Origin: a virus
Length of the DNA stretch: 12,099 nucleotides
Virus genome (UHGV): UHGV-1976345
Reading direction: 5' to 3' (one strand)
Below the pieces are notes generated by a model. It did no database searches. It was not told the DNA's origin and worked only from the letters and a program-made list of their open reading frames with translations. How positions within the stretch are numbered: position 1 is the first letter of the stretch; every line of letters starts with the position of its first letter. Shown here in pieces: positions 1 to 12,099 of the stretch. The translations under genes were made by a program, and so were the position numbers.

Positions 1-33
1 ACACTCTTTCCCTACACGACGCTCTTCCGATCT
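1..33. other. Illumina TruSeq adapter (technical sequence, not biological)
   Basis: Bases 1-33 read ACACTCTTTCCCTACACGACGCTCTTCCGATCT, identical to the 3' 33 nt of the TruSeq universal adapter / Read 1 primer site; genomic sequence starts at 34. Confidence 0.95.
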
Positions 34-236
34 CGCAGCTGCTCTGTCATGATTTCCACGTCTGCCAGCTCTGCCGCGAGGTCACTTTCGCTGCCCTGTC
101 CGTTCAGGTTGCGGGCAGCACTGGCCGCCAGTTCAGCGGCCTCTTCTGTCAGTTTCAGGGCCTGTGCATCCGGACCGAAACGCTGCAGGGCCAGACGGTA
201 GAGGGCGGTGCGGGTGAGTTCGGTGTTCCGTGTCAT
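12..236 (-). CDS. Hypothetical small phage protein, 3'-partial; possible all-alpha MazG-like NTP pyrophosphohydrolase fold
   Basis: ORF track 12..236 (-). ATG at 236-234 with GAGGG Shine-Dalgarno about 9 nt upstream. The last 7 residues (RDRKSVV) and the stop are encoded by adapter bases 12-33, so the true C-terminus lies off the contig. KLTEEAAELAAS and DLAAELADVEIM resemble the EExxE and ExxD helices of MazG/HisE-type domains (recollection, not searched). Confidence 0.45.
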   Translation of the reverse strand: MTRNTELTRTALYRLALQRFGPDAQALKLTEEAAELAASAARNLNGQGSESDLAAELADVEIMTEQLRDRKSVV

Positions 237-245
237 GCCGCGCCC

Positions 246-518
246 TCAGTGTTTCCGGTCGACGGTGATGTTCAGGCCGCCTTCTGCAGTGGTTTCCACC
301 CGGTACGGCACCTCGTGCTCTGCCGTGTGGGTGAGTGTGTTCATCAGTACCTGCAGGGCAGCCGCCTTTCCGTTGGTTGCCACAATGGCCTGAGCGGCCA
401 TGCTGATTAACGCCGTCAGGACGTGCTTCACATCGGTGAGGTCGCGGCATTCACACTCGTTGACATAGTGTTCAACAAGGGTTCGGGTGCGCTGTCGTGC
501 TTCCTGTGGGGTAATCAT
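246..518 (-). CDS. Hypothetical protein, 90 aa, phage early-region type
   Basis: ORF track 246..518 (-). ATG at 518-516 with GGGAGGA Shine-Dalgarno 7 nt upstream. Start overlaps the stop of the upstream zinc-ribbon ORF (ATGA) and the stop lies 9 nt from the next start, i.e. operon-style packing. No family recognised. Confidence 0.55.
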   Translation of the reverse strand: MITPQEARQRTRTLVEHYVNECECRDLTDVKHVLTALISMAAQAIVATNGKAAALQVLMNTLTHTAEHEVPYRVETTAEGGLNITVDRKH

Positions 519-709
519 TGCGCGTCCTCCCTGTCAGGGCGGGAGAATTCCATGACGGGCACGTCCGCCGAAAAATGCTGGCTGCAGTACGGACAGACCA
601 GGGTGACGCGTACCGCAGGGATGTGGTATTTACCGGACATCACGGCGATGGCGCTGTGAAAACGCAGGGCTGTTATATCCCTCTCGCACTGAATACATTT
701 AAATATCAT
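515..709 (-). CDS. Small zinc-ribbon protein, 64 aa, two CxxC motifs
   Basis: ORF track 515..709 (-). ATG at 709-707 preceded by AGAGGAG. Protein has C5-x2-C8 and C39-x2-C42 (CIQC ... CPYC). Family not recognised; Com-like and Ogr-like were considered but the spacing differs. Confidence 0.55.
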   Translation of the reverse strand: MIFKCIQCERDITALRFHSAIAVMSGKYHIPAVRVTLVCPYCSQHFSADVPVMEFSRPDREDAQ

Positions 710-806
710 AATTTAATTCTCCTCTGTTTCCGGCGTGCAGAAGCCCACGGCGCTGACGCCGGAATAAAAAAGAAAATGTTTTTATTAAATAATTAACGTG
801 GTGTGT

Positions 807-1235
807 TTACTGCACATCCTGCTCAAAAGGAATTATTGAAAAATCCTCAATGTCGCTTTTAATGGAAATACCGGGAATATTTTTCACGGCCTCTTTTTCA
901 TTCAGGATAGCGTCTTTATTTATTTCCTCTTTTACACGAATAAAGCGCTCAAGCCCCAGACGTCTCAGTAATTCAATAACATTATCCGCCCCACGGATAC
1001 TGACTGATGGCGGACGGTTTCGCCACTGCACCTCGCCGGTGGTGAGGTTAGCGAACTTCACCTTCCCGTTGCCGGTCAGTTCATCACGGTGCGCCTCACA
1101 CCATGTCTGGATACCGGACTGCAGTTCGGCCATGCGTTTTTTCAGGCTCTCGGTGACCCGGCGAAACATAAAACGGCGATCGAGGATGAGGTGGTTACCT
1201 TTGACAAATCGACAGGGCAGGCCAGACTGGCGCAT
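807..1235 (-). CDS. gam: Mu Gam-family host-nuclease inhibitor, probably 5'-truncated or with uncertain start
   Basis: C-terminal ~120 aa of minus ORF 807..1703 (WCEAHRDELTGNGKVKFANLTTGEVQWRNRPPSVSIRGADNVIELLRRLGLERFIRVKEEINKDAIL...GISIKSDIEDFSIIPFEQ) match the Mu Gam C-terminal region closely from memory. Stop TAA at 809-807. The nearest in-frame ATG is 1235-1233 with no convincing Shine-Dalgarno. Upstream of about 1250 the ORF is only the antisense shadow of the sheath gene. Confidence 0.7.
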   Translation of the reverse strand: MRQSGLPCRFVKGNHLILDRRFMFRRVTESLKKRMAELQSGIQTWCEAHRDELTGNGKVKFANLTTGEVQWRNRPPSVSIRGADNVIELLRRLGLERFIRVKEEINKDAILNEKEAVKNIPGISIKSDIEDFSIIPFEQDVQ

Positions 1236-1250
1236 CCGGTTGTCGCTAAT

Positions 1251-2327
1251 GTGGTGGTGAAAAACAGTGAAGGCAGCACCACCCACACGGCGAACACGGA
1301 CTACCGTGTTGATGCGCAGGCGGGTGTGCTCACGAACCTGGGCAAGGCTATTGAGGCCGGTGGCAGCGTGAAGGTGAGCTATGAGTACGCGGACCCGTCG
1401 AAGGTGACTGCGGCGGACATCATCGGCGGGGTGAACAGCGCCGGAAACCGAACCGGCATGAAGCTGCTTAACGACAGCTTCAACCTGTACGGCTATTTCG
1501 CCAAAATTCTGATTGCGCCGGTGTTCTGCACCCAGAAGAGTGTCGCAGTTGAGCTTATCGCCATGGCAGAGAAGCTGGGCGCGGTAACCTACATTGATGC
1601 GCCTGTCGGTACCACCTTTGCACAGGCTCTGGCAGGTCGTGGCCCGGAAGGCACCATCAACTTCAATACCAGCTCCGACCGCGTCCGTCTGTGCTATCCG
1701 CATGTGAAGGTATATGACCCGGTGACAAACACAGAGCGTCTGGAGCCGCTCAGCCAGCGTGCAGCAGGTCTGCGTGCCAGAGTCGATCTGGACAAGGGCT
1801 ACTGGTGGTCATCCTCCAATCAGGAGATTCTGGGGATCACCGGCGTGGAGCGCCAGCTGTCCGCGATGATTGATGACCCGCAGAGTGAGGTAAACCTGCT
1901 TAACGAACAGGGGATCACCACGGTATTCAGCAGTTACGGCAGCGGCCTTCGTCTGTGGGGTAACCGGACGGCAGCATGGCCAACGGTCACCCATATGCGT
2001 AACTTTGAGAACGTTCGCCGCACCGGTGATGTGATCAACGAGTCCATTCGTTATTTCAGCCAGCAGTACATCGACATGCCGATTACTCAGGCGCTGATTG
2101 ATGCACTGACGGAGTCGGTCAACGCCTACGGTCGCAAAATGACTGGTGATGGTGCGGTACTGGGCTTCCGTTGCTGGTTTGATCCGGCCCGCAATCCGGA
2201 GACGGAGCTGGCCGCCGGGCACCTGTTGCTGAGCTACAAATATACGCCACCACCGCCGCTGGAGCGACTGACGTTTGAGACTGAGATCACCTCGGAATAC
2301 CTGTTAACCCTGAAAGGGGGCAACTGA
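1251..2327 (+). CDS. Contractile tail sheath protein (P2 FI / Mu L family), 5'-truncated, start undefined
   Basis: Plus ORF 1089..2327. Sheath-like motifs run from about 1290 to the stop at 2325-2327 (VKVSYEYADPSKVTAADIIGG, LRLWGNRTAAW, CWFDPARNPETELAAGHLLLSYKYTPPPPLERLTFE). The conserved N-terminal ~100 aa of sheath proteins is absent, there is no in-frame ATG or RBS near the homology start, and 1089-1250 is antisense to gam. Confidence 0.85.
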   Translation: MVVKNSEGSTTHTANTDYRVDAQAGVLTNLGKAIEAGGSVKVSYEYADPSKVTAADIIGGVNSAGNRTGMKLLNDSFNLYGYFAKILIAPVFCTQKSVAVELIAMAEKLGAVTYIDAPVGTTFAQALAGRGPEGTINFNTSSDRVRLCYPHVKVYDPVTNTERLEPLSQRAAGLRARVDLDKGYWWSSSNQEILGITGVERQLSAMIDDPQSEVNLLNEQGITTVFSSYGSGLRLWGNRTAAWPTVTHMRNFENVRRTGDVINESIRYFSQQYIDMPITQALIDALTESVNAYGRKMTGDGAVLGFRCWFDPARNPETELAAGHLLLSYKYTPPPPLERLTFETEITSEYLLTLKGGN

Positions 2328-2848
2328 TGTCAAAGATTGAGATAAACCGCATCACGAATGCCAACATCTATCTGGATGGTACTAACCTGCTGGGACGGGC
2401 TGAGGAAGTTAAACTCCCCGATGTCTCCATGATTATGCAGGAACACAAGGCGCTGGGGATGGTGGGTAAGGTGGAACTCCCGGCTGGTTTTGACAAACTG
2501 GAAGGCGAAATCAAATGGAACAGCTTTTACCGCGATGCGATGCTGTCTGCCGCGAACCCGTACAGGTCGCTGGCACTGCAGTGTCGTTCCAGCGTCCAGC
2601 GCTACAGCTCGCAGGGGCTGATTGACGAAATCCCGCTGGTCACCTTCCTGACGATTATGTTCAAGAAGAACCCGCTGGGGACGTTCAAACAGCACGAGAA
2701 CGCCGAGTTCTCCAGTAGCTTCACCTGCACGTATATCAGACAGGTACTGGATGGTGAAGAGCTGCTGCAACTGGACTATCTGGCCAACATCTTCCGGGTC
2801 GGCGGTGTTGATCAACTGACTGACTACCGTATCAATATCGGGGGCTGA
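2327..2848 (+). CDS. Tail tube protein (P2 FII family)
   Basis: ORF 2327..2848, 173 aa. ATG overlaps the sheath stop (TGATG) with AAGGGGG upstream. C-terminal FTCTYIRQVLDGEELLQLDYLANIFRVGGVDQLTDYRINIGG resembles the conserved P2 FII-type tube C-terminus (recollection). Confidence 0.9.
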   Translation: MSKIEINRITNANIYLDGTNLLGRAEEVKLPDVSMIMQEHKALGMVGKVELPAGFDKLEGEIKWNSFYRDAMLSAANPYRSLALQCRSSVQRYSSQGLIDEIPLVTFLTIMFKKNPLGTFKQHENAEFSSSFTCTYIRQVLDGEELLQLDYLANIFRVGGVDQLTDYRINIGG

Positions 2849-2850
2849 CG

Positions 2851-3132
2851 ATGAGTGTTGAACTGACGGATAAAGGAAGACGATGTGCGGCACTGGGCAT
2901 GTCAAATGGTACGTGGTTTACCCTCCTTGATATTCCGGGGGTGGAAACCCTTTTTAATACCCGTAAAACCAATGACCCGATTGACTGCACACGTTCAAAG
3001 GCCCGCAAACTGGCGGATTTGATTGAAGCATGGGAGCCTCCCGACCACTGGTTCTCCGGCACCGGCAAATCTGAGGGAAAGACGCTTCTCATCGCTTTCC
3101 TGCGTAACTGCAAGGGGTTTCGCACTTGCTGA
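2851..3132 (+). CDS. Hypothetical 93-aa protein between tube and chaperone genes (possible moron)
   Basis: ORF 2851..3132. ATG sits 2 nt after the tube stop with GGGGG Shine-Dalgarno 7 nt upstream, and is followed by a hairpin terminator. No family recognised. Uses several rare codons (AGA, CGA, GGA, CTT), so coding status is not certain. Confidence 0.45.
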   Translation: MSVELTDKGRRCAALGMSNGTWFTLLDIPGVETLFNTRKTNDPIDCTRSKARKLADLIEAWEPPDHWFSGTGKSEGKTLLIAFLRNCKGFRTC

Positions 3133-3138
3133 CATCAC

Positions 3139-3165
3139 AGGGGCTCCGGCCCCTTCTTCTTAATC
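3139..3165 (+). terminator. Putative intrinsic terminator or attenuator
   Basis: Perfect 6-bp GC-rich stem AGGGGC (3139-3144) / GCCCCT (3149-3154) with 4-nt loop TCCG, followed by T-rich TCTTCTTAATCTCCTTT, 7 nt after the ORF93 stop. Confidence 0.45.
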
Positions 3166-3229
3166 TCCTTTAATATCCGTCACGCGCTTCTCCCGACATA
3201 CTGCCCTGAACTTACACAGGAGCACAATC

Positions 3230-3565
3230 ATGTCACAGACCCCATCCGATACTTTTAAATTGTCTTATCCCTTCACCACTGCTGCAGGCACCAGAATTGA
3301 GCAGGTTGAACTGAAACGCCTGACGGTAAAAGACCTGAAGCAGGTGCGCAAAATCAGCAAAAACCCGGCAGACTGGGACGAACCGCTGATTGCCCGCAGT
3401 ACTGGTCTTCTCCCGGAAGATCTCGACAATATGGATCTGGCTGATTACCTGCAGTTACAGAAACGATTTCAGCTCATCACGGGGATGGGTGAGAGCAACC
3501 AGGGCGCTGACGCAGGCGCAGGGGCTGCTGGCGAGATGGTTCCGGTTTCAGCCGGGGGAGATTGA
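3230..3565 (+). CDS. Tail assembly chaperone, gpE-like (P2 E / lambda G analogue)
   Basis: ORF 3230..3565, 111 aa. AGGAG 7 nt upstream of the ATG. Lies immediately upstream of the tape measure gene and has a Gly/Ala-rich C-terminus, as in E/G-type chaperones; an overlapping out-of-frame extension ORF is present. Confidence 0.8.
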   Translation: MSQTPSDTFKLSYPFTTAAGTRIEQVELKRLTVKDLKQVRKISKNPADWDEPLIARSTGLLPEDLDNMDLADYLQLQKRFQLITGMGESNQGADAGAGAAGEMVPVSAGGD

Positions 3566-3647
3566 TGCCCTCGATACTGACGATCTGGAGATGTGGCTGG
3601 AGCAGGCTGAAGAGCAAATAAAAAGCGAGTACGGCGACAAATCATAG
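3230..3647 (+). CDS. Putative frameshift product E+E' (tail assembly chaperone, long form)
   Basis: ORF 3390..3647 (codon starts at positions divisible by 3) overlaps the 3' end of E (codon starts at positions with remainder 2). Its last 30 codons encode an acidic, protein-like peptide (GEIDALDTDDLEMWLEQAEEQIKSEYGDKS) ending 75 nt before the tape measure start. A GGGGG run at 3554-3558, two codons before the E stop, is the candidate slip site. Offset is +1 or -2, not -1. Confidence 0.5.
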
Positions 3648-3652
3648 TACAG

Positions 3653-3673
3653 ACAGCCGCCAGTAGCGGCTGT
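3653..3673 (+). promoter_or_regulatory. Stem-loop between E' stop and tape measure start
   Basis: ACAGCCGC (3653-3660) / GCGGCTGT (3666-3673), 8-bp stem with 5-nt loop, followed by a moderately T-rich tract (TCTGCGTTATCCCC). The tape measure RBS GGAGG follows at about 3709. Confidence 0.3.
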
Positions 3674-3722
3674 TCTGCGTTATCCCCTCACGTCTTTTCA
3701 CCTTCCCCGGAGGTTAACCACT

Positions 3723-6674
3723 ATGTCGGGACAGTTTTCAGTCGGCGTTGTTATCGGCGGGATGATTGGCAGCACATTCCGTTCTGCAATGAGCGGTACC
3801 CGCCGTGCGCTTGATTCCCTGAGCGATACCTCACGCCGCCTGCAGGAACGTCAGAACGCTTTAACCCGTGCAACAGAACGTTATGGTCAACTGGGTTCTT
3901 CCCGGATGCAGCATCTCAACAGCGAGCTGCTGCGGGTAAGCCGCACCATGGAGCAAATTGAGCGCCAGCAGCGCCGTCTGTCAGCGGCATCCGCTACCAG
4001 TGATGCGCTGAAAGCTAACCGCATGGCGCTGTATGGTCAGGGGATTGAAGCGTATGGCATGGCACAGACTGTTTATCATACGGTTTCCCCTGCCGTTCAG
4101 CAGTCCATGTCTTTTCAGGACAAAATGATTGATATGTCGATCACCGCAAAATATGACAATAAAACGCGGGATGGACTTGCCGGACAGATAAAAGGCTGGG
4201 CGCTTAAATACAATCAGTATCAGGATGAGCTGCAGGAGGCGGTGGGTTCACTCATCAGCGACAATATTGATAATGTGTCAGATATCGGTTTTCTGATGCC
4301 GGATATTGCCCGCGCGGCAACGGCAACACGCACGTCTGCTCAGGACTGGGCAAAAGTGGCCGCAGTCTGGCAAAACTCCCTGAAAGGTGCGGCCAGAGAT
4401 TTTGGTGCCGTTCAGAATATTATGGCTTATGCCGGTGACCAGGGGTCATTTGAAATCCCGGATCAGGTCAAGTGGATGCAGTCCCTGGCCCCAATGATGG
4501 CGGGTATTGCCAGTGGAAAAGAGGCTGTTGCTGAAATCGGGGCCAGTCTCCAGATAGCAAAAATCGGTGCAGGTTCCACCGACGAAGCAGCCAATAATTT
4601 TAAAAACTTTCTTACCAAAATTTTTGCCCGCGATACTCAGAAACAGTTTGCTGATCTGGGTATTGATTTGCAGGGATCTATTGCGAGTTATAAAGCTGCG
4701 GGGATCTCTCCGATTGAAGGGATGTTGAGTGTTATAGAACGTTACCTCAATGCCAAAAGCCCCGAAGCGCTGGCCGGCTTCAAATCAGCCATGAAAATAA
4801 AGAATGATACGGCAAGAGATGAGGCACTTCAGGCTCTGGCGAAAAACTTTGGTCTGGGCGATATGTTCGCGGATATGCAGGTCATGGCATTTATCCGCCC
4901 GATGCTGGCCAACATGGACAGATATCGAGAGATCCGTGCCGGTGCTCTCAGGGCTGCGGATAACGATTTGCTTGCCAGTGCTTATGATCAGCGGCTGAAA
5001 TCTCCCCTTGAAGCCACTAAAACACTTATGGTCAGCAGTCGCGATCTGGCAATTACGCTGGGCGATCAATTAGCTCCATCTTTTATTTCTTTGACTCAGG
5101 AACTGCTTCCACTCATTCAGGGGGCAAAACACTGGGTAGCGACTCACCCGCAATTTGTCAGTGGGGCTTTTAAGCTCATCAGTGCGCTCCTTGCGATTAA
5201 GATAGCGACTGTTGGTCTCAAACTGGGGCTGAATCTCCTTATTTCCCCCTTTGTAAGTGTCTGGAAAAATGCTGTTTTACTTCGGGCCAACTGGCTTCGT
5301 CTGTCGCTCGCACTGGGGCAAGGCGGTAAGCTCCGCTGGCTGGTGACCGGATTTAGCGCCGTCGCCAGAGGAGCCAGAACACTGAGTGGCGTGCTCTCCG
5401 GGGGGCTGGTTCGCGGAATTATGCTCGCCGGACGTGCTGTTCTCTGGATTGGAGGTGCGCTGATGATGAATCCCATCGGTCTCGTTATCACCGCTGTCGC
5501 GGCAGCAGCTTACCTTATCTACCGCAACTGGGGGGCAGTCAGTGGCTGGTTTAAACAGCGCTGGGCAGACATTCAGGAAGCCTTTAACGGCGGCATTGTG
5601 GGAACTGGTAAGTTGCTGATTAACTGGTCGCCGGCAGGCCTGCTCTATAAAGCCTTTGCGGCTGCGCTGAAATATTTCGGCGTTGCTCTGCCGGCAAAGT
5701 TCACCGACTTCGGTGGCCATCTTATCGACGGTCTGATTAACGGTATCAAAAACAAATGGGGGTCGCTCAAATCCAGTGTAACCGGAATGGGTGACAGCAT
5801 CAGTAGCTGGTTTAAACAGTGCTGGGCTGACATTCAGGAAGCCTTTAACGGCGGTATCGCGGGAACTGGTAAGCTGCTGATTAACTGGTCGCCGGCAGGT
5901 CTGCTCTATAAAGCCTTTGCAGCTGCGCTGAAATATCTTGGTGTTGATCTGCCGGCAAAGTTTACCGACTTCGGTGGCCATCTTGTCGATGGTCTGATTA
6001 ACGGTATCAAAAACAAATGGGAGTCGCTCAAATCCAGTGTAACCGGAATGGGTGACAGCATCAGTGGCTGGTTCAGCGAAAAGCTGGGCATTCATTCGCC
6101 GAGCCGCGTGTTTATGGGCTTTGGTGACAATATCGCGCAGGGGGCCGCCATTGGCCTGCAGCGGACCACTCCGCTTGCAGCTCTGGCCGGGCAGCGAATG
6201 GCCAGTGAACTGCTCCCCAGAATGCCCGTGAGCATCCAGGGGCCAGAAATACGGGATAACACTTCAGGTGTTCGCTTCAGTATGCCGTTGCCCGATATCA
6301 ATGGGTTTATGTCGTCTGCTAAAAATGCGATCGGAGCCGTAATCAATAGTTTGTCTTCCATGCCCGCTATTCCGCTCTCCACCCGGGCATCGATTTTACC
6401 AGGGCAACGTCTGGCAAATGAGATGACACCGGATGTTCCCCGTATCCCCTCGCCTGAAATCCTGGCTGCCGGATATTCAGGCCGTGGTGCAGCTGCAACC
6501 GGCGGTGGAACGTCTGGTGGTATCCAGGTCAGCTTTAATCCTCAGTTTTTCCTCAATGGCAGGGAAACCACAGCGCCTGCAGGACTGACTGGTGCCCTGA
6601 ATATGAGTCTGCATGAGCTGGAAAAAATGCTGGAGCGTCTGCTGGCTCAGAAACAACGTAAGGAGTACCGCTGA
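3723..6674 (+). CDS. Tail tape measure protein (P2 T family)
   Basis: ORF 3723..6674, 983 aa. Position after the E/E' pair, Ala/Gln-rich helical N-terminal region, long hydrophobic Gly/Ala/Leu-rich central segment (about residues 480-600) and an internal tandem repeat are all typical of tape measure proteins. GGAGG 9 nt upstream of the ATG. Confidence 0.9.
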   Translation: MSGQFSVGVVIGGMIGSTFRSAMSGTRRALDSLSDTSRRLQERQNALTRATERYGQLGSSRMQHLNSELLRVSRTMEQIERQQRRLSAASATSDALKANRMALYGQGIEAYGMAQTVYHTVSPAVQQSMSFQDKMIDMSITAKYDNKTRDGLAGQIKGWALKYNQYQDELQEAVGSLISDNIDNVSDIGFLMPDIARAATATRTSAQDWAKVAAVWQNSLKGAARDFGAVQNIMAYAGDQGSFEIPDQVKWMQSLAPMMAGIASGKEAVAEIGASLQIAKIGAGSTDEAANNFKNFLTKIFARDTQKQFADLGIDLQGSIASYKAAGISPIEGMLSVIERYLNAKSPEALAGFKSAMKIKNDTARDEALQALAKNFGLGDMFADMQVMAFIRPMLANMDRYREIRAGALRAADNDLLASAYDQRLKSPLEATKTLMVSSRDLAITLGDQLAPSFISLTQELLPLIQGAKHWVATHPQFVSGAFKLISALLAIKIATVGLKLGLNLLISPFVSVWKNAVLLRANWLRLSLALGQGGKLRWLVTGFSAVARGARTLSGVLSGGLVRGIMLAGRAVLWIGGALMMNPIGLVITAVAAAAYLIYRNWGAVSGWFKQRWADIQEAFNGGIVGTGKLLINWSPAGLLYKAFAAALKYFGVALPAKFTDFGGHLIDGLINGIKNKWGSLKSSVTGMGDSISSWFKQCWADIQEAFNGGIAGTGKLLINWSPAGLLYKAFAAALKYLGVDLPAKFTDFGGHLVDGLINGIKNKWESLKSSVTGMGDSISGWFSEKLGIHSPSRVFMGFGDNIAQGAAIGLQRTTPLAALAGQRMASELLPRMPVSIQGPEIRDNTSGVRFSMPLPDINGFMSSAKNAIGAVINSLSSMPAIPLSTRASILPGQRLANEMTPDVPRIPSPEILAAGYSGRGAAATGGGTSGGIQVSFNPQFFLNGRETTAPAGLTGALNMSLHELEKMLERLLAQKQRKEYR
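5547..6068 (+). repeat. In-frame tandem duplication (2 x 261 bp) inside the tape measure gene
   Basis: Copy 1 at 5547-5807 and copy 2 at 5808-6068 both begin TGGTTTAAACAG; about 17 mismatches over 261 bp (roughly 93% identity by hand count). Encodes two 87-aa units, WFKQ(R/C)WADIQEAFNGGI...GMGDSIS(S/G). A third unit starts at 6069 (TGGTTCAGCG) then diverges. Confidence 0.9.
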
Positions 6675-7558
6675 TGTTTGCCGTACTGGGTGATATTGAG
6701 TTTGAGCTGATTACCTACTGGGACGGCTTCGAGGCCACGTTCGGCGTCGATTATGCGGAGCATGCCCGCATCGGGGGTAAGCCTGGCCTGCAGTTCGTCG
6801 GCGACAGGCTGGACGAAATCCAGATAACTCTGGTTTTCCATCAGCATTATTGTGTACCCGATGTGGAGCTGGCGAGACTGCGAACAGCCATGAAAGCCCA
6901 TCAGGCACTGGCGCTGGTCTTCGGCAACGGTGACTATCGCGGCTGGTTCGTGATTACCGATGTGACTGCAACCAGCGAGCAGACTGACAGTACCGGCAAC
7001 GTGCTGGCTGTCAGTGCCACCGTGTCTCTCCGGGAATACACCGGTGACCCGAAAAATCCTCTGCAACCACCGGCAATACGCACGAAGCTCCCGGGTGTCG
7101 GGGCGGTCTCCGGTGCCATACCTTCACCTTCAGGGGTGGCGCAGTTCATCCGCAACGGCGTCAACTATGCGAAACAGGCGCAGTCTGTACTCCAGACCAC
7201 TATCAGCGCCGTTCGGGTGACACAGAAAATGAAGGATAACCCCGTTGTCGCACTGACCCGTGTGCCGGGGCTGATGAGCGGACTGGGTAATATCTCCGGG
7301 GCTCTGGGGAAAAGTGTTCCGGCGTTTAACGCACTCTCTGAATCCATGCCCGATGCCATCAGTCTGGCCAGAACAGCCAGCGAAGCAGCCACGTATGTAC
7401 AGCAGGCACAGTCTGCGCTGAGTGGTGTGGACAAAAGAAATATTGCAGGTGCTCTGGATACCGTTTCCGGGCAGCTTAACGCCGCCGGCACAGCATTCAA
7501 CCGCATGTCTCCGGGATTAAGTGCAATGGCCGCCAGAATACTGACGAGGAGTGTGTGA
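6674..7558 (+). CDS. gpU-family tail protein with about 150-aa C-terminal extension
   Basis: ORF 6674..7558, 294 aa. ATG overlaps the tape measure stop (TGATG) with AAGGAG upstream. The N-terminal ~130 aa fit the P2 gpU pattern (LGxIEFE...IGGKPGLQFVGDRLDEIQITLVF...GWFVITDV). The remainder is Ala/Ser/Gly/Gln-rich and unassigned. Confidence 0.75.
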   Translation: MFAVLGDIEFELITYWDGFEATFGVDYAEHARIGGKPGLQFVGDRLDEIQITLVFHQHYCVPDVELARLRTAMKAHQALALVFGNGDYRGWFVITDVTATSEQTDSTGNVLAVSATVSLREYTGDPKNPLQPPAIRTKLPGVGAVSGAIPSPSGVAQFIRNGVNYAKQAQSVLQTTISAVRVTQKMKDNPVVALTRVPGLMSGLGNISGALGKSVPAFNALSESMPDAISLARTASEAATYVQQAQSALSGVDKRNIAGALDTVSGQLNAAGTAFNRMSPGLSAMAARILTRSV

Positions 7559-7770
7559 TGTTTCTTGAACATGTTACCCGTGACGGAGAGCGCTGGGATT
7601 CGCTGGCATGGCAGTACTACGGTGACCCGCTGGGCTATCCCCGGATTATTGCCGCCAATCCGCACGTGGCCATCACGCCGGTGCTGCCCTCCGGGCTGTT
7701 GTTACTGATCCCGGTGATTGAGGCTGAAGAAGCCCGTACAGAAGAGGATATTGCCCCATGGCTGAGATAA
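7558..7770 (+). CDS. Tail protein X (LysM-like, P2 gpX family)
   Basis: ORF track 7555..7770 (GTG at 7555; ATG at 7558 is the more likely start and overlaps the U stop). MFLEHVTRDGERWDSLAWQYYGDPLGYPRIIAANPHV fits the gpX LysM-like pattern. GAGGAG upstream. Confidence 0.85.
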   Translation: MFLEHVTRDGERWDSLAWQYYGDPLGYPRIIAANPHVAITPVLPSGLLLLIPVIEAEEARTEEDIAPWLR

Positions 7771-8912
7771 ACAGCACTGCGCAAGTCACATCAGCGTTAA
7801 CCGGCGTCAGCGATGTGCTGACACCGGTGTTCACTTTGTGGTATCTGCAGAAAAACATCACCTCTGATATCGCGCCTTATGTCACCCGTGTGACCTGGAG
7901 CGATAACATCAAAAATGAGTCCGATACCATTGAGGTGGAGCTGGACGACACCGATGGCCGCTGGCTGGATAAATGGTATCCGGGCAAGGGTGACACGCTG
8001 ACGCTGAAAATGGGCTATCAGGGCGAGAAGCTGCTGTCCTGCGGTACGTTCTCTATAGACGAGATCGAAGTGAGTTCGCCCGCTTCCGTTGTTTCTATCC
8101 GTGGGGTGGCCACCTCGGTTAACAGTGCCCTGCGGACTAAAACCAGTCGTGGTTTTGAGAACACCACGCTGGCAGCTGTTGCGGGGCGGATTGCCAGAAA
8201 GCACCGACTGAAACTGGTGGGCAGCATTGAGTCCATCAGAATCGACCGGGTGACCCAGTATGCTGAAACCGACGTGGGTTTTCTGCGCCGGCTGGCCAGC
8301 GAGTATGGTTATGCAGTGAAAGTGGTCAGTGACCAGCTGATTTTTTCTCATCTGGCCACACTGCGCAGTCAGGAGCCGGTCAGGCAGTTAAAACCGCAGG
8401 ATGTGGCCCGCTTTTCCCTGCGTGACACCATCAACCGGGTCTATAAATCTGCAAAGGTAAAACACCAGAAAAGCAGCAGTAAAAAACTGATCGTCTACGA
8501 AGCTGATGGTGGTACCCGTGAAAGCGACAAAAAGCTCAAAGGTGGTAAGGTTACCAGCGCTGACTCACTTAAAGTTAACAGCCGCGTCAGCGACCCGGAC
8601 AGTGCCCGGATTAAAGCGGATTCAGCACTGGCCAGACATAACGAATACCAGCAGAACGGCTCCCTGACGCTGACGGGAACACCTCAACTGACAGCAGGCA
8701 ACAAAATTGAACTGGTGGGTTTTGGGCAGTTATCCGGGCCATGGCTCATAACCACTGCCCGCCATGCGTTTGACCGTAACAGCGGCTACACCACAGAGCT
8801 GGAAGTGGCACGGGGGCCAGTCACAAGAGGGAAAAAACAAAAAACTCAGAAACTCACGGTTTATCACCCGGATGGCAGTACATCGACGGTGATTAAGGAG
8901 AAGAAAAAATGA
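7758..8912 (+). CDS. Baseplate hub / late control protein D (P2 gpD family)
   Basis: ORF 7758..8912, 384 aa, similar in size to P2 gpD. Start overlaps the X 3' end by 13 nt with GAGGA 11 nt upstream. Has gpD-like motifs (FSIDEIEV, YAETDVGFLRRLASEYGYAVKV) and sits after X and before V. Confidence 0.9.
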   Translation: MAEINSTAQVTSALTGVSDVLTPVFTLWYLQKNITSDIAPYVTRVTWSDNIKNESDTIEVELDDTDGRWLDKWYPGKGDTLTLKMGYQGEKLLSCGTFSIDEIEVSSPASVVSIRGVATSVNSALRTKTSRGFENTTLAAVAGRIARKHRLKLVGSIESIRIDRVTQYAETDVGFLRRLASEYGYAVKVVSDQLIFSHLATLRSQEPVRQLKPQDVARFSLRDTINRVYKSAKVKHQKSSSKKLIVYEADGGTRESDKKLKGGKVTSADSLKVNSRVSDPDSARIKADSALARHNEYQQNGSLTLTGTPQLTAGNKIELVGFGQLSGPWLITTARHAFDRNSGYTTELEVARGPVTRGKKQKTQKLTVYHPDGSTSTVIKEKKK

Positions 8913-9505
8913 CTGGTGTCACTCGTCAGGTCGGTACGGTCAGTGCCGTTGATGCCGACAGGGTTCAGGCCCGCGTTCGTCTGCCTGAATGCGATAACCT
9001 GCGCACAAACTGGCTTAACGTGCTGCAGCGCAATACCCAGGATAACAAAGATTACTGGCTCCCTGACGTGGGGGAGCAGGTTGAGGTGCTGCTCGATGCC
9101 AACGGCGAGGATGGTGTTATTCTGGGCGCGGTGTATTCAGACGTCGATAAACCACCGTTCAGTGACAAAAATATCCGGGGAACCCGGTTTGCTGATGGTG
9201 CAGAGTACAGCTACAACCGGAAGACGCACACTCTGACCATCCGGGGCGGCATTGAGCATATTGTCATTGAGTGTGGTGCTGATGTGGTATTGAAAACACA
9301 GAAAGCCACGATTGACGCACCGGAAACCGAACTTACCGGAGATCTGCGTGTCAGGGGTAAGCTGATTTACGAAGGAGGCATGGCGGGTTCTGGTGGTGAA
9401 GGTGTTACCGCGACCATCCATGGCAATATCGAGATTAAAGGGAATGCCCATGCCACGGGCAGTATGTTGTCTGATGGCGAAAACTCCAGCCACCACTCCC
9501 ACTGA
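8909..9505 (+). CDS. Baseplate central spike protein (P2 gpV family)
   Basis: ORF 8909..9505, 198 aa. ATGA overlap with D and AAGGAGA upstream. WLPDVGEQVEVLL and a C-terminal Gly-rich beta-helix-like region ending in the His-rich SSHHSH match the gpV pattern. Confidence 0.9.
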   Translation: MTGVTRQVGTVSAVDADRVQARVRLPECDNLRTNWLNVLQRNTQDNKDYWLPDVGEQVEVLLDANGEDGVILGAVYSDVDKPPFSDKNIRGTRFADGAEYSYNRKTHTLTIRGGIEHIVIECGADVVLKTQKATIDAPETELTGDLRVRGKLIYEGGMAGSGGEGVTATIHGNIEIKGNAHATGSMLSDGENSSHHSH

Positions 9506-9541
9506 GCTTTTTAAACGCCTTTAATATCAGCGTTCCCGCAC

Positions 9542-9559
9542 GGGGGCAATACTGCCCCC
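9542..9559 (+). promoter_or_regulatory. GC-rich stem-loop directly abutting the gpW start codon
   Basis: GGGGGCA (9542-9548) / TGCCCCC (9553-9559), 7-bp stem with ATAC loop; the W ATG begins at 9560. No T-tract follows, so it is not called a terminator. Confidence 0.35.
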
Positions 9560-9907
9560 ATGAAAACAACCTCAGTATTCTGGCAACCGACCCTGCAGGC
9601 TCCCGGCGAAATTGTCCGGGGGCTGGATGATATCCGGCAGGCGATTCAAATTATCCTGCGGACTCCCCGCGGCAGCGACCCGCATCGCCCGGAGTTCGGC
9701 AGCAATCTGCATCTTTATATCGACTGGCCTGTAGACCGGGCCATTCCGCATGTGGTGCGCGAATCCGTCGATGCCATCCGGCGCTGGGAGCCCCGCTGCC
9801 AGCTTATGTCAGTTAAACCCGCCGTCGACGGCGAACATCTTACGCTCCGGGTGAGCTGGAAAGGCTCAGACGGACAGACCCGGACTCAGGAGCTGCTATG
9901 GCGCTGA
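9560..9907 (+). CDS. Baseplate wedge protein (P2 gpW / T4 gp25-like)
   Basis: ORF 9560..9907, 115 aa. IRQAIQIILRTPRGSDPHRPEFGSNL and RRWEPRCQL match the GPW/gp25 pattern (ILxTPxGS ... WEPR). Confidence 0.85.
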   Translation: MKTTSVFWQPTLQAPGEIVRGLDDIRQAIQIILRTPRGSDPHRPEFGSNLHLYIDWPVDRAIPHVVRESVDAIRRWEPRCQLMSVKPAVDGEHLTLRVSWKGSDGQTRTQELLWR

Positions 9908-11001
9908 CAGAACCCGATTTTATTGAACGCGATGCCGACAAAATCACGGCAGAAATGATTGCGAAGTATGAAGCGGATACCGGCAAAACGCTGTACCCGG
10001 CACAGGCAGAACGTCTGCTGATTGATCTGTGGGCCTATCGCGAAATGCTGGTCAGGGTTGCGGTACAGGAGGCAGCAAAGCAGAATCTGGTCGCCTTTGC
10101 CCGTGAGCCGATGATTGATTACCTCGGTGAACTGGTCGGTGTATACCGTCTTGCCGCGCAGCCTGCCACTACCACGCTCCAGTTCTCCGTAGATGAGGCA
10201 CTGGCCATTGATGTGCTGATCCCGGCAGGCACCCGCGTCAGCGCTTCCGACAGCGTTATTTTTGCCACCGATACAGATGTGGTACTGAAGGCCGGATTGC
10301 TGCTGGTCAATGTCACGTCCACCTGTACCGAACCCGGTACCGCTGGTAACGGCTGGCAACCTGCGCAGGTCAGTCAGTTACTCGATGAGATTGATAACGT
10401 CGACCTGCTGGTGAGCAATCTGACGGCCAGTTCCGGCGGTTCAGAACAGGAAGACGATGACAGGCTCCGGGAGCGTATCAGGCTGGCCCCGGAGTCATTC
10501 ACCAATGCCGGAAGCCGTGGCGCATACCGCTTTCATGCCATGCAGGCCCATCCCAACATTGTCGATGTTGCTGTGCTTTCCCCGGTTCCCGGGACCGTAG
10601 ATCTGTATCCGCTGCTCAGTACCGGTCTGCCGGACGGCGGTGTTCTCACGCTGGTAGAGAGTTTCTGCTCTGATGAGAAAGTCAGGCCACTCACTGATAC
10701 AGTGCGGGCTAAAACACCAGTGAAGGTGGATTACACCATTGAAGCCAAGATTACGATCTATCGTGATCAGGATGCCAGGTCTGTAAAAGATGCCGCTAAC
10801 AGCGCCATACAGAACTGGGTGGCATCACGTGCCGCCACGCTGGGGCGCGATATTGTCCCCAGCCAGATTATCAGTGCATTGTCCGTTTCCGGGGTGTACC
10901 AGGTTGAACTGGTGACACCGGCACTGCGGGTGGTGGCAGAAAACGAATGGGCAAACTGTACGGCAATCACTCTTAACATGACTGGAGTGTCTGATGACTG
11001 A
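9898..11001 (+). CDS. Baseplate protein J (P2 gpJ / T4 gp6-like)
   Basis: ORF 9898..11001, 367 aa. Overlaps the W stop by 10 nt with AGGAG upstream. SFTNAGSRGAYRFHAMQAHPNIVDVAV and LGRDIVPSQIISALSVSGVYQVEL match conserved gpJ regions. Confidence 0.9.
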   Translation: MALTEPDFIERDADKITAEMIAKYEADTGKTLYPAQAERLLIDLWAYREMLVRVAVQEAAKQNLVAFAREPMIDYLGELVGVYRLAAQPATTTLQFSVDEALAIDVLIPAGTRVSASDSVIFATDTDVVLKAGLLLVNVTSTCTEPGTAGNGWQPAQVSQLLDEIDNVDLLVSNLTASSGGSEQEDDDRLRERIRLAPESFTNAGSRGAYRFHAMQAHPNIVDVAVLSPVPGTVDLYPLLSTGLPDGGVLTLVESFCSDEKVRPLTDTVRAKTPVKVDYTIEAKITIYRDQDARSVKDAANSAIQNWVASRAATLGRDIVPSQIISALSVSGVYQVELVTPALRVVAENEWANCTAITLNMTGVSDD

Positions 11002-11572
11002 GCCATTACAACTCCCGCCACCGCTTGAGGGTGATATCAGTCTCAGGACGCTGGGAAGACTGGCAGGACGGCTGGATAACATCGACCTGAGCGTACTGAT
11101 GGTCTTTCTCGTCGATATCGTCGACAGTTCCGCGCTGCCATGGCTGGGCGAGCAGTTCTCACTGTCTGGCGATGGCTGGGAGCTGGCGGAATCGGACGAT
11201 GTTCGCCGCATGCTTATAAAAGCAGCCATCGAACTGCACCGGTATAAAGGGACGCCGTGGTCAATCCGGGAAGTTATCCGCCGTTTTGGCTTTGGTGAAG
11301 TGGATCTGATTGAAGGCACAGGTCGTCTCAGTTACGACGGCAATCGCAGCTATAACGGACTGTTTGTTCATGGAGATGCAGCCGCCTGGGCAGTTTATCG
11401 CGTTATTCTGAAACAGCCCATTACTAACGATCAGGCCGCGATGCTGCGTCAGACGCTGGCTGCATTTGCACCGGCCCGCTGCCATCTGGCCAGCCTGGAG
11501 TATCAGTCTGTGGCCATTCGCTATAACAATACCGCCATCCATGATGGCAGTTATAACCACGGGAGCAGTTGA
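10994..11572 (+). CDS. Baseplate / tail protein I (P2 gpI family)
   Basis: ORF 10994..11572, 192 aa. Overlaps the J stop by 8 nt with GGAG upstream. ALPWLGEQFSL ... HRYKGTPWSIREVIRRFG fits the gpI pattern (LPWLA ... H.KGT). Confidence 0.85.
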   Translation: MTEPLQLPPPLEGDISLRTLGRLAGRLDNIDLSVLMVFLVDIVDSSALPWLGEQFSLSGDGWELAESDDVRRMLIKAAIELHRYKGTPWSIREVIRRFGFGEVDLIEGTGRLSYDGNRSYNGLFVHGDAAAWAVYRVILKQPITNDQAAMLRQTLAAFAPARCHLASLEYQSVAIRYNNTAIHDGSYNHGSS

Positions 11573-11574
11573 TT

Positions 11575-12099
11575 ATGGGAAACCTGAATGAAACAGAAAA
11601 GTGGGAAGAAAATATCTATCAACTGGAGACATCAGATCCGGTTCTGGGTGGTGCAGACGGGATATCAAATCGAGCCCCCCGGCAACTGGCAAACAGGACG
11701 AAATGGCTGAAGAAAAAAACGGAGGAAGCCGCACAGTCACTGGCTGAACACGTACGTTCCCGTAACCACCCGGACGCGACACTGACAGCTAAGGGGTTCA
11801 CCCAACTGAGCAGTGCCACCAACAGCACCTCTGAAACGCTGGCCGCCACACCAAAGGCCGTCAAGGCTGCATATGACCTGGCTGCCGGCAAGGCCCCCGT
11901 CAGCCATACTCACCCGTGGAGTCAGATAACGGGAGTGCCTGCTGCCTCGCTGACGGCAAAAGGCACCGTACAACTGAGCAGCGCCACGGACAGTCAATCA
12001 GAAACTGAGGCTGCCACGCCGAAGGCGGTCAAGGCTGTATACGACCTTGCAGCCGGCAAGGCGCCCGTCAGCCACACTCACCCGTGGAGTCAGATAACG
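11575..12099 (+). CDS. Tail fiber protein (P2 gpH-like), 5' portion only; runs off the window end
   Basis: ATG at 11575, 2 nt after the I stop, with GGGAG upstream; frame is open to 12099 and not in the ORF track because no stop is reached. Contains HPDATLTAKGFTQLSSATNSTSETLAATPKAVKAAYDLA, the conserved fiber collar repeat seen in P2 H and lambda-type side tail fibers. Confidence 0.85.
   Translation, partial: MGNLNETEKWEENIYQLETSDPVLGGADGISNRAPRQLANRTKWLKKKTEEAAQSLAEHVRSRNHPDATLTAKGFTQLSSATNSTSETLAATPKAVKAAYDLAAGKAPVSHTHPWSQITGVPAASLTAKGTVQLSSATDSQSETEAATPKAVKAVYDLAAGKAPVSHTHPWSQIT
11782..12099 (+). repeat. Tandem tail-fiber repeat (2 units of about 150 nt, 168-nt period)
   Basis: Unit 1 at 11782-11931 and unit 2 at 11950-12099, both ending GCCGGCAAGGC(C/G)CCCGTCAGCCA(T/C)ACTCACCCGTGGAGTCAGATAACG. 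The 5' halves differ at many synonymous sites; the 3' ~45 nt are nearly identical. The window ends exactly at the end of unit 2. Confidence 0.85.

What the first reader, a model, noticed from the sequence alone, without database searches (positions are those of the whole stretch)
1..33. Untrimmed Illumina adapter at the contig 5' end
Bases 1-33 are the TruSeq universal adapter 3' segment. The first ORF (12..236, minus) takes its last 7 codons and stop from adapter bases, so its C-terminus is artefactual. It also shows the contig start is a read/assembly boundary, not a biological end.
Basis: seen in the sequence. Interest (0 to 1): 0.4.

Follow-up and report, generated by a model that had tools for sequence, protein, structure and literature searches.

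The report
Leftover Illumina adapter at contig start
The first 33 bases of this metagenome contig are a leftover Illumina sequencing adapter, not biology; it gives the first gene a false ending, and the rest of the contig is an ordinary decayed E. coli prophage.

Summary

- **Adapter match:** Window 1-33 is an exact copy of the last 33 nt of the 58-nt TruSeq Universal adapter. Its reverse complement is the standard read-2 trimming sequence.
- **Sharp boundary:** Similarity to a BcepMu-like E. coli prophage (638 of 5,426 complete genomes) starts exactly at base 34. Three independent assemblies of the same prophage variant differ from the window only inside bases 1-33 and read on with native sequence.
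- **Spoiled ORF:** ORF 12..236(-) has 68 native residues plus DRKSVV* from adapter. The native protein has 101 aa. The false 74-aa product is already in the JGI/IMG protein set, on one 12,099-bp contig, so the window is a whole contig.
A second breakpoint lies at 1156/1157, where gam (minus strand) meets the tail sheath gene (plus strand), both truncated. It looked like a misjoin, but it is a real 20,576-bp prophage deletion. The identical junction occurs in six loci from six different ENA/Logan sample accessions, and three share the same paaK insertion.

This is a technical artefact on an ordinary defective prophage, so interest is low.

The parts
1..33 (+). Synthetic DNA: the 3' 33 nt of the Illumina TruSeq-type universal adapter (the read-1 primer site), with its 3' ...GATCT abutting the insert.
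   Evidence: Exact match. Equals the last 33 nt of the adapter printed in PMC12345228. Its reverse complement is the read-2 adapter. Only 10 of 33 positions agree with the native sequence at this place.
34..236 (-). Native 5' part (67 codons + 2 nt) of a 101-aa early-region gene (WP_000197789.1), cut off by the contig end.
   Evidence: 100% identical to E. coli AR_0067 and HSP60 from base 34 onwards. Native translation. RefSeq names it a nucleoside triphosphate pyrophosphohydrolase family protein. Pfam gives only a sub-threshold PRA-PH hit.
12..236 (-). Artefactual 74-aa ORF: 68 native residues + DRKSVV + a stop read from adapter bases.
   Evidence: The exact product is in the protein collection as P0031, source JGI/IMG, on one contig of 12,099 bp.
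246..518 (-). Intact 90-aa early gene (WP_021526141.1).
515..709 (-). Intact 64-aa early gene (WP_000576352.1).
807..1156 (-). 3' remnant of gam (host-nuclease inhibitor, PF07352): the C-terminal 115 codons + stop. The first 60 codons are deleted.
   Evidence: Other assemblies call it as a 120-aa product that starts at 1169 inside antisense sheath sequence.
1155..1156 (.). Deletion junction with a 2-bp 'GA' microhomology. It joins HSP60 prophage positions L013 6160 and 26737; 20,576 bp are missing.
   Evidence: The identical 50-mer junction is present in L014-L019, which come from six different ENA/Logan sample accessions.
1157..2327 (+). 3' part of the tail sheath gene, lacking its first 85 codons. 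Mechanical ORFs 1089..2327(+) and 807..1703(-) run across the junction and are hybrids.
2324..11572 (+). Intact P2/Mu-type contractile tail module: tube, tail assembly protein, tape measure (3723-6674), gpU-like, gpX, gpD, baseplate V, W/gp25, J and I.
   Evidence: One mismatch to HSP60 over 1155-12099. Annotation of HSP60 and PhiKM. Pfam families in related loci.
11575..12099 (+). 5' 525 nt of the tail fibre gene, cut by the contig's 3' end inside a 168-bp tandem repeat array.
   Evidence: The last 31-mer of the window occurs 3 times in the HSP60 fibre gene and the last 32-mer twice.

Best explanation
Bases 1-33 are untrimmed Illumina TruSeq-type adapter carried into a short-read metagenome assembly. 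A library fragment began at window base 34. A read that ran through that short fragment continued into the adapter, and the assembler kept those bases as the tip of the contig because it had no better-supported genomic continuation there. That last step is inferred. The gene caller then read the adapter as coding sequence and produced a false 74-aa 'complete' protein from a gene that really encodes 101 aa. Everything from base 34 onwards is genuine E. coli DNA. It is a defective BcepMu-like transposable prophage that lost 20,576 bp between gam and the tail sheath gene in one real deletion. The lost segment held the transposase A and B genes, the regulatory region, the lysis genes, the terminase, portal and head genes, and the 5' ends of gam and the sheath gene. 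The contig's other end falls in tail-fibre tandem repeats, a typical short-read assembly break.
For: - Exact 33/33 identity to the adapter, 0 of 200 shuffles matching; the reverse complement is the read-2 adapter.
- The same 33-mer turns up at 100% identity in GenBank records of unrelated phages (Bifidobacterium, Chryseobacterium, Klebsiella, Enterococcus, E. coli), three of them at or within about 20 bases of a record end. That is the signature of a contaminant.
- Homology to 638 E. coli genomes and to phage PhiKM begins at exactly base 34. HSP60 matches 34-1156 exactly, with 0 bases of genome match extending into the adapter.
- L015, L016 and L017, which carry the same deletion, differ from the window at 23 positions, all within 1-33. 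They hold no adapter and continue with native sequence.
- The false protein is recorded from a single JGI/IMG contig of 12,099 bp, which is the window length.
- The deletion is real. The junction-spanning 120-aa Gam' lies on 11 contigs. Six loci from six ENA/Logan sample accessions carry the identical junction, and one of those contigs is seen in 14 samples. L014, L015 and L017 share the same prophage-paaK host junction.
Against: There is no evidence against the adapter identity. The steps not shown are how the adapter entered the contig (read-through of a short insert versus another route) and why the assembler had no genomic path to the left of base 34; no reads or coverage data are available. 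The contig stops at exactly the 33-nt constant segment, which I cannot explain with certainty. It is where the i5 index would begin in dual-indexed adapters (my own knowledge, not tested). For the deletion, no complete E. coli genome (0 of 638 with the prophage) and none of three contig collections held the junction. However, the metagenome scan also failed to return the window's own contig, so those negative results are weak.
Confidence: 0.97

Rival explanations
1. Base 34 is a real physical DNA end, such as a phage or linear-molecule terminus or a recurrent break. Adapters would be ligated to it in most molecules, so the adapter would mark a biological end.
For: An adapter tip surviving at a contig end implies that the assembler saw no stronger genomic continuation (inference only).
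Against: Base 34 lies in the middle of a 101-aa gene in the early operon. All related prophages, and independent assemblies of the same deletion variant, continue through it. The prophage's left end is about 2.2 kb further on, next to paaK in L015.
Confidence: 0.02
2. The 1156/1157 join is a chimeric misassembly or a ligation chimera, a second artefact of the same poorly cleaned data set.
For: An adapter at the contig end shows that the reads were not cleanly trimmed. No place in any of the 638 prophage-bearing complete genomes spans the join. The junction 43-mer is absent from the viral, genome and metagenome contig scans. Both genes are cut in mid-frame with only 2 bp of overlap.
Against: The identical junction 50-mer is present in six loci from six ENA/Logan sample accessions (ERZ28648265, ERZ28576748, SRR29019508, SRR25011255, SRR12874595, ERR14095536), and one of those contigs is seen in 14 samples. 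The join is a simple colinear deletion in prophage order.
Confidence: 0.02
3. Bases 1-33 are native sequence that resembles the adapter by chance, or a natural element captured by the phage.
For: None.
Against: A 33/33 exact match has a chance probability of about 4^-33 per position, and 0 of 200 shuffles matched. The native sequence at this position is known and differs at 23 of 33 bases.
Confidence: 0.001

Closest known systems
Illumina TruSeq Universal adapter / read-1 sequencing-primer site (adapter contamination of assemblies)
   Same: Identical over the 3' 33 nt. It is terminal in the contig, with ...GATCT abutting the insert, as expected for the reverse complement of read-2 read-through.
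   Different: Only 33 of the 58 nt are present. The kit cannot be named, because many TruSeq-style adapters share this segment (my own knowledge).
BcepMu-like (Bcepmuvirus) transposable prophages of E. coli, e.g. Escherichia phage PhiKM (PQ738613.1) and the HSP60 prophage (NZ_CM137001.1, 552.9-591.0 kb)
   Same: 97.8-100% nucleotide identity. It has the same early genes (gam and its small neighbours) on one strand and a P2/Mu-type tail module on the other.
   Different: The window's variant lacks 20,576 bp, including the transposase, regulatory, lysis and head genes, and sits in paaK. No complete E. coli genome searched has either feature.
Cryptic or defective prophage remnants formed by internal deletion
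   Same: A single colinear deletion with 2-bp microhomology truncates two genes and is inherited in a lineage.
   Different: Nothing unusual was found.

Membership tests
Illumina TruSeq-type adapter contamination | Exact or near-exact identity to a published adapter sequence | tested here: met
   33/33 identity to the 3' end of the 58-nt TruSeq Universal adapter.
Illumina TruSeq-type adapter contamination | Located at a contig end, oriented with the adapter 3' end against the insert | tested here: met
   It occupies positions 1-33 on the + strand. The window is the whole 12,099-bp contig.
Illumina TruSeq-type adapter contamination | Similarity to the native genome stops exactly at the adapter boundary | tested here: met
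   BLAST matches start at base 34, with 0 bases of extension into the adapter.
Illumina TruSeq-type adapter contamination | Absent from independent assemblies of the same locus | tested here: met
   L014-L017 read through with native sequence, and none of L014-L019 holds the 33-mer.
Illumina TruSeq-type adapter contamination | Supported only by read-through reads in the raw data | not testable with these tools
   No reads or coverage data are available.
Chimeric misassembly at 1156/1157 | Junction private to one assembly or library | tested here: not met
   The identical junction is present in six loci from six ENA/Logan sample accessions.
BcepMu-like transposable prophage (Bcepmuvirus) | Mu-type early genes (transposase with an rve domain, AAA+ B protein, Gam, GemA, Mor) in the element | tested here: met
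   They are present in intact relatives. In the window itself only the gam remnant and small early genes remain. Mor and GemA are present in the fuller contigs L014-L017, and the transposase and B genes lie in the deleted segment.
BcepMu-like transposable prophage (Bcepmuvirus) | Insertion at many different host sites (transposition rather than site-specific integration) | tested here: met
   Flanks differ between genomes: wcaJ, sufC/sufB, paaK, and other neighbours in L003-L012.
BcepMu-like transposable prophage (Bcepmuvirus) | Close sequence relationship to a classified member | tested here: met
   97.8-98.8% identity to phage PhiKM, which its GenBank record classifies as Bcepmuvirus.

The most novel reading that the evidence does not exclude
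The surviving part of the prophage is retained in an E. coli lineage because it still does something, for example as a tailocin-like particle or a regulatory remnant, rather than being neutral decay. That part comprises Mor, GemA and the small early genes, plus a complete tail, baseplate and fibre module behind a 5'-truncated sheath gene. A 378-aa sheath ORF with an RBS-like GAGGATGAG just upstream remains open.
Probability: 0.03. Interest if true: 0.35.

Novelty: not a real feature. Interest (0 to 1): 0.07.

Why it matters
This matters only for data hygiene. The adapter should be trimmed and the first gene re-called as partial. The false 74-aa protein with the tail DRKSVV is already in a public protein collection, clustered with the real 100-101-aa family. 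The case also carries a caution. The internal gam/sheath join looks like a second artefact and is absent from thousands of complete genomes, yet it is a genuine inherited deletion. An untrimmed adapter therefore does not mean the rest of the contig is unreliable. Conversely, gene calls across a real deletion junction (the 120-aa Gam' and the 378-412-aa sheath) still yield hybrid or truncated products.

Tried and rejected
- **Chimera hypothesis for 1156/1157.** I favoured it at first. None of the 638 prophage-bearing complete genomes had a place spanning the join, and the junction 43-mer was absent from viral contigs, genome contigs and metagenome contigs. I rejected it after an exact look-up of junction-spanning ORF products found the 120-aa Gam' in JGI/IMG, Logan and ENA and on 11 contigs.
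- **Exact-product look-ups that failed.** The look-up of encoding contigs found nothing for the 74-aa, 412-aa and 298-aa ORF products. The 74-aa protein is nevertheless in the cluster table, so the two indexes differ. The longest-ORF starts were not the ones gene callers chose.
- **Metagenome scan.** The scan did not return the window's own JGI/IMG contig, so that negative result carries little weight.
- **Other adapter fragments.** I looked for Nextera, BGI, P5, P7 and the TruSeq index stem anywhere else, including the junction and the 3' end. Only isolated 10-11-mers turned up at 4803-4804 and 10979, which is chance level.
- **Tandem repeats.** Tandem Repeats Finder on 11400-12099 reported nothing. 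The 168-bp periodicity only shows when the longer HSP60 gene is laid out.
- **Pfam.** A search with the truncated gene's native product gave only a sub-threshold PRA-PH hit.
- **Assembler k-mer size.** I tried to infer it from the two contig ends. The 3' end fits a 31-mer branch node, but the 5' end does not give the same number, so I dropped the idea.

Full report
**1. The observation**

Window 1-33 reads ACACTCTTTCCCTACACGACGCTCTTCCGATCT. A pattern search finds it once, at 1-33 on the + strand, with 0 mismatches. None of 200 dinucleotide-preserving shuffles produced a match, even with three mismatches allowed. The TruSeq Universal adapter is printed in PMC12345228 as AATGATACGGCGACCACCGAGATCTACACTCTTTCCCTACACGACGCTCTTCCGATCT, and a string comparison shows that its last 33 nt equal window 1-33. 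The reverse complement, AGATCGGAAGAGCGTCGTGTAGGGAAAGAGTGT, is the 33-bp adapter that the Atria paper lists as appearing in read 2. The 33-mer itself occurs in 2,062 papers of the library.

**2. The sequence is foreign to the locus**

- BLAST of window 1-1500 against 5,426 complete E. coli genomes finds 638 genomes with a match. Every listed match begins at query base 34.
- The closest phage record, Escherichia phage PhiKM, also matches from base 34.
- In a three-way alignment the window agrees with E. coli AR_0067 and PhiKM at only 10 of the first 33 columns, and almost everywhere from column 34 on.
- E. coli HSP60 matches 34-1156 exactly, and the genome match extends 0 bases into the adapter.
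- The same 33-mer appears at 100% identity in GenBank records of unrelated phages of Bifidobacterium, Chryseobacterium, Klebsiella, Enterococcus and E. coli. In three of these records it lies at or within about 20 bases of a record end, which is how a laboratory contaminant behaves.

**3. Effect on the first ORF**

ORF 12..236(-) translates to 74 aa ending ...EIMTEQLRDRKSVV*. The native gene (WP_000197789.1, 101 aa) reads ...EIMTEQLRLQGMDRLIDFHKQKKLERLAARLGVMYTGDTEQ*.

- Native bases 34-236 supply 67 codons plus 2 nt.
- Codon 68 straddles the boundary and still gives Arg.
- Six codons (DRKSVV) and the stop are pure adapter.
- Thirty-three native residues are missing.

RefSeq annotates the native protein as a nucleoside triphosphate pyrophosphohydrolase family protein, but Pfam gives only a sub-threshold PRA-PH hit. 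The false 74-aa sequence is present in the large protein collection as P0031. Its source is JGI/IMG, and it is seen on one contig whose length is 12,099 bp. The window is therefore an entire JGI/IMG contig, and the artefactual protein has been propagated into a public protein set.

**4. The contig start is not a biological end**

In intact relatives the early operon continues past this point through DUF2786, GemA and Mor to the prophage left end. Independent assemblies of exactly the same prophage variant are more telling (see section 5). L015, L016 and L017 overlap the window from position 1 and differ from it at 23 positions, all inside 1-33. L014 shows the same 23 differences and reads through base 34 with the same native sequence. 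None of L014-L019 contains the 33-mer.

How the adapter got there is inference. A fragment started at base 34, a read ran through it into the adapter, and the assembler had no better-supported path to the left. I cannot test this without reads. The contig stops exactly at the 33-nt constant segment. From my own knowledge, this is where the i5 index begins in dual-indexed adapters; I only note the coincidence.

**5.

No place in any E. coli genome spans window 1156/1157.

- Window 34-1156 matches the early region and ends inside gam, on the minus strand.
- Window 1155-12099 matches the tail module and starts 257 nt inside the tail sheath gene, on the plus strand.
- The two matches overlap by the 2 bp 'GA'.

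In E. coli HSP60 the two pieces lie at L013 5038-6160 and 26735-37679, on the same strand and in the same order. Outside the adapter there is a single mismatch (window 12038) across the whole window. The window is thus the HSP60-type prophage minus 20,576 bp. According to the HSP60 annotation, the missing segment holds:

- the first 60 codons of gam;
- the B-like (ExeA family) and transposase (integrase catalytic domain) genes;
- the helix-turn-helix regulators and a DNA adenine methylase;
- the holin and transglycosylase genes;
- the DUF935 protein, the head morphogenesis genes and the major capsid gene;
- the first 85 codons of the sheath gene.

The mechanical ORFs 807..1703(-) and 1089..2327(+) cross the junction and are hybrids.

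**6. The join is a real deletion, not a misjoin**

At first an artefact seemed likely. The reads were evidently not clean, no complete genome has the join, and the 43-mer across it was absent from the viral, genome and metagenome contig scans.

I then enumerated alternative start codons for the ORFs at the junction and looked the products up by exact sequence. The 120-aa product MFRRVTESLKK... starts at 1169, so its first residues are antisense sheath sequence and its fifth codon spans the join. It is on record from JGI/IMG, Logan and ENA.

It lies on 11 contigs. Six loci were returned, from ENA ERZ28648265 and ERZ28576748 and from Logan SRR29019508 (a contig seen in 14 samples), SRR25011255, SRR12874595 and ERR14095536. 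In each locus where both are called, the 120-aa Gam' sits back-to-back with a 378-aa sheath remnant. All six hold the identical 50-mer across the junction.

A random ligation or assembly chimera would not recur in separate runs and samples, so the deletion is real and inherited. In L015 the prophage left end abuts the interior of paaK. L014 and L017 share that same host junction as far as they extend, which points to one lineage and one deletion event. No complete E. coli genome searched has the prophage at that site.

**7. What the element is**

The relatives carry an rve-domain transposase, an AAA+ B-like protein, Gam, GemA and Mor on one strand, and lysis, head and P2/Mu-type contractile tail genes on the other. 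They sit at different host sites: wcaJ, sufC/sufB, paaK and others. PhiKM is classified as Bcepmuvirus in its record. The window's copy is a defective remnant. It has no transposase, regulators, lysis genes or head genes, and it has truncated gam and sheath genes. The most likely reading is ordinary prophage decay.

**8. The other contig end**

Window 12099 falls 525 nt into the tail fibre gene, inside a 168-bp tandem repeat array. The window's last 31 bases occur three times in the HSP60 gene and the last 32 bases twice. This is a typical short-read assembly break. No adapter-like sequence is present at that end, at the junction or elsewhere. Only isolated 10-11-mers occur, at chance level.

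**9. Verdict**

The feature is a technical artefact (novelty class: not a real feature) sitting on a genuine but unremarkable defective prophage. Interest is low. Its practical value is to trim bases 1-33, mark the gene at 34..236(-) as partial, and treat the ORFs across 1156/1157 as remnants of a real deletion. The most novel reading not excluded is that the retained tail module is still functional or selected. I give it about 3%, because the sheath gene has lost its first 85 codons along with everything that lay upstream of it in the intact prophage.

Noticed in passing
window 1155-1157 (junction); ORFs 807..1703(-) and 1089..2327(+): There is a real 20,576-bp internal deletion of the BcepMu-like prophage, joining truncated gam to a truncated tail sheath gene with 2-bp 'GA' microhomology. 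It is absent from all 5,426 complete E. coli genomes searched. The identical junction is present in six loci from six ENA/Logan sample accessions, one of whose contigs is seen in 14 samples.
   Followed up: yes
L015:7906/7907; L014 and L017 contig ends: The deletion-bearing remnant is inserted inside paaK (the phenylacetate-CoA ligase gene). Three independent assemblies share the same host junction, and no complete E. coli genome has a prophage there. It could serve as a lineage marker.
   Followed up: partly
window 11743-12099; L013:37323-38162: The tail fibre gene contains about four to five tandem 168-bp (56-aa) repeats of the form ...SATxSxSETxAATPKAVKAAYDLAAGKAPVSHTHPWSQITGVP... The contig's 3' end falls inside this array. 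The single mismatch to HSP60 (window 12038) also lies here.
   Followed up: partly
L013:39386-40978 (HSP60 prophage right end, outside the window): Two tail-protein genes on the opposite strand, followed by a recombinase family gene, lie downstream of the fibre and fibre-assembly genes. The layout resembles a Mu G-segment-type invertible host-range switch.
   Followed up: no
GenBank phage records: PQ462667.1 81431-81473, MW202825.1 6019-6053, PQ571273.1 259-291, KT254133.1 59297-59329, OU509537.1 58535-58567, OR360270.1 1-33, OQ703102.1 40844-40875: The same adapter 33-mer is embedded in deposited phage genome records of unrelated hosts. In two of them it lies inside annotated genes ('tail protein', 'hypothetical protein'), which suggests adapter contamination or adapter-mediated misjoins in those records.
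   Followed up: no
L014:4477-7447 (ENA ERZ28648265) versus window 3723-6674: In this related contig the tape measure gene is split into two overlapping ORFs (590 and 419 aa), and register with the window is lost near window 4904. This indicates an indel in the tape measure gene of that sample. The PhiKM record also has a sequencing gap in this gene.
   Followed up: no
The tools disagreed. The metagenome-contig scan and the look-up of encoding contigs did not find the window's own JGI/IMG contig or its 74-aa product, whereas listing of cluster members did. Negative results from the first two should be read with caution.
   Followed up: partly

What the first reader, a model, noticed from the sequence alone, without database searches (positions are those of the whole stretch)
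1089..1365. Antiparallel, same-register junction between a Gam-like gene and a tail sheath gene lacking its 5' end
The minus ORF 807..1703 and plus ORF 1089..2327 are exact codon-for-codon antisense of each other. The minus ORF is clearly Mu Gam-like only below about 1172-1250; the plus ORF is clearly sheath only above about 1290. So two unrelated genes on opposite strands meet with no intergenic DNA. The sheath has no ATG, no RBS and lacks the conserved N-terminal ~100 aa; Gam has no convincing start either. Every downstream tail gene looks intact and translationally coupled, which is not expected if the operon had long been headless and promoterless. Either this is a very recent deletion/inversion scar in a prophage, or the contig is chimeric; the untrimmed adapter at base 1 shows read cleaning was incomplete.
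Basis: partly seen in the sequence, partly recalled or inferred. Interest (0 to 1): 0.6.

Follow-up and report, generated by a model that had tools for sequence, protein, structure and literature searches.

The report
Real deletion scar in Mu-like prophage
The odd head-to-head meeting of a truncated gam gene and a truncated tail sheath gene is the scar of a genuine, recent 20.6-kb deletion inside a Mu-like (Bcepmuvirus) prophage carried by one E. coli lineage; it is ordinary prophage decay, not an assembly error.

Summary
Window 34-1156 and 1155-12099 match two parts of one intact prophage, 0 and 1 mismatches against E. coli HSP60. The parts lie on the same strand and in the same order. In the intact phage 20,576 bp separate them. 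The junction is therefore a collinear deletion with a 2-bp microhomology (GA, 1155-1156), not an inversion. It removes gam codons 1-61, the transposase genes, the repressor region, the lysis and head genes, and sheath codons 1-85.

The chimera reading is refuted. A 120-aa ORF that exists only if the junction exists is on 11 public contigs. I read eight loci from seven named samples, and all carry the junction 30-mer. They continue left of window 34, so the adapter at 1-33 is only this contig's end. Three contigs reach host DNA at the same site in paaK, which indicates one clonal lineage and one event.

None of 640 complete E. coli genomes carrying this phage has the junction. The closest isolated phage is Escherichia phage PhiKM (Bcepmuvirus, 98.8%).

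The "codon-for-codon antisense ORFs" are a by-product: the in-register antisense frame of the sheath is already open for 290 codons in the intact phage. The tail genes look intact because the deletion is too recent for decay. Low interest.

The parts
1..33 (.). Untrimmed Illumina TruSeq read-1 adapter stub (ACACTCTTTCCCTACACGACGCTCTTCCGATCT). Not biological; it marks only this contig's end.
   Evidence: BLAST matches to E. coli start at base 34. Other contigs with the same junction continue past this point into phage DNA. Identification as the adapter rests on my own knowledge of the sequence.
34..236 (-). 5' part of an early-region gene for a nucleoside triphosphate pyrophosphohydrolase family protein, cut by the contig end.
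   Evidence: Corresponds to L023 5039-5241 of the annotated CDS 4936-5241.
246..709 (-). Two small hypothetical early-region genes (246-518 and 515-709).
   Evidence: ORFs. Annotated CDSs L023 5251-5523 and 5520-5714, 100% identical.
807..1156 (-). 3' fragment of gam (host-nuclease inhibitor, Mu Gam family): codons 62-176 plus the stop, and 2 nt of codon 61. The start codon, RBS and first 60-61 codons are deleted.
   Evidence: The reference gam is 176 aa (L023 5812-6342). The match ends at window 1156 = L023 6161. Pfam PF07352 E=3e-32 covers profile 40-148 of 149, against 1-148 for the intact protein.
1155..1156 (.). Deletion junction: a 2-bp microhomology (GA) shared by both parental sequences. 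20,576 bp of the intact prophage are missing here (L023 6162-26737).
   Evidence: The junction 30-mer is present in 8 loci from 7 named samples.
1155..2327 (+). 3' fragment of the contractile tail sheath gene: codons 86-475 plus the stop. The native start, RBS and N-terminal 85 residues are deleted. Gene callers start it at the internal GTG 1191 (378 aa).
   Evidence: The reference sheath is 475 aa (L023 26481-27908). The match starts at window 1155 = L023 26736. Pfam PF04984 and PF17482 are retained; the weak Gp18_domIII_N match at residues 28-84 of the intact protein is lost.
807..1703 (-). Mechanical 298-codon ORF: the antisense of sheath codons fused by chance in frame to the gam fragment. 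It is not a gene. The 120-aa sub-ORF 807-1169 is what gene callers report, and it served as the diagnostic marker for the junction.
   Evidence: Only residues 184-291 hit any Pfam family (Gam). The antisense frame is open for 290 codons in the intact phage. No gene with the 298-aa product is on record, whereas the 120-aa product is on 11 contigs.
2327..12099 (+). Intact remainder of the tail module: tube (2327-2848), small ORF (2851-3132), tail assembly chaperone (3230-3565), tape measure (3723-6674), gpU-like (6674-7558), gpX (7555-7770), gpD (7758-8912), baseplate V (8909-9505), gp25/W (9560-9907), baseplate J (9898-11001), gpI (10994-11572), and the 5' part of the tail fibre gene (11575-12099, cut by the contig end).
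   Evidence: ORFs. One mismatch (12038) in 10,945 bases against the intact HSP60 prophage. Annotation. 98.8% identity to the isolated phage PhiKM.

Best explanation
The window is part of a defective Bcepmuvirus (BcepMu/Mu-like transposable) prophage. A single internal deletion of 20,576 bp joined the middle of gam (leftward early operon) to codon 86 of the tail sheath gene (rightward late operon).

The deletion removed the 5' third of gam and a small ORF. It also removed the B-type ATPase, the DDE transposase, the ner/repressor control region with the early promoter, a Dam methylase, and the lysis cassette. The terminase, portal, capsid and head-completion genes and the first 85 sheath codons went as well.

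Shown: the deletion is real, collinear and recent, and it is carried by one clonal E. coli lineage whose prophage sits in paaK.

Inferred:
- It arose by illegitimate, microhomology-mediated end joining or replication slippage at the 2-bp GA.
- It was tolerated or favoured because it removes every lethal phage function.
- The remaining tail genes are silent passengers. No promoter-like site lies near the junction, the early promoter that leads to the Mor activator is gone, and the sheath lacks the N-terminal part needed for assembly.
- These genes still look perfect only because there has not been time for mutations to accumulate.
For: (1) Window 34-1156 is 100% identical to HSP60 NZ_CM137001.1 555038-556160. 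Window 1155-12099 matches 576735-587679 of the same record with 1 mismatch. Both lie on the + strand in the same order. The same holds for Ecol_745.

(2) In intact relatives gam is natively on the opposite strand from the sheath gene. The intervening 20.6 kb holds the transposase, regulators, lysis and head genes.

(3) The 120-aa ORF starting 13 nt beyond the junction is diagnostic for the junction. It is on 11 contigs. The 8 loci I read come from SRR18174333, ERR14095536, ERZ28576748, ERZ28648265, SRR29019508 (same contig in 14 samples), SRR25011255 and SRR12874595. Each shows the 378-aa sheath nt from it on the opposite strand.

(4) All 8 loci contain the junction 30-mer. They are 99.8-100% identical to the window and extend past window 34.

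(5) Three contigs from different samples reach host DNA at the same phage-end/paaK junction. Intact relatives sit elsewhere: in csiE, in a DUF2300 gene, and between sufC and sufB. This is as expected for a transposable phage, and the shared paaK site marks the deleted copies as one lineage.

(6) Pfam shows both genes are true fragments of full-length families.

(7) No sigma-70-like promoter is found in 600-2400.
Against: No read-level data were available, so I could not show directly that the intact allele is absent from these samples.

No complete RefSeq E. coli genome (0 of 640 carrying the phage) shows the junction or the paaK insertion. It is also absent from the JGI metagenome, IMG/VR and GTDB-representative collections. 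The lineage is therefore known only from short-read contigs.

The right end of the element was never seen, because contigs break in tail-fibre repeats.

The deletion mechanism is inferred from a 2-bp microhomology, which is only weakly diagnostic. Silence of the tail genes is inferred, not measured.
Confidence: 0.9

Rival explanations
1. Assembly or library chimera: two unrelated fragments were joined by a chimeric read or misassembly, as the untrimmed adapter at base 1 might suggest.
For: An adapter is present at 1-33. The junction has only 2 bp of homology. It is absent from all 640 complete genomes carrying the phage and from three large contig collections.
Against: The identical junction is on 11 contigs from at least 7 named samples, produced by different archives and assemblers (Logan and ENA metagenome scaffolds). 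The two arms are collinear and only 20.6 kb apart within one element, which random chimeras would rarely produce. The other contigs lack the adapter and read on into phage and host DNA.
Confidence: 0.02
2. Inversion scar: one arm was flipped relative to the other, which would explain why the genes face opposite ways.
For: gam and the sheath gene are on opposite strands in the window.
Against: Both arms align to the same strand, in the same order, in every intact reference examined. The opposite gene orientation is native to this phage type.
Confidence: 0.01
3. Normal arrangement: a naturally short sheath that starts near 1190-1250 next to a divergent short gam.
For: Gene callers report a 378-aa sheath starting at GTG 1191 with a GAGGA upstream.
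Against: In intact relatives and in the isolated phage PhiKM the sheath is 475 aa and gam is 176 aa, about 20 kb apart. The other records with a 378-aa call are frameshift-fragmented assemblies of intact prophages with head genes upstream. Pfam shows Gam profile positions 1-39 are missing.
Confidence: 0.01
4. The remnant is retained for a function. One version is a natural mini-Mu: both ends kept, no transposase, mobilisable in trans by a co-resident intact Bcepmuvirus. The other version is a domesticated tail cluster.
For: The left phage end (…TCTAATCA) is intact next to host DNA. All tail genes downstream of the sheath are intact. The phage family is common, found in 640 of 5426 complete genomes, some with several copies, so helpers are available.
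Against: All three host-flanked copies are at the same paaK site, so there is no sign of movement. The sheath lacks its N-terminus and the lysis cassette is gone, so a tailocin could neither assemble nor be released. Near-zero divergence means intactness needs no selection to explain it. The right end was not observed.
Confidence: 0.05

Closest known systems
Escherichia phage PhiKM (PQ738613.1), genus Bcepmuvirus, and the equivalent intact prophages of E. coli HSP60, Ecol_745 and 504838
   Same: 98.8% nucleotide identity to PhiKM over 91% of the window, and 100% (1 mismatch) to the HSP60 prophage. The gene order is the same, and the leftward early operon (Mor ... gam, B, A) is divergent from the rightward lysis-head-tail operon.
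   Different: The window's element lacks 20,576 bp between gam codon 61 and sheath codon 86, and it sits in paaK, a site seen in no complete genome.
Defective or cryptic prophages formed by internal deletion (general prophage decay), such as the cryptic prophages of E. coli K-12 (from general knowledge)
   Same: Loss of regulatory, replication or transposition, lysis and head genes through a deletion with minimal homology, leaving a non-inducible remnant that is inherited vertically.
   Different: This one is very young, with 0-1 substitutions against an intact relative, so the surviving genes are still undamaged.
Laboratory mini-Mu elements (internal deletion derivatives of Mu that keep both ends; from general knowledge)
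   Same: An internal deletion removes the transposase and the morphogenesis genes, and at least the left end is retained.
   Different: It is natural rather than engineered. The right end was not observed, and there is no evidence of mobilisation, since all copies are at one site. This is a resemblance only.
Mu Gam (PF07352) and the contractile tail sheath (PF04984 with PF17482)
   Same: Both fragments score far above the Pfam cut-offs: 112 bits for Gam, and 103 and 69.5 bits for the two sheath domains.
   Different: Gam lacks profile positions 1-39. The sheath lacks residues 1-85. Neither has its native start.

Membership tests
Bcepmuvirus / Mu-like transposable prophage | High nucleotide identity to a classified member | tested here: met
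   98.8% identity over 91% of the window to Escherichia phage PhiKM, whose taxonomy line reads Caudoviricetes; Bcepmuvirus.
Bcepmuvirus / Mu-like transposable prophage | DDE transposase (rve) plus AAA+ B-type ATPase | tested here: not met
   Both are present in intact relatives (PF00665 and PF13401). Both lie inside the deleted interval, so they are absent from the window's element. It is a member by descent but no longer autonomous.
Bcepmuvirus / Mu-like transposable prophage | Insertion at many unrelated chromosomal sites | tested here: met
   Near-identical prophages lie in csiE, in a DUF2300 gene, between sufC and sufB and in paaK.
Bcepmuvirus / Mu-like transposable prophage | Element termini 5'-TG...CA-3' | tested here: inconclusive
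   The Mor-side end reads ...TCTAATCA next to three different host sequences. The other end was not examined for the deleted element.
Mu Gam family (PF07352) | Full-length Gam domain with its own start | tested here: not met
   The fragment covers profile 40-148 of 149, E=3e-32. The intact relative covers 1-148. The native start is deleted.
Contractile tail sheath | Phage_sheath_1 and Phage_sheath_1C domains | tested here: met
   PF04984 E=1.7e-29 and PF17482 E=2.8e-19.
Contractile tail sheath | Complete N-terminal region and native translation start | tested here: not met
   Residues 1-85 of 475 and the upstream RBS are missing.
Assembly or library chimera | Junction confined to one assembly or library | tested here: not met
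   The junction is on 11 contigs. The 30-mer was verified in 8 loci from 7 named samples.
R-type tailocin / domesticated tail cluster | Complete sheath, tube and baseplate genes plus own regulator and lysis cassette, without head genes | tested here: not met
   The head genes are absent, but the sheath is truncated and the holin, transglycosylase and spanin genes lie in the deleted interval.
Natural mini-Mu (trans-mobilisable deletion derivative) | Both ends retained, and copies found at more than one site | tested here: inconclusive
   The left end is retained. The right end was not seen, because contigs stop in the tail-fibre repeats. Three host-flanked copies share one site, so no movement is seen.

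The most novel reading that the evidence does not exclude
The remnant is a naturally occurring mini-Mu-type element. It would keep both transposable-phage ends and a complete set of post-sheath tail genes but no transposase. A co-resident intact Bcepmuvirus, common in E. coli, could then transpose or package it in trans, or recombine with its tail module.
Probability: 0.04. Interest if true: 0.45.

Novelty: new member of a known kind. Interest (0 to 1): 0.15.

Why it matters
Mostly as a clean-up result. An apparently suspicious junction next to an untrimmed adapter turns out to be genuine biology, and it can be dated as recent. It shows how a transposable prophage is disarmed in one step: a single 20.6-kb deletion removes the regulators, transposase, lysis and head genes. 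It also explains why "headless" tail operons can look pristine. The junction and the paaK insertion are precise markers for tracking one human-associated E. coli lineage in metagenomes. No new mechanism or gene family is involved.

Tried and rejected
(1) Exact scans for the junction 30-mer in IMG/VR, the GTDB species representatives and the JGI metagenomes all found nothing. The same held for the paaK/phage-end 30-mer in the JGI and GTDB sets. These collections do not contain this lineage.

(2) Exact-protein look-ups of the 412-aa plus ORF, the 298-aa minus ORF and the 142- and 159-aa alternative starts found nothing on record.

(3) Look-ups of the 378-aa sheath call and the 108-aa gam call were not diagnostic. 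Both lie wholly on one side of the junction. They turned up in frameshift-fragmented assemblies of intact prophages.

(4) I considered restriction-site or proximity-ligation origins for the junction. A TCGA lies at the right-hand breakpoint in the intact phage, but there is no matching site on the left and no GATC. Rejected.

(5) I considered transposase-mediated intramolecular deletion. Rejected because neither breakpoint is a phage end.

(6) The promoter scan around the junction found no sites.

(7) One literature search on BcepMu-like prophages in E. coli returned nothing specific to this element.

Full report
**Observation**

The six-frame ORF list shows a minus-strand ORF 807..1703 (298 aa) and a plus-strand ORF 1089..2327 (412 aa). 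Their codon registers coincide: (1089-807) mod 3 = 0. Bases 1-33 match no E. coli sequence. I recognise them as the 33-nt Illumina TruSeq read-1 adapter stub.

**Placing the breakpoint**

I ran megablast against 5,426 complete E. coli genomes.
- Window 34-1156 matches a Gam-containing early region of a prophage at 100% in 11 of the listed records.
- Window 1155 onward matches the tail sheath and tube region of the same prophage at 100%.
- In records holding both parts, such as Ecol_745 and HSP60, the two matches lie on the same strand and in the same order.
- No genome among the 640 with a match has a single place covering at least 80% of the junction-spanning query.

Direct comparison with the HSP60 prophage gives the detail.
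- The left arm has 0 mismatches in 1,123 bases.
- The right arm has 1 mismatch (position 12038) in 10,945 bases.
- The left match ends at window 1156 (L023 6161) and the right match begins at window 1155 (L023 26736).
- 20,576 bp are missing.
- The parental sequences share only the dinucleotide GA at the join.

This is a collinear deletion, not an inversion. The opposite orientation of gam and the sheath gene is native to this phage. In intact copies the early operon runs leftward (ner-like gene, DUF3102, DDE transposase, ExeA/AAA+ B protein, small ORF, gam, and on to gemA and mor). The lysis, head and tail genes run rightward. The isolated relative, Escherichia phage PhiKM, has the same layout and is classified in Bcepmuvirus.

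**What is lost from each gene**

- The reference gam is 176 aa. The window keeps codons 62-176. Pfam PF07352 covers profile positions 40-148 of 149, against 1-148 for the intact protein.
- The reference sheath is 475 aa. The window keeps codons 86-475. PF04984 and PF17482 are retained. A weak Gp18_domIII_N match at residues 28-84 of the intact protein is lost.
The real breakpoint is 1155/1156.
- An internal GTG at 1191, preceded by GAGGA, is what gene callers use for a 378-aa product.

**The antisense ORF pair**

Over the sheath segment the in-register minus frame has 2 stops, against 12 and 21 in the other two minus frames. GC3 of the segment is 0.70. In the intact phage the same antisense ATG opens a 290-codon frame. 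The deletion happened to fuse this open antisense frame in phase with the gam remnant, a 1-in-3 chance. Only the Gam-derived residues 184-291 of the 298-aa ORF hit any family. The ORF pair is a by-product and not a feature.

**Real or chimeric?**

This was the key question and could be settled without reads. The minus-strand ATG at 1169 lies 13 nt beyond the junction, so the exact 120-aa product can exist only where the junction exists.

That product is on 11 contigs in the public collection. The places returned come from seven named samples:
- SRR18174333
- ERR14095536
- ERZ28576748 (SAMEA5848694)
- ERZ28648265 (SAMN26286434)
- SRR29019508 (the same contig in 14 samples)
- SRR25011255
- SRR12874595

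Each place has the 378-aa sheath nt away on the opposite strand. All eight fetched loci contain the junction 30-mer. They match the window at 99.8-100%, the differences being two SNPs in one metagenome scaffold and a run of N in another. All of them continue beyond window 34 into the rest of the early region. The adapter therefore tells us only how this particular contig ended.

Three contigs reach host DNA. All show the same phage end (…TCTAATCA) abutting the same position in paaK. Intact relatives are in csiE, in a DUF2300 gene, or between sufC and sufB. No complete genome has the phage in paaK. The simplest reading is one insertion followed by one deletion in a single E. coli lineage, which has since been sampled repeatedly. 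The chimera hypothesis is refuted unless all these runs share one library.

**Why the tail genes look perfect**

The deleted element differs from an intact prophage in another strain by at most one base in 12 kb. There has been essentially no time for decay. This reasoning is inference. It rests on generally known bacterial substitution rates of order 1e-7 to 1e-6 per site per year, which predict far less than one change per century in 12 kb. Intact, translationally coupled genes are what a young deletion should show.

**Likely mechanism and consequences (inferred)**

- The 2-bp microhomology, and the absence of any phage end at the join, point to illegitimate recombination. That means microhomology-mediated end joining or replication slippage, not transposase action.
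- The deletion removes the early control region and promoter, both transposition genes, the holin, transglycosylase and spanin cassette, and every head gene. The remnant can neither be induced, transpose, lyse the cell nor make capsids.
- No sigma-70-like promoter lies within 600-2400.
- The Mor-family activator at the far end of the early operon has lost its upstream promoter.
- The sheath has lost its N-terminal region. From general knowledge of contractile sheath structures, this region takes part in inter-subunit linkage.
- The tail module is therefore most likely silent and non-functional.
- The prophage also disrupts paaK, so the host has probably lost phenylacetate catabolism.

**Comparison with known things**

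This is a defective prophage of a known genus, created by an ordinary internal deletion. It superficially resembles a mini-Mu, with ends kept and transposase lost. However, the right end was not seen and there is no sign of movement. It is not a tailocin: the sheath is truncated and the lysis genes are gone.

**Verdict**

The feature is real but ordinary, so interest is low. Its main value is as a lineage marker and as a worked example showing that an adapter-tagged contig can still carry a genuine structural variant.

Noticed in passing
window 1-33: An untrimmed Illumina TruSeq read-1 adapter stub forms the contig's left end. Other assemblies of the same locus read on into phage DNA here, so the adapter is a contig-end artefact unrelated to the junction.
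   Followed up: yes
window 5539-6073: A 261-bp tandem duplication (2.0 copies, 93% identical) lies inside the tape measure gene. A metagenome scaffold of the same element (L027) has a run of N at about window 4895, upstream of the duplication in the same gene, and PhiKM has a sequencing gap in its tape measure gene.
   Followed up: partly
window 11803-12099 (L023 37552-38136): The contig's right end lies in the tail fibre gene, in a stretch that matches three further positions offset by 168 bp (85-92% identical). The repeats probably broke the assembly. The only mismatch to HSP60 (12038) lies in this stretch.
   Followed up: partly
L028 7745-8584; L027 13155-13409; L030 4799-4989: In the deletion lineage the prophage interrupts paaK (phenylacetate-CoA ligase), with paaX and paaY downstream. 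No complete RefSeq E. coli genome has this insertion. The host flank is 100% identical to strains such as ATCC 8739 and HS.
   Followed up: partly
L003-L022 (for example GCA_053291625.1, GCA_039615195.1): Several megabase-scale contigs in NCBI assemblies carry intact copies of this prophage with many genes split into short calls. This looks like frameshift-rich assembly. It is why 'truncated' 378-aa sheath and 108-aa gam products are on record without any deletion, a caution for exact-protein look-ups.
   Followed up: no
window 3230-3647: The tail assembly chaperone ORF (3230-3565, Phage_TAC_7) overlaps a second ORF in another frame (3390-3647). This is the layout of the programmed frameshift seen in P2 E/E+E'-type chaperones.
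   Followed up: no
L023 38769-40979 (outside the window): Intact relatives carry a serine recombinase next to oppositely oriented tail-fibre and assembly gene cassettes. This is the layout of a Gin-type invertible host-range segment. In strain 504838 the region is additionally interrupted by an IS66-family element (L001 33335-35950).
   Followed up: no
E. coli complete genomes: This Bcepmuvirus-type prophage is widespread. 640 of 5,426 complete E. coli genomes match the junction region's arms. Some carry several places per genome.
   Followed up: no

What the first reader, a model, noticed from the sequence alone, without database searches (positions are those of the whole stretch)
1251..12099. 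Tail module gene order differs from canonical P2 although several families are P2-type
The order here is sheath, tube, E/E', tape measure, U, X, D, V, W, J, I, H on one strand. In P2 the baseplate and fiber genes V-W-J-I-H precede FI-FII-E-T-U-D and X lies elsewhere. Sheath-first order together with a Mu Gam-family gene nearby suggests a Mu-like or mosaic phage, or a phage-tail-like element, rather than a true P2 relative. No head, lysis, integrase or regulatory genes lie within the window, so a tailocin cannot be excluded or confirmed.
Basis: partly seen in the sequence, partly recalled or inferred. Interest (0 to 1): 0.4.

Follow-up and report, generated by a model that had tools for sequence, protein, structure and literature searches.

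The report
BcepMu-type E. coli prophage tail genes
This is the ordinary tail-gene block of a well-known, widespread Mu-like (BcepMu-type) transposable prophage of E. coli, and its odd left edge (cut sheath gene next to a cut gam gene, after a sequencing adapter) is not seen in any other genome searched and is either an assembly artefact or a deletion private to the source strain.

Summary
Pfam confirms sheath, tube, E, tape measure, U, X, D, V, W, J, I and H on the + strand. It is not unusual: it matches Burkholderia phage BcepMu gp39-gp52 gene for gene (31-75% identity). That genus combines Mu-type transposition and head genes with P2-family tail proteins in sheath-first order.

The window is nearly identical to a complete ~38 kb prophage in E. 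coli HSP60. Bases 34-1156 match with no mismatch and bases 1155-12099 with one mismatch. That prophage has a transposase, lysis genes, terminase, portal, capsid and a full 475-aa sheath. Related copies occur in 682 of 5,426 complete E. coli genomes, at different insertion sites, and as the isolated phage PhiKM (Bcepmuvirus). The tailocin reading is therefore rejected.

The window itself is a flawed contig:
- Bases 1-33 are an Illumina adapter.
- At 1155/1156 a 3' fragment of gam is fused to a sheath gene lacking its first 85 codons, skipping 20,574 bp of the intact prophage.
- This junction is absent from all 640 E. coli genomes that match that stretch and from three other collections.
- The contig ends inside 168-nt fibre-gene repeats.

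The finding is already known and of low interest.

The parts
1..33 (.). Illumina TruSeq adapter sequence (ACACTCTTTCCCTACACGACGCTCTTCCGATCT), not biological
   Evidence: Read directly. Its identity as the adapter is from my own knowledge of the sequence. The same 33 nt occur at 100% identity in unrelated deposited phage records, at or within about 20 nt of a record end in two of them. Phage homology starts at base 34.
34..236 (-). 5' part of an early-region nucleoside triphosphate pyrophosphohydrolase gene, cut by the contig start
   Evidence: phrog_2245, E 3e-22. Corresponds to WP_000197789.1 in E. coli HSP60 and Ecol_745.
246..518 (-). Early-region hypothetical gene (90 aa)
   Evidence: phrog_3691, E 3e-54, full length. 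Annotated as WP_021526141.1.
515..709 (-). Early-region hypothetical gene (64 aa)
   Evidence: phrog_3401, E 1e-40, full length. Annotated as WP_000576352.1.
807..1156 (-). 3' fragment of the gam gene (host-nuclease inhibitor), C-terminal ~115 of 176 codons; the 5' end is missing
   Evidence: Pfam Phage_Mu_Gam matches profile positions 40-148 of 149 only. phrog_491 matches positions 57-173 of 176. The full gene is 531 nt in Ecol_745 and HSP60.
1155..1156 (.). Junction not found elsewhere, with a 2-nt (GA) overlap, joining mid-gam to mid-sheath and skipping 20,574 bp of the intact prophage
   Evidence: Alignments. Absent from all 640 E. coli complete genomes that match window 34-2300 and from IMG/VR, GTDB genomes and JGI metagenomes.
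1155..2327 (+). Tail sheath gene (P2 FI family), 3' 390 codons; the first 85 codons, start codon and upstream signals are missing
   Evidence: Pfam Phage_sheath_1 and Phage_sheath_1C. 75.5% identity to BcepMu gp39 and 33% to P2 FI. The full gene is 1428 nt.
2327..2848 (+). Tail tube gene (P2 FII family)
   Evidence: Pfam Phage_tube, E 3e-53. 67% identity to BcepMu gp40.
2851..3132 (+). Conserved 93-aa ORF of unknown function between tube and chaperone genes
   Evidence: phrog_1239, E 5e-48. Annotated as hypothetical in PhiKM and E. coli. No match in BcepMu.
3230..3647 (+). Tail assembly chaperone E (3230-3565) with an overlapping E'-like extension ORF in the +1/-2 frame (open to 3647)
   Evidence: Pfam Phage_TAC_7, E 3.5e-22. 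Frame analysis and the motif shared with P2 E' and the BcepMu gp41 +1 frame are. The shift site was not located.
3723..6674 (+). Tape measure protein (983 aa), containing a 261-nt tandem duplication at 5539-6073
   Evidence: Pfam PhageMin_Tail. Tandem repeat found. 31% identity to BcepMu gp44.
6674..7558 (+). gpU-family tail protein (294 aa; GpU domain plus a C-terminal extension)
   Evidence: Pfam Phage_P2_GpU, E 7e-39, residues 6-123. phrog_788 full length. 46% identity to BcepMu gp45.
7558..7770 (+). Tail protein X
   Evidence: Pfam Phage_tail_X, E 4e-18. 56% identity to BcepMu gp46.
7758..8912 (+). gpD-family baseplate hub protein
   Evidence: Pfam Phage_GPD. 49% identity to BcepMu gp47 and 33% to P2 D.
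8909..9505 (+). gpV-family baseplate spike
   Evidence: Pfam Phage_base_V. 48% identity to BcepMu gp48.
9560..9907 (+). gpW/gp25-family baseplate wedge protein
   Evidence: Pfam GPW_gp25. 61% identity to BcepMu gp49.
9898..11001 (+). gpJ-family baseplate protein
   Evidence: Pfam Baseplate_J, E 1e-68. 55% identity to BcepMu gp50 and 27% to Mu gp47.
10994..11572 (+). gpI-family baseplate/tail protein
   Evidence: Pfam Tail_P2_I, E 1e-24. 63% identity to BcepMu gp51.
11575..12099 (+). 5' 175 codons of tail fibre gene H; the window ends inside its 168-nt tandem repeats
   Evidence: Pfam Phage_fiber_2, E 4e-39. The full gene is 1614-1668 nt. Repeat offsets are shown.

Best explanation
Window 1155-12099 is the contractile-tail gene module of a BcepMu-type (genus Bcepmuvirus) temperate transposable phage that is common as a prophage in E. 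coli.

In the intact phage these genes follow the head genes on one late transcript strand. The roles below are inferred from homology to P2 and BcepMu proteins, not shown here:
- D, V, W, J, I, U and X build the baseplate and hub.
- The tape measure protein sets tail length, with help from the E/E' chaperones. E' is made by a shift into the +1/-2 frame.
- Tube and sheath polymerise on the baseplate, and H fibres bind the host.

Sheath-first order with P2-family proteins and X between U and D is the normal layout of this genus. It is not a rearranged P2 and not a tailocin.

The left 1.15 kb belongs to the same phage's early region, but its position is not native. The contig begins with a sequencing adapter. 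It then joins mid-gam to mid-sheath across a 20.6 kb gap that, in intact copies, holds the transposase, repressor, lysis, packaging and head genes. I consider this junction somewhat more likely a chimeric short-read assembly than a private deletion (roughly 60:40). Either way the window does not encode a working tail, because the sheath gene has lost its start and first 85 codons.
For: Identity to complete phages:
- PhiKM (Bcepmuvirus) matches at about 98-99% identity. Its record holds terminase, portal, head and a full sheath gene upstream of the same tail genes.
- E. coli HSP60 matches window 34-1156 at 1123/1123 bases and window 1155-12099 at 10944/10945 bases. The matches lie inside a complete ~38 kb prophage between sufC and sufB.
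- The same prophage splits a DUF2300 gene in strain Ecol_745. Two insertion sites indicate transposition.
- 682 of 5,426 complete E. coli genomes match the tail module, 473 of them over at least 80% of it.

Gene order:
- BcepMu gp39-gp52 match all 12 named tail genes in the same order, at 31-75% identity.
- Seven proteins plus H match P2 at 26-39% identity (H 65% locally), but in P2's different order.
- Mu shares the order, but only J is detectable by BLASTP.
- PMC2771037 describes BcepMu tail proteins as recognisably related to those of P2, in a Mu-like transposable phage.

Junction:
- The overlap is 2 nt.
- No E. coli genome among the 640 with a match holds it, and IMG/VR, GTDB genomes and JGI metagenomes give no exact match.
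- The adapter occupies 1-33.
- The contig ends in the fibre repeats.
Against: Nothing argues against the identification as a Bcepmuvirus-type tail module.

For the junction, no reads are available, so a genuine private deletion cannot be excluded. The two blocks are colinear and in the same orientation, as a simple deletion would leave them. The contig passes through the junction without breaking, which fits a source sample that lacks the parental path.

The E/E' shift site and direction (+1 or -2) were not determined.

I did not test whether the E. coli prophage forms virions. PhiKM is deposited as an isolated phage, but only as a partial genome.
Confidence: 0.93

Rival explanations
1. The gam|sheath junction is a genuine 20.6 kb internal deletion in the source strain. 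The element would then be a decaying, immobile prophage remnant. It would keep the end of the early operon and the tail genes. It would have lost the transposase, repressor, lysis, packaging and head genes and the start of the sheath gene.
For: The two blocks are colinear, in the same orientation and from the same phage type. Both match HSP60 with at most one mismatch. A 2-nt microhomology is typical of illegitimate recombination. The contig runs through the junction without a break.
Against: The junction is absent from all 640 complete E. coli genomes with a match and from three other collections. The contig carries an untrimmed adapter, and its left block is only 1.1 kb long before the adapter. 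That pattern points to patchy coverage and artefact-prone assembly. No chimeric ORF spanning the junction is on record in the gene collection.
Confidence: 0.38
2. The module is a tailocin or other phage-tail-like particle locus: a domesticated tail cluster without a head that is used as a bacteriocin.
For: No head, packaging or lysis genes lie inside the window. Tail-only clusters built from P2-family proteins exist elsewhere, for example BceTMilo in Burkholderia (PMC5411513).
Against: A copy of the DNA differing by one mismatch sits in a complete prophage with terminase, portal, capsid, lysis and transposition genes. So do the other copies inspected (Ecol_745; phage PhiKM). The sheath gene in the window lacks its start and 85 codons, so it cannot make a contractile particle. 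No lysis or regulatory cassette is attached.
Confidence: 0.02
3. The module belongs to a true P2-like (Peduoviridae) phage whose tail operons were rearranged.
For: Ten of the tail proteins fall in Pfam families named after P2 genes or represented by them. Seven of them, plus H, align to P2 proteins.
Against: Identity to P2 is only 26-39%, against 31-75% to BcepMu. Intact copies carry Mu-type Mor, GemA, Gam, an rve transposase, Mu-type terminase, portal and F/G head genes, and no P2 int, cox, A or ogr. They sit at different chromosomal sites. GenBank classifies PhiKM as Bcepmuvirus.
Confidence: 0.01

Closest known systems
E. coli Bcepmuvirus-type prophage / Escherichia phage PhiKM (PQ738613.1); prophages in E. 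coli HSP60 (NZ_CM137001.1) and Ecol_745 (NZ_CP015074.2)
   Same: The DNA is essentially the same: one mismatch to HSP60 and about 98-99% identity to PhiKM. Gene content and order are identical from sheath to fibre, and the left block carries the same early-region genes.
   Different: The window lacks the 20,574 bp between mid-gam and mid-sheath, carries an adapter at its start, and stops inside gene H.
Burkholderia phage BcepMu (NC_005882), type species of Bcepmuvirus
   Same: The order sheath-tube-chaperone-TMP-U-X-D-V-W-J-I-H is the same (gp39-gp52). All 12 named tail proteins align at 31-75% identity, and the E' extension is in the +1/-2 frame in both.
   Different: The host is different. 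BcepMu has no counterpart of the 93-aa ORF at 2851-3132. The E. coli relatives carry an invertible fibre segment with a recombinase, whereas BcepMu is reported to have no tail-fibre inversion system (PMC2771037).
Enterobacteria phage P2 (NC_001895)
   Same: The protein families are shared: FI, FII, E, T, U, X, D, V, W, J, I and H. Sheath, tube, D, V, W, J and I align at 26-39% identity, and H at 65% locally. The order within each block (V-W-J-I-H and FI-FII-E-T-U-D) is kept.
   Different: The two blocks are in the opposite order. In P2, X lies in the head/lysis operon, but here it lies between U and D. P2 makes E' by a -1 shift. P2 replicates and integrates by A/int, not by transposition.
Enterobacteria phage Mu (NC_000929)
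   Same: The overall tail order is sheath-first: L, M, chaperone, tape measure, gp43, hub, gp45-gp48, fibre, then an invertible fibre segment. Gam, Mor, GemA and the Mu-type head and packaging genes are present in intact copies. Mu is reported to use a -2 chaperone frameshift (PMC5009743).
   Different: The tail proteins are not detectably similar by BLASTP, except J with gp47 (27%, E 2e-6). Mu has no X gene at this position. The transposase is of the rve/Tn552 type rather than MuA.

Membership tests
Bcepmuvirus-type (BcepMu-like) transposable myophage | Tail cassette of P2-family proteins in the order sheath, tube, chaperone, TMP, U, X, D, V, W, J, I, H | tested here: met
   Pfam results. Colinear tblastn hits to BcepMu gp39-gp52 at 31-75% identity.
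Bcepmuvirus-type (BcepMu-like) transposable myophage | Early genes on the opposite strand, including Mor, GemA, an ExeA-like protein and an rve (Tn552-type) transposase, followed by lysis genes and Mu-type head genes on the top strand | tested here: met
   The window itself holds only the gam fragment and three small early genes. The feature is met in copies with at most one mismatch to the window's sequence: HSP60, Ecol_745 and PhiKM. The layout matches that of BcepMu and its description in PMC2771037.
Bcepmuvirus-type (BcepMu-like) transposable myophage | Insertion at varied chromosomal sites by transposition | tested here: met
   The prophage lies between sufC and sufB in HSP60 and inside a DUF2300 gene next to yfaP in Ecol_745. 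The prophage ends and target-site duplications were not examined.
Bcepmuvirus-type (BcepMu-like) transposable myophage | Production of infectious virions with host DNA at the genome ends | not testable with these tools
   PhiKM is deposited as an isolated phage with a partial genome.
P2-like phages (Peduoviridae) | Tail genes arranged as V-W-J-I-H-G before FI-FII-E/E'-T-U-D, with X in the head/lysis operon | tested here: not met
   P2 record against the window order.
P2-like phages (Peduoviridae) | P2-type head (Q, P, O, N, M, L), int/cox/C control and A-dependent rolling-circle replication | tested here: not met
   Intact copies carry Mu-type packaging and head genes and a transposase instead.
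Tailocin / phage-tail-like bacteriocin | Tail gene cluster that in its native locus lacks capsid, packaging and replication genes | tested here: not met
   The native locus in HSP60, Ecol_745 and PhiKM holds terminase, portal, protease and capsid genes directly upstream. The headless appearance of the window comes from a junction found nowhere else.
Tailocin / phage-tail-like bacteriocin | Complete sheath and tube genes able to form a contractile particle | tested here: not met
   The sheath gene lacks its first 85 codons and start signals.
Muvirus (phage Mu proper) | Sequence similarity of structural proteins and a MuA-type transposase | tested here: not met
   BLASTP of sheath, tube, U and D against the Mu proteins in the same positions found nothing significant; only J matched gp47. 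The transposase of intact copies is annotated as having an integrase (rve) catalytic domain.

The most novel reading that the evidence does not exclude
The gam|sheath junction is a real 20.6 kb deletion. The source strain would then carry a freshly inactivated Bcepmuvirus remnant. It would have no transposase, repressor, lysis genes or head, and a truncated sheath gene. That would be a snapshot of prophage decay, not a new kind of element.
Probability: 0.38. Interest if true: 0.08.

Novelty: already known. Interest (0 to 1): 0.05.

Why it matters
It matters little biologically. The arrangement of P2-family tail proteins in Mu-like order within a transposable phage has been described since BcepMu (2004), and this E. 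coli prophage is present in about one in eight complete E. coli genomes.

The practical value is as a caution. The apparently headless tail cluster with gam beside it comes from a contig that carries an adapter and a junction not seen in any other genome. Such contigs can mimic tailocins or mosaic elements in genome scans.

Tried and rejected
- I searched for the exact 40-nt junction in IMG/VR, GTDB species genomes and JGI metagenomes and found no match.
- I looked for the two chimeric ORFs that span the junction (298 aa on the minus strand, 412 aa on the plus strand) in the gene-position collection. Neither is on record, so the source contig and any independent copies of the junction could not be traced.
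- I tried to locate the E/E' frameshift site by comparing the window with BcepMu. G-runs occur at 3481, 3521 and 3554 in the window. BcepMu has no run of four or more identical bases in the scanned end of gp41, so the site stays unresolved.
- BLASTP of sheath, tube, U and D against the Mu proteins in the same positions gave nothing significant. The Mu resemblance is therefore one of order and lifestyle, not detectable tail-protein sequence, apart from J.
- I considered intramolecular replicative transposition as the source of the junction and rejected it. Neither breakpoint lies at a prophage end.
- Loci L003, L006 and L008 were not available to the scripts. BcepMu was therefore re-fetched as L007, and Mu was compared pair by pair instead.
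Full report
**1. What is in the window**

Six-frame ORF listing and Pfam scans show one continuous run of + strand genes from about 1155 to the end of the window:
- sheath (Phage_sheath_1 and 1C)
- tube (Phage_tube, E 3e-53)
- a 93-aa ORF
- an E-type chaperone (Phage_TAC_7)
- a 983-aa tape measure protein
- GpU, tail X, GPD, base_V, GPW, Baseplate_J (E 1e-68), Tail_P2_I
- the first 175 codons of a fibre gene with Phage_fiber_2 repeats

In NC_001895 the V-W-J-I-H-G operon precedes FI-FII-E/E'-T-U-D, and X lies in the head/lysis operon.

**2. What it belongs to**

Megablast against phage records gave Escherichia phage PhiKM (PQ738613.1, genus Bcepmuvirus) at 98.8% identity over 1155-12099. In that record the same tail genes follow terminase, portal, Mu F/G-type morphogenesis genes, capsid genes and a full 1428-nt sheath gene. 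The record also holds Mor/C, GemA, Gam, an Eha/ExeA-like protein, a transposase, a Dam methylase and a lysis cassette.

Among 5,426 complete E. coli genomes, 682 match the tail module, 473 of them over at least 80% of it. E. coli HSP60 is identical over window 34-1156 (1123/1123 bases) and has one mismatch over 1155-12099 (10944/10945). There the DNA lies in a complete ~38 kb prophage between sufC and sufB. In strain Ecol_745 the same prophage splits a DUF2300 gene beside yfaP. Two different insertion sites, each with a split or flanked host locus, are what a transposable phage leaves behind.

**3. Is the gene order unusual?**

It is not. The type phage BcepMu (NC_005882) has gp39-gp52 in exactly this order, and its record labels them by their P2 counterparts.

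| Comparison | Result |
|---|---|
| BcepMu | All 12 named tail proteins colinear; sheath 75.5%, tube 67%, I 63%, W 61%, X 56%, J 55%, H 50% (60 aa), D 49%, V 48%, U 46%, TMP and E 31% |
| P2 | Sheath, tube, D, V, W, J, I at 26-39%; H 65% locally; hits lie in P2's own order |
| Mu | Sheath-first layout shared; only J/gp47 detectable (27%, E 2e-6); sheath, tube, U/gp43 and D/gp44 not |

The module is thus 'P2 families in Mu order', which is the published description of this genus. Lavigne et al. 2009 (PMC2771037) state that BcepMu replicates by transposition like Mu and has a Tn552/IS1604-type transposase. They also state that its tail cassette proteins are recognisably related to those of P2. 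Bcepmuvirus prophages in E. coli ST131 and in gut isolates are mentioned in recent work.

**4. The left edge of the window is not native**

Bases 1-33 read ACACTCTTTCCCTACACGACGCTCTTCCGATCT. I recognise this as the 3' end of the Illumina TruSeq universal adapter; that recognition is my own knowledge. Consistent with it, the same 33 nt appear at 100% identity in unrelated phage records from Enterococcus, Klebsiella, Bifidobacterium and Chryseobacterium hosts. In two of those records the match lies at the first base or about 20 nt from the last.

Bases 34-1156 are early-region DNA of the same phage, with genes on the minus strand: the start of an NTP pyrophosphohydrolase gene, two small hypothetical genes, and the 3' two-thirds of gam. 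At 1155/1156 this block is joined, with a 2-nt GA overlap, to the sheath gene at its codon 86.

In Ecol_745 and HSP60 the two breakpoints are 20,574 bp apart. The skipped interval holds:
- the gam 5' end
- the ExeA-like protein, the transposase and the repressor region
- the Dam methylase
- holin, SLT and spanin
- terminase, portal and capsid genes
- head-tail connector genes
- the sheath 5' end

None of the 640 E. coli genomes that match window 34-2300 has the two halves adjoining; no place covers 80% or more of that stretch, and the median is two separate places per genome. An exact 40-nt junction probe found nothing in IMG/VR, GTDB genomes or JGI metagenomes. The window's right end falls inside tandem 168-nt repeats of the fibre gene, a typical short-read contig break.

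The window therefore looks like a short-read contig built from untrimmed reads. The junction is either a chimera or a deletion private to the source. I lean towards chimera, about 60:40. The reason is the adapter, and the fact that the left block runs only 1.1 kb before the adapter. Without reads this cannot be settled.

Intramolecular transposition is not a good explanation, because neither breakpoint is at a prophage end.

**5.

'Mu-like or mosaic phage rather than a true P2 relative' is right. 'Tailocin cannot be excluded' no longer holds. The native locus has a complete head and packaging module and an intact sheath 5' end. In addition, the sheath gene as present in the window lacks its start and 85 codons and could not support a contractile particle.

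**6. How it works (inferred from homology, not tested)**

In the intact prophage the late activator of the Mor/C family would switch on the top-strand late genes. The baseplate assembles from D (hub), V (spike), W, J, I, U and X. The tape measure protein, held by the chaperones E and E', sets the length of the tube (FII), around which the sheath (FI) polymerises. H fibres, with a fibre assembly protein and an invertible alternative fibre segment downstream of the window, determine host range.

E' is reached by a shift into the +1/-2 frame. The extension carries a motif (F-x-x-x-P-S/G-E-I/L ... D-D/E ... W) shared with P2 E' and with the +1 frame after BcepMu gp41. P2 uses a -1 shift, and Mu is reported to use -2 (PMC5009743; PMC2628397). 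I could not locate the shift site.

**7. Verdict**

Interest is 0.05.

Noticed in passing
window 1-33: Untrimmed Illumina TruSeq adapter at the contig start. The same 33 nt also sit in several unrelated deposited phage records (OR360270.1 1-33, OU509537.1 58535-58567, PQ571273.1 259-291, KT254133.1, MW202825.1), which suggests adapter contamination in public phage genomes.
   Followed up: partly
window 5539-6073: A 261-nt (87-codon) tandem duplication lies inside the tape measure gene (2.0 copies, 93% match). Some E. coli copies of the prophage are 261 nt shorter overall (H49, H50; I did not map where), which would fit one copy fewer. The PhiKM record has a sequencing gap here. If the copy number does vary, tail length should differ between strains.
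   Followed up: partly
window 11803-12099 (and L002 30649-31401, L009 35552-36136): The tail fibre gene H contains tandem 168-nt (56-codon) repeats. The window ends within them. Some E. coli copies of the prophage are 168 nt longer overall (H45, H46; position not mapped), which would fit one extra repeat.
   Followed up: partly
window 3390-3647: The E' chaperone extension is in the +1/-2 frame relative to E, as in BcepMu, whereas P2 uses -1. G-runs at 3481, 3521 and 3554 are candidate slip sites, but no run of four or more identical bases is present in the scanned end of BcepMu gp41.
   Followed up: partly
L009 35156-38979 and L002 30421-33826 (downstream of the window): The E. coli prophage carries inverted partial fibre genes and a recombinase after H and the fibre assembly gene. 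This looks like a Mu G-segment-type invertible host-range switch, whereas BcepMu is reported to have no tail-fibre inversion system (PMC2771037).
   Followed up: no
window 2851-3132: A conserved 93-aa ORF of unknown function (phrog_1239; sub-threshold DUF7739 hit) lies between the tube and chaperone genes. It is present in PhiKM and the E. coli prophages but has no match in BcepMu.
   Followed up: partly
window 6674-7558: The gpU homologue is 294 aa: a GpU domain at residues 6-123 plus a C-terminal extension of about 170 aa that is glycine/alanine-rich over the stretches shown. The extension is shared with BcepMu gp45 (296 aa). P2 gpU is 159 aa.
   Followed up: no
L004 7381-8289 with L002 33901-34650, versus L009 74-820 and 39017-40522: The same prophage sits at two different chromosomal sites. 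In Ecol_745 it splits a DUF2300 gene; in HSP60 it lies between sufC and sufB, inside the suf iron-sulfur cluster operon. The second position might affect suf expression.
   Followed up: no

What the first reader, a model, noticed from the sequence alone, without database searches (positions are those of the whole stretch)
2849..3229. Unassigned 93-aa ORF plus hairpin terminator in the tube-to-chaperone gap
In P2 the tube gene FII is followed directly by E. Here a 381-bp gap holds ORF 2851..3132, coupled to the tube stop with a GGGGG Shine-Dalgarno, and then a clean hairpin 3139-3154 plus T-rich tract. The ORF matches no family I recognise and uses rare codons (AGA, CGA, GGA, CTT). It could be a moron-type accessory gene, or the whole gap could be an attenuator that lowers E/T/U/D expression relative to sheath and tube.
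Basis: partly seen in the sequence, partly recalled or inferred. Interest (0 to 1): 0.5.

Follow-up and report, generated by a model that had tools for sequence, protein, structure and literature searches.

The report
Phage cargo gene before operon terminator
The 93-codon ORF is a real but dispensable phage accessory gene of unknown function (Pfam DUF7739), sitting in a swap-in/swap-out slot just after the tail-tube gene, and the hairpin behind it is the phage's own conserved operon terminator, followed by a likely late promoter.

Summary

The ORF is a genuine gene. It matches PHROG 1239 over its full length (E 5e-48), belongs to Pfam DUF7739, and has dN/dS of about 0.09. It is also dispensable cargo:
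- Relatives with 91-96% identical tube genes lack it.
- Others carry different genes at the same site: a gp49-like protein, a 66-aa protein, a Cys-less ferredoxin-like protein, or a CdiA-CT toxin with its immunity gene.
- 8 of 74 copies are disrupted.
- Homologues sit in the early accessory region of P22-like phages and in phages of about 92-100 kb.

The hairpin belongs to the phage backbone, not to the ORF. It is present in empty sites and from E. coli relatives to Burkholderia BcepMu, with at least 12 different stem sequences.

Directly after it lies a TTAA-N6-TTAA dyad plus a -10-like hexamer. This motif recurs upstream of four late gene blocks and has the layout of Mu C-dependent late promoters.

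So the gap is cargo gene, then terminator, then probable late promoter. It is not an attenuator spacer. The protein's function remains unknown, and the inhibitor-like fold is only weakly supported.

The parts
2327..2848 (+). Tail tube gene (P2 FII-like). Its last codons (GGG GGC TGA) supply the G-run that serves as the Shine-Dalgarno-like element for the next cistron.
   Evidence: Pfam Phage_tube E 2.9e-53. 100% identical to the PhiKM tube. dN/dS 0.03.
2840..2853 (+). Coupling junction: GGGGG (2840-2844), tube stop TGA (2846-2848), 2-nt spacer, ATG (2851).
   Evidence: Read directly from the sequence. The same tight junction, with an ATG or GTG start, is seen in relatives.
2851..3132 (+). Accessory cargo gene, 93 aa: PHROG 1239 / Pfam DUF7739, function unknown. 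Predicted soluble alpha/beta protein, pI 8.8.
   Evidence: PHROG 1239 E 5.4e-48 over residues 1-93. DUF7739 scores 24.9 bits locally, and PF24881.2 is precomputed for the identical protein P0001. dN/dS 0.09. 66 of 74 copies intact. AF2 pLDDT 87.5. Absent or replaced in close relatives.
3139..3164 (+). Backbone intrinsic-terminator-like element: 6-bp GC stem with tetraloop (3139-3154) plus an interrupted T tract (3154-3164). Predicted 3' end of the head-sheath-tube late transcription unit.
   Evidence: Present in empty sites and in BcepMu (GGCCCGC-TTCG-GCGGGCC-TTTTTT). Found in 89 of 104 distinct relatives with at least 12 different stems. Background rate 7.7%.
3160..3173 (+). TTAA-N6-TTAA dyad: putative binding site for the phage's Mor/C-family late activator. 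It overlaps the terminator's T tract and is centred at about -42.5 from the predicted transcription start.
   Evidence: The motif recurs at four late-operon starts in PhiKM, with none expected by chance. It aligns with four BcepMu sites at fixed spacing. Mu C binds a 16-bp dyad centred at -43.5 (PMC2582627).
3197..3202 (+). -10-like hexamer CATACT with no recognisable -35. The predicted transcription start is near 3209.
   Evidence: A at position 2 and T at position 6 are kept in all 8 aligned sites. Mu Plys and PI have TAGACTG and CAAACTG. This is inference, not mapped.
3216..3232 (+). Shine-Dalgarno (ACAGGAGCA) and ATG of the tail assembly chaperone gene (E-like, 3230-3565).
   Evidence: The leader is conserved in all relatives.

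Best explanation
The window is the tail module of a BcepMu-like transposable prophage of Enterobacterales.

**The ORF.** ORF 2851-3132 is a real protein-coding accessory ('cargo') gene of the DUF7739 / PHROG 1239 family. It occupies a gene-exchange hotspot between the tail-tube stop codon and the terminator that closes the late head-sheath-tube transcription unit. I found no promoter of its own. I infer that it is transcribed as the last cistron of that late operon and translated by coupling to the tube gene (TGAcgATG, with the G-run as ribosome-binding site).

**The hairpin.** Hairpin 3139-3154 with its T-rich tail is not part of the insertion. It is an old backbone element, most likely an intrinsic terminator, probably partial because its U tract is interrupted.

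**The promoter.** Immediately after the hairpin comes a probable late promoter of the Mu C-dependent type. It consists of a TTAA-N6-TTAA dyad at 3160-3173, a -10-like CATACT at 3197-3202, and no -35. It would restart transcription for the chaperone, tape-measure and baseplate-hub genes.

**The protein.** It is a small soluble alpha/beta protein without enzymatic motifs. My best guess, at low confidence, is that it binds and inhibits a host or rival-phage protein (counter-defence or host takeover). Its relatives in P22-like phages lie among the anti-RecBCD, Lar-like and Ea genes.

**Shown:** coding status, family membership, variable presence, the hotspot, and independence and conservation of the hairpin and motif.

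**Inferred:** termination, promoter activity, timing of expression, and molecular function.
For: **Gene reality**
- PHROG 1239 match, E 5.4e-48, full length.
- 33 close homologues and 75 representative clusters, nearly all stand-alone proteins of 90-100 aa.
- dN/dS 0.09, against tube 0.03 and chaperone 0.21.
- Confident AF2 model, pLDDT 87.5.

**Cargo status**
- Among 80 IMG/VR relatives with 91-100% identical tube genes, 71 carry the gene. Ten of these also have a PF13876 gp49-like gene in front of it.
- Nine lack it: eight are empty (chaperone start about 90-135 nt after the tube gene, allowing for the truncated chaperone match in L075), and L084 instead has an unrelated 66-aa gene.
- 8 of 74 copies are disrupted, against 2 of 83 tube genes.
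- Across 75 species genomes, 32 sites are empty and 21 hold the gene. Others hold a ferredoxin-like gene, PHROG 9518, or a CdiA-CT RNase with CdiI_2.
- Homologues at 39-54% identity lie in the early-left accessory region of Sf6, HK75, CUS-3 and similar phages, and in phages of about 92-100 kb.

**Hairpin is a backbone element**
- It is present in empty sites and in BcepMu, whose tube-chaperone gap is 121 nt with a canonical terminator.
- 89 of 104 distinct upstream regions have a hairpin with a T tail 75-120 nt before the chaperone ATG, with at least 12 different stem sequences. Background is 7.7%.
- Cargo always lies upstream of the hairpin.

**Promoter**
- The motif occurs exactly four times in PhiKM, all on the + strand and all intergenic. 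The sites are upstream of lysis, between G and I, before the chaperone, and between V and W. None is expected by chance.
- The same four positions in BcepMu align at fixed spacing.
- The architecture equals that of Mu late promoters: a -10, no -35, and a dyad at -43.5.
- PhiKM encodes a C homologue.
Against: - No transcript data exist. Termination and promoter activity are inferred from sequence only.
- The T tract is interrupted (TTCTTCTTAAT), so the hairpin could act mainly as an RNA-stability element.
- The promoter pattern was defined after seeing the sites, so the '0 expected' figure is partly circular.
- The C activator gene is not in the window.
- The window's element appears rearranged: the sheath gene is 5'-truncated at a junction with gam. 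This particular copy may not be expressed at all.
- A weak promoter inside the tube gene's 3' end cannot be excluded.
Confidence: 0.75

Rival explanations
1. The whole 381-bp gap is a non-coding regulatory spacer or attenuator, and the ORF is fortuitous.
For: A hairpin with a T-rich tract is present. Many spurious ORFs of similar length exist in the window.
Against: - The ORF matches PHROG 1239 over its full length, E 5e-48.
- dN/dS is 0.09 over 44 alleles.
- Homologues occur in unrelated genomic contexts.
- The hairpin and leader occur without the ORF in empty sites.
Confidence: 0.02
2. The 93-aa protein is a tail-assembly or virion component specific to this lineage, for example a tube-associated or injected protein, rather than an accessory gene.
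For: - It lies directly after, and is coupled to, the tube gene inside the late morphogenesis operon.
- The homologue in Yersinia phage fHe-Yen8-01 is annotated 'particle associated protein' by its depositors.
Against: - Relatives with 94-96% identical tube genes lack it.
- 8 of 74 copies are broken.
- BcepMu and P2 have no such gene.
- Homologues sit in early regions of P22-like podoviruses, which have no contractile tail.
- The basis of the 'particle associated' label could not be checked, as no paper was found.
Confidence: 0.08
3. It is a classical moron: an autonomous unit with its own promoter and the hairpin as its own terminator, expressed from the repressed prophage for lysogenic conversion.
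For: Presence is variable, a hairpin lies downstream, and GC3 is lower than in sheath and tube.
Against: - The start codon is 2 nt after the tube stop and no sigma-70-like site lies upstream.
- The hairpin is present in empty sites and in BcepMu, so it did not arrive with the gene.
- Composition is like that of the chaperone and tape measure.
Confidence: 0.1
4. The hairpin is chiefly a 3' mRNA-stabilising or processing element rather than a terminator, and the downstream motif is a leader or operator element rather than a promoter. Sheath through tape measure would then be one transcript, as in the P2 F operon.
For: - The T tract is interrupted.
- P2 has a GC hairpin without a T tail between FII and E, within a single annotated operon.
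- Some lineages lack the hairpin (L079, L086 and the short-gap lineages).
Against: - BcepMu and the Pandoraea and Neisseria relatives have canonical stems followed by T runs.
- The motif recurs upstream of the lysis and I genes, positions homologous to Mu Plys and PI. It has the fixed dyad-to-hexamer spacing typical of C/Mor promoters.
Confidence: 0.15

Closest known systems
Pfam DUF7739 (PF24881) / PHROG 1239, e.g. Shigella phage Sf6 gp22, CUS-3 hkaH-region ORF
   Same: Same protein family. The length is about 90-100 aa, and the conserved blocks are shared: M[ST]VE..PK, N.TWF, TNDP, W.PP..W and F[FL]..C.GF.T. Function is unknown.
   Different: In P22-like phages the gene lies in the early-left accessory region, between a DUF2737 gene and ead/Ea22. 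Here it is the last cistron of a late structural operon. Identity is only about 43%. This subfamily is mildly basic, whereas many members are acidic.
Morons in tail operons, e.g. HK97 gp15 (superinfection exclusion; Cumby et al. 2012, cited in PMC11364771)
   Same: An extra, dispensable small gene inserted between conserved tail genes, variably present among relatives.
   Different: From my own knowledge, classical morons carry their own promoter and terminator and are expressed in the lysogen. Here no promoter was found, and the terminator belongs to the backbone.
Phage Mu C-dependent late promoters (Plys, PI, PP, Pmom)
   Same: A -10 hexamer without a -35, and an activator dyad centred near -43. 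The sites lie upstream of the lysis and I-like genes, and a terminator hairpin precedes the promoter, as with C-lys in Mu.
   Different: The dyad sequence differs (TTAA-N6-TTAA). There are extra sites before the chaperone and W genes instead of Mu's PP and Pmom. Nothing has been tested experimentally here.
P2 F operon (FI-FII-E-E'-T-U-D)
   Same: Homologous sheath, tube, chaperone, tape-measure, U and D genes in the same order.
   Different: P2 has a 56-nt FII-E gap, one promoter (pF) and no gene or annotated terminator there. This lineage has a cargo slot, a terminator and a probable internal promoter.
DMP12 (Neisseria DNA mimic) / CdiI / YfbM small inhibitor-like folds
   Different: Sequence identity is 6-12%. 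Foldseek is not significant (E = 1 for DMP12). The protein is basic rather than acidic, and no toxin gene is adjacent. This is a resemblance only.

Membership tests
PHROG 1239 / Pfam DUF7739 (PF24881) | Full-length significant match to the family HMM | tested here: met
   - PHROG 1239: E 5.4e-48, residues 1-93 against profile positions 1-96 of 96.
- Local Pfam copy: 24.9 bits, just under the 27-bit cut-off.
- The 100%-identical database protein P0001 carries a precomputed PF24881.2 assignment.
PHROG 1239 / Pfam DUF7739 (PF24881) | Conserved sequence blocks shared with distant members | tested here: met
   In alignment A2 (35 sequences down to 27% identity), F83, G89 and F90 are invariant. M1, V3, N19, D42 and C87 are at least 90% conserved.
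Moron (sensu Juhala/Hendrix) | Present in some genomes and absent from closely related ones at the same site | tested here: met
   Sites are empty, filled or differently filled among relatives with 91-100% identical tube genes.
Moron (sensu Juhala/Hendrix) | Own promoter upstream and own terminator downstream | tested here: not met
   The ATG is 2 nt after the tube stop and no promoter-like site is found. The hairpin is present in empty sites and in BcepMu, so it is a backbone element.
Moron (sensu Juhala/Hendrix) | Nucleotide composition distinct from neighbours | tested here: inconclusive
   GC is 0.52 against 0.53-0.61 in neighbours. GC3 of 0.548 is below tube (0.705) but equals the chaperone and tape measure.
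Moron (sensu Juhala/Hendrix) | Expressed from the repressed prophage | not testable with these tools
   Needs RNA-seq of a lysogen.
Rho-independent (intrinsic) terminator | GC-rich stem-loop followed directly by a U tract | tested here: met
   The stem has 6 bp, 5 of them GC, with a tetraloop and dG of -12.8. The tail TTCTTCTTAAT has 7 T in 11 and is interrupted, so termination may be partial. BcepMu has TTTTTT.
Rho-independent (intrinsic) terminator | Structure conserved through changes in sequence | tested here: met
   At least 12 different stem sequences occur at the same position in 89 of 104 distinct relatives. The background rate is 7.7%.
Rho-independent (intrinsic) terminator | Transcript 3' ends at the site | not testable with these tools
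   Needs Term-seq or 3'-RACE.
Mor/C-dependent late promoter (phage Mu type) | -10 hexamer present, -35 absent, dyad activator site centred near -43.5 | tested here: met
   The -10-like CATACT is at 3197-3202 and the dyad at 3160-3173, centred at about -42.5 from the predicted start. The Mu rule comes from PMC2582627.
Mor/C-dependent late promoter (phage Mu type) | Same element repeated at the starts of the other late operons; activator gene in the genome | tested here: met
   There are four sites in PhiKM, all intergenic and on the + strand, and four in BcepMu. A C homologue is annotated in PhiKM and BcepMu. The pattern was defined post hoc, and the C gene is outside this window.
Mor/C-dependent late promoter (phage Mu type) | Activator-dependent transcription initiation | not testable with these tools
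   Needs a reporter fusion or 5'-end mapping.
DNA-mimic proteins (DMP12-like) | Strongly acidic surface imitating DNA | tested here: not met
   The pI is 8.8 with net charge +3. Family pI ranges from 4.1 to 9.7, so charge is not conserved.
DNA-mimic proteins (DMP12-like) | Significant structural similarity | tested here: inconclusive
CdiI-type immunity proteins | Adjacent cognate toxin gene | tested here: not met

The most novel reading that the evidence does not exclude
The slot between the tube stop codon and the late-operon terminator may be a dedicated 'late cargo' position in BcepMu-like phages. Genes placed there would be made in bulk with sheath and tube, only during lytic growth.

DUF7739 proteins could then be late-acting or virion-delivered counter-defence factors, for example against systems that sense or sabotage structural proteins. 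The other occupants of the slot, including a CdiA-CT RNase toxin with its immunity gene, would be weapons of inter-phage or inter-bacterial competition released or delivered at lysis.

The depositor's 'particle associated protein' label on the Yersinia phage homologue would fit virion delivery.
Probability: 0.15. Interest if true: 0.6.

Novelty: new member of a known kind. Interest (0 to 1): 0.33.

Why it matters
**For annotation.**
- The 'hypothetical protein' after the tube gene in a prophage carried by about 11% of complete E. coli genomes is a real, selected but dispensable gene of a named domain family. It is neither a tail component nor a spacer.
- The tube-chaperone intergenic region of BcepMu-like phages is an operon boundary: a terminator plus a probable C-type late promoter. 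That gives a testable map of four late transcription units for this group.

**For biology.**
- The site is a compact exchange hotspot holding at least five unrelated cargo types, including a toxin-immunity pair.
- This makes it a convenient place to look for late-expressed phage accessory functions, and a defined set of small proteins to screen against defence systems.

None of this overturns current ideas. It extends the moron and accessory-region picture and the Mu late-promoter model to this lineage.

Tried and rejected
**Function by sequence: nothing found.**
- NCBIfam and PADLOC gave no hits.
- PDB sequence searches with two profiles found nothing credible.
- Rfam found no RNA family in the window.

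**Function by structure: only weak leads.**
- Foldseek against the PDB and BFVD gave no significant or named match.
- The AFDB library was unavailable.
- The DNA-mimic idea was rejected because the protein is basic and charge is not conserved in the family.

**Apparent domain fusions in the deep search.**
- Hits such as P0056 DUF2737+DUF7739, P0100 lambda-P+DUF7739 and P0077 with YopX look like read-through of neighbouring phage genes.
- The very large proteins (P0096, P0101, P0102) are low-scoring repeats of unrelated families.
- P0018's 'Gp37' N-terminus is likewise chimeric. BcepMu gp37 is not at this site.

**Literature: nothing on this family.**
- Searches for DUF7739, phrog_1239, hkaH, fHe-Yen8-01 and DUF2737 found nothing about the family.
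- The accessory-gene screen papers do not contain the sequence in the supplements held.

**Other dead ends.**
- The rare-codon argument was rejected.
- My first motif search used the wrong spacing and found nothing. It was corrected.

Full report
**1. What is in the window**

The window is a tail-gene cluster.
- Window 1155-5636 matches Escherichia phage PhiKM (genus Bcepmuvirus) at 98.2% identity, and 5823-12099 at 99.5%. The 2300-3750 stretch is 99.6% identical.
- The gene order runs: sheath (5'-truncated, see section 8), tube 2327-2848, ORF 2851-3132, chaperone E 3230-3565 with an overlapping E' frame, and tape measure 3723-6674.
- It continues with a gene annotated 'tail protein U' in PhiKM and KP12, then X, D, V, W, J and I.
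The gap is 2849-3229 (381 bp). The ORF starts 2 nt after the tube stop, behind a G-run at 2840-2844. AGGGGC-TCCG-GCCCCT occupies 3139-3154 and is followed by TTCTTCTTAAT. The hairpin folds at -12.8 kcal/mol, z = -2.26.

**2. The ORF is a real gene of a named family**

- It matches PHROG 1239 end to end, E 5.4e-48.
- It matches Pfam DUF7739 at 24.9 bits in the local copy, against a cut-off of 27. The 100%-identical database protein carries PF24881.2.
- A word-indexed search found 33 relatives in Escherichia, Salmonella, Shigella, Citrobacter, Serratia, Photorhabdus and Morganella.
- An exhaustive profile search found 75 representative clusters, almost all stand-alone proteins of 90-100 aa.
- Among 44 distinct alleles from related tail modules, dN/dS is 0.09. 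This lies between the tube (0.03) and the chaperone (0.21).
- The rare-codon remark does not hold. The ORF has 4.3 rare codons per 100, against 1.5-4.4 in its neighbours. Its GC3 resembles that of the chaperone and tape measure.

**3. It is dispensable cargo in an exchange hotspot**

I fetched 80 IMG/VR loci whose tube protein is 91-100% identical and measured the tube-to-chaperone interval.
- 71 carry the ORF.
- In 10 of those, a second gene of about 96 aa precedes it. This gene belongs to Pfam PF13876, the N4 gp49 / Sf6 gp66 family.
- 9 lack the ORF. Eight of these sites are empty, with the chaperone start about 90-135 nt after the tube gene (the 229-nt figure for L075 reflects a truncated chaperone match; its intergenic sequence is that of L078). 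The ninth, L084, holds an unrelated 66-aa gene, PHROG 9518.
- Eight of 74 copies are broken, by nonsense mutation, frameshift or an in-frame deletion. Only 2 of 83 tube genes are broken.

A scan of one genome per species gave 75 further loci from many genera.
- 32 sites are empty and 21 hold the ORF or a remnant of it.
- Six Pectobacterium loci carry a ferredoxin-like protein that has lost its cluster cysteines (Fer2 E 1.5e-4; PHROG 844).
- One Neisseriaceae locus carries a CdiA-CT RNase-A-type toxin (E 8.5e-32) with a CdiI_2 immunity gene (E 1.1e-17).
- BcepMu itself has an empty 121-nt gap, and P2 has a 56-nt gap.

Outside this phage group, homologues of 39-54% identity sit in quite different places.
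- In Sf6, the gene lies in the early-left accessory region, between a DUF2737 gene and ead/Ea22 and downstream of abc2.
- It also occurs in other temperate phages near Ea-type genes or rdgC.
- It occurs in phages of about 92-100 kb, where one depositor labels it 'particle associated protein'.

A gene that moves between podovirus early regions and a myovirus late operon is not a tail-assembly component.

**4. The hairpin is a backbone element, not part of the insertion**

- Empty sites keep a hairpin with a T-rich tail directly after the tube stop, using different stems. Examples are AGGGGGCC/GGCTCCCT, AGGGAGC/GCTCCCT and GCGAGGGGCC/GGCCCCTTGC.
- BcepMu has GGCCCGC-TTCG-GCGGGCC followed by TTTTTT.
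- Over all loci, 89 of 104 distinct upstream regions have such an element 75-120 nt before the chaperone ATG.
- At least 12 different stem sequences are used across Enterobacterales, Pandoraea, Burkholderia and Neisseria.
- The same criteria hit 7.7% of random 128-nt windows from the same loci.
- Wherever cargo is present, it lies upstream of the hairpin.
- The element is therefore conserved as a structure at a fixed place. It is best read as the intrinsic terminator of the transcription unit that ends with the tube gene.
- In this window the U tract is interrupted, so termination may be incomplete. That is inference.

**5. What follows the hairpin looks like a late promoter**

- The 75-nt leader downstream of the hairpin is conserved even in the few relatives that lack the hairpin (L079, L086).
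- Its core, TTAA-N6-TTAA (3160-3173), recurs with one mismatch at 9511-9524 in the V-W intergenic region.
- In the PhiKM record, the extended pattern TAA-N5-WTTAAWATC-N22-RCTG occurs exactly four times, all on the + strand and all intergenic. The sites are upstream of the lysis genes, between G and I, before the chaperone, and between V and W. No matches occur in shuffled sequence.
- I defined the pattern after seeing the sites, so that statistic overstates significance.
- BcepMu has the same element at the same four positions. All eight sites align with a fixed 23-nt distance from the dyad to a hexamer that keeps A at position 2 and T at position 6.
- With that hexamer as the -10, the dyad is centred at about -42.5 and no -35 is present.
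[quoted passage not shown] They have recognisable -10 hexamers and no -35 hexamers, and C binds a 16-bp imperfect dyad centred at -43.5 (PMC2582627).
- Two of the four sites are positional homologues of Mu Plys and PI. Their sequences show the same ...ACTG -10 context, and at Plys a preceding terminator hairpin.
- PhiKM and BcepMu encode C/Mor-family activators.
- I therefore read 3155-3229 as a C-type late promoter and leader for the chaperone operon, with a predicted start near 3209. This is untested.

**6. How it most likely works**

- Late in lytic growth, the I-promoter transcript runs through the head, sheath and tube genes. It then passes through the cargo gene and ends, at least partly, at 3139-3164.
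- The cargo protein is translated by coupling to the abundantly translated tube gene.
- A separate C-activated promoter drives the low-copy chaperone, tape-measure and hub genes.
The mechanism is terminator plus re-initiation, and the ORF is not part of it.

**7. What the protein does remains open**

- AF2 gives a confident compact alpha/beta fold: two N-terminal strands, three helices and a C-terminal strand (pLDDT 87.5).
- Foldseek finds nothing significant in the PDB or BFVD. Profile searches of PDB sequences, PADLOC and NCBIfam are empty.
- The protein is basic (pI 8.8), and charge varies widely in the family. This argues against DNA mimicry.
- No enzymatic motif, signal peptide or membrane segment is apparent.
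- Given the company its relatives keep in P22-like phages, I favour a protein-binding, host- or defence-modulating role, at roughly 30% confidence.
- I found no paper on the family.

**8. Caveat on this copy**

- Window 34-1156 matches PhiKM 22979-24101, early genes ending inside gam. Window 1155 onward matches PhiKM 8953 onward, inside the sheath gene.
- Relative to PhiKM, about 19.5 kb is missing: transposase, repressor, lysis and head genes and the sheath 5' end.
- None of 5426 complete E. coli genomes has this junction, although 624 carry the two halves.
- The window is thus either a deleted remnant or an assembly join. The expression logic above applies to intact relatives.

**9. Verdict**

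- This is a new member of known kinds: a DUF-family phage accessory gene in a cargo hotspot, next to a Mu-type terminator-promoter junction.
- Interest is moderate to low. The hotspot's cargo diversity and the late-expression context are the parts worth following up.

Noticed in passing
window 1150-1160 (junction), with 807-1703 (-) and 1089-2327 (+): Relative to phage PhiKM, the window joins the middle of the gam gene (PhiKM 24101) to the inside of the sheath gene (PhiKM 8953). About 19.5 kb is missing (transposase, repressor, lysis, head), and the sheath gene is 5'-truncated. No complete E. coli genome out of 5426 has this junction, though 624 carry both halves. The window is either a deleted prophage remnant or an assembly chimera.
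   Followed up: partly
window 9511-9560: A second copy of the putative late-promoter element lies in the V-W intergenic region: dyad TTAAACGCCTTTAA at 9511-9524 and -10-like AATACT at 9548-9553. The W start codon is only 7 nt after the hexamer. The predicted transcript would therefore begin at or next to the ATG, making it a leaderless mRNA. BcepMu has the same geometry.
   Followed up: partly
window 5539-6073: The tape measure gene contains a 261-bp tandem duplication (2.0 copies, 93% identical, in frame, 87 aa per copy). If the protein acts as a length ruler, this should lengthen the tail. PhiKM has a sequencing gap at this spot.
   Followed up: partly
window 3652-3675: A second GC-rich hairpin (GACAGCCGC-CAGTA-GCGGCTGTTC) sits right after the stop of the E' frame and before the tape measure gene. 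It has no clear T tract, and its role is unknown.
   Followed up: no
window 3230-3647: The overlapping E' reading frame (3390-3647) is offset +1 (equivalently -2) from the chaperone frame (3230-3565). In P2, E+E' is annotated with a -1 frameshift. The slippery site was not located.
   Followed up: no
L147:3096-4343 (Neisseriaceae bacterium TC5R-5): At the same tube-terminator slot, this relative carries a 273-296-aa protein ending in a CdiA-CT RNase-A-type toxin domain, plus a CdiI_2 immunity gene. This is a polymorphic-toxin pair inside a phage tail operon.
   Followed up: partly
L126-L128, L131, L133, L136 (Pectobacterium spp.), about 3037-3369 in L127: The slot holds a plant-type ferredoxin-like protein (Fer2 E 1.5e-4; PHROG 844). 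Most of its cluster-binding cysteines appear to be replaced, so it probably no longer binds iron-sulfur.
   Followed up: no
L090 (NZ_PJIO01000028.1, 'Arthrobacter sp. GMC3', 8241-bp contig, coverage about 7) and L164: Contigs filed under Arthrobacter are 100% identical to this enterobacterial prophage across tube, ORF and chaperone. This is most likely contamination of those assemblies.
   Followed up: no
L166:2374-2430 (phage P2, FII-E intergenic): P2 also has a GC-rich 8-bp hairpin (CCGGTCAG-CCTGG-CTGGCCGG) between FII and E. It is followed by TTAACCC rather than a T tract and is not annotated in the record.
   Followed up: no
L087 (PhiKM) 4900-5114; L088 (Mu) 1386-1480: Other late-operon boundaries show the same 'terminator hairpin then late promoter' layout. 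One is the G-I intergenic region of PhiKM (GGGGCTGTA...TACAGCCTC TGTTTT, then the dyad). Another is the C-lys intergenic region of Mu (AACCGGCATCCTGCCGGTT ATTT, then Plys).
   Followed up: partly

What the first reader, a model, noticed from the sequence alone, without database searches (positions are those of the whole stretch)
3530..3647. Chaperone E/E' pair with a +1 or -2 frame offset at a GGGGG run
E is read with codon starts at positions of remainder 2 mod 3; the protein-like extension (EIDALDTDDLEMWLEQAEEQIKSEYGDKS, stop 3645-3647) has codon starts divisible by 3, i.e. +1 or -2 relative to E. The -1 frame gives only a short Arg/Trp-rich junk peptide. The P2 E/E' and lambda G/GT long forms are made by -1 slippage on canonical heptamers; none is present here. 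The only slip-prone element is GCC GGG GGA GAT TGA (3551-3565), where tRNA-Gly on GGG can re-pair one base downstream.
Basis: partly seen in the sequence, partly recalled or inferred. Interest (0 to 1): 0.55.

Follow-up and report, generated by a model that had tools for sequence, protein, structure and literature searches.

The report
Phage tail chaperone +1 frameshift site
The overlapping gene pair is real: it is the tail-assembly chaperone of a Mu/P2-type E. coli prophage, and its long form needs a +1 shift.

Summary
The window is the tail module of a BcepMu-like (Bcepmuvirus) E. coli prophage. It is 99.6% identical to phage PhiKM, and the same region is present in 637 of 5426 complete E. 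coli genomes.

E (3230-3565, Pfam Phage_TAC_7) lies between the tube and tape-measure genes. An E'-like reading frame, +1 relative to E, ends at 3645-3647.

The G run at 3554-3558 is not the shift site:
- It is only the Pro-Gly-Glu codons of E' and is absent in diverged relatives.
- In 58 of 117 relatives the E frame stops upstream of it.
- The +1 frame is under purifying selection well upstream of it.
- The P2 GpE-like domain spans it.

The coding signature switches from the E frame to the +1 frame at CGA_UUU_C (3464-3470). TTT_C is invariant in about 150 loci from Enterobacterales, Burkholderia, Pseudomonas and Ralstonia phages, even where TTT is a rare codon. It is the only motif common to the narrow interval in which the shift must occur.

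The most likely mechanism is that tRNA-Phe slips +1 from UUU to UUC. This gives a 138-aa E+E' (80 + 58 residues).

UUU_C is a known +1-prone site (E. coli argI, influenza PA-X). I found no annotation or paper that describes it for this family. Nothing here has been tested experimentally.

The parts
3230..3565 (+). Gene E: tail assembly chaperone, short form (111 aa)
   Evidence: Pfam PF10109 Phage_TAC_7, E=3.5e-22, residues 8-81. It lies between the tube gene (2327-2848) and the tape-measure gene (3723-6674). RefSeq calls it 'phage tail assembly protein'.
3464..3470 (+). Proposed +1 shift site CGA_UUU_C: Arg79 in the E site, Phe80 in the P site, and the first base of the next codon
   Evidence: TTT_C is invariant in about 150 loci. 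The Arg codon before it is CGA in nearly all Enterobacterales and Ralstonia-group loci. The coding signature switches frame here. It is the only shared motif in the interval bounded by +1-frame stops 3 to 6 codons upstream and E stops about 9 codons downstream.
3471..3647 (+). E' coding segment in the +1 frame (58 aa plus the TAG stop). E+E' = 3230-3469 joined to 3471-3647, 138 aa
   Evidence: There are no stop variants in this frame in 70 distinct relatives. The synonymous fraction of codon variants is 18% (3470-3527) and 32% (3528-3619), against 6-9% in the other two frames. E' is 58 aa in 104 of 117 loci.
3486..3488 (+). Invariant +1-frame Trp codon, six codons after the shift site
   Evidence: TGG is invariant, while the overlapping E-frame residues vary: Met/Leu/Val (all NTG codons) followed by Gly/Ala/Val/Asp. 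This shows the +1 frame is already being read here.
3528..3626 (+). P2 GpE-like domain of E' (LARWFRFQPGEIDALDTDDLEMWLEQAEEQIKS)
   Evidence: PF06528 Phage_P2_GpE matches over profile positions 4-36 of 37, E=0.0016-0.01, 16-18 bits, below the 23-bit cut-off. A family profile hits P2 E+E' residues 108-134 better than 2000 shuffles, and hits the Pasteurella phage -1-frame E' at 2e-10. PGAP names it 'GpE family phage tail protein'.
3554..3558 (+). It is the CCG GGG GAG (Pro-Gly-Glu) codons inside the E' domain, not the conserved shift site
   Evidence: G5 is present in 85 of 117 loci and replaced elsewhere by other codons. It lies downstream of the E stop in 58 of 117 loci.
3654..3672 (+). Stem-loop CAGCCGC-CAGTA-GCGGCUG just after the E' stop and before the tape-measure gene
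   Evidence: The stem is kept and the loop varies in KP12 and Phi06_2974B. L043 has a different complementary stem. Its function was not examined.

Best explanation
E and E' are the two forms of the tail assembly chaperone of a BcepMu-like myophage.

Most ribosomes read E to a stop whose position varies between relatives (3563-3565 in this window). A fraction shift +1 when peptidyl-tRNA-Phe sits on UUU (3467-3469) and re-pairs with UUC (3468-3470). Alternatively, Phe-tRNA binds UUC directly. Decoding then continues with AGC at 3471.

The product is a 138-aa E+E': residues 1-80 of E (the whole Phage_TAC_7 domain), ending ...LQKRF, followed by SSSRGWVRATRALTQAQGLLARWFRFQPGEIDALDTDDLEMWLEQAEEQIKSEYGDKS.

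By analogy with lambda G/GT, the shared N-terminal part is expected to bind the tape measure, and the E' part to recruit the tube protein.

What is shown: the gene context, the frame offset, the point at which selection switches frame, and the invariance of TTT_C.
What is inferred: that the event is ribosomal, that it is +1 rather than another route, how efficient it is, and what the two domains do.
For: 1. Context and homology. The gene order is sheath, tube, E, tape measure, gpU, gpX, gpD. The fused product aligns with P2 E+E' and with a BcepMu gp41+gp42 fusion.

2. Frame switch. I compared distinct codon variants in 70 distinct relatives:
- Upstream of 3467: the synonymous fraction is 31% in the E frame with 0 stop variants, against 9% in the +1 frame with 7 stop variants.
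- 3470-3527: E frame 9% with 2 stop variants, +1 frame 18% with 0.
- 3528-3619: E frame 6% with 15 stop variants, +1 frame 32% with 0.

3. Bounds on where the shift can occur.
- Upstream: +1-frame stops lie 6 codons before Phe80 (at 3450), 5 codons before in L089 and 3 codons before in the Ralstonia group.
- Downstream: the E frame stops 9 codons after Phe80 in L122 and in the Bise group.
- The +1-frame Trp at 3486 is invariant.

4. Motif conservation.
- CGA TTT CA(G/A/T) is found in about 115 Enterobacterales loci, while flanking Leu and Gln codons vary synonymously.
- All seven invariant two-fold-degenerate residues upstream use both of their codons. Phe80 uses only TTT.
- The following residue varies (Gln, His, Arg, Leu) but its codon always starts with C.
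- All 34 further loci from the Burkholderia, Pseudomonas and Ralstonia groups have E' in the +1 frame and TTT_C at this position. TTT is only 13 of 100 Phe codons in BcepMu tail genes and 0 of 14 in Bise.
- BcepMu reads UCC_UUU_CGC, almost identical to the influenza PA-X site UCC_UUU_CGU.

5. Precedent. UUU_Ynn is described as especially prone to +1 shifting in bacteria, and different tailed phages use -1, -2 or +1 for this gene pair (PMC5009743).
Against: - There is no experimental evidence for the fusion protein or its junction.
- None of the usual +1 stimulators is present. The next E-frame codon, CAG, is the common Gln codon (121 CAG against 18 CAA in the window's genes). I saw no Shine-Dalgarno-like sequence upstream. 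There is no conserved downstream RNA structure (alifold -5 kcal/mol with 0 covarying pairs; z = -0.86).
- TTT_C occurs in frame 8 other times in the window's tail genes, so the tetranucleotide alone does not make a site programmed.
- The preceding codon differs between lineages (CGA; UCC, GCC or UCU; GCA, GCG or AAA), so its contribution is unclear.
- The 16 codons after the site are only moderately conserved in the +1 frame, and in this stretch both frames are translated.
Confidence: 0.75

Rival explanations
1. One reading: a +1 (GGG to GGG) or Mu-like -2 slip of tRNA-Gly on the GGGGG run at 3554-3558, giving ...VSAG(G)-EIDALD... with a 29-aa extension.
For: - Mu's verified -2 site is also a G5 run, CGG_GGG_CGA.
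- G5 is present in 85 of 117 relatives.
- The Gly codon at this position is always GGG wherever the residue is Gly.
Against: - The E frame stops upstream of the run in 58 of 117 loci.
- The run is absent in Brenneria, Pectobacterium, Xenorhabdus, Superficieibacter, Ralstonia, Burkholderia and Pseudomonas relatives that still keep a +1 E'.
- The +1 frame is conserved as protein for 29 codons upstream of the run. For example, TTC CGG TTT changes to TTT AGA TTT, which is silent in the +1 frame (Phe-Arg-Phe) but creates a stop in E.
- This junction would remove the first third of the GpE-like domain.
- Low-level incidental slipping on the run in this particular lineage is not excluded.
Confidence: 0.03
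2. E' is not a fusion. It is translated on its own as a small 'GpE family' protein from an internal start in the +1 frame, as PGAP annotates it.
For: - RefSeq records call stand-alone CDSs at positions equivalent to 3507-3647 and 3489-3647.
- Many relatives have an ATG at 3510 (the Met in ...LMQAQGLL).
Against: - The start is not conserved. Codon 3510 encodes Met, Thr, Ile, Trp or Lys, and codon 3489 encodes Ala, Val, Leu or Ile.
- Conservation of the +1 frame, with no stops, reaches back to the Phe codon, including the invariant Trp at 3486.
- Homologous E' segments in P2 and in Pasteurella phage AFS-2018a are reached through canonical -1 heptamers.
- The invariance of TTT_C would have no explanation.
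Confidence: 0.08
3. The shift occurs at another G-rich site in the overlap, GGG_A at 3482-3485 or GGG_G at 3521-3524.
For: - Both sites allow tRNA-Gly to re-pair one base downstream.
- The block 3512-3535 is identical in the four closest phage sequences.
Against: - 3521-3524 reads GGGA in L075 and L076, GGGC in L034, and other sequences in diverged relatives.
- Codon 3482 is GGC or AGC in several relatives.
- The variants at 3515 and 3518 are silent in the +1 frame.
- The invariant Trp codon at 3486 lies upstream of 3521.
Confidence: 0.04
4. The overlap is an artefact: a homopolymer sequencing error, or a decaying pseudogene.
For: - Some assemblies carry 1-base deletions in or next to the G run, or elsewhere in the overlap, which give in-frame fusions: L079, L084, L097, L113, P0004, P0010 and P0025.
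- The window's prophage carries a large internal deletion.
Against: - The same two-frame arrangement occurs in hundreds of complete genomes and in isolated phages.
- Purifying selection acts on both frames, each in its own segment.
Confidence: 0.01

Closest known systems
Phage P2 gpE / gpE+E' (-1 frameshift at T_TTT_TTG)
   Same: - Same Pfam chaperone family (PF10109).
- Same position between the tube and tape-measure genes.
- The shift lies just after the chaperone domain.
- The E' domain is homologous (FHWPPSEL...W in P2, WFRFQPGEI...W here).
   Different: - P2 shifts -1 on a canonical heptamer.
- Here the offset is +1 and there is no heptamer.
- The E' match to PF06528 is below Pfam's cut-off.
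Phage Mu gp41 / gp41-42 (verified -2 frameshift on CGG_GGG_CGA)
   Same: - Transposable-phage tail chaperone pair in the family Pfam describes as 'E, or 41 or 14'.
- The long form is in the +1/-2 frame.
   Different: - Mu slips back 2 bases on a G5 run.
- Here the G5 run is not the conserved site.
- At UUU_C a -2 re-pairing is not possible, because it would place tRNA-Phe on GAU.
Lambda gpG / gpGT
   Same: Same logic: a chaperone between the major tail gene and the tape-measure gene, with a minority frameshift-extended form. The reported G:GT ratio is about 30:1 (PMC5009743).
   Different: No detectable sequence similarity, a siphovirus, and a -1 shift on G_GGA_AAG (the heptamer is recalled from memory, not checked here).
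UUU_C / UUU_Y +1 sites: influenza A PA-X (UCC_UUU_CGU), the E. coli argI error site, Yersinia YopN-TyeA
   Same: Same slippery tetranucleotide. tRNA-Phe pairs better with UUC than with UUU. BcepMu's UCC_UUU_CGC nearly matches the PA-X cassette.
   Different: - Different genes and hosts.
- PA-X relies partly on a rare codon in the A site, whereas here the A-site codon is common.
- Efficiency here is unknown.
BcepMu gp41/gp42/gp43 as annotated in GenBank AY539836
   Same: Same gene family and order. gp41 corresponds to E and gp42 to the E' frame.
   Different: - The record proposes slippage from gp42 into gp43.
- The comparative data instead support gp41 joining gp42 by a +1 shift at UCC_UUU_C.
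- The 'gp43' stretch is antisense to a small ORF that looks like a membrane protein. That reading is from the sequence only and was not tested.

Membership tests
Tail assembly chaperone pair with programmed frameshift (lambda G/GT, P2 E/E+E', Mu 41/41-42) | Located between the major tail/tube gene and the tape-measure gene | tested here: met
   Tube 2327-2848, E 3230-3565, tape measure 3723-6674. The order is the same in PhiKM, KP12, BcepMu, Bise and P2.
Tail assembly chaperone pair with programmed frameshift (lambda G/GT, P2 E/E+E', Mu 41/41-42) | A second overlapping ORF in another frame, conserved as protein and without a conserved start codon of its own | tested here: met
   The +1 frame has no stop variants from 3468 to 3644 in 70 distinct relatives and a raised synonymous fraction. 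The candidate start codons at 3489 and 3510 are not conserved.
Tail assembly chaperone pair with programmed frameshift (lambda G/GT, P2 E/E+E', Mu 41/41-42) | A conserved slippery sequence inside the overlap | tested here: met
   TTT_C is invariant in about 150 loci. It is a +1-type motif, not an X_XXY_YYZ heptamer.
Tail assembly chaperone pair with programmed frameshift (lambda G/GT, P2 E/E+E', Mu 41/41-42) | Both a short form and a frameshift-extended form are made, and both are needed for tail assembly | not testable with these tools
   This needs protein detection and genetics.
Pfam PF10109 Phage_TAC_7 (E, 41, 14) | Match above the gathering score | tested here: met
   78.7 bits against a cut-off of 25, E=3.5e-22, residues 8-81.
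Pfam PF06528 Phage_P2_GpE (the E' segment) | Match above the gathering score (23 bits) | tested here: inconclusive
   - 15.8 bits (E' alone) and 18.3 bits (fusion), over profile positions 4-36 of 37.
- The family profile hits P2 E+E' at 13.3 bits, against a maximum of 7.9 bits in 2000 shuffles.
- PGAP uses the name 'GpE family'.
   The run is absent in 29 of 117 loci. The E stop lies upstream of it in 58 of 117. +1-frame conservation starts 29 codons earlier.
UUU_C +1 frameshift sites (PA-X type) | An in-frame UUU followed by C, conserved beyond what the protein requires | tested here: met
   Phe80 is always TTT. The seven other invariant two-fold-degenerate residues upstream all use both of their codons. 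TTT is kept in high-GC hosts where it makes up 0-13% of Phe codons.
UUU_C +1 frameshift sites (PA-X type) | A slowly decoded codon in the A site, or another stimulator | tested here: not met
   - The A-site codon is CAG, the common Gln codon.
- No conserved RNA structure was found.
- No Shine-Dalgarno-like sequence was seen upstream.
- The conserved rare CGA in the E site is a candidate modifier but is untested.
UUU_C +1 frameshift sites (PA-X type) | A junction peptide showing Phe followed by the +1-frame residue | not testable with these tools
   This needs mass spectrometry of E+E'.

The most novel reading that the evidence does not exclude
A whole clade of Mu/P2-hybrid (BcepMu-like) phages of beta- and gamma-proteobacteria makes its long tail chaperone by a programmed +1 shift on a bare UUU_C. 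There is no stop codon, no rare A-site codon, no Shine-Dalgarno stimulator and no RNA structure, and a lineage-specific E-site codon is conserved (the rare CGA in enterobacterial and Ralstonia phages, UCC in BcepMu as in influenza PA-X). This would be a natural, phylogenetically deep bacterial counterpart of PA-X-type frameshifting. It is currently unannotated in RefSeq and GenBank and is annotated differently, probably wrongly, in the BcepMu type genome.
Probability: 0.6. Interest if true: 0.5.

Novelty: new variant of a known kind. Interest (0 to 1): 0.4.

Why it matters
Annotation:
- Hundreds of E. coli, Salmonella and other genomes, and several phage records, annotate this locus as E plus an orphan 'GpE family' ORF, as E alone, or (in BcepMu) with a slippage model that the comparative data contradict.
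- A joined CDS with a +1 shift at UUU_C would correct these records.

Recoding biology:
- The site would be an easily manipulated E. coli example of UUU_C +1 shifting.
- About 150 natural variants of the E-site and A-site codons are available to mine.
- This is the class of sites that Firth et al. (PMC3498833) predicted.

Evolution:
- Homologous E/E' pairs reach the same E' domain by different routes. P2, Pasteurella phage AFS-2018a and an Acidobacteria contig use -1, and this clade uses +1.
- Mu, whose chaperone Pfam places in the same family, reaches its own extension by -2. I did not test whether the Mu extension is homologous to E'.
- This illustrates how easily the direction of the shift is exchanged.

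Tried and rejected
- The G run as shift site: rejected.
- GGGG at 3521-3524 was my first alternative after seeing the upstream TAG in KP12. I rejected it because relatives have GGGA or GGGC there, and because the +1 frame is conserved further upstream.
- A -2 shift at UUU_C: no re-pairing is possible, since it would place tRNA-Phe on GAU.
- Transcriptional slippage: there is no homopolymer longer than 5 bases in the overlap.
- A downstream stimulatory RNA structure: none was found. Alifold gave -5 kcal/mol with no covariation, and the z-score was -0.86. The predicted long-range pairing of CGAUUUC with GAGAUUG (3558-3564) has no covariation.
- NCBIfam scan of E and E': no family matched.
- PDB sequence search with the fused product: no hit.
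I replaced it with three single-protein scans.
- Xu et al. 2004 (Mol Cell) could not be read. The Mu site was taken from the GenBank record and sequence instead.
- Literature searches found no description of a UUU_C shift in a phage tail chaperone. Only open-access papers and bioRxiv were searched.
- Structure prediction was not run. It would not discriminate between the candidate sites.

Full report
WHAT THE WINDOW IS

Pfam assigns the ORFs around the finding to a contractile-tail module:
- sheath (ends at 2327)
- tube (2327-2848)
- a small DUF7739-like ORF (2851-3132)
- a Phage_TAC_7 chaperone (3230-3565, E=3.5e-22)
- tape measure (3723-6674)
- gpU, gpX and gpD

The region is 99.6% identical to Escherichia phage PhiKM (genus Bcepmuvirus) and about 82% identical to Klebsiella phage KP12 and to phage Phi06_2974 B. 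It is present in 637 of 5426 complete E. coli genomes, 580 of them at 99% identity or more and one at 100%. The sequence is therefore real and common. It is not a homopolymer error.

CHECK OF THE OBSERVATION

The frames are as stated:
- E has codon starts of remainder 2 mod 3 and ends GCC GGG GGA GAT TGA (3551-3565).
- The frame with codon starts divisible by 3 (+1 or -2 relative to E) reads ...EIDALDTDDLEMWLEQAEEQIKSEYGDKS and stops at 3645-3647.
- The -1 frame is Arg/Trp-rich and has no relatives.
- There is no canonical -1 heptamer in the overlap.

Two points in the description are incomplete:
- The +1 frame is open from 3390, not just from the G run.
- The overlap contains other XXX_N sites: TTT_C at 3467, GGG_A at 3482 and GGG_G at 3521.

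WHY THE G RUN IS NOT THE SITE

1. Stops upstream of the run. In KP12 and Phi06_2974 B the E frame ends at a TAG equivalent to 3542-3544, upstream of the run. The three substitutions that create this stop (TTC CGG TTT to TTT AGA TTT) are all silent in the +1 frame, which reads Phe-Arg-Phe. Across 117 loci of this type, the E frame stops 9, 11 or 25 codons after Phe80 in 58 loci, which is before the G-run position.

2. The run is not conserved. G5 occurs in 85 of 117 loci. Elsewhere the same codons read CCT GGG GAG, CCA GGG GAG, CCN AGT GAG, CCA AAT GAA and others. The run is simply Pro-Gly-Glu, or Pro-Ser-Glu, of E'.

3. The +1-frame peptide upstream of the run is highly conserved. QAQGLLARWFRFQPGEID... 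is 92-100% identical in most relatives even where E is only 66-86% identical.

4. The run lies inside the E' domain. The region 3528-3626 matches Pfam Phage_P2_GpE along the whole profile, though below threshold. A profile of this E' family hits P2 E+E' residues 108-134 better than 2000 shuffles, and hits the -1-frame E' of Pasteurella phage AFS-2018a at E=2e-10. A multiple alignment of fused products places P2 'VAVIFHWPPSELYPMSLTELITW' opposite 'LLARWFRFQPGEIDALDTDDLEMW'.

WHERE THE FRAME CHANGES

I collected about 150 related loci:
- 80 from IMG/VR
- 34 from GTDB genomes
- contigs that encode a short-E variant
- several GenBank phages
- 34 relatives of the BcepMu, Bise and Ralstonia-phage chaperones

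In 70 distinct enterobacterial sequences I compared the distinct codon variants at each codon position, frame by frame:

| Segment | E frame: synonymous fraction, stop variants | +1 frame: synonymous fraction, stop variants |
|---|---|---|
| 3377-3466 | 31%, 0 | 9%, 7 |
| 3470-3527 | 9%, 2 | 18%, 0 |
| 3528-3619 | 6%, 15 | 32%, 0 |

The -1 frame stays at 6-9% with 8-9 stop variants in every segment. The switch therefore falls at 3467-3470.

Hard bounds agree with this:
- +1-frame stops occur as close as 3450, 5 codons before Phe80 in L089, and 3 codons before it in the Ralstonia group.
- E stops occur only 9 codons after Phe80 in L122 and in the Bise group.
- The +1-frame Trp at 3486-3488 is invariant, while the overlapping E-frame residues vary as NTG codons followed by G-starting codons.

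Inside this interval the only shared feature is TTT_C:
- Enterobacterales have CGA TTT CA(G/A/T), with single exceptions of CGG and CGC.
- The Ralstonia group has CGA TTT CTG.
- The BcepMu group has TCC, GCC or TCT, then TTT, then CGC or CGT.
- The Bise group has GCA, GCG or AAA, then TTT, then CAA or CAG.
- L165 has CGA TTT CGG.

Several observations show the motif is conserved beyond what the protein needs:
- Phe80 is the last invariant residue of the chaperone domain.
- It is the only invariant two-fold-degenerate residue in the stretch that never uses its synonymous codon.
- TTT is kept in hosts where it is rare: 13 of 100 Phe codons in BcepMu tail genes and 0 of 14 in Bise.
- The residue after it changes (Gln, His, Arg, Leu), but its codon always starts with C.

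MECHANISM

The best-supported reading is a +1 ribosomal shift in which tRNA-Phe moves from UUU to UUC, or binds UUC directly. The product is E(1-80) + 58 residues = 138 aa.

A -2 event cannot re-pair here. There is no long homopolymer for transcriptional slippage. Independent initiation of E' is unlikely, because no start codon is conserved and conservation of the +1 frame reaches back to the Phe codon.

Precedents:
- UUU_Ynn is described as especially prone to +1 shifting in bacteria, with argI and YopN-TyeA as examples (PMC5009743).
- Influenza PA-X uses UCC_UUU_CGU. Its authors predicted a class of UUU_C sites with restricted E-site and A-site codons (PMC3498833).

The roles of the two domains are inferred from lambda G/GT: the common part binds the tape measure and the extension recruits the tube protein (PMC5009743).

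CAVEATS

- I found no stimulator. The A-site codon is common, I saw no Shine-Dalgarno-like element, and there is no conserved RNA structure.
- TTT_C occurs in frame 8 other times in the window's tail genes.
- The conserved rare CGA (8 occurrences in 3371 codons of the window's genes) may act through the E site. This is speculation.
- Efficiency is unknown. The ratios reported for Mu (about 2.2%) and lambda (about 30:1) suggest that a low rate would be enough.
- A minor incidental slip on the G run in this particular lineage cannot be excluded. The Gly codon at that position is always GGG.

COMPARISON WITH WHAT IS KNOWN, AND NOVELTY

The kind is well known. Tailed phages make two chaperone forms by frameshifting, using -1, -2 or +1 in different phages.

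Among homologues of this E/E' pair:
- P2 uses -1 at T_TTT_TTG.
- Pasteurella phage AFS-2018a uses -1 at A_AAG_GGA.
- An Acidobacteria contig has its E' in the -1 frame.
- Mu, whose chaperone Pfam places in the same family, uses -2 on CGG_GGG_CGA. I did not test whether the Mu extension is homologous to E'.

What appears to be undescribed is the +1/UUU_C solution of the BcepMu clade:
- RefSeq annotates E alone, or E plus a stand-alone 'GpE family' ORF with arbitrary starts.
- PhiKM and KP12 annotate E only.
- The BcepMu record proposes slippage from gp42 into gp43, whereas the data support gp41 joining gp42.
- Eight literature searches found no description. Only open-access papers and bioRxiv were searched.

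VERDICT

The pair and the +1 offset are right. The G-run site and junction are not.
- I rate this a new variant of a known kind, of moderate interest (0.4).

Noticed in passing
window 1-1156, junction near 1155: Window 34-1156 is 100% identical to the early region (Gam family gene and hypothetical genes) of the same kind of prophage. From 1155 onward the window matches the late region, starting inside the sheath gene, whose first ~85 codons are missing. The window is therefore either an internally deleted (defective) prophage lacking lysis and head genes, or a chimeric contig.
   Followed up: partly
window 3654-3672: Stem-loop CAGCCGC-CAGTA-GCGGCTG, followed by TTCTGCGTT, lies directly after the E' stop. 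The stem is conserved and the loop varies in KP12 and Phi06_2974B, and L043 has a different complementary stem. It could be an attenuator or an RNA-stabilising element in front of the tape-measure gene.
   Followed up: no
window 3139-3154: Terminator-like hairpin AGGGGCTCCGGCCCCT followed by TCTTCTT, between the DUF7739-like ORF and E. The scan found 2 overlapping matches in the region, against 1.1 expected in shuffles.
   Followed up: no
L005 (BcepMu AY539836) 4859-5364: The GenBank annotation treats gp42 as the lambda G equivalent and gp43 as its slippage product. By eye, the 'gp43' stretch reads as the antisense strand of a small ORF that looks like a membrane protein. A minus-strand ORF sits in the same place in phage Bise and in contig L122, but not in the window.
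   Followed up: partly
L079, L084, L097 (G-run region); L113 (15 nt upstream of TTT); proteins P0004, P0010, P0025: Several assemblies carry 1-base deletions that put E and E' in one frame. Examples are the 138-aa 'fusions' ...VSAGEIDALD... (P0004 in 12 contigs, P0010 in 8). Apirhabdus CP138906.1 has its deletion just before the shift site. These are probably sequencing errors or decay. They could also be natural E+E'-only alleles.
   Followed up: partly
L087 = NZ_PJIO01000028.1 ('Arthrobacter sp. GMC3', 8241 nt, coverage 6.9): This contig encodes an E protein 100% identical to the window's, and it matches IMG/VR contig UViG_2865794485_000001 in length and coordinates. It is very likely enterobacterial contamination in an actinobacterial assembly.
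   Followed up: no
window 3464-3470 and 3558-3564: Both the single-sequence fold and the alignment fold pair the shift site CGAUUUC with GAGAUUG, which lies next to the G run 90 nt downstream (7 pairs). There is no covariation and both arms are constrained by coding, so this is probably coincidence.
   Followed up: partly
window 2851-3132: A conserved 93-aa ORF lies between the tube gene and E. It has only a sub-threshold DUF7739 match (24.9 bits against a cut-off of 27) and is annotated as hypothetical in all relatives. P2 and BcepMu have no gene annotated at this position.
   Followed up: no

What the first reader, a model, noticed from the sequence alone, without database searches (positions are those of the whole stretch)
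5537..6080. Fairly recent in-frame 87-aa tandem duplication inside the tape measure protein
Two 261-bp copies (5547-5807 and 5808-6068) are about 93% identical, with 7 amino-acid differences per 87-aa unit. Tape measure length sets tail length in long-tailed phages (established for lambda gpH and other tape measure proteins), so this element should have a longer tail than single-copy relatives. The repeat also creates the spurious minus-strand ORFs 5277..6095, 5645..5833 and 5906..6091.
Basis: partly seen in the sequence, partly recalled or inferred. Interest (0 to 1): 0.55.

Follow-up and report, generated by a model that had tools for sequence, protein, structure and literature searches.

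The report
Variable-copy repeat in phage tape measure
The 87-amino-acid tandem duplication is real and lies in the tail-length "ruler" gene of a common Mu-like E. coli prophage, but it is old and shared, and related prophages carry one, two or three copies, which makes it a tidy but ordinary case of how phages probably adjust tail length.

Summary
There are two in-frame 261-bp units (5539-6073, 17 nt and 7 aa differences) inside a 983-aa tape measure gene (3723-6674). That gene belongs to a prophage with Mu-like early and head genes and a P2-type contractile tail.

The two-copy gene is identical in finished E. coli chromosomes, so it is not an assembly artefact. It is also not private or recent. 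About 65% of roughly 630 related prophages in complete E. coli genomes have two units, about 20% have three and 2-3% have one.

Flanking tape-measure sequence differs by no more than 1.6% among these alleles, while the two units differ by 6.5% (dS 0.19, dN/dS 0.19). The close single-copy alleles are clean 5'-unit1/3'-unit2 chimeras. The extra unit of three-copy alleles is the reciprocal chimera. This is the signature of unequal crossing-over. The ancestral single-unit state survives in a lineage about 89% identical (E. coli GABEEC10 and IAL7250, Klebsiella phage KP12).

The unit is a conserved all-helical module with no Pfam or NCBIfam model. It occurs in 1-4 copies in many distant tape measure proteins. 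Each unit should add about 13 nm (3-4 tube and sheath rings) to the tail. That effect is inferred, not shown.

The parts
3723..6674 (+). Tail tape measure protein gene (983 aa)
   Evidence: It is the only long ORF here. PF10145 matches aa 159-340 at 74 bits and TIGR01760 matches aa 120-493 at 56 bits. PHROG tape-measure families also match. The gene is annotated as a tape measure protein in more than 600 E. coli genomes.
5541..5801 (+). Repeat unit 1 (aa 607-693, codon register)
   Evidence: Diagnostic residues are G2 R7 V20 F46 A49 I62 G74.
5802..6062 (+). Repeat unit 2 (aa 694-780)
   Evidence: It differs from unit 1 at 17 nt and 7 aa. Diagnostic residues are S2 C7 A20 L46 D49 V62 E74.
5539..5551 (+). 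13-nt boundary repeat TCAGTGGCTGGTT (encodes S-G-W-F), left end of the array
   Evidence: A similar imperfect short direct repeat brackets the single unit in the outgroups L008-L010. This is the likely substrate of the original duplication (inference).
5800..5812 (+). 13-nt boundary repeat at the unit1/unit2 junction (TCAGTAGCTGGTT)
6061..6073 (+). 13-nt boundary repeat after unit 2 (partial third copy)
5154..5522 (+). Two hydrophobic segments (aa 478-508 and 572-600) immediately upstream of the repeat
   Evidence: Kyte-Doolittle scan, 19-aa windows scoring at least 1.6.
3230..3647 (+). Tail assembly chaperone gpE (3230-3565) with an overlapping E' frame ORF ending at 3647
   Evidence: PF10109 matches at 78.7 bits. 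The ORF 3390..3647 is listed. The equivalent position in relatives is annotated as 'GpE family phage tail protein'.
6674..7558 (+). gpU-like tail protein directly downstream of the tape measure gene
   Evidence: PF06995 matches at 132 bits.
5277..6095 (-). Antisense ORFs (272 aa here, plus 5645..5833 and 5906..6091), non-coding by-products
   Evidence: Listed. In the frame of the 272-aa ORF, 13 of 17 unit differences are non-synonymous, against 7 in the sense frame.

Best explanation
The feature is a genuine in-frame tandem duplication of a conserved, all-helical 87-aa module of the tail tape measure protein. The host element is a transposable E. coli prophage with Mu-like early and head genes and a P2-type contractile tail.

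Origin (inferred): the duplication arose once in this lineage, by recombination or slippage between the short direct repeat TCAGTRRCTGGTT that brackets the single ancestral unit.

What the sequences show: the two copies then diverged to 6.5% under purifying selection. Since then the array has behaved as a copy-number-variable locus. Unequal homologous crossing-over between misaligned units has repeatedly produced three-copy alleles and reciprocal one-copy chimeric alleles, along with gene-conversion mosaics.

Function (inferred from established ruler behaviour of tape measure proteins): tape measure length sets tail length at about 1.5 A per residue. Each unit should therefore add about 13 nm, or 3-4 rings of tube and sheath hexamers. 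That predicts tails of about 135, 148 and 161 nm for the 896-, 983- and 1070-aa alleles, and about 124 nm for the 821-aa ancestral type.
For: The repeat is real and in frame.

It is not an artefact. The 2952-bp gene is 99.7-100% identical in many complete chromosomes, and window 1155-12099 matches HSP60 with 1 mismatch in 10,945 nt.

Copy number varies. Genes of 2691, 2952 and 3213 bp are annotated as intact tape measure proteins. Two evenly spaced samples of 60 from the 636 matching genomes each gave about 65% two-copy, 18-23% three-copy and 2-3% one-copy, with about 7% from the diverged single-unit lineage. Protein classes of 896, 961, 983 and 1070 aa appear in the 5.8-billion-protein database, with no four-copy protein among those listed.

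Unequal crossover is visible in the sequences. The single-copy unit is unit1-like at positions 4-99 and unit2-like at positions 120-221. The middle unit of three-copy alleles is the reciprocal chimera, unit2-like at its 5' end and unit1-like at its 3' end. The switch points differ between L004/L006 and L005. Protein alleles show many different mosaic patterns. Three-copy alleles sit on two different flanking backgrounds.

Relative ages: flanks of the 1-, 2- and 3-copy alleles are 98.4-100% identical, while the units are 93.5% identical. dS between units is 0.19 and dN/dS is 0.19. dS from either unit to the outgroup unit is 0.41-0.56. Of the differences that could be polarised, 7 are derived in unit 1 and 7 in unit 2. 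The boundary short repeat is present in single-unit outgroups.

The module recurs. The 87-aa unit matches 561 representative clusters. Among the 91 listed representatives of at least 700 aa, 57 have one copy, 24 two, 8 three and 2 four. Periods of 76, 83, 87 and 113 aa occur, and within-protein unit identities are 35-75%.

The unit is helical. AlphaFold2 with a 51-sequence alignment gave pLDDT 84.9 for the best model, with four helices.

Ruler scaling from the literature: Mu has 30 rings at about 35 A rise, and the C-terminus of its tape measure gp42 was modelled at residues 674-690 (PMC11915804). phiCbK has a 1964-aa tape measure, a predicted tail of 295 nm and a measured tail of 300 nm (PMC3556154). 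Engineered deletions and a duplication in the TP901-1 tape measure change tail length proportionally (PMC5099701).
Against: No tail has been measured for any allele.

The module is more conserved than a passive spacer needs to be: 4 invariant and 14 nearly invariant positions across relatives 45-59% identical, and dN/dS 0.19. It may therefore have a specific function.

The predicted helices are interrupted at conserved Gly/Pro positions and could fold back, which would give less than 1.5 A per residue. The five AlphaFold2 models also disagree in confidence (49-85).

Some of these prophages carry pseudogenes. IAI39 has three internal stops, and L004 has a disrupted three-copy tape measure gene. 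The window contig lacks the head genes and the 5' end of the sheath gene. Not every copy is therefore under selection for a working tail.

Many of the 896-aa proteins come from draft assemblies, where assembler collapse would produce the same chimeras.
Confidence: 0.72

Rival explanations
1. Assembly artefact. The short-read assembler expanded or mis-joined a single unit, so the two copies in this window are not real.
For: The window is a short-read contig with visible artefacts. Bases 1-33 are an Illumina adapter, and bases 34-1156 are joined to the middle of the sheath gene at a 2-nt microhomology. Phage PhiKM has a 100-N gap inside this repeat.
Against: The same 2952-bp two-copy gene is 99.7-100% identical in dozens of complete chromosomes from independent projects. 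The 17 differences between units are reproduced in those genomes.
Confidence: 0.02
2. One reading: a recent duplication particular to this element, with the single-copy relatives representing the ancestral, shorter-tailed state.
For: Single-copy alleles exist that are 99.9-100% identical in the flanks. More distant single-unit relatives also exist.
Against: The close single-copy units are clean unit1/unit2 chimeras carrying the derived states of both units. They therefore descend from a two-copy allele. The duplication is present in about 90% of roughly 630 related prophages. Unit divergence (6.5%, dS 0.19) far exceeds allele divergence (no more than 1.6%).
Confidence: 0.06
3. The duplication was created by unequal or illegitimate recombination between two already diverged single-copy alleles from different phages. 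On this view the 6.5% divergence predates the duplication, which could be much younger than dS suggests.
For: Phage genomes are mosaic. The region just upstream of the repeat exists in two variant forms (SAVARGARTLSGV... and SRLTSGGLKLSKV...). Derived changes are somewhat clustered: 5 of 7 unit1-derived changes fall in the 5' part and 6 of 7 unit2-derived changes in the 3' part.
Against: That clustering is not significant. My own Fisher estimate on the 5/2 versus 1/6 split gives p of about 0.1, and it was not run as a tool call. No pure unit1-type or unit2-type single-copy allele was found. Both units are equally distant from the outgroups (dS 0.41-0.56 for each).
Confidence: 0.1
4. The module is a functional domain rather than a ruler segment. 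It could be a chaperone-binding, tube-lumen-contacting or membrane-channel element that follows the hydrophobic segments. Copy number would then change the dose of that function, or be nearly neutral, without changing tail length proportionally.
For: Sequence conservation is strong across distant tape measure proteins, with a signature of the form W..IK.AF.GGI.G...LI.NWSPLGLFYKAFA...FG..LP.KFT.FG. dN/dS is 0.19. The module lies directly after two hydrophobic segments. The predicted helices are broken at conserved Gly/Pro positions.
Against: In every tape measure protein tested experimentally, internal in-frame deletions or duplications changed tail length roughly in proportion. This holds even in the first hydrophobic region of TP901-1 (PMC5099701). 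The lambda gpH and T4 gp29 results I cite from my own knowledge. The recurrence of 1-4 copies at different periods in distant tape measure proteins fits a length-tuning role.
Confidence: 0.15

Closest known systems
Engineered in-frame deletions and duplications of tape measure proteins: lambda gpH (Katsura & Hendrix 1984; Katsura 1987), TP901-1 TMP (Pedersen 2000; Mahony 2016, PMC5099701) and T4 gp29 (own knowledge)
   Same: These are in-frame changes in the length of the tape measure protein. They are expected to change tail length in proportion (TP901-1: a 29% change in residues gave about a 30% change in tail length).
   Different: Here the length variants are natural and segregate among near-identical prophages as 1, 2 or 3 copies of one 87-aa module. 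The tail is contractile (P2-type sheath and tube). No tail measurements exist.
Periodic 11-aa (or 11/18-aa) Trp/Phe repeats of tape measure proteins (Belcaid, Bergeron & Poisson 2011, PMC3271669; TP901-1, PMC5099701)
   Same: Both are tandem units inside a tape measure protein whose number varies between related phages, with a history of duplication and loss.
   Different: The unit here is 87 aa. It shows no 11-residue Trp/Phe periodicity and has its own conserved signature. Only 1-3 nearly identical copies are present, rather than tens of short degenerate ones.
Mu gp42 and P2 gpT tape measure proteins of contractile-tailed temperate phages
   Same: The tape measure gene occupies the same place in the tail gene order (sheath, tube, chaperone E/E', tape measure, U, X, D). 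In Mu the protein is trimeric, fills the tube lumen and sets a tail of 30 rings (PMC11915804).
   Different: At 983 aa this protein is about 40% longer than Mu gp42, whose C-terminus lies at about residue 690. I did not compare it directly with Mu gp42 or P2 gpT, and I did not check whether they contain the 87-aa module.
Copy-number variation of tandem arrays by unequal crossing-over with concerted evolution (general genetic mechanism)
   Same: Reciprocal products are seen: a chimeric single unit, and a chimeric extra unit in the three-copy alleles. Homogenised alleles also occur (for example P0075, GRVFTIG|SRVFTIG).
   Different: There is nothing unusual mechanistically. The array is very short (1-3 units) and lies inside a structural phage gene.

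Membership tests
Phage tail tape measure protein (PF10145 PhageMin_Tail / TIGR01760 tape_meas_TP901) | Match to the family profile above the curated cut-off | tested here: met
   PF10145 scores 74 bits against a cut-off of 33.2. TIGR01760 scores 56.3 bits against 28.8. PHROG tape-measure families also match.
Phage tail tape measure protein (PF10145 PhageMin_Tail / TIGR01760 tape_meas_TP901) | Gene lies directly after the tail assembly chaperone pair (gpE/E') and before the distal tail and baseplate hub genes, and is the longest tail gene | tested here: met
   The order is sheath, tube, PF10109 chaperone, the 983-aa ORF, gpU, gpX, gpD, V, W, J, I. Annotations of relatives agree.
Phage tail tape measure protein (PF10145 PhageMin_Tail / TIGR01760 tape_meas_TP901) | Largely alpha-helical protein | tested here: inconclusive
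   The repeat unit is predicted as four helices at pLDDT 84.9 in the best of five models, but the others score 49-76. A single-sequence model of aa 590-806 is helical but has pLDDT 41.5. The rest of the protein was not modelled.
Phage tail tape measure protein (PF10145 PhageMin_Tail / TIGR01760 tape_meas_TP901) | Protein length determines tail length | not testable with these tools
   This needs electron microscopy of particles from lysogens carrying 1, 2 or 3 units.
Tape measure proteins with 11-aa periodic Trp/Phe repeats (Belcaid et al. 2011) | Tandem units of 11 (or 11/18) residues marked by Trp/Phe at fixed spacing | tested here: not met
   Autocorrelation of W/F over aa 605-800 shows no peak at 11 or 18 residues. 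The period here is 87 aa.
Tape measure proteins with 11-aa periodic Trp/Phe repeats (Belcaid et al. 2011) | Unit number varies between related phages | tested here: met
   One, two and three units occur among near-identical E. coli prophages. One to four occur in distant tape measure proteins.
Mu-like / BcepMu-like transposable prophage | Mu-type early genes (DDE transposase, MuB-like ATPase, Gam, Mor) and Mu-type head genes combined with P2-type tail genes | tested here: met
   This was tested in the 99.99%-identical HSP60 prophage, which has an integrase-catalytic-domain transposase, an ExeA-family protein, Gam, Mor, gp16, DUF935 portal, and Mu F and G homologues. PhiKM is annotated with Mup names and classed as Bcepmuvirus by its depositor. 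The window itself holds only a Gam fragment and the tail genes.
Mu-like / BcepMu-like transposable prophage | Insertion by transposition at varied chromosomal sites | tested here: inconclusive
   The HSP60 copy lies between sufC and sufB. The IAI39 copy has a different right flank, next to remnants of another prophage. Prophage ends and target duplications were not examined.
Tandem array evolving by unequal crossing-over | Reciprocal recombinant products: a deletion allele with a chimeric unit and an expansion allele with the complementary chimeric unit | tested here: met
   The variable-site table shows L002 and L003 as unit1-5'/unit2-3' chimeras. The middle unit of L004 and L006 is unit2-5'/unit1-3'. 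L005 has a different switch point. Many mosaic classes appear among the proteins.

The most novel reading that the evidence does not exclude
The 87-aa module is an unnamed, widely distributed tape-measure domain with no Pfam or NCBIfam model. On this reading it acts as a quantal length unit, each copy adding a fixed whole number (3 or 4) of tube and sheath rings. The E. coli prophage population would then maintain three discrete tail-length morphs (about 135, 148 and 161 nm) through recurrent unequal crossing-over under diversifying selection, for example to match differences in host envelope or capsule thickness.
Probability: 0.1. Interest if true: 0.6.

Novelty: new member of a known kind. 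Interest (0 to 1): 0.33.

Why it matters
Tape measure duplications, and the rule that tape measure length sets tail length, are textbook knowledge, so the finding itself is not surprising.

What it does offer is a ready-made natural allelic series. Tape measure genes with 1, 2 or 3 copies of one module (896, 983 and 1070 aa) sit in otherwise near-identical contractile-tailed prophages of clinical E. coli lineages. An ancestral 821-aa type is available as a further point. This series could test the ruler model and the ring quantisation of tail length in a myovirus without any engineering.

There is also a practical lesson. The locus breaks or collapses in short-read assemblies, so tape measure lengths taken from draft genomes should not be trusted here.

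Tried and rejected
(1) Assembly artefact was rejected, because the identical two-copy gene occurs in many complete chromosomes.

(2) Single-copy close relatives as the ancestral state was rejected on the chimera pattern and on outgroup polarisation.

(3) Belcaid-type 11-aa W/F periodicity is not present.

(4) I looked for older degenerate copies of the unit elsewhere in this protein by an ungapped self-comparison. The only other hit is a 21-aa similarity at offset 71.

(5) The single-sequence AlphaFold2 model of aa 590-806 had pLDDT 41.5 and was uninformative.

(6) A Foldseek search of the unit model against the PDB gave no matches. A profile search of PDB sequences gave only weak tape-measure hits, the best being 9m8o_M Gp14 at E = 0.0015.

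(7) Pfam and NCBIfam have no model for the unit. PHROGs places it only in phrog_5690, 'unknown function'.

(8) A literature search for phage PhiKM returned only unrelated phiKMV-type papers. Searches for reports of copy-number variation in this prophage's tape measure gene found none. This library is limited, so absence here is not proof.

(9) One paper search failed on syntax.

(10) No four-copy allele appeared, either among the 120 best-scoring protein clusters listed or in the two samples of 60 genomes.
Full report
OBSERVATION. Tandem Repeats Finder reports a single array in the window, at 5539-6073, with period 261, 2.0 copies, 93% matches, no indels and score 951. The repeat finder agrees. 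The offset-261 match string runs from 5539 to 5812. The array is therefore two full units plus a 13-nt overhang: TCAGTGGCTGGTT at 5539 and 6061, and TCAGTAGCTGGTT at the internal junction at 5800. The repeat is in frame in ORF 3723..6674 (983 aa). In the frame of the 272-aa antisense ORF, 13 of the 17 unit differences are non-synonymous, against 7 in the sense frame. This fits by-products rather than genes.

WHAT THE GENE AND THE ELEMENT ARE. The ORF matches PF10145 (74 bits), TIGR01760 (56 bits) and PHROG tape-measure families. It sits in the gene order sheath, tube, small ORF, gpE/E' chaperone, tape measure, gpU, gpX, gpD, V, W, J, I. The nearest phage record is Escherichia phage PhiKM (96.9% identity), annotated with Mu gene names and classed as Bcepmuvirus by its depositor. 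The nearest chromosome is E. coli HSP60, where window 1155-12099 matches with one mismatch in 10,945 nt. There the prophage carries Mu-type early genes (DDE transposase, ExeA/MuB-like, Gam, Mor) and Mu-type head genes, and lies between sufC and sufB. Related tape measure genes occur in 636 of 5,426 complete E. coli genomes.

THE WINDOW IS A FLAWED SHORT-READ CONTIG, BUT THE REPEAT IS NOT AN ARTEFACT. Bases 1-33 are the Illumina TruSeq adapter (identified from my own knowledge). Bases 34-1156 are the early (Gam) region of the same prophage. They are joined at a 2-nt microhomology to codon ~86 of the sheath gene, skipping about 20.6 kb. PhiKM has a 100-N gap inside this very repeat. Even so, the 2952-bp two-copy gene is 99.7-100% identical in many independently finished chromosomes, including IAI39, CE10, EC958 and HSP60.

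COPY NUMBER IS POLYMORPHIC. Fetched loci show intact annotated tape measure genes of three lengths:
- 2691 bp with one unit (MLI121, UPEC129).
- 2952 bp with two units (E41-1, IAI39, HSP60).
- 3213 bp with three units (GPEC172, 10034292-3).

There is also a 2886-bp two-unit allele with a separate 22-aa deletion. A unit scan confirmed 1, 2 or 3 units in each locus.

Two evenly spaced samples of 60 from the 636 matching genomes gave these counts:
- about 41 two-copy, 11 three-copy, 2 one-copy and 4 of the diverged single-unit type.
- 39 two-copy, 14 three-copy and 1 one-copy, plus 6 other matches, 3 of them clearly the diverged type.

These genomes are not independent, because clonal lineages such as ST131 are heavily represented. 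The 5.8-billion-protein database shows the same classes of 1070, 983, 961 and 896 aa. No four-unit protein is among the 120 best-scoring clusters listed.

MECHANISM OF THE VARIATION. Write the window's units as a1b1 and a2b2. At the sites that distinguish them:
- The single unit of MLI121 and UPEC129 is a1|b2, with the switch between unit positions 99 and 120.
- The three-copy alleles of A1.S1.65 and 10034292-3 are [a1b1][a2b1][a2b2], with the switch at positions 65-73.
- The GPEC172 allele switches between positions 4 and 19.

These are the reciprocal products expected from unequal crossing-over between misaligned two-copy alleles, and they arose more than once. At seven diagnostic residues the database proteins show many further mosaics. 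These include at least six different single-copy breakpoints and homogenised two-copy alleles. Three-copy alleles occur on two different upstream backgrounds. One caveat applies: assembler collapse in draft genomes would yield the same single-copy chimeras. One-copy alleles are rare in complete genomes (1-2 per 60) yet make up 26 of the 120 listed clusters. That list is not a proportional sample.

AGE AND ORIGIN. Flanking tape-measure sequence of the 1-, 2- and 3-copy alleles is 98.4-100% identical, while the two units are 93.5% identical. Between units, dS is 0.19, dN is 0.036 and dN/dS is 0.19. Both copies are therefore under purifying selection.

A separate lineage has a single unit and an 821-825-aa protein. 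It comprises E. coli IAL7250 and GABEEC10 and Klebsiella phage KP12, at 86-91% nucleotide identity over the aligned parts. Either window unit is at dS 0.41-0.56 from that unit. Of the 17 differences, 7 are derived in unit 1, 7 in unit 2 and 3 are ambiguous.

The duplication therefore arose once in the window's lineage, after its split from the KP12-like lineage and well before the present alleles diversified. It is neither private nor recent. The outgroups carry an imperfect short direct repeat encoding (S/G)xWF at both ends of their single unit. This is the likely substrate of the original event (inference). I cannot exclude an origin by recombination between two already diverged alleles, but no pure unit1-type or unit2-type single-copy allele was seen.

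THE UNIT IS A CONSERVED, RECURRENTLY DUPLICATED MODULE. Searched alone against 1.84 billion representative proteins, the 87-aa unit matches 561 clusters at E ≤ 1e-3 and 310 at E ≤ 1e-10. Among the 91 listed representatives of at least 700 aa, 57 have one copy, 24 two, 8 three and 2 four. Repeat periods of 76 (the commonest), 83, 87 and 113 aa occur, along with partial repeats at 42 and 49 aa. Within-protein unit identities are 35-75%. This implies independent, older duplications with different boundaries.

A 51-sequence alignment gives the signature W..IK.AF.GGI.G...LI.NWSPLGLFYKAFA...FG..LP.KFT.FG....GL..GI, with 4 invariant and 14 nearly invariant positions. Pfam and NCBIfam have no model for the unit. 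With that alignment AlphaFold2 predicts four helices (residues 2-16, 18-28, 31-45 and 54-86) at pLDDT 84.9 in its best model, but the five models range from 49 to 85. No PDB fold match was found. There is no 11-residue Trp/Phe periodicity. The unit follows two hydrophobic segments at aa 478-508 and 572-600.

EXPECTED CONSEQUENCE (INFERRED). Published scalings are close to 1.5 A per residue:
- Mu has 30 rings at about 35 A rise, and the C-terminus of its tape measure gp42 was modelled at residues 674-690 (PMC11915804).
- phiCbK has a 1964-aa tape measure, a predicted tail of 295 nm and a measured tail of 300 nm (PMC3556154).
- TP901-1 has a 118-nm tail for about 810 length-determining residues, and engineered deletions and a duplication change tail length in proportion (PMC5099701).

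On that basis 87 aa corresponds to 12.7-13.2 nm, or 3.3-3.8 rings. The 821-, 896-, 983- and 1070-aa alleles then predict tails of about 124, 135, 148 and 161 nm. No measurement exists for any of them. The strong conservation of the module leaves room for a specific function beyond spacing.

VERDICT. The duplication is old and shared, the close single-copy relatives are derived deletions, and three-copy alleles are common. This is a new, well-documented example of a known phenomenon. It is useful as a natural allelic series but is not a surprise to specialists.

Noticed in passing
window 1-33: ACACTCTTTCCCTACACGACGCTCTTCCGATCT is the Illumina TruSeq universal adapter / read-1 primer sequence (own knowledge). 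The window is therefore an untrimmed short-read contig.
   Followed up: partly
window 34-1156 joined to 1155-12099: The first 1.1 kb is the early region of the same Mu-like prophage (NTP pyrophosphohydrolase gene, two hypothetical genes and the 3' part of gam, all on the minus strand). It is fused at a 2-nt microhomology to codon ~86 of the sheath gene. About 20.6 kb present in HSP60 is missing: transposase, repressor, lysis and head genes and the 5' end of the sheath gene. This is either a chimeric assembly or a deletion derivative. The sheath ORF is truncated in the window (1089..2327).
   Followed up: partly
window 11803-12099 (tail fibre gene, starts about 11575): The last 300 nt match three positions spaced 168 nt apart in the HSP60 tail fibre gene, at 84-92% identity. 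These are 56-aa tandem repeats in the fibre. The contig ends inside them, probably because the assembler could not resolve them.
   Followed up: no
window 6189-6401 (tape measure aa 823-893): This 71-aa segment is absent from the single-unit outgroup lineage (IAL7250, GABEEC10, KP12). It is bounded by two similar 21-aa stretches, TTPLAALAGQRMASELLPRMP and STRASILPGQRLANEMTPDVP. It is a second length-changing indel in the same protein, either an old partial duplication or a deletion between short repeats.
   Followed up: partly
window 5340-5405 (tape measure aa 540-561); locus L007: E. coli FDAARGOS_1252 and a 961-aa protein class lack these 22 residues (LVTGFSAVARGARTLSGVLSGG), deleted between two 'LV' positions. 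This is a third natural length variant of the same protein.
   Followed up: no
L001 (PhiKM PQ738613) 10915-11014: The deposited phage genome has a 100-N sequencing gap inside the repeat, and its tape measure gene is annotated as two fragments. Its copy number is therefore unknown.
   Followed up: yes
L013/L014 (E. coli HSP60 NZ_CM137001, about 553,000-591,000): The full prophage sits between sufC and sufB, splitting the suf Fe-S cluster operon. This is what random Mu-type transposition would produce.
   Followed up: no
protein clusters P0078-P0120 (896 aa): One-unit proteins are 26 of the 120 listed clusters, mostly from draft assemblies, and have many different chimera breakpoints. Only 1-2 of 60 sampled complete genomes are one-unit. 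Some may be repeat collapses by assemblers rather than real alleles. The cluster list is not a proportional sample.
   Followed up: partly
L004 (A1.S1.65) 1501-4713; H123 (Ecol_448): Some three-unit tape measure genes are annotated as pseudogene fragments (L004). One place in Ecol_448 is 3212 bp rather than 3213 bp, which suggests a frameshift. IAI39's prophage has internal stops in three other genes. Several copies of this prophage are therefore decaying.
   Followed up: no
L010 (Klebsiella phage KP12 clone KP12_2, OM835952): This record is classed as Vequintavirinae but carries the same P2-type tail cluster and a single-unit 821-aa tape measure gene about 86% identical to the window. It looks like a co-assembled prophage fragment or a mislabelled record.
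   Followed up: no
window 5448-5450 (tape measure aa 576): The window, and HSP60 which matches it here, read WIGGALMM. All nine other tape measure alleles aligned read WIGRALMM, so this Arg-to-Gly change in the second hydrophobic segment is particular to this allele.
   Followed up: no

What the first reader, a model, noticed from the sequence alone, without database searches (positions are those of the whole stretch)
7064..7558. gpU-family protein carries a ~150-aa low-complexity C-terminal extension
P2 gpU is about 160 aa; this protein is 294 aa. The N-terminal ~130 aa fit the gpU pattern, followed by an Ala/Ser/Gly/Gln-rich, probably helical region with no recognised family. Mu-type tail modules have a longer protein in the equivalent position, so this may mark the module as Mu-like rather than P2-like in this region, or be an added interaction domain.
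Basis: inference. Interest (0 to 1): 0.35.

Follow-up and report, generated by a model that had tools for sequence, protein, structure and literature searches.

The report
Long gpU tail-tube initiator protein
This is the normal, full-length form of a phage tail protein that starts the tail tube on the baseplate, and its extra C-terminal half is a conserved helical domain of a kind already seen in related phage tails, so the finding is real but ordinary.

Summary
The ORF 6674-7558 (+) encodes 294 aa. Residues 6-123 match Pfam Phage_P2_GpU. Residues about 124-294 have no Pfam match.

'Low-complexity' is not correct. The tail is Ala/Ser/Gly/Val-biased but has no low-entropy window. It keeps invariant residues from Enterobacteria to Burkholderia and is under purifying selection (dN/dS about 0.12).

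It is neither a frameshift nor a gene fusion. PHROG 788 covers the whole length, and BcepMu gp45 (296 aa) and E. coli phage PhiKM (99.7% identical) are full-length relatives. The window is the tail module of a BcepMu-like prophage: tape measure, U, X, D, V, W, J, I.

AlphaFold predicts a Pro-rich linker followed by a four-helix bundle (residues 155-290). gpU is the tube initiator of P2. In Mu gp43, Milano gp25 and pyocin R2 'ripcord' PA0626, the tube-initiator domain carries a helical domain that locks the baseplate wedges.

I infer the same role here, with the LysM 'glue' piece encoded separately as gpX. I found no sequence homology to those helical domains, and the pyocin protein has the opposite domain order.

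Verdict: a new member of a known kind, low interest.

The parts
6674..7558 (+). Complete gene for the long gpU / tube-initiator protein (294 aa, stop TGA at 7556-7558)
   Evidence: ORF list. PHROG 788 full-length match, E 5.6e-134. 99.7% identical to PhiKM 'tail protein U' and 46.5% identical over 100% of its length to BcepMu gp45.
6689..7042 (+). N-terminal gpU (tube-like) domain, residues 6-123
   Evidence: Pfam PF06995, E 7.4e-39. hhalign to P2 gpU residues 5-121, E 3.9e-6. Foldseek hits to tube-initiator chains of Mu, 7-7-1, Milano, pyocin R2, AFP and PVC.
7043..7135 (+). Pro-rich linker, residues 124-154, with the conserved motif GDPKNPLxPPA followed by a variable segment predicted to be disordered
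   Evidence: Invariant G124, D125 and P140, and near-invariant P129, L130, P133 and A134. pLDDT below 50 for residues 131-152. dN/dS 0.05-0.08.
7136..7543 (+). C-terminal helical domain, residues 155-290, predicted to be an up-down four-helix bundle
   Evidence: AF2 full model and domain-only model (pLDDT 78.8, pTM 0.67). Generic four-helix-bundle matches, TM 0.57-0.64. dN/dS 0.14-0.15. In public proteins it is found only attached to gpU domains.
7551..7560 (+). U/X junction: a GTGTGTG run, then the U stop TGA overlapping the ATG of gpX (TGATG)
   Evidence: Sequence. The rare 364-aa U-X fusion ORFs read ...TRSV-MFLEH, which is what loss of one TG unit would give.
7555..7770 (+). gpX, the small protein that serves as the 'glue' of the baseplate in P2 and pyocin R2. 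In Mu and Milano the equivalent LysM piece is the C-terminal part of the tube-initiator protein
   Evidence: Pfam Phage_tail_X, E 3.7e-18. PHROG 46. Literature.
7758..8912 (+). gpD baseplate hub, on which the gpU hexamer sits
   Evidence: Pfam Phage_GPD. PHROG 52. P2 structure paper.
3723..6674 (+). Tape measure protein. Its stop overlaps the start of U
   Evidence: Pfam PhageMin_Tail. Annotation in PhiKM and BcepMu.
9560..11572 (+). Wedge genes gpW, gpJ and gpI, the likely partners of the helical domain (inferred)
   Evidence: Pfam GPW_gp25 for 9560-9907. J and I assigned by position and by PhiKM/BcepMu annotation. The contact itself is inferred from the Mu, Milano and pyocin structures.

Best explanation
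The gene encodes the tube initiator (baseplate centrepiece) of a BcepMu-like contractile tail.

Six copies of the N-terminal gpU domain would form a tube-like ring on the trimeric gpD hub and seed polymerisation of the tail tube.

A flexible Pro-rich linker leads to a helical bundle of about 140 aa. I infer that this bundle reaches outward and packs between neighbouring baseplate wedges (gpW, gpJ, gpI), next to the separately encoded glue protein gpX. There it would hold the baseplate in its pre-contraction state and leave with the tube when the tail fires.

Shown here: the ORF is real; both domains are conserved; the extension is helical; the gene order is tape measure, U, X, D; the whole-protein fold resembles tube initiators that carry helical domains.

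Inferred by analogy only: the wedge contact and the locking or release role.
For: - The domain is real and conserved: PHROG 788 full-length match, invariant residues in the C-terminal half across Enterobacterales, Burkholderia, Ralstonia and Chromobacterium, dN/dS 0.12-0.13 with 59 of 84 differences at third codon positions.
- A profile of the C-terminal half, scored against 1.84 billion representative proteins, finds 104 clusters. The non-fragment gpU-type hits are about 275-350 aa with the domain after residue ~124, apart from two with the helical module duplicated. The remaining hits are short fragments or long repeat proteins.
- The same gene order, tape measure, long U, X, D, is found in PhiKM, KP12, BcepMu, Pseudomonas phage Komp_PAO1_1 and a Salmonella prophage remnant.
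- AF2 predicts a linker plus four long helices.
- Foldseek with the full model ranks Mu gp43 (E 2e-4), phage 7-7-1 and Milano gp25 first, with alignments of 316-368 columns that span both domains, followed by the pyocin R2 baseplate chain.
- Literature: P2 gpU is the hexameric tube initiator on the hub, and its short C-terminal helix touches the wedge triplex. The helix-rich domain of Mu gp43 embeds between wedges. The Milano and pyocin helical bundles join the wedges and are extruded on contraction.
Against: - No sequence homology to any solved helical domain was found. hhalign against Mu gp43 finds nothing.
- Against the pyocin ripcord helical region the score is 23.9, no better than the 25.4 obtained with the reversed sequence.
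- The domain-only model matches only generic and designed four-helix bundles, not the Mu, Milano or pyocin helical domains.
- Those domains have eight helices in about 200 aa, against four predicted helices in 140 aa here.
- The N-terminal half of the full model has low confidence (pLDDT 27-46 over residues 1-50), so the full-length fold matches have low TM-scores (0.2-0.27).
- Conserved prolines lie inside predicted helices (P198, P216, P280), so the real fold may differ.
- Pseudomonas phage Bise has a 52%-identical gpU domain and no helical module, so the module is dispensable in a related tail.
Confidence: 0.6

Rival explanations
1. The helical domain belongs to a pilot protein that is ejected into the cell. 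As reported for Mu gp43 (N), the tube initiator would enter the host with the DNA, and the C-terminal domain would bind and protect, or non-covalently circularise, the ends of the infecting transposable-phage DNA.
For: The window is from a BcepMu-like transposable phage. Mu gp43 is both the tube initiator and the DNA-circularisation protein. The C-terminal half is basic here, with pI 10.7 and net charge +9, whereas the gpU domain is acidic with pI 4.6.
Against: The basic charge is not conserved: about a third of the family members examined have an acidic or neutral C-terminal half. The DNA-free pyocin R2 also carries a helical domain on its gpU domain, so such a domain does not need DNA as a ligand. 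There is no similarity to Mu gp43 or to any DNA-binding family.
Confidence: 0.1
2. The extension is an artefact. A frameshift, a lost stop codon or a fusion of gpU with a separate small downstream gene produced an over-long ORF.
For: Pfam covers only the first 123 residues. A few database entries start inside the ORF or are truncated, for example P0084 (202 aa), annotated as 'methyl-accepting chemotaxis protein'.
Against: Relatives down to 45% identity in several bacterial orders share the same single ORF of 292-310 aa, with no stop at the domain boundary. PHROG 788 spans the whole length. dN/dS is 0.12 in this frame. The C-terminal part is never found as a free-standing complete gene; the short hits are contig fragments.
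Confidence: 0.02
3. The helical domain acts during assembly or membrane penetration and is not a wedge lock. For example, it could bind the C-terminus of the tape measure protein, or insert into the host membrane after firing.
For: The helices are Ala/Gly/Ser-rich and amphipathic in character. The tube initiator stays on the tube tip after contraction in P2 tomograms. The profile gives weak hits to Mce/MlaD-type and chemoreceptor helical bundles.
Against: Those hits also include designed coiled coils and TPR proteins, so they reflect helical bias. No hydrophobic transmembrane-like segment is present (GRAVY 0.12). Six copies of a 140-aa bundle cannot fit in the tube lumen (inference).
Confidence: 0.15

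Closest known systems
BcepMu gp45 / PHROG 788 'tail protein' (Bcepmuvirus long gpU), including E. coli phage PhiKM 'tail protein U'
   Same: Same length (294-297 aa), the same two-domain layout, the same position between the tape measure gene and gpX. Identity is 99.7% (PhiKM) and 46.5% (BcepMu) over the full length.
   Different: Nothing of substance. This family is what the window protein is. In the papers searched, neither the C-terminal domain nor a BcepMu-type baseplate has been structurally described.
P2 gpU (tube initiator, 159 aa; Pfam PF06995)
   Same: Homologous gpU domain (hhalign E 3.9e-6, residues 7-122 against 5-121). Gene lies directly after the tape measure gene.
   Different: P2 gpU has only about 35 residues after the domain, including one helix that contacts the wedge triplex in three of six copies. 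Here there are about 170 residues with four predicted helices. In P2, U is followed directly by D and X is not between them; here the order is U, X, D.
Pyocin R2 'ripcord' PA0626 (PDB 6U5B)
   Same: About 290 aa, with one gpU domain and one Ala/Gln/Ser/Arg-rich helical region of about 125 aa joined by a Pro-rich linker. Identical gene order: tape measure, ripcord, glue, hub.
   Different: The domain order is reversed. The gpU domain is at residues 158-284 and the helical region is at the N-terminus. The helical regions show no homology beyond helical bias.
Mu gp43 (N, DNA circularisation protein) and Milano gp25 (baseplate centrepiece)
   Same: N-terminal tube-like domain, flexible linker, then a helical domain, at the same gene position. 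They are the best Foldseek matches of the full model, with collinear alignments over both domains.
   Different: They are 495 aa (Mu gp43) and about 396 aa (Milano gp25), with eight helices and a fused LysM module. There is no sequence similarity, and Mu gp43 belongs to Pfam DNA_circ_N, not GpU. Here the LysM-type piece is the separate gene gpX.

Membership tests
Pfam PF06995 Phage_P2_GpU (tube initiator of P2-type contractile tails) | Profile match above the curated gathering score | tested here: met
   132.5 bits against a cut-off of 27.5, residues 6-123, profile positions 1-119 of 120.
Pfam PF06995 Phage_P2_GpU (tube initiator of P2-type contractile tails) | Gene lies between the tape measure gene and the hub (gpD) gene of a contractile-tail module | tested here: met
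   Tape measure 3723-6674, U 6674-7558, X 7555-7770, D 7758-8912.
Pfam PF06995 Phage_P2_GpU (tube initiator of P2-type contractile tails) | Tube-like beta-barrel fold that forms a hexamer on the hub | tested here: inconclusive
   The best Foldseek hits are tube-initiator chains (E 2e-4 to 5e-3), but the N-terminal model has low pLDDT and TM-scores are low. The oligomeric state cannot be tested with these tools.
PHROG 788 / BcepMu gp45-type long gpU | Full-length match that includes the C-terminal half | tested here: met
   E 5.6e-134 over residues 1-293 of a 297-position profile. The C-terminal 164 aa alone give E 1.9e-47.
PHROG 788 / BcepMu gp45-type long gpU | Conserved linker motif and C-terminal residues | tested here: met
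   GDPKNPLxPPA motif, P190, A193, L211, L249, R292 and the ...TR-x-x C-terminus are conserved in 25 relatives.
Pyocin R2 ripcord (PA0626) type | One gpU domain plus one helical region of 125-140 aa in a protein of about 290 aa, encoded between the tape measure and glue (gpX-like) genes | tested here: met
Pyocin R2 ripcord (PA0626) type | Domain order: helical region N-terminal, gpU domain C-terminal | tested here: not met
   The ripcord has GpU at residues 158-284 and the window protein has it at 6-123.
Pyocin R2 ripcord (PA0626) type | Sequence homology of the helical region | tested here: not met
   hhalign score 23.9 (E 0.003, probability 10%), against 25.4 for the reversed-sequence control.
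Pyocin R2 ripcord (PA0626) type | The helical domain joins neighbouring wedges and is released on triggering | not testable with these tools
   Needs a baseplate structure or genetics. Known for the pyocin only from the literature.
Mu gp43 / Milano gp25 baseplate centrepiece | N-terminal tube domain followed by a helical domain | tested here: met
   Domain order from Pfam and AF2. Collinear Foldseek alignments of 316-368 columns to 9ki1, 9rku and 8fqc.
Mu gp43 / Milano gp25 baseplate centrepiece | LysM module fused at the C-terminus | tested here: not met
   The protein ends at residue 294. Phage_tail_X is the separate next gene. Only rare 364-aa fused ORFs exist in databases.
Mu gp43 / Milano gp25 baseplate centrepiece | Sequence membership (Pfam DNA_circ_N for Mu gp43) | tested here: not met
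   The window protein gets no DNA_circ_N hit, and hhalign to Mu gp43 finds nothing.
Mu gp43 / Milano gp25 baseplate centrepiece | DNA circularisation or end-protection activity | not testable with these tools
   Biochemical property. The charge of the C-terminal half is not conserved in the family.

The most novel reading that the evidence does not exclude
In BcepMu-like transposable phages the helical C-terminal domain of the tube initiator might do more than lock the baseplate. It could be the functional counterpart of Mu N, entering the cell on the tube tip and binding or protecting the ends of the infecting linear DNA. If so, the DNA-end-protection function would have arisen on an unrelated helical module attached to a P2-type gpU domain.

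A weaker version: the helical wedge-locking module has been attached independently to either end of the gpU domain, at the C-terminus in BcepMu-type phages and at the N-terminus in the pyocin ripcord. The reversed domain order is shown here; common origin of the two helical modules is not.
Probability: 0.08. Interest if true: 0.5.

Novelty: new member of a known kind. Interest (0 to 1): 0.2.

Why it matters
It matters little beyond annotation. The result gives a reasoned role to a protein that databases call 'phage tail protein', 'tail protein U' or, wrongly, 'methyl-accepting chemotaxis protein'. Sequence similar to this window is present in 684 of 5,426 complete E. coli genomes, and 457 of them carry at least 80% of it.

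It adds a four-helix variant to the series of tube-initiator extensions: one helix in P2, four here, eight plus LysM in Mu and Milano.

It also documents that the pyocin ripcord carries its helical region at the opposite end of the gpU domain. That could be useful to people engineering tailocins or comparing baseplate triggering mechanisms. No open question becomes newly testable.

Tried and rejected
1. Frameshift or fused-ORF artefact. Rejected: conserved single ORF, PHROG full-length match, dN/dS 0.12.

2. Low-complexity or disordered tail. Rejected: no low-entropy window, conserved columns, confident helices.

3. Chemoreceptor (MCP) relationship, as annotated for KP12 and S. Typhi entries. 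Rejected: PDB profile hits to MCP chains (E about 1e-3) sit among designed coiled coils, SNARE designs and TPR proteins, so they reflect helical bias.

4. Homology of the helical domain to the pyocin ripcord helical region. hhalign gives E 0.003 over a collinear stretch of about 100 aligned columns, but the reversed-sequence control scores as high. Not supported.

5. Homology to Mu gp43. None by hhalign.

6. A specific structural neighbour for the domain-only model in the PDB and BFVD. Only generic four-helix bundles were found.

7. Occurrence of the C-terminal domain in other architectures. The long multi-stretch hits (P0151, P0195, P0219 and others) are Ser/Gly repeat, TPR or coiled-coil proteins, not relatives.

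8. A conserved basic charge as a hint of DNA binding. Not conserved in the family.

9. The original pyocin R2 paper (PMC7513463) is not held, so the ripcord description rests on the PDB chain sequence, the Pseudomonas locus and secondary papers.

10. One family member (P0095) carries a precomputed Pfam label, PF27724, that is absent from the Pfam copy available, so I could not identify it.

Full report
**What is in the window.** The window carries a contractile-tail module on the + strand:

| Coordinates | Gene | Evidence |
|---|---|---|
| ORF from 1089, ends 2327 | sheath, 5'-truncated | annotation of close relatives |
| 2327-2848 | tube | Pfam Phage_tube |
| 2851-3132 | small ORF | DUF7739, below cut-off |
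| 3230-3565 | tail chaperone E | Pfam Phage_TAC_7 |
| 3723-6674 | tape measure | Pfam PhageMin_Tail |
| 6674-7558 | the finding's ORF | Pfam GpU, PHROG 788 |
| 7555-7770 | gpX | Pfam Phage_tail_X |
| 7758-8912 | gpD hub | Pfam Phage_GPD |
| 8909-9505 | gpV spike | Pfam Phage_base_V |
| 9560-9907 | gpW | Pfam GPW_gp25 |
| 9898-11001 | gpJ | position and annotation |
| 10994-11572 | gpI | position and annotation |

The closest phage is E. coli phage PhiKM (genus Bcepmuvirus). Its 'tail protein U' is 99.7% identical to the ORF of interest. BcepMu gp45 (296 aa) is 46.5% identical over the full length. Sequence similar to this window occurs in 684 of 5,426 complete E. coli genomes, and 457 of them carry at least 80% of it.

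**Checking the observation.**
- ORF 6674-7558 encodes 294 aa.
- Pfam Phage_P2_GpU covers residues 6-123 only, at 132.5 bits. P2 gpU is 159 aa and aligns to residues 5-121.
- The finding's start, 7064, is codon 131.
- Residues 124-294 have no Pfam or NCBIfam match.

The length and 'extra C-terminal half' claims therefore hold.

'Low-complexity' does not hold. Composition is A 15%, S 11%, G 9%, V 9%. Entropy is 3.82 bits against 4.04 for the N-domain, and no 12-residue window is SEG-like low.

The region aligns almost gap-free in 25 relatives from Enterobacterales, Burkholderia, Ralstonia and Chromobacterium. There is a conserved linker motif (GDPKNPLxPPA), and P140, P190, A193, L211, L249 and R292 are invariant.

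**Is it an artefact?** No.
- PHROG 788 matches residues 1-293 of a 297-position profile (E 5.6e-134). The last 164 residues alone score 1.9e-47.
- Homologues of 292-310 aa with the same architecture are numerous.
- Searching with the C-terminal half alone returns only gpU-type proteins or contig fragments.
- Against Klebsiella phage KP12 and phage Phi06_2974 B (89% amino-acid identity), the C-terminal half has dN/dS 0.12-0.13, and 56-59 of 82-84 differences fall at third codon positions.

**How wide is the domain's distribution?** A profile of the C-terminal half was scored against 1.84 billion representative proteins. It finds 104 clusters at E <= 1e-3 and 47 at E <= 1e-10. The non-fragment gpU-type hits are about 275-350 aa and carry the domain after residue ~124.

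Two representatives (P0133, 462 aa; P0141, 451 aa) carry the helical module twice. The long multi-stretch hits are Ser/Gly repeat, TPR or coiled-coil proteins, which is compositional noise. The module is thus specific to gpU-type proteins.

It is also dispensable in some. Pseudomonas phage Bise has a gpU domain 52% identical to this one, but a 204-aa protein with a short Pro/Thr-rich tail and no helical module.

**Structure.** AlphaFold2 on the family alignment gives mean pLDDT 64. The N-terminal 50 residues are poor, the linker 131-152 is disordered, and four long helices (155-184, 190-221, 228-249, 257-290) have pLDDT 70-93.

The domain modelled alone gives pLDDT 78.8, pTM 0.67 and the same four helices. 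Foldseek with the domain alone finds only generic or designed four-helix bundles, with TM up to 0.64.

Foldseek with the whole model puts baseplate tube-initiator chains first:
- Mu gp43 (9ki1, E 2e-4).
- Phage 7-7-1 (9rku).
- Milano gp25 (8fqc). These first three alignments run 316-368 columns and span both domains.
- phiCD508, pyocin R2 (6u5b) and the Anabaena, PVC and AFP initiators follow.

TM-scores are low (0.2-0.27), so this supports architecture, not a detailed fold match.

**What such extensions do in solved tails (literature).**
- In P2, six gpU copies form the tube initiator on the gpD hub trimer. [quoted passage not shown]
- The same paper states that pyocin R2 uses a 'ripcord' domain of its tube initiator to stabilise the pre-contraction state, and that its gene order is tape measure, ripcord, glue, hub.
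- In Mu, gp43 has a tube-like domain and an eight-helix domain containing LysM. The helical domain is embedded between wedge helical bundles. gp43 is also the DNA-circularisation protein (PMC11915804).
- In Milano, gp25 has tube (1-127), helical (141-345) and LysM (346-396) domains. The pyocin helical bundle is described as the true wedge-joining element, extruded on contraction (PMC10811340).

**Direct comparison with the pyocin ripcord.** A broader family profile (A4) hits PDB chain 6u5b_h, 'Ripcord PA0626' (290 aa), at E 1.7e-5. The gpU part of the profile aligns to PA0626 residues 166-286, which is its C-terminus.

I fetched a Pseudomonas R-pyocin locus (L005). Its gene order is tube, E, tape measure, a 289-aa ripcord homologue, X, D. 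Pfam places GpU at residues 158-284 of that protein. Its first ~120 residues are an Ala/Gln/Ser/Arg-rich sequence that looks helical, followed by a Pro-rich linker.

The pyocin protein and the window protein therefore have the same two kinds of module and the same size and gene context, but the opposite domain order. hhalign aligns the two helical regions collinearly over about 100 columns (score 23.9, E 0.003). The reversed-sequence control scores 25.4, so this is helical bias and not evidence of homology. Mu gp43 shows no sequence relation at all.

**Best explanation.** The protein is the tube initiator, or baseplate centrepiece, of a BcepMu-type tail. Its N-terminal gpU ring sits on the hub. 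A flexible linker leads to a helical bundle that most likely packs between the wedges beside gpX, stabilising the extended baseplate and leaving with the tube on firing.

The reality, conservation, helicity and context of the domain are shown. The contact and the locking role are inferred from the Mu, Milano, pyocin and P2 structures. Confidence is about 0.6.

In effect, U plus X here equals the single Mu or Milano protein split in two. Rare database ORFs of 364 aa fuse U and X.

**Rivals.**
- A Mu N-like DNA-end-binding role is attractive, because this is a transposable-phage relative and the C-terminal half is basic here (pI 10.7). However, the charge is acidic or neutral in about a third of the family, and the DNA-free pyocin also carries a helical domain on its gpU domain.
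- A membrane or tape-measure-binding role cannot be excluded, but it rests only on bias-driven weak hits.
- The artefact explanation is refuted.

**Novelty and interest.** The protein belongs to a known, catalogued phage family, and the kind of protein, a tube initiator with a helical accessory domain, is already described structurally. No BcepMu-type baseplate structure turned up in the papers searched, so the precise fold and contacts of this four-helix variant are undescribed.

This is a new member of a known kind, with interest about 0.2.

Noticed in passing
window 1-1156 and 1089-2327: Window 34-1156 carries minus-strand early genes: a MazG-like NTP pyrophosphohydrolase, two small ORFs and Gam. 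Window 1155-12099 carries the tail genes. Both stretches are 100% identical to one E. coli genome (HSP60, NZ_CM137001.1), but there they lie about 20.6 kb apart. None of 5,426 complete genomes carries the junction. The sheath gene is 5'-truncated (412-aa ORF against 475 aa in PhiKM). The source is therefore either a prophage with a ~20.6 kb internal deletion or a mis-join.
   Followed up: partly
window 5539-6073: The tape measure gene contains a 261-bp tandem duplication (2.0 copies, 93% match), which encodes two 87-aa repeats (WFKQ.WADIQEAFNGGI...GDSIS). Several of the best E. coli matches align in two pieces rather than one.
   Followed up: partly
window 7551-7560: The U stop overlaps the gpX start (TGATG) and is preceded by a GTGTGTG run. 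Rare database ORFs of 364 aa (P0001, P0003, P0004 from Salmonella Agona) read ...TRSV-MFLEH, as expected from loss of one TG unit. This fuses U to X and recreates the Mu/Milano tube-helical-LysM architecture. They could be real variants or sequencing errors.
   Followed up: partly
L005 4506-5375 (Pseudomonas R-pyocin locus) and PDB 6u5b_h: The pyocin ripcord has its gpU domain at the C-terminus (Pfam residues 158-284) and its helical region at the N-terminus. One paper (PMC10811340) describes the helical bundle as fused to the C-terminus of the tube domain, which does not fit the sequence coordinates.
   Followed up: yes
proteins P0133 (462 aa) and P0141 (451 aa), relatives found: Some family members carry two tandem copies of the C-terminal helical module after one gpU domain, which shows that the module behaves as a duplicable unit.
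   Followed up: no
L009 1501-2385 (Klebsiella phage KP12) and protein P0084 (Salmonella Typhi): Orthologues of this protein are annotated as 'methyl-accepting chemotaxis protein'. This is a mis-annotation caused by the Ala/Ser/Gln-rich helical bias. The PDB profile search also gives weak chemoreceptor hits, among designed coiled coils.
   Followed up: yes
window 3230-3565 and 3390-3647: The tail chaperone gene (Phage_TAC_7) is overlapped by an 85-aa ORF in another frame just upstream of the tape measure gene. This is the usual layout for a programmed frameshift product (E/E' of P2, gp42/gp43 of BcepMu). The slippery site was not examined.
   Followed up: no
L011 6001-6954 (Salmonella prophage remnant, STM4210 region): A 317-aa long-gpU homologue (39% identical) sits in a Salmonella tail-gene cluster. 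There, gtrA-like and glycosyltransferase genes are inserted between the V and W baseplate genes.
   Followed up: no

What the first reader, a model, noticed from the sequence alone, without database searches (positions are those of the whole stretch)
11575..12099. Tail fiber gene is cut at a repeat; the receptor-binding end is missing
Only the N-terminal anchor and two collar repeats of the fiber are present, and the contig stops exactly at the end of the second repeat unit, a typical assembly break at repeated sequence. The host-range-determining C-terminal domain and any fiber chaperone or invertible segment would lie beyond. The two units are diverged at synonymous sites in their 5' halves but nearly identical in their 3' ~45 nt, suggesting partial homogenisation or a recombination hot spot.
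Basis: partly seen in the sequence, partly recalled or inferred. Interest (0 to 1): 0.4.

Follow-up and report, generated by a model that had tools for sequence, protein, structure and literature searches.

The report
Tail fiber gene truncated at contig end
The window ends inside the repeated shaft region of the tail fiber gene of a common, already sequenced E. coli Mu-like prophage, so the missing receptor-binding end is a short-read assembly artefact rather than new biology.

Summary
An ORF opens at 11575 and is still open at 12099 (175 aa). It contains two 168-nt (56-aa) units, 11764-11931 and 11932-12099, which are two Pfam PF03406 'phage tail fibre repeat' copies. Their last 45 nt match at 43/45.

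The window is the tail module of a widespread BcepMu-like transposable prophage of E. coli (99.9% identical to strain E-1246, present in about 12% of complete genomes). In eight complete chromosomes the same gene continues with 3-7 units, then a variable receptor-binding C-terminus. Downstream lie tail-fibre assembly genes, inverted alternative cassettes and a Gin-like invertase.

In the closest relatives the next unit is 166-168/168 identical to unit 2. The window's last 61 nt are multi-copy in relatives and follow a private SNP. Bases 1-33 are an Illumina adapter. The same gene is annotated 'tail fiber protein, partial' in thousands of draft assemblies.

Comparison across strains supports recombination between units. 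'Collar repeats' is a misnomer, because the Pfam Collar domain lies in the missing C-terminus.

This is ordinary and already known. The window also contains a Gam-to-sheath junction found in no other sequence searched.

The parts
10994..11572 (+). P2 gpI-type baseplate wedge gene, immediately upstream of the fibre gene. Probable docking partner for the fibre N-terminus.
   Evidence: Pfam PF09684 Tail_P2_I, E = 1.2e-24. Gene order D-V-W-J-I-H as in BcepMu. The docking role is inferred from the Mu gp48/gp49 structure (PMC11915804). There is no BLASTP similarity to Mu gp48 itself.
11575..12099 (+). Tail fibre gene, 5' fragment (175 codons, no stop). It is the first third or less of the constant part of the fibre.
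   Evidence: Translation. 99.9% nt identity to the E. coli E-1246 prophage, where the ORF is 539 aa.
11575..11763 (+). N-terminal module (aa 1-63), BcepMu gp52-like. Presumed baseplate attachment.
   Evidence: tblastn: aa 1-60 are 50% identical to BcepMu gp52 (E = 3e-15) and 55% to Burkholderia phage vB_E430. gp52 is the gpH-type fibre gene downstream of the gpI homologue. No relative with a solved structure was found by sequence.
11764..11931 (+). Repeat unit 1 (56 aa): a PF03406 core plus the linker 'AGKAPVSHTHPWSQIT'.
   Evidence: 63% identical to Mu S residues 111-150. About 65% identical to P2 gpH.
11932..12099 (+). Repeat unit 2 (56 aa). The window ends at its last base.
   Evidence: In relatives it is followed by 1-5 further units.
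12038..12038 (+). Private T (Ala to Val, giving 'KAVYDL'), found in no relative. It is the last base that makes the contig end unique.
   Evidence: It is one of only two mismatches to L016 and one of 25 to E-1246. The variant 16-mer is absent from 63 loci.
12039..12099 (+). Terminal 61-mer that is multi-copy in related genomes. This is the signature of a de Bruijn-graph contig end.
   Evidence: present 2-4 times in 14 of the 36 related loci that contain it.
1..33 (+). Illumina TruSeq universal adapter / read-1 primer sequence. It marks the window as a raw short-read contig.
   Evidence: The 33 nt do not match the prophage, whereas 34-1156 do. The exact 33-mer appears in 2,062 papers, i.e. in primer tables. 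Its identity as the adapter is from own knowledge.

Best explanation
The window is a short-read contig from a BcepMu-like (Mu-type transposable, P2-type tail) prophage of E. coli. It terminates inside the tandem 168-nt repeat array that encodes the shaft of the tail fibre.

Shown:
- The fibre gene starts at 11575 with a 63-aa BcepMu gp52-like N-terminal module, followed by PF03406 repeat units.
- In intact relatives there are 3-7 units, then a constant segment ending '...LNYLGLGE'. This motif aligns with the Mu S segment 'LGLQET', which lies at about the residue where Mu's annotated G-segment boundary falls.
- Beyond that lie a variable receptor-binding C-terminus (Collar-type or gp53-like), tail-fibre assembly chaperones, inverted alternative C-terminus/chaperone cassettes and a Gin-family serine invertase.

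Inferred:
- The assembler could not pass the near-identical units 2, 3 and onwards. It stopped one repeated k-mer (61 nt) after the last unique base.
- The N-terminus docks on the gpI-type wedge protein.
- The repeat units build a trimeric shaft whose length depends on unit number.
- The invertase switches host range, as in Mu, P1 and e14.
- Unequal crossing-over and gene conversion between units change copy number and homogenise the unit 3' ends.
For: Identity of the element:
- 98.9% to phage PhiKM (taxonomy line: Bcepmuvirus) and 99.9% to E. coli E-1246. 676 of 5426 complete genomes hit.
- Full prophage context with DDE transposase, Gam and Mor.
- Insertion sites differ between strains.

Gene continuation:
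- Searches show 3-7 units and five different C-termini.
- Pfam Collar, Gp53-like_C, Caudo_TAP and Resolvase+HTH_7.
- Invertase 77% identical to Mu Gin.
- 229-nt inverted repeats, 94% complementary, flank the cassettes in E41-1.
- E41-1 and 4/1-1, both inserted next to aroA, carry different C-termini on an identical constant part.
- Inversion within a Mu prophage of the EPEC strain E. coli E2348/69 was confirmed experimentally in PMC4272514.

Break at the repeat:
- Exact repeats of 167-234 nt in the nearest relatives.
- 61-mer/62-mer test.
- Adapter at 1-33.
- 'Partial' fibre proteins of 130-307 aa dominate the database hits. One 290-aa form is on at least 1000 contigs.
- 12 of 31 whole contigs end inside the gene, about 7 of them inside the array.

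Recombination between units:
- Mosaic 3' alleles, a 336-nt higher-order repeat in L006, and Fisher p = 0.005.
Against: - The reads and the assembly graph are not available, so a break from low coverage cannot be excluded. Several public contigs with 2-3x coverage also end just before unit 1.
- The contig end lies 5-11 nt upstream of the branch points expected from L016 or E-1246. The exact stop therefore depends on an unknown k and on the private SNP, which could itself be a read error.
- The contig has other irregularities (an adapter, and a Gam-to-sheath junction seen nowhere else), so it may be partly chimeric.
- The unit number in the source strain is unknown.
Confidence: 0.87

Rival explanations
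The coincidence with the repeat has no causal meaning.
For: The contig starts with an untrimmed adapter and carries an odd internal junction, which suggests a thin or messy assembly. Public low-coverage contigs (2-3x) break at many places around this gene, including before unit 1.
Against: The end falls exactly one multi-copy 61-mer after the last unique base. In the nearest relatives it is followed by a 166-168/168 identical unit. The same gene is cut in thousands of isolate assemblies with normal coverage.
Confidence: 0.08
2. The gene is truly truncated or rearranged in the source genome, for example by an IS insertion or a deletion as part of a decaying prophage. The contig stops at that element.
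For: The same contig carries a junction that, if real, deletes about 19.5 kb between gam and the sheath gene and truncates both. The prophage may therefore be defective. PGAP marks the fibre gene as a pseudogene in some complete genomes.
Against: In the complete genomes where PGAP calls a pseudogene, the ORF is actually intact. None of the 8 complete genomes or 63 loci shows foreign DNA at this position. The sequence matches relatives up to the last base.
Confidence: 0.04
3. The window is not a contig end at all. It is an arbitrary cut made when the window was extracted from a longer sequence.
For: The origin of the window is not disclosed.
Against: The length, 12,099, is not a round number. 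The other end is an adapter, i.e. a genuine contig terminus. The cut coincides with the end of the multi-copy 61-mer.
Confidence: 0.03

Closest known systems
Prophage of E. coli E-1246 (NZ_CP025573, fibre ORF at 1429081-1430700) and Escherichia phage PhiKM (PQ738613; taxonomy line: Bcepmuvirus)
   Same: 99.9% and 98.9% nt identity over window 10900-12099. Same gene order from sheath to fibre, and identical N-terminal module and unit 1.
   Different: E-1246 has the whole gene (539 aa, 5 units, gp53-like C-terminus) plus chaperones, an alternative cassette and the invertase. The window has 175 codons, a private A-to-V change, and a Gam-to-sheath junction absent from E-1246. The PhiKM fibre ORF is itself cut (319 aa): it leaves the relatives' sequence within the variable C-terminal part of the gene.
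Phage Mu tail fibre gp49 (S), G segment and Gin
   Same: Mu S has one PF03406 unit, 63% identical. The 'LGLGE/LGLQE' segment aligns with Mu S at about the residue of Mu's annotated G-segment boundary. The invertase is 77% identical to Gin. The Sc/Sv architecture with inverted S'/U' cassettes is shared.
   Different: Mu has a single unit against 3-7 here. The N-termini are unrelated by sequence, and the gpI-type wedge protein shows no BLASTP similarity to Mu gp48. Some relatives have three C-terminal cassettes rather than two.
Phage P2 gpH (Peduovirus tail fibre)
   Same: Residues 56-166 are 65-70% identical to gpH of P2 and P2-like phages. The baseplate genes are P2-type: gpD, V, W, J, I.
   Different: The N-terminal 60 aa are not the P2 type but the BcepMu gp52 type. 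In the fibres read through here most linkers are 17 aa and carry an HxH motif ('SHTHPW').
Burkholderia phage BcepMu gp52
   Same: The N-terminal 60 aa are 50% identical (E = 3e-15). The position after the gpI homologue is the same, and the phage type is the same: transposable, with a P2-like tail.
   Different: Only aa 1-60 of the query match BcepMu. Whether gp52 itself contains PF03406 units was not tested. No invertase is annotated in the BcepMu stretch fetched; the gene after gp52 is an acyltransferase.

Membership tests
PF03406 (Phage_fiber_2) repeat tail fibres: P2 gpH / Mu S / P1 S / lambda Stf type | Repeat units score above the Pfam gathering threshold | tested here: met
   132.5 bits against a cutoff of 22, two stretches. 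Five stretches in the full-length E-1246 protein.
PF03406 (Phage_fiber_2) repeat tail fibres: P2 gpH / Mu S / P1 S / lambda Stf type | Gene lies directly after the baseplate wedge genes (J, I) of a contractile tail module | tested here: met
   Pfam on ORFs 7758-11572: GPD, Phage_base_V, GPW_gp25, Baseplate_J, Tail_P2_I, then the fibre.
PF03406 (Phage_fiber_2) repeat tail fibres: P2 gpH / Mu S / P1 S / lambda Stf type | C-terminal receptor-binding domain, followed by a Caudo_TAP chaperone gene | not testable with these tools
   Missing from the window. Present in all 8 complete relatives.
PF03406 (Phage_fiber_2) repeat tail fibres: P2 gpH / Mu S / P1 S / lambda Stf type | Homotrimeric fibre attached by its N-terminus to the wedge | not tested
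   Inferred only from the Mu cryo-EM structure (PMC11915804). The N-terminal 68 aa gave only chance PDB hits.
Gin/Pin/Cin/Hin invertible tail-fibre segments | Adjacent Gin-family serine recombinase | not testable with these tools
   Not in the window. In relatives it is a 190-aa Resolvase+HTH_7 protein, 77% identical to Mu Gin.
Gin/Pin/Cin/Hin invertible tail-fibre segments | Inverted repeats flank alternative C-terminus/chaperone cassettes, and both orientations occur | not testable with these tools
   Not in the window. In E41-1 the arms are 229 nt and 94% complementary. E41-1 and 4/1-1, at the same aroA site, carry different fused C-termini. No long inverted repeat was found in the E-1246 configuration.
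BcepMu-like transposable phages (Bcepmuvirus) | Mu-type early region (DDE transposase, Gam, Mor) combined with a P2-type tail module | tested here: inconclusive
   The window holds only a 5'-truncated gam and the tail module. The full set is present in E-1246. Variable insertion sites in relatives fit transposition.
Repeat-induced contig break in short-read assembly | Contig derives from short reads | tested here: met
   Illumina adapter at 1-33.
Repeat-induced contig break in short-read assembly | The terminal k-mer is multi-copy in the source genome and the graph branches there | tested here: inconclusive
   The 61-mer is multi-copy in 14 of 36 relatives, and the next unit is 166-168/168 identical in the nearest ones. 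The source genome and its graph are not available.

The most novel reading that the evidence does not exclude
The 56-aa unit array may be a fast-evolving length module. Prophages that are otherwise 98-99.9% identical carry 3-7 units in complete genomes, with mosaic unit 3' ends and a 336-nt higher-order duplication. Unequal recombination might therefore tune fibre reach to the depth of the host's O-antigen or capsule, acting alongside the invertase-driven switch of the tip. Separately, the Gam-to-sheath junction at 1155/1156 could be a genuine 19.5-kb deletion that marks a decaying prophage.
Probability: 0.25. Interest if true: 0.3.

Novelty: already known. Interest (0 to 1): 0.1.

Why it matters
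The main value is practical. This fibre gene breaks systematically in short-read assemblies, both in its tandem repeat array and at the inverted repeats of its invertible segment. As a result, host-range predictions, prophage typing and pangenome gene counts based on draft E. coli genomes will mis-handle it. Databases already hold hundreds of 'partial' versions, and PGAP flags intact copies as pseudogenes. The window adds no new biology. The gene, its repeats, the chaperones and the invertase are all present in complete public genomes, and their types were described for Mu, P2 and BcepMu. Variation in unit copy number is a modest lead for anyone studying fibre length and receptor access.

Tried and rejected
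- Exact-product look-up of the chimeric sheath ORF (1089-2327), to find the source contig: not on record.
- Exact search for the 45-nt Gam-to-sheath junction in IMG/VR, JGI metagenomes and GTDB genomes: zero hits in each. No complete E. coli genome spans it either. The source contig was therefore not identified.
- PDB sequence search with the N-terminal 68 aa: only chance hits to a designed 'Scone' protein. The anchor role remains an inference.
- BLASTP of the gpI-type protein against Mu gp48: no similarity.
- NCBIfam gave no above-threshold family for the fibre or the chaperones.
- Tandem Repeats Finder missed the two-unit array in the window.
- The contig end as a Mu-type genome end: rejected, because in relatives the fibre gene is followed by more than 2 kb of phage genes.
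- The BMC Biol 2022 'ST131 tailocin' prophage (PMC9205054): checked, but I could not establish that it is this element.
- Structure prediction and the representative-protein search were not run. They would not change the verdict and are costly.

Full report
**What is at 11575-12099.** An ATG at 11575 follows the stop codon of the upstream gene by two bases. It opens a frame that is still open at the last base of the window, 175 codons later.
- Residues 1-63 are non-repetitive.
- Residues 64-119 and 120-175 are two 56-aa units encoded by 11764-11931 and 11932-12099.
- The repeat finder reports the pair at 168-nt spacing with 80% identity over 150 nt. The chance probability is about 1e-36.
- Pfam calls two PF03406 'Phage tail fibre repeat' copies (E = 3.7e-39).
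- Identity rises from 6/18 at the 5' end to 43/45 at the 3' end, and the last 24 nt are identical.
- Among codons with the same amino acid, 18/31 differ synonymously in the first 41 codons against 2/15 in the last 15 (Fisher p = 0.005).

One term needs correcting. These are Phage_fiber_2 units, whereas the Pfam 'Collar' domain (PF07484) sits in the C-terminal part that is missing here.

**What the window is.** The ORFs upstream are a P2-type contractile tail module: sheath, tube, chaperone, tape measure, gpU, gpX, gpD, gpV, gpW, gpJ and gpI.
- Window 10900-12099 is 98.9% identical to Escherichia phage PhiKM (taxonomy line: Bcepmuvirus) and 99.9% identical to a prophage of E. coli E-1246. 676 of 5426 complete E. 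coli genomes have a match.
- In E-1246 the element is a complete Mu-type transposable prophage with DDE transposase, Gam, Mor, lysis and head genes.
- It sits at different chromosomal sites in different strains: next to aroA, otsB, argG or pepN, or inside a lambdoid prophage.

**What lies beyond the window end in relatives.** In eight complete chromosomes the same gene is 415-664 aa long. Its layout is:
- the identical N-terminal module;
- 3, 5 or 7 repeat units;
- a constant stretch, 'GKQPADATLTALAGL...LNYLGLGE';
- one of several unrelated C-termini, either Collar-type or gp53-like.

Downstream come one or two Caudo_TAP tail-fibre assembly genes, promoterless alternative C-terminus cassettes (some inverted), and a 190-aa serine recombinase.
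- The recombinase is 77% identical to Mu Gin.
- In E41-1 the cassettes are bracketed by 229-nt inverted repeats.
- E41-1 and 4/1-1 both carry the prophage beside aroA, with the same constant part but different fused C-termini. Both orientations therefore exist in nature.
- The 'LGLGE' segment aligns with Mu S at about the residue where Mu's G-segment boundary is annotated.
- Inversion in a Mu prophage of the EPEC strain E. coli E2348/69 has been shown experimentally (PMC4272514).

**Why the sequence stops here.**
- In the nearest relatives the base after the window end starts a third unit that is 166-168/168 identical to unit 2. These relatives are L016 (2 mismatches in 6446 nt), E-1246 and L017. 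Their exact internal repeats of 167-234 nt exceed usual short-read k-mers and most read lengths.
- The window's only private base near the end is T at 12038. The 61 nt that follow it are present 2-4 times in 14 of the 36 related loci that carry them. The 62-mer including the T is in none of 63 loci. The contig therefore ends one multi-copy word after its last unique base. This is what a de Bruijn-graph assembler produces, although k is unknown.
- Window 1-33 is the Illumina TruSeq adapter / read-1 primer sequence (identity from own knowledge). The window is therefore a raw short-read contig.
- The phenomenon is general. Nearly all of the 120 best protein hits are 'tail fiber protein, partial [Escherichia coli]' of 130-307 aa. 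One 290-aa form is on at least 1000 contigs. Those fetched that are 130-228 aa long end inside the repeat array, and the two 290- and 297-aa forms fetched end at the start of the variable, invertible part.
- Of 31 whole public contigs that contain the gene start, 12 end within the gene, and about 7 of those end in the array.
- IMG/VR contig L009 stops 5 nt after the unit 1/unit 2 boundary, just before a position that varies between units.

I could not see the reads or the graph, so the cause is inferred. Low coverage remains a minor alternative.

**Recombination between units.** Aligning all units from 19 sequences gives 18 distinct unit sequences. The 3' third of unit 1 exists in three alleles:
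- the window type;
- a type identical to unit 2 from about position 97 onward (L004);
- a 'PASHTH' type (ST131) that is also found at the 3' end of internal units in other strains.

Copy number ranges from 2 to 7, and L006/NCTC9022 show a 336-nt two-unit higher-order repeat. Some two-unit genes in draft contigs may, however, be collapsed assemblies.

**How the fibre most likely works.**
- Shown: the gene is a mosaic. Its N-terminal 60 aa are related to BcepMu gp52 (50% identity, E = 3e-15). Its repeat units are related to P2 gpH (65-70% identity), Mu S (63%), P1/P7 Sc and lambda Stf.
- Inferred: the N-terminus docks on the gpI-type wedge protein. This is by analogy with Mu gp49 binding the docking loop of gp48 (PMC11915804).
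- Inferred: the units form the trimeric shaft, so unit number sets its length.
- Inferred: the HxH motif in each linker may bind metal, as in T4 fibres (own knowledge, untested).
- Inferred: the chaperone folds the tip, and the invertase alternates tips to change host range.

**Verdict.** Nothing here is new in kind. Interest is low.

**Other observations.**
- Window 34-1156 is the early region of the same prophage (hypothetical genes plus a 5'-truncated gam). It is joined, with only 2 nt of overlap, to codon ~86 of the sheath gene, skipping 19.5 kb.
- No complete E. coli genome and none of the three contig collections contains this junction.
- The tape measure gene carries a 261-nt tandem duplication.

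Noticed in passing
window 1-33: ACACTCTTTCCCTACACGACGCTCTTCCGATCT is the Illumina TruSeq universal adapter / read-1 primer. It is untrimmed adapter at the contig start and does not match the prophage, whereas 34-1156 do.
   Followed up: yes
window 1155-1156 (context 34-2994): The early region (hypothetical genes plus gam lacking its first ~60 codons, minus strand) is joined with 2 nt of overlap to the tail sheath gene at about codon 86. About 19.5 kb is skipped (transposase, repressor, lysis and head genes), in the same order and orientation as in the prophage. The junction is absent from 5426 complete E. coli genomes and from the IMG/VR, JGI metagenome and GTDB genome collections. It is either a private deletion (defective prophage) or a chimeric join. 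The 298-aa ORF at 807-1703 (-) is an artificial Gam/antisense-sheath fusion.
   Followed up: partly
window 5539-6073 (tape measure gene 3723-6674): A 261-nt (87-aa) tandem duplication, 244/261 identical. The PhiKM GenBank record has its sequencing gap in this gene. IMG/VR contig L007 has no such tandem repeat, so it has either one copy or a collapsed assembly. A copy-number difference would change the tape measure, and hence tail length, by 87 residues.
   Followed up: partly
window 12038: A private T (Ala to Val in unit 2, 'KAVYDL') not seen in any of 63 related loci. It could be a real SNP or a read error that gave the assembler a unique path into the repeat.
   Followed up: partly
window 3230-3647: A tail assembly chaperone gene (PF10109, gpE type) with an overlapping 85-aa ORF in another frame, followed by an unannotated gap before the tape measure gene. 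This is the usual E/E' programmed-frameshift arrangement. The slippery site was not located.
   Followed up: no
L003 (E. coli E41-1) 7676-11172 and L026 (strain 4/1-1) 3501-6997: Same prophage at the same aroA site, with the invertible region in different configurations (415-aa against 443-aa fibre). E41-1 has three Collar-type cassettes, one in direct and one in inverted orientation, so this is a multi-cassette, shufflon-like layout rather than a simple two-state G segment. PGAP annotates these intact ORFs as partial pseudogenes.
   Followed up: partly
L002/L019 (E. coli E-1246, NZ_CP025573 about 1395000-1438600): The Mu-like prophage is inserted inside the tail gene cluster of a lambdoid prophage. 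Tape measure and tail protein genes lie upstream, and minor tail protein L, a C40 peptidase and gpJ lie downstream.
   Followed up: no
L001 (PhiKM, PQ738613) 8676-9635: The deposited phage record's fibre ORF (319 aa) leaves the relatives' sequence within the variable C-terminal part of the gene. It runs into unrelated sequence annotated 'Fe2+ ABC transporter permease', followed by the early genes in reverse. The 'partial genome' appears to be broken or concatenated at the same troublesome locus.
   Followed up: partly
L024, L025 (complete genomes) and proteins P0073, P0076, P0088, P0091: Some fibres contain one unit with a short P2-type linker ('ARGKYTAQDATTTRKGIVQLSS') in place of the HxH linker. 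This indicates exchange of units with other prophage fibre genes.
   Followed up: no
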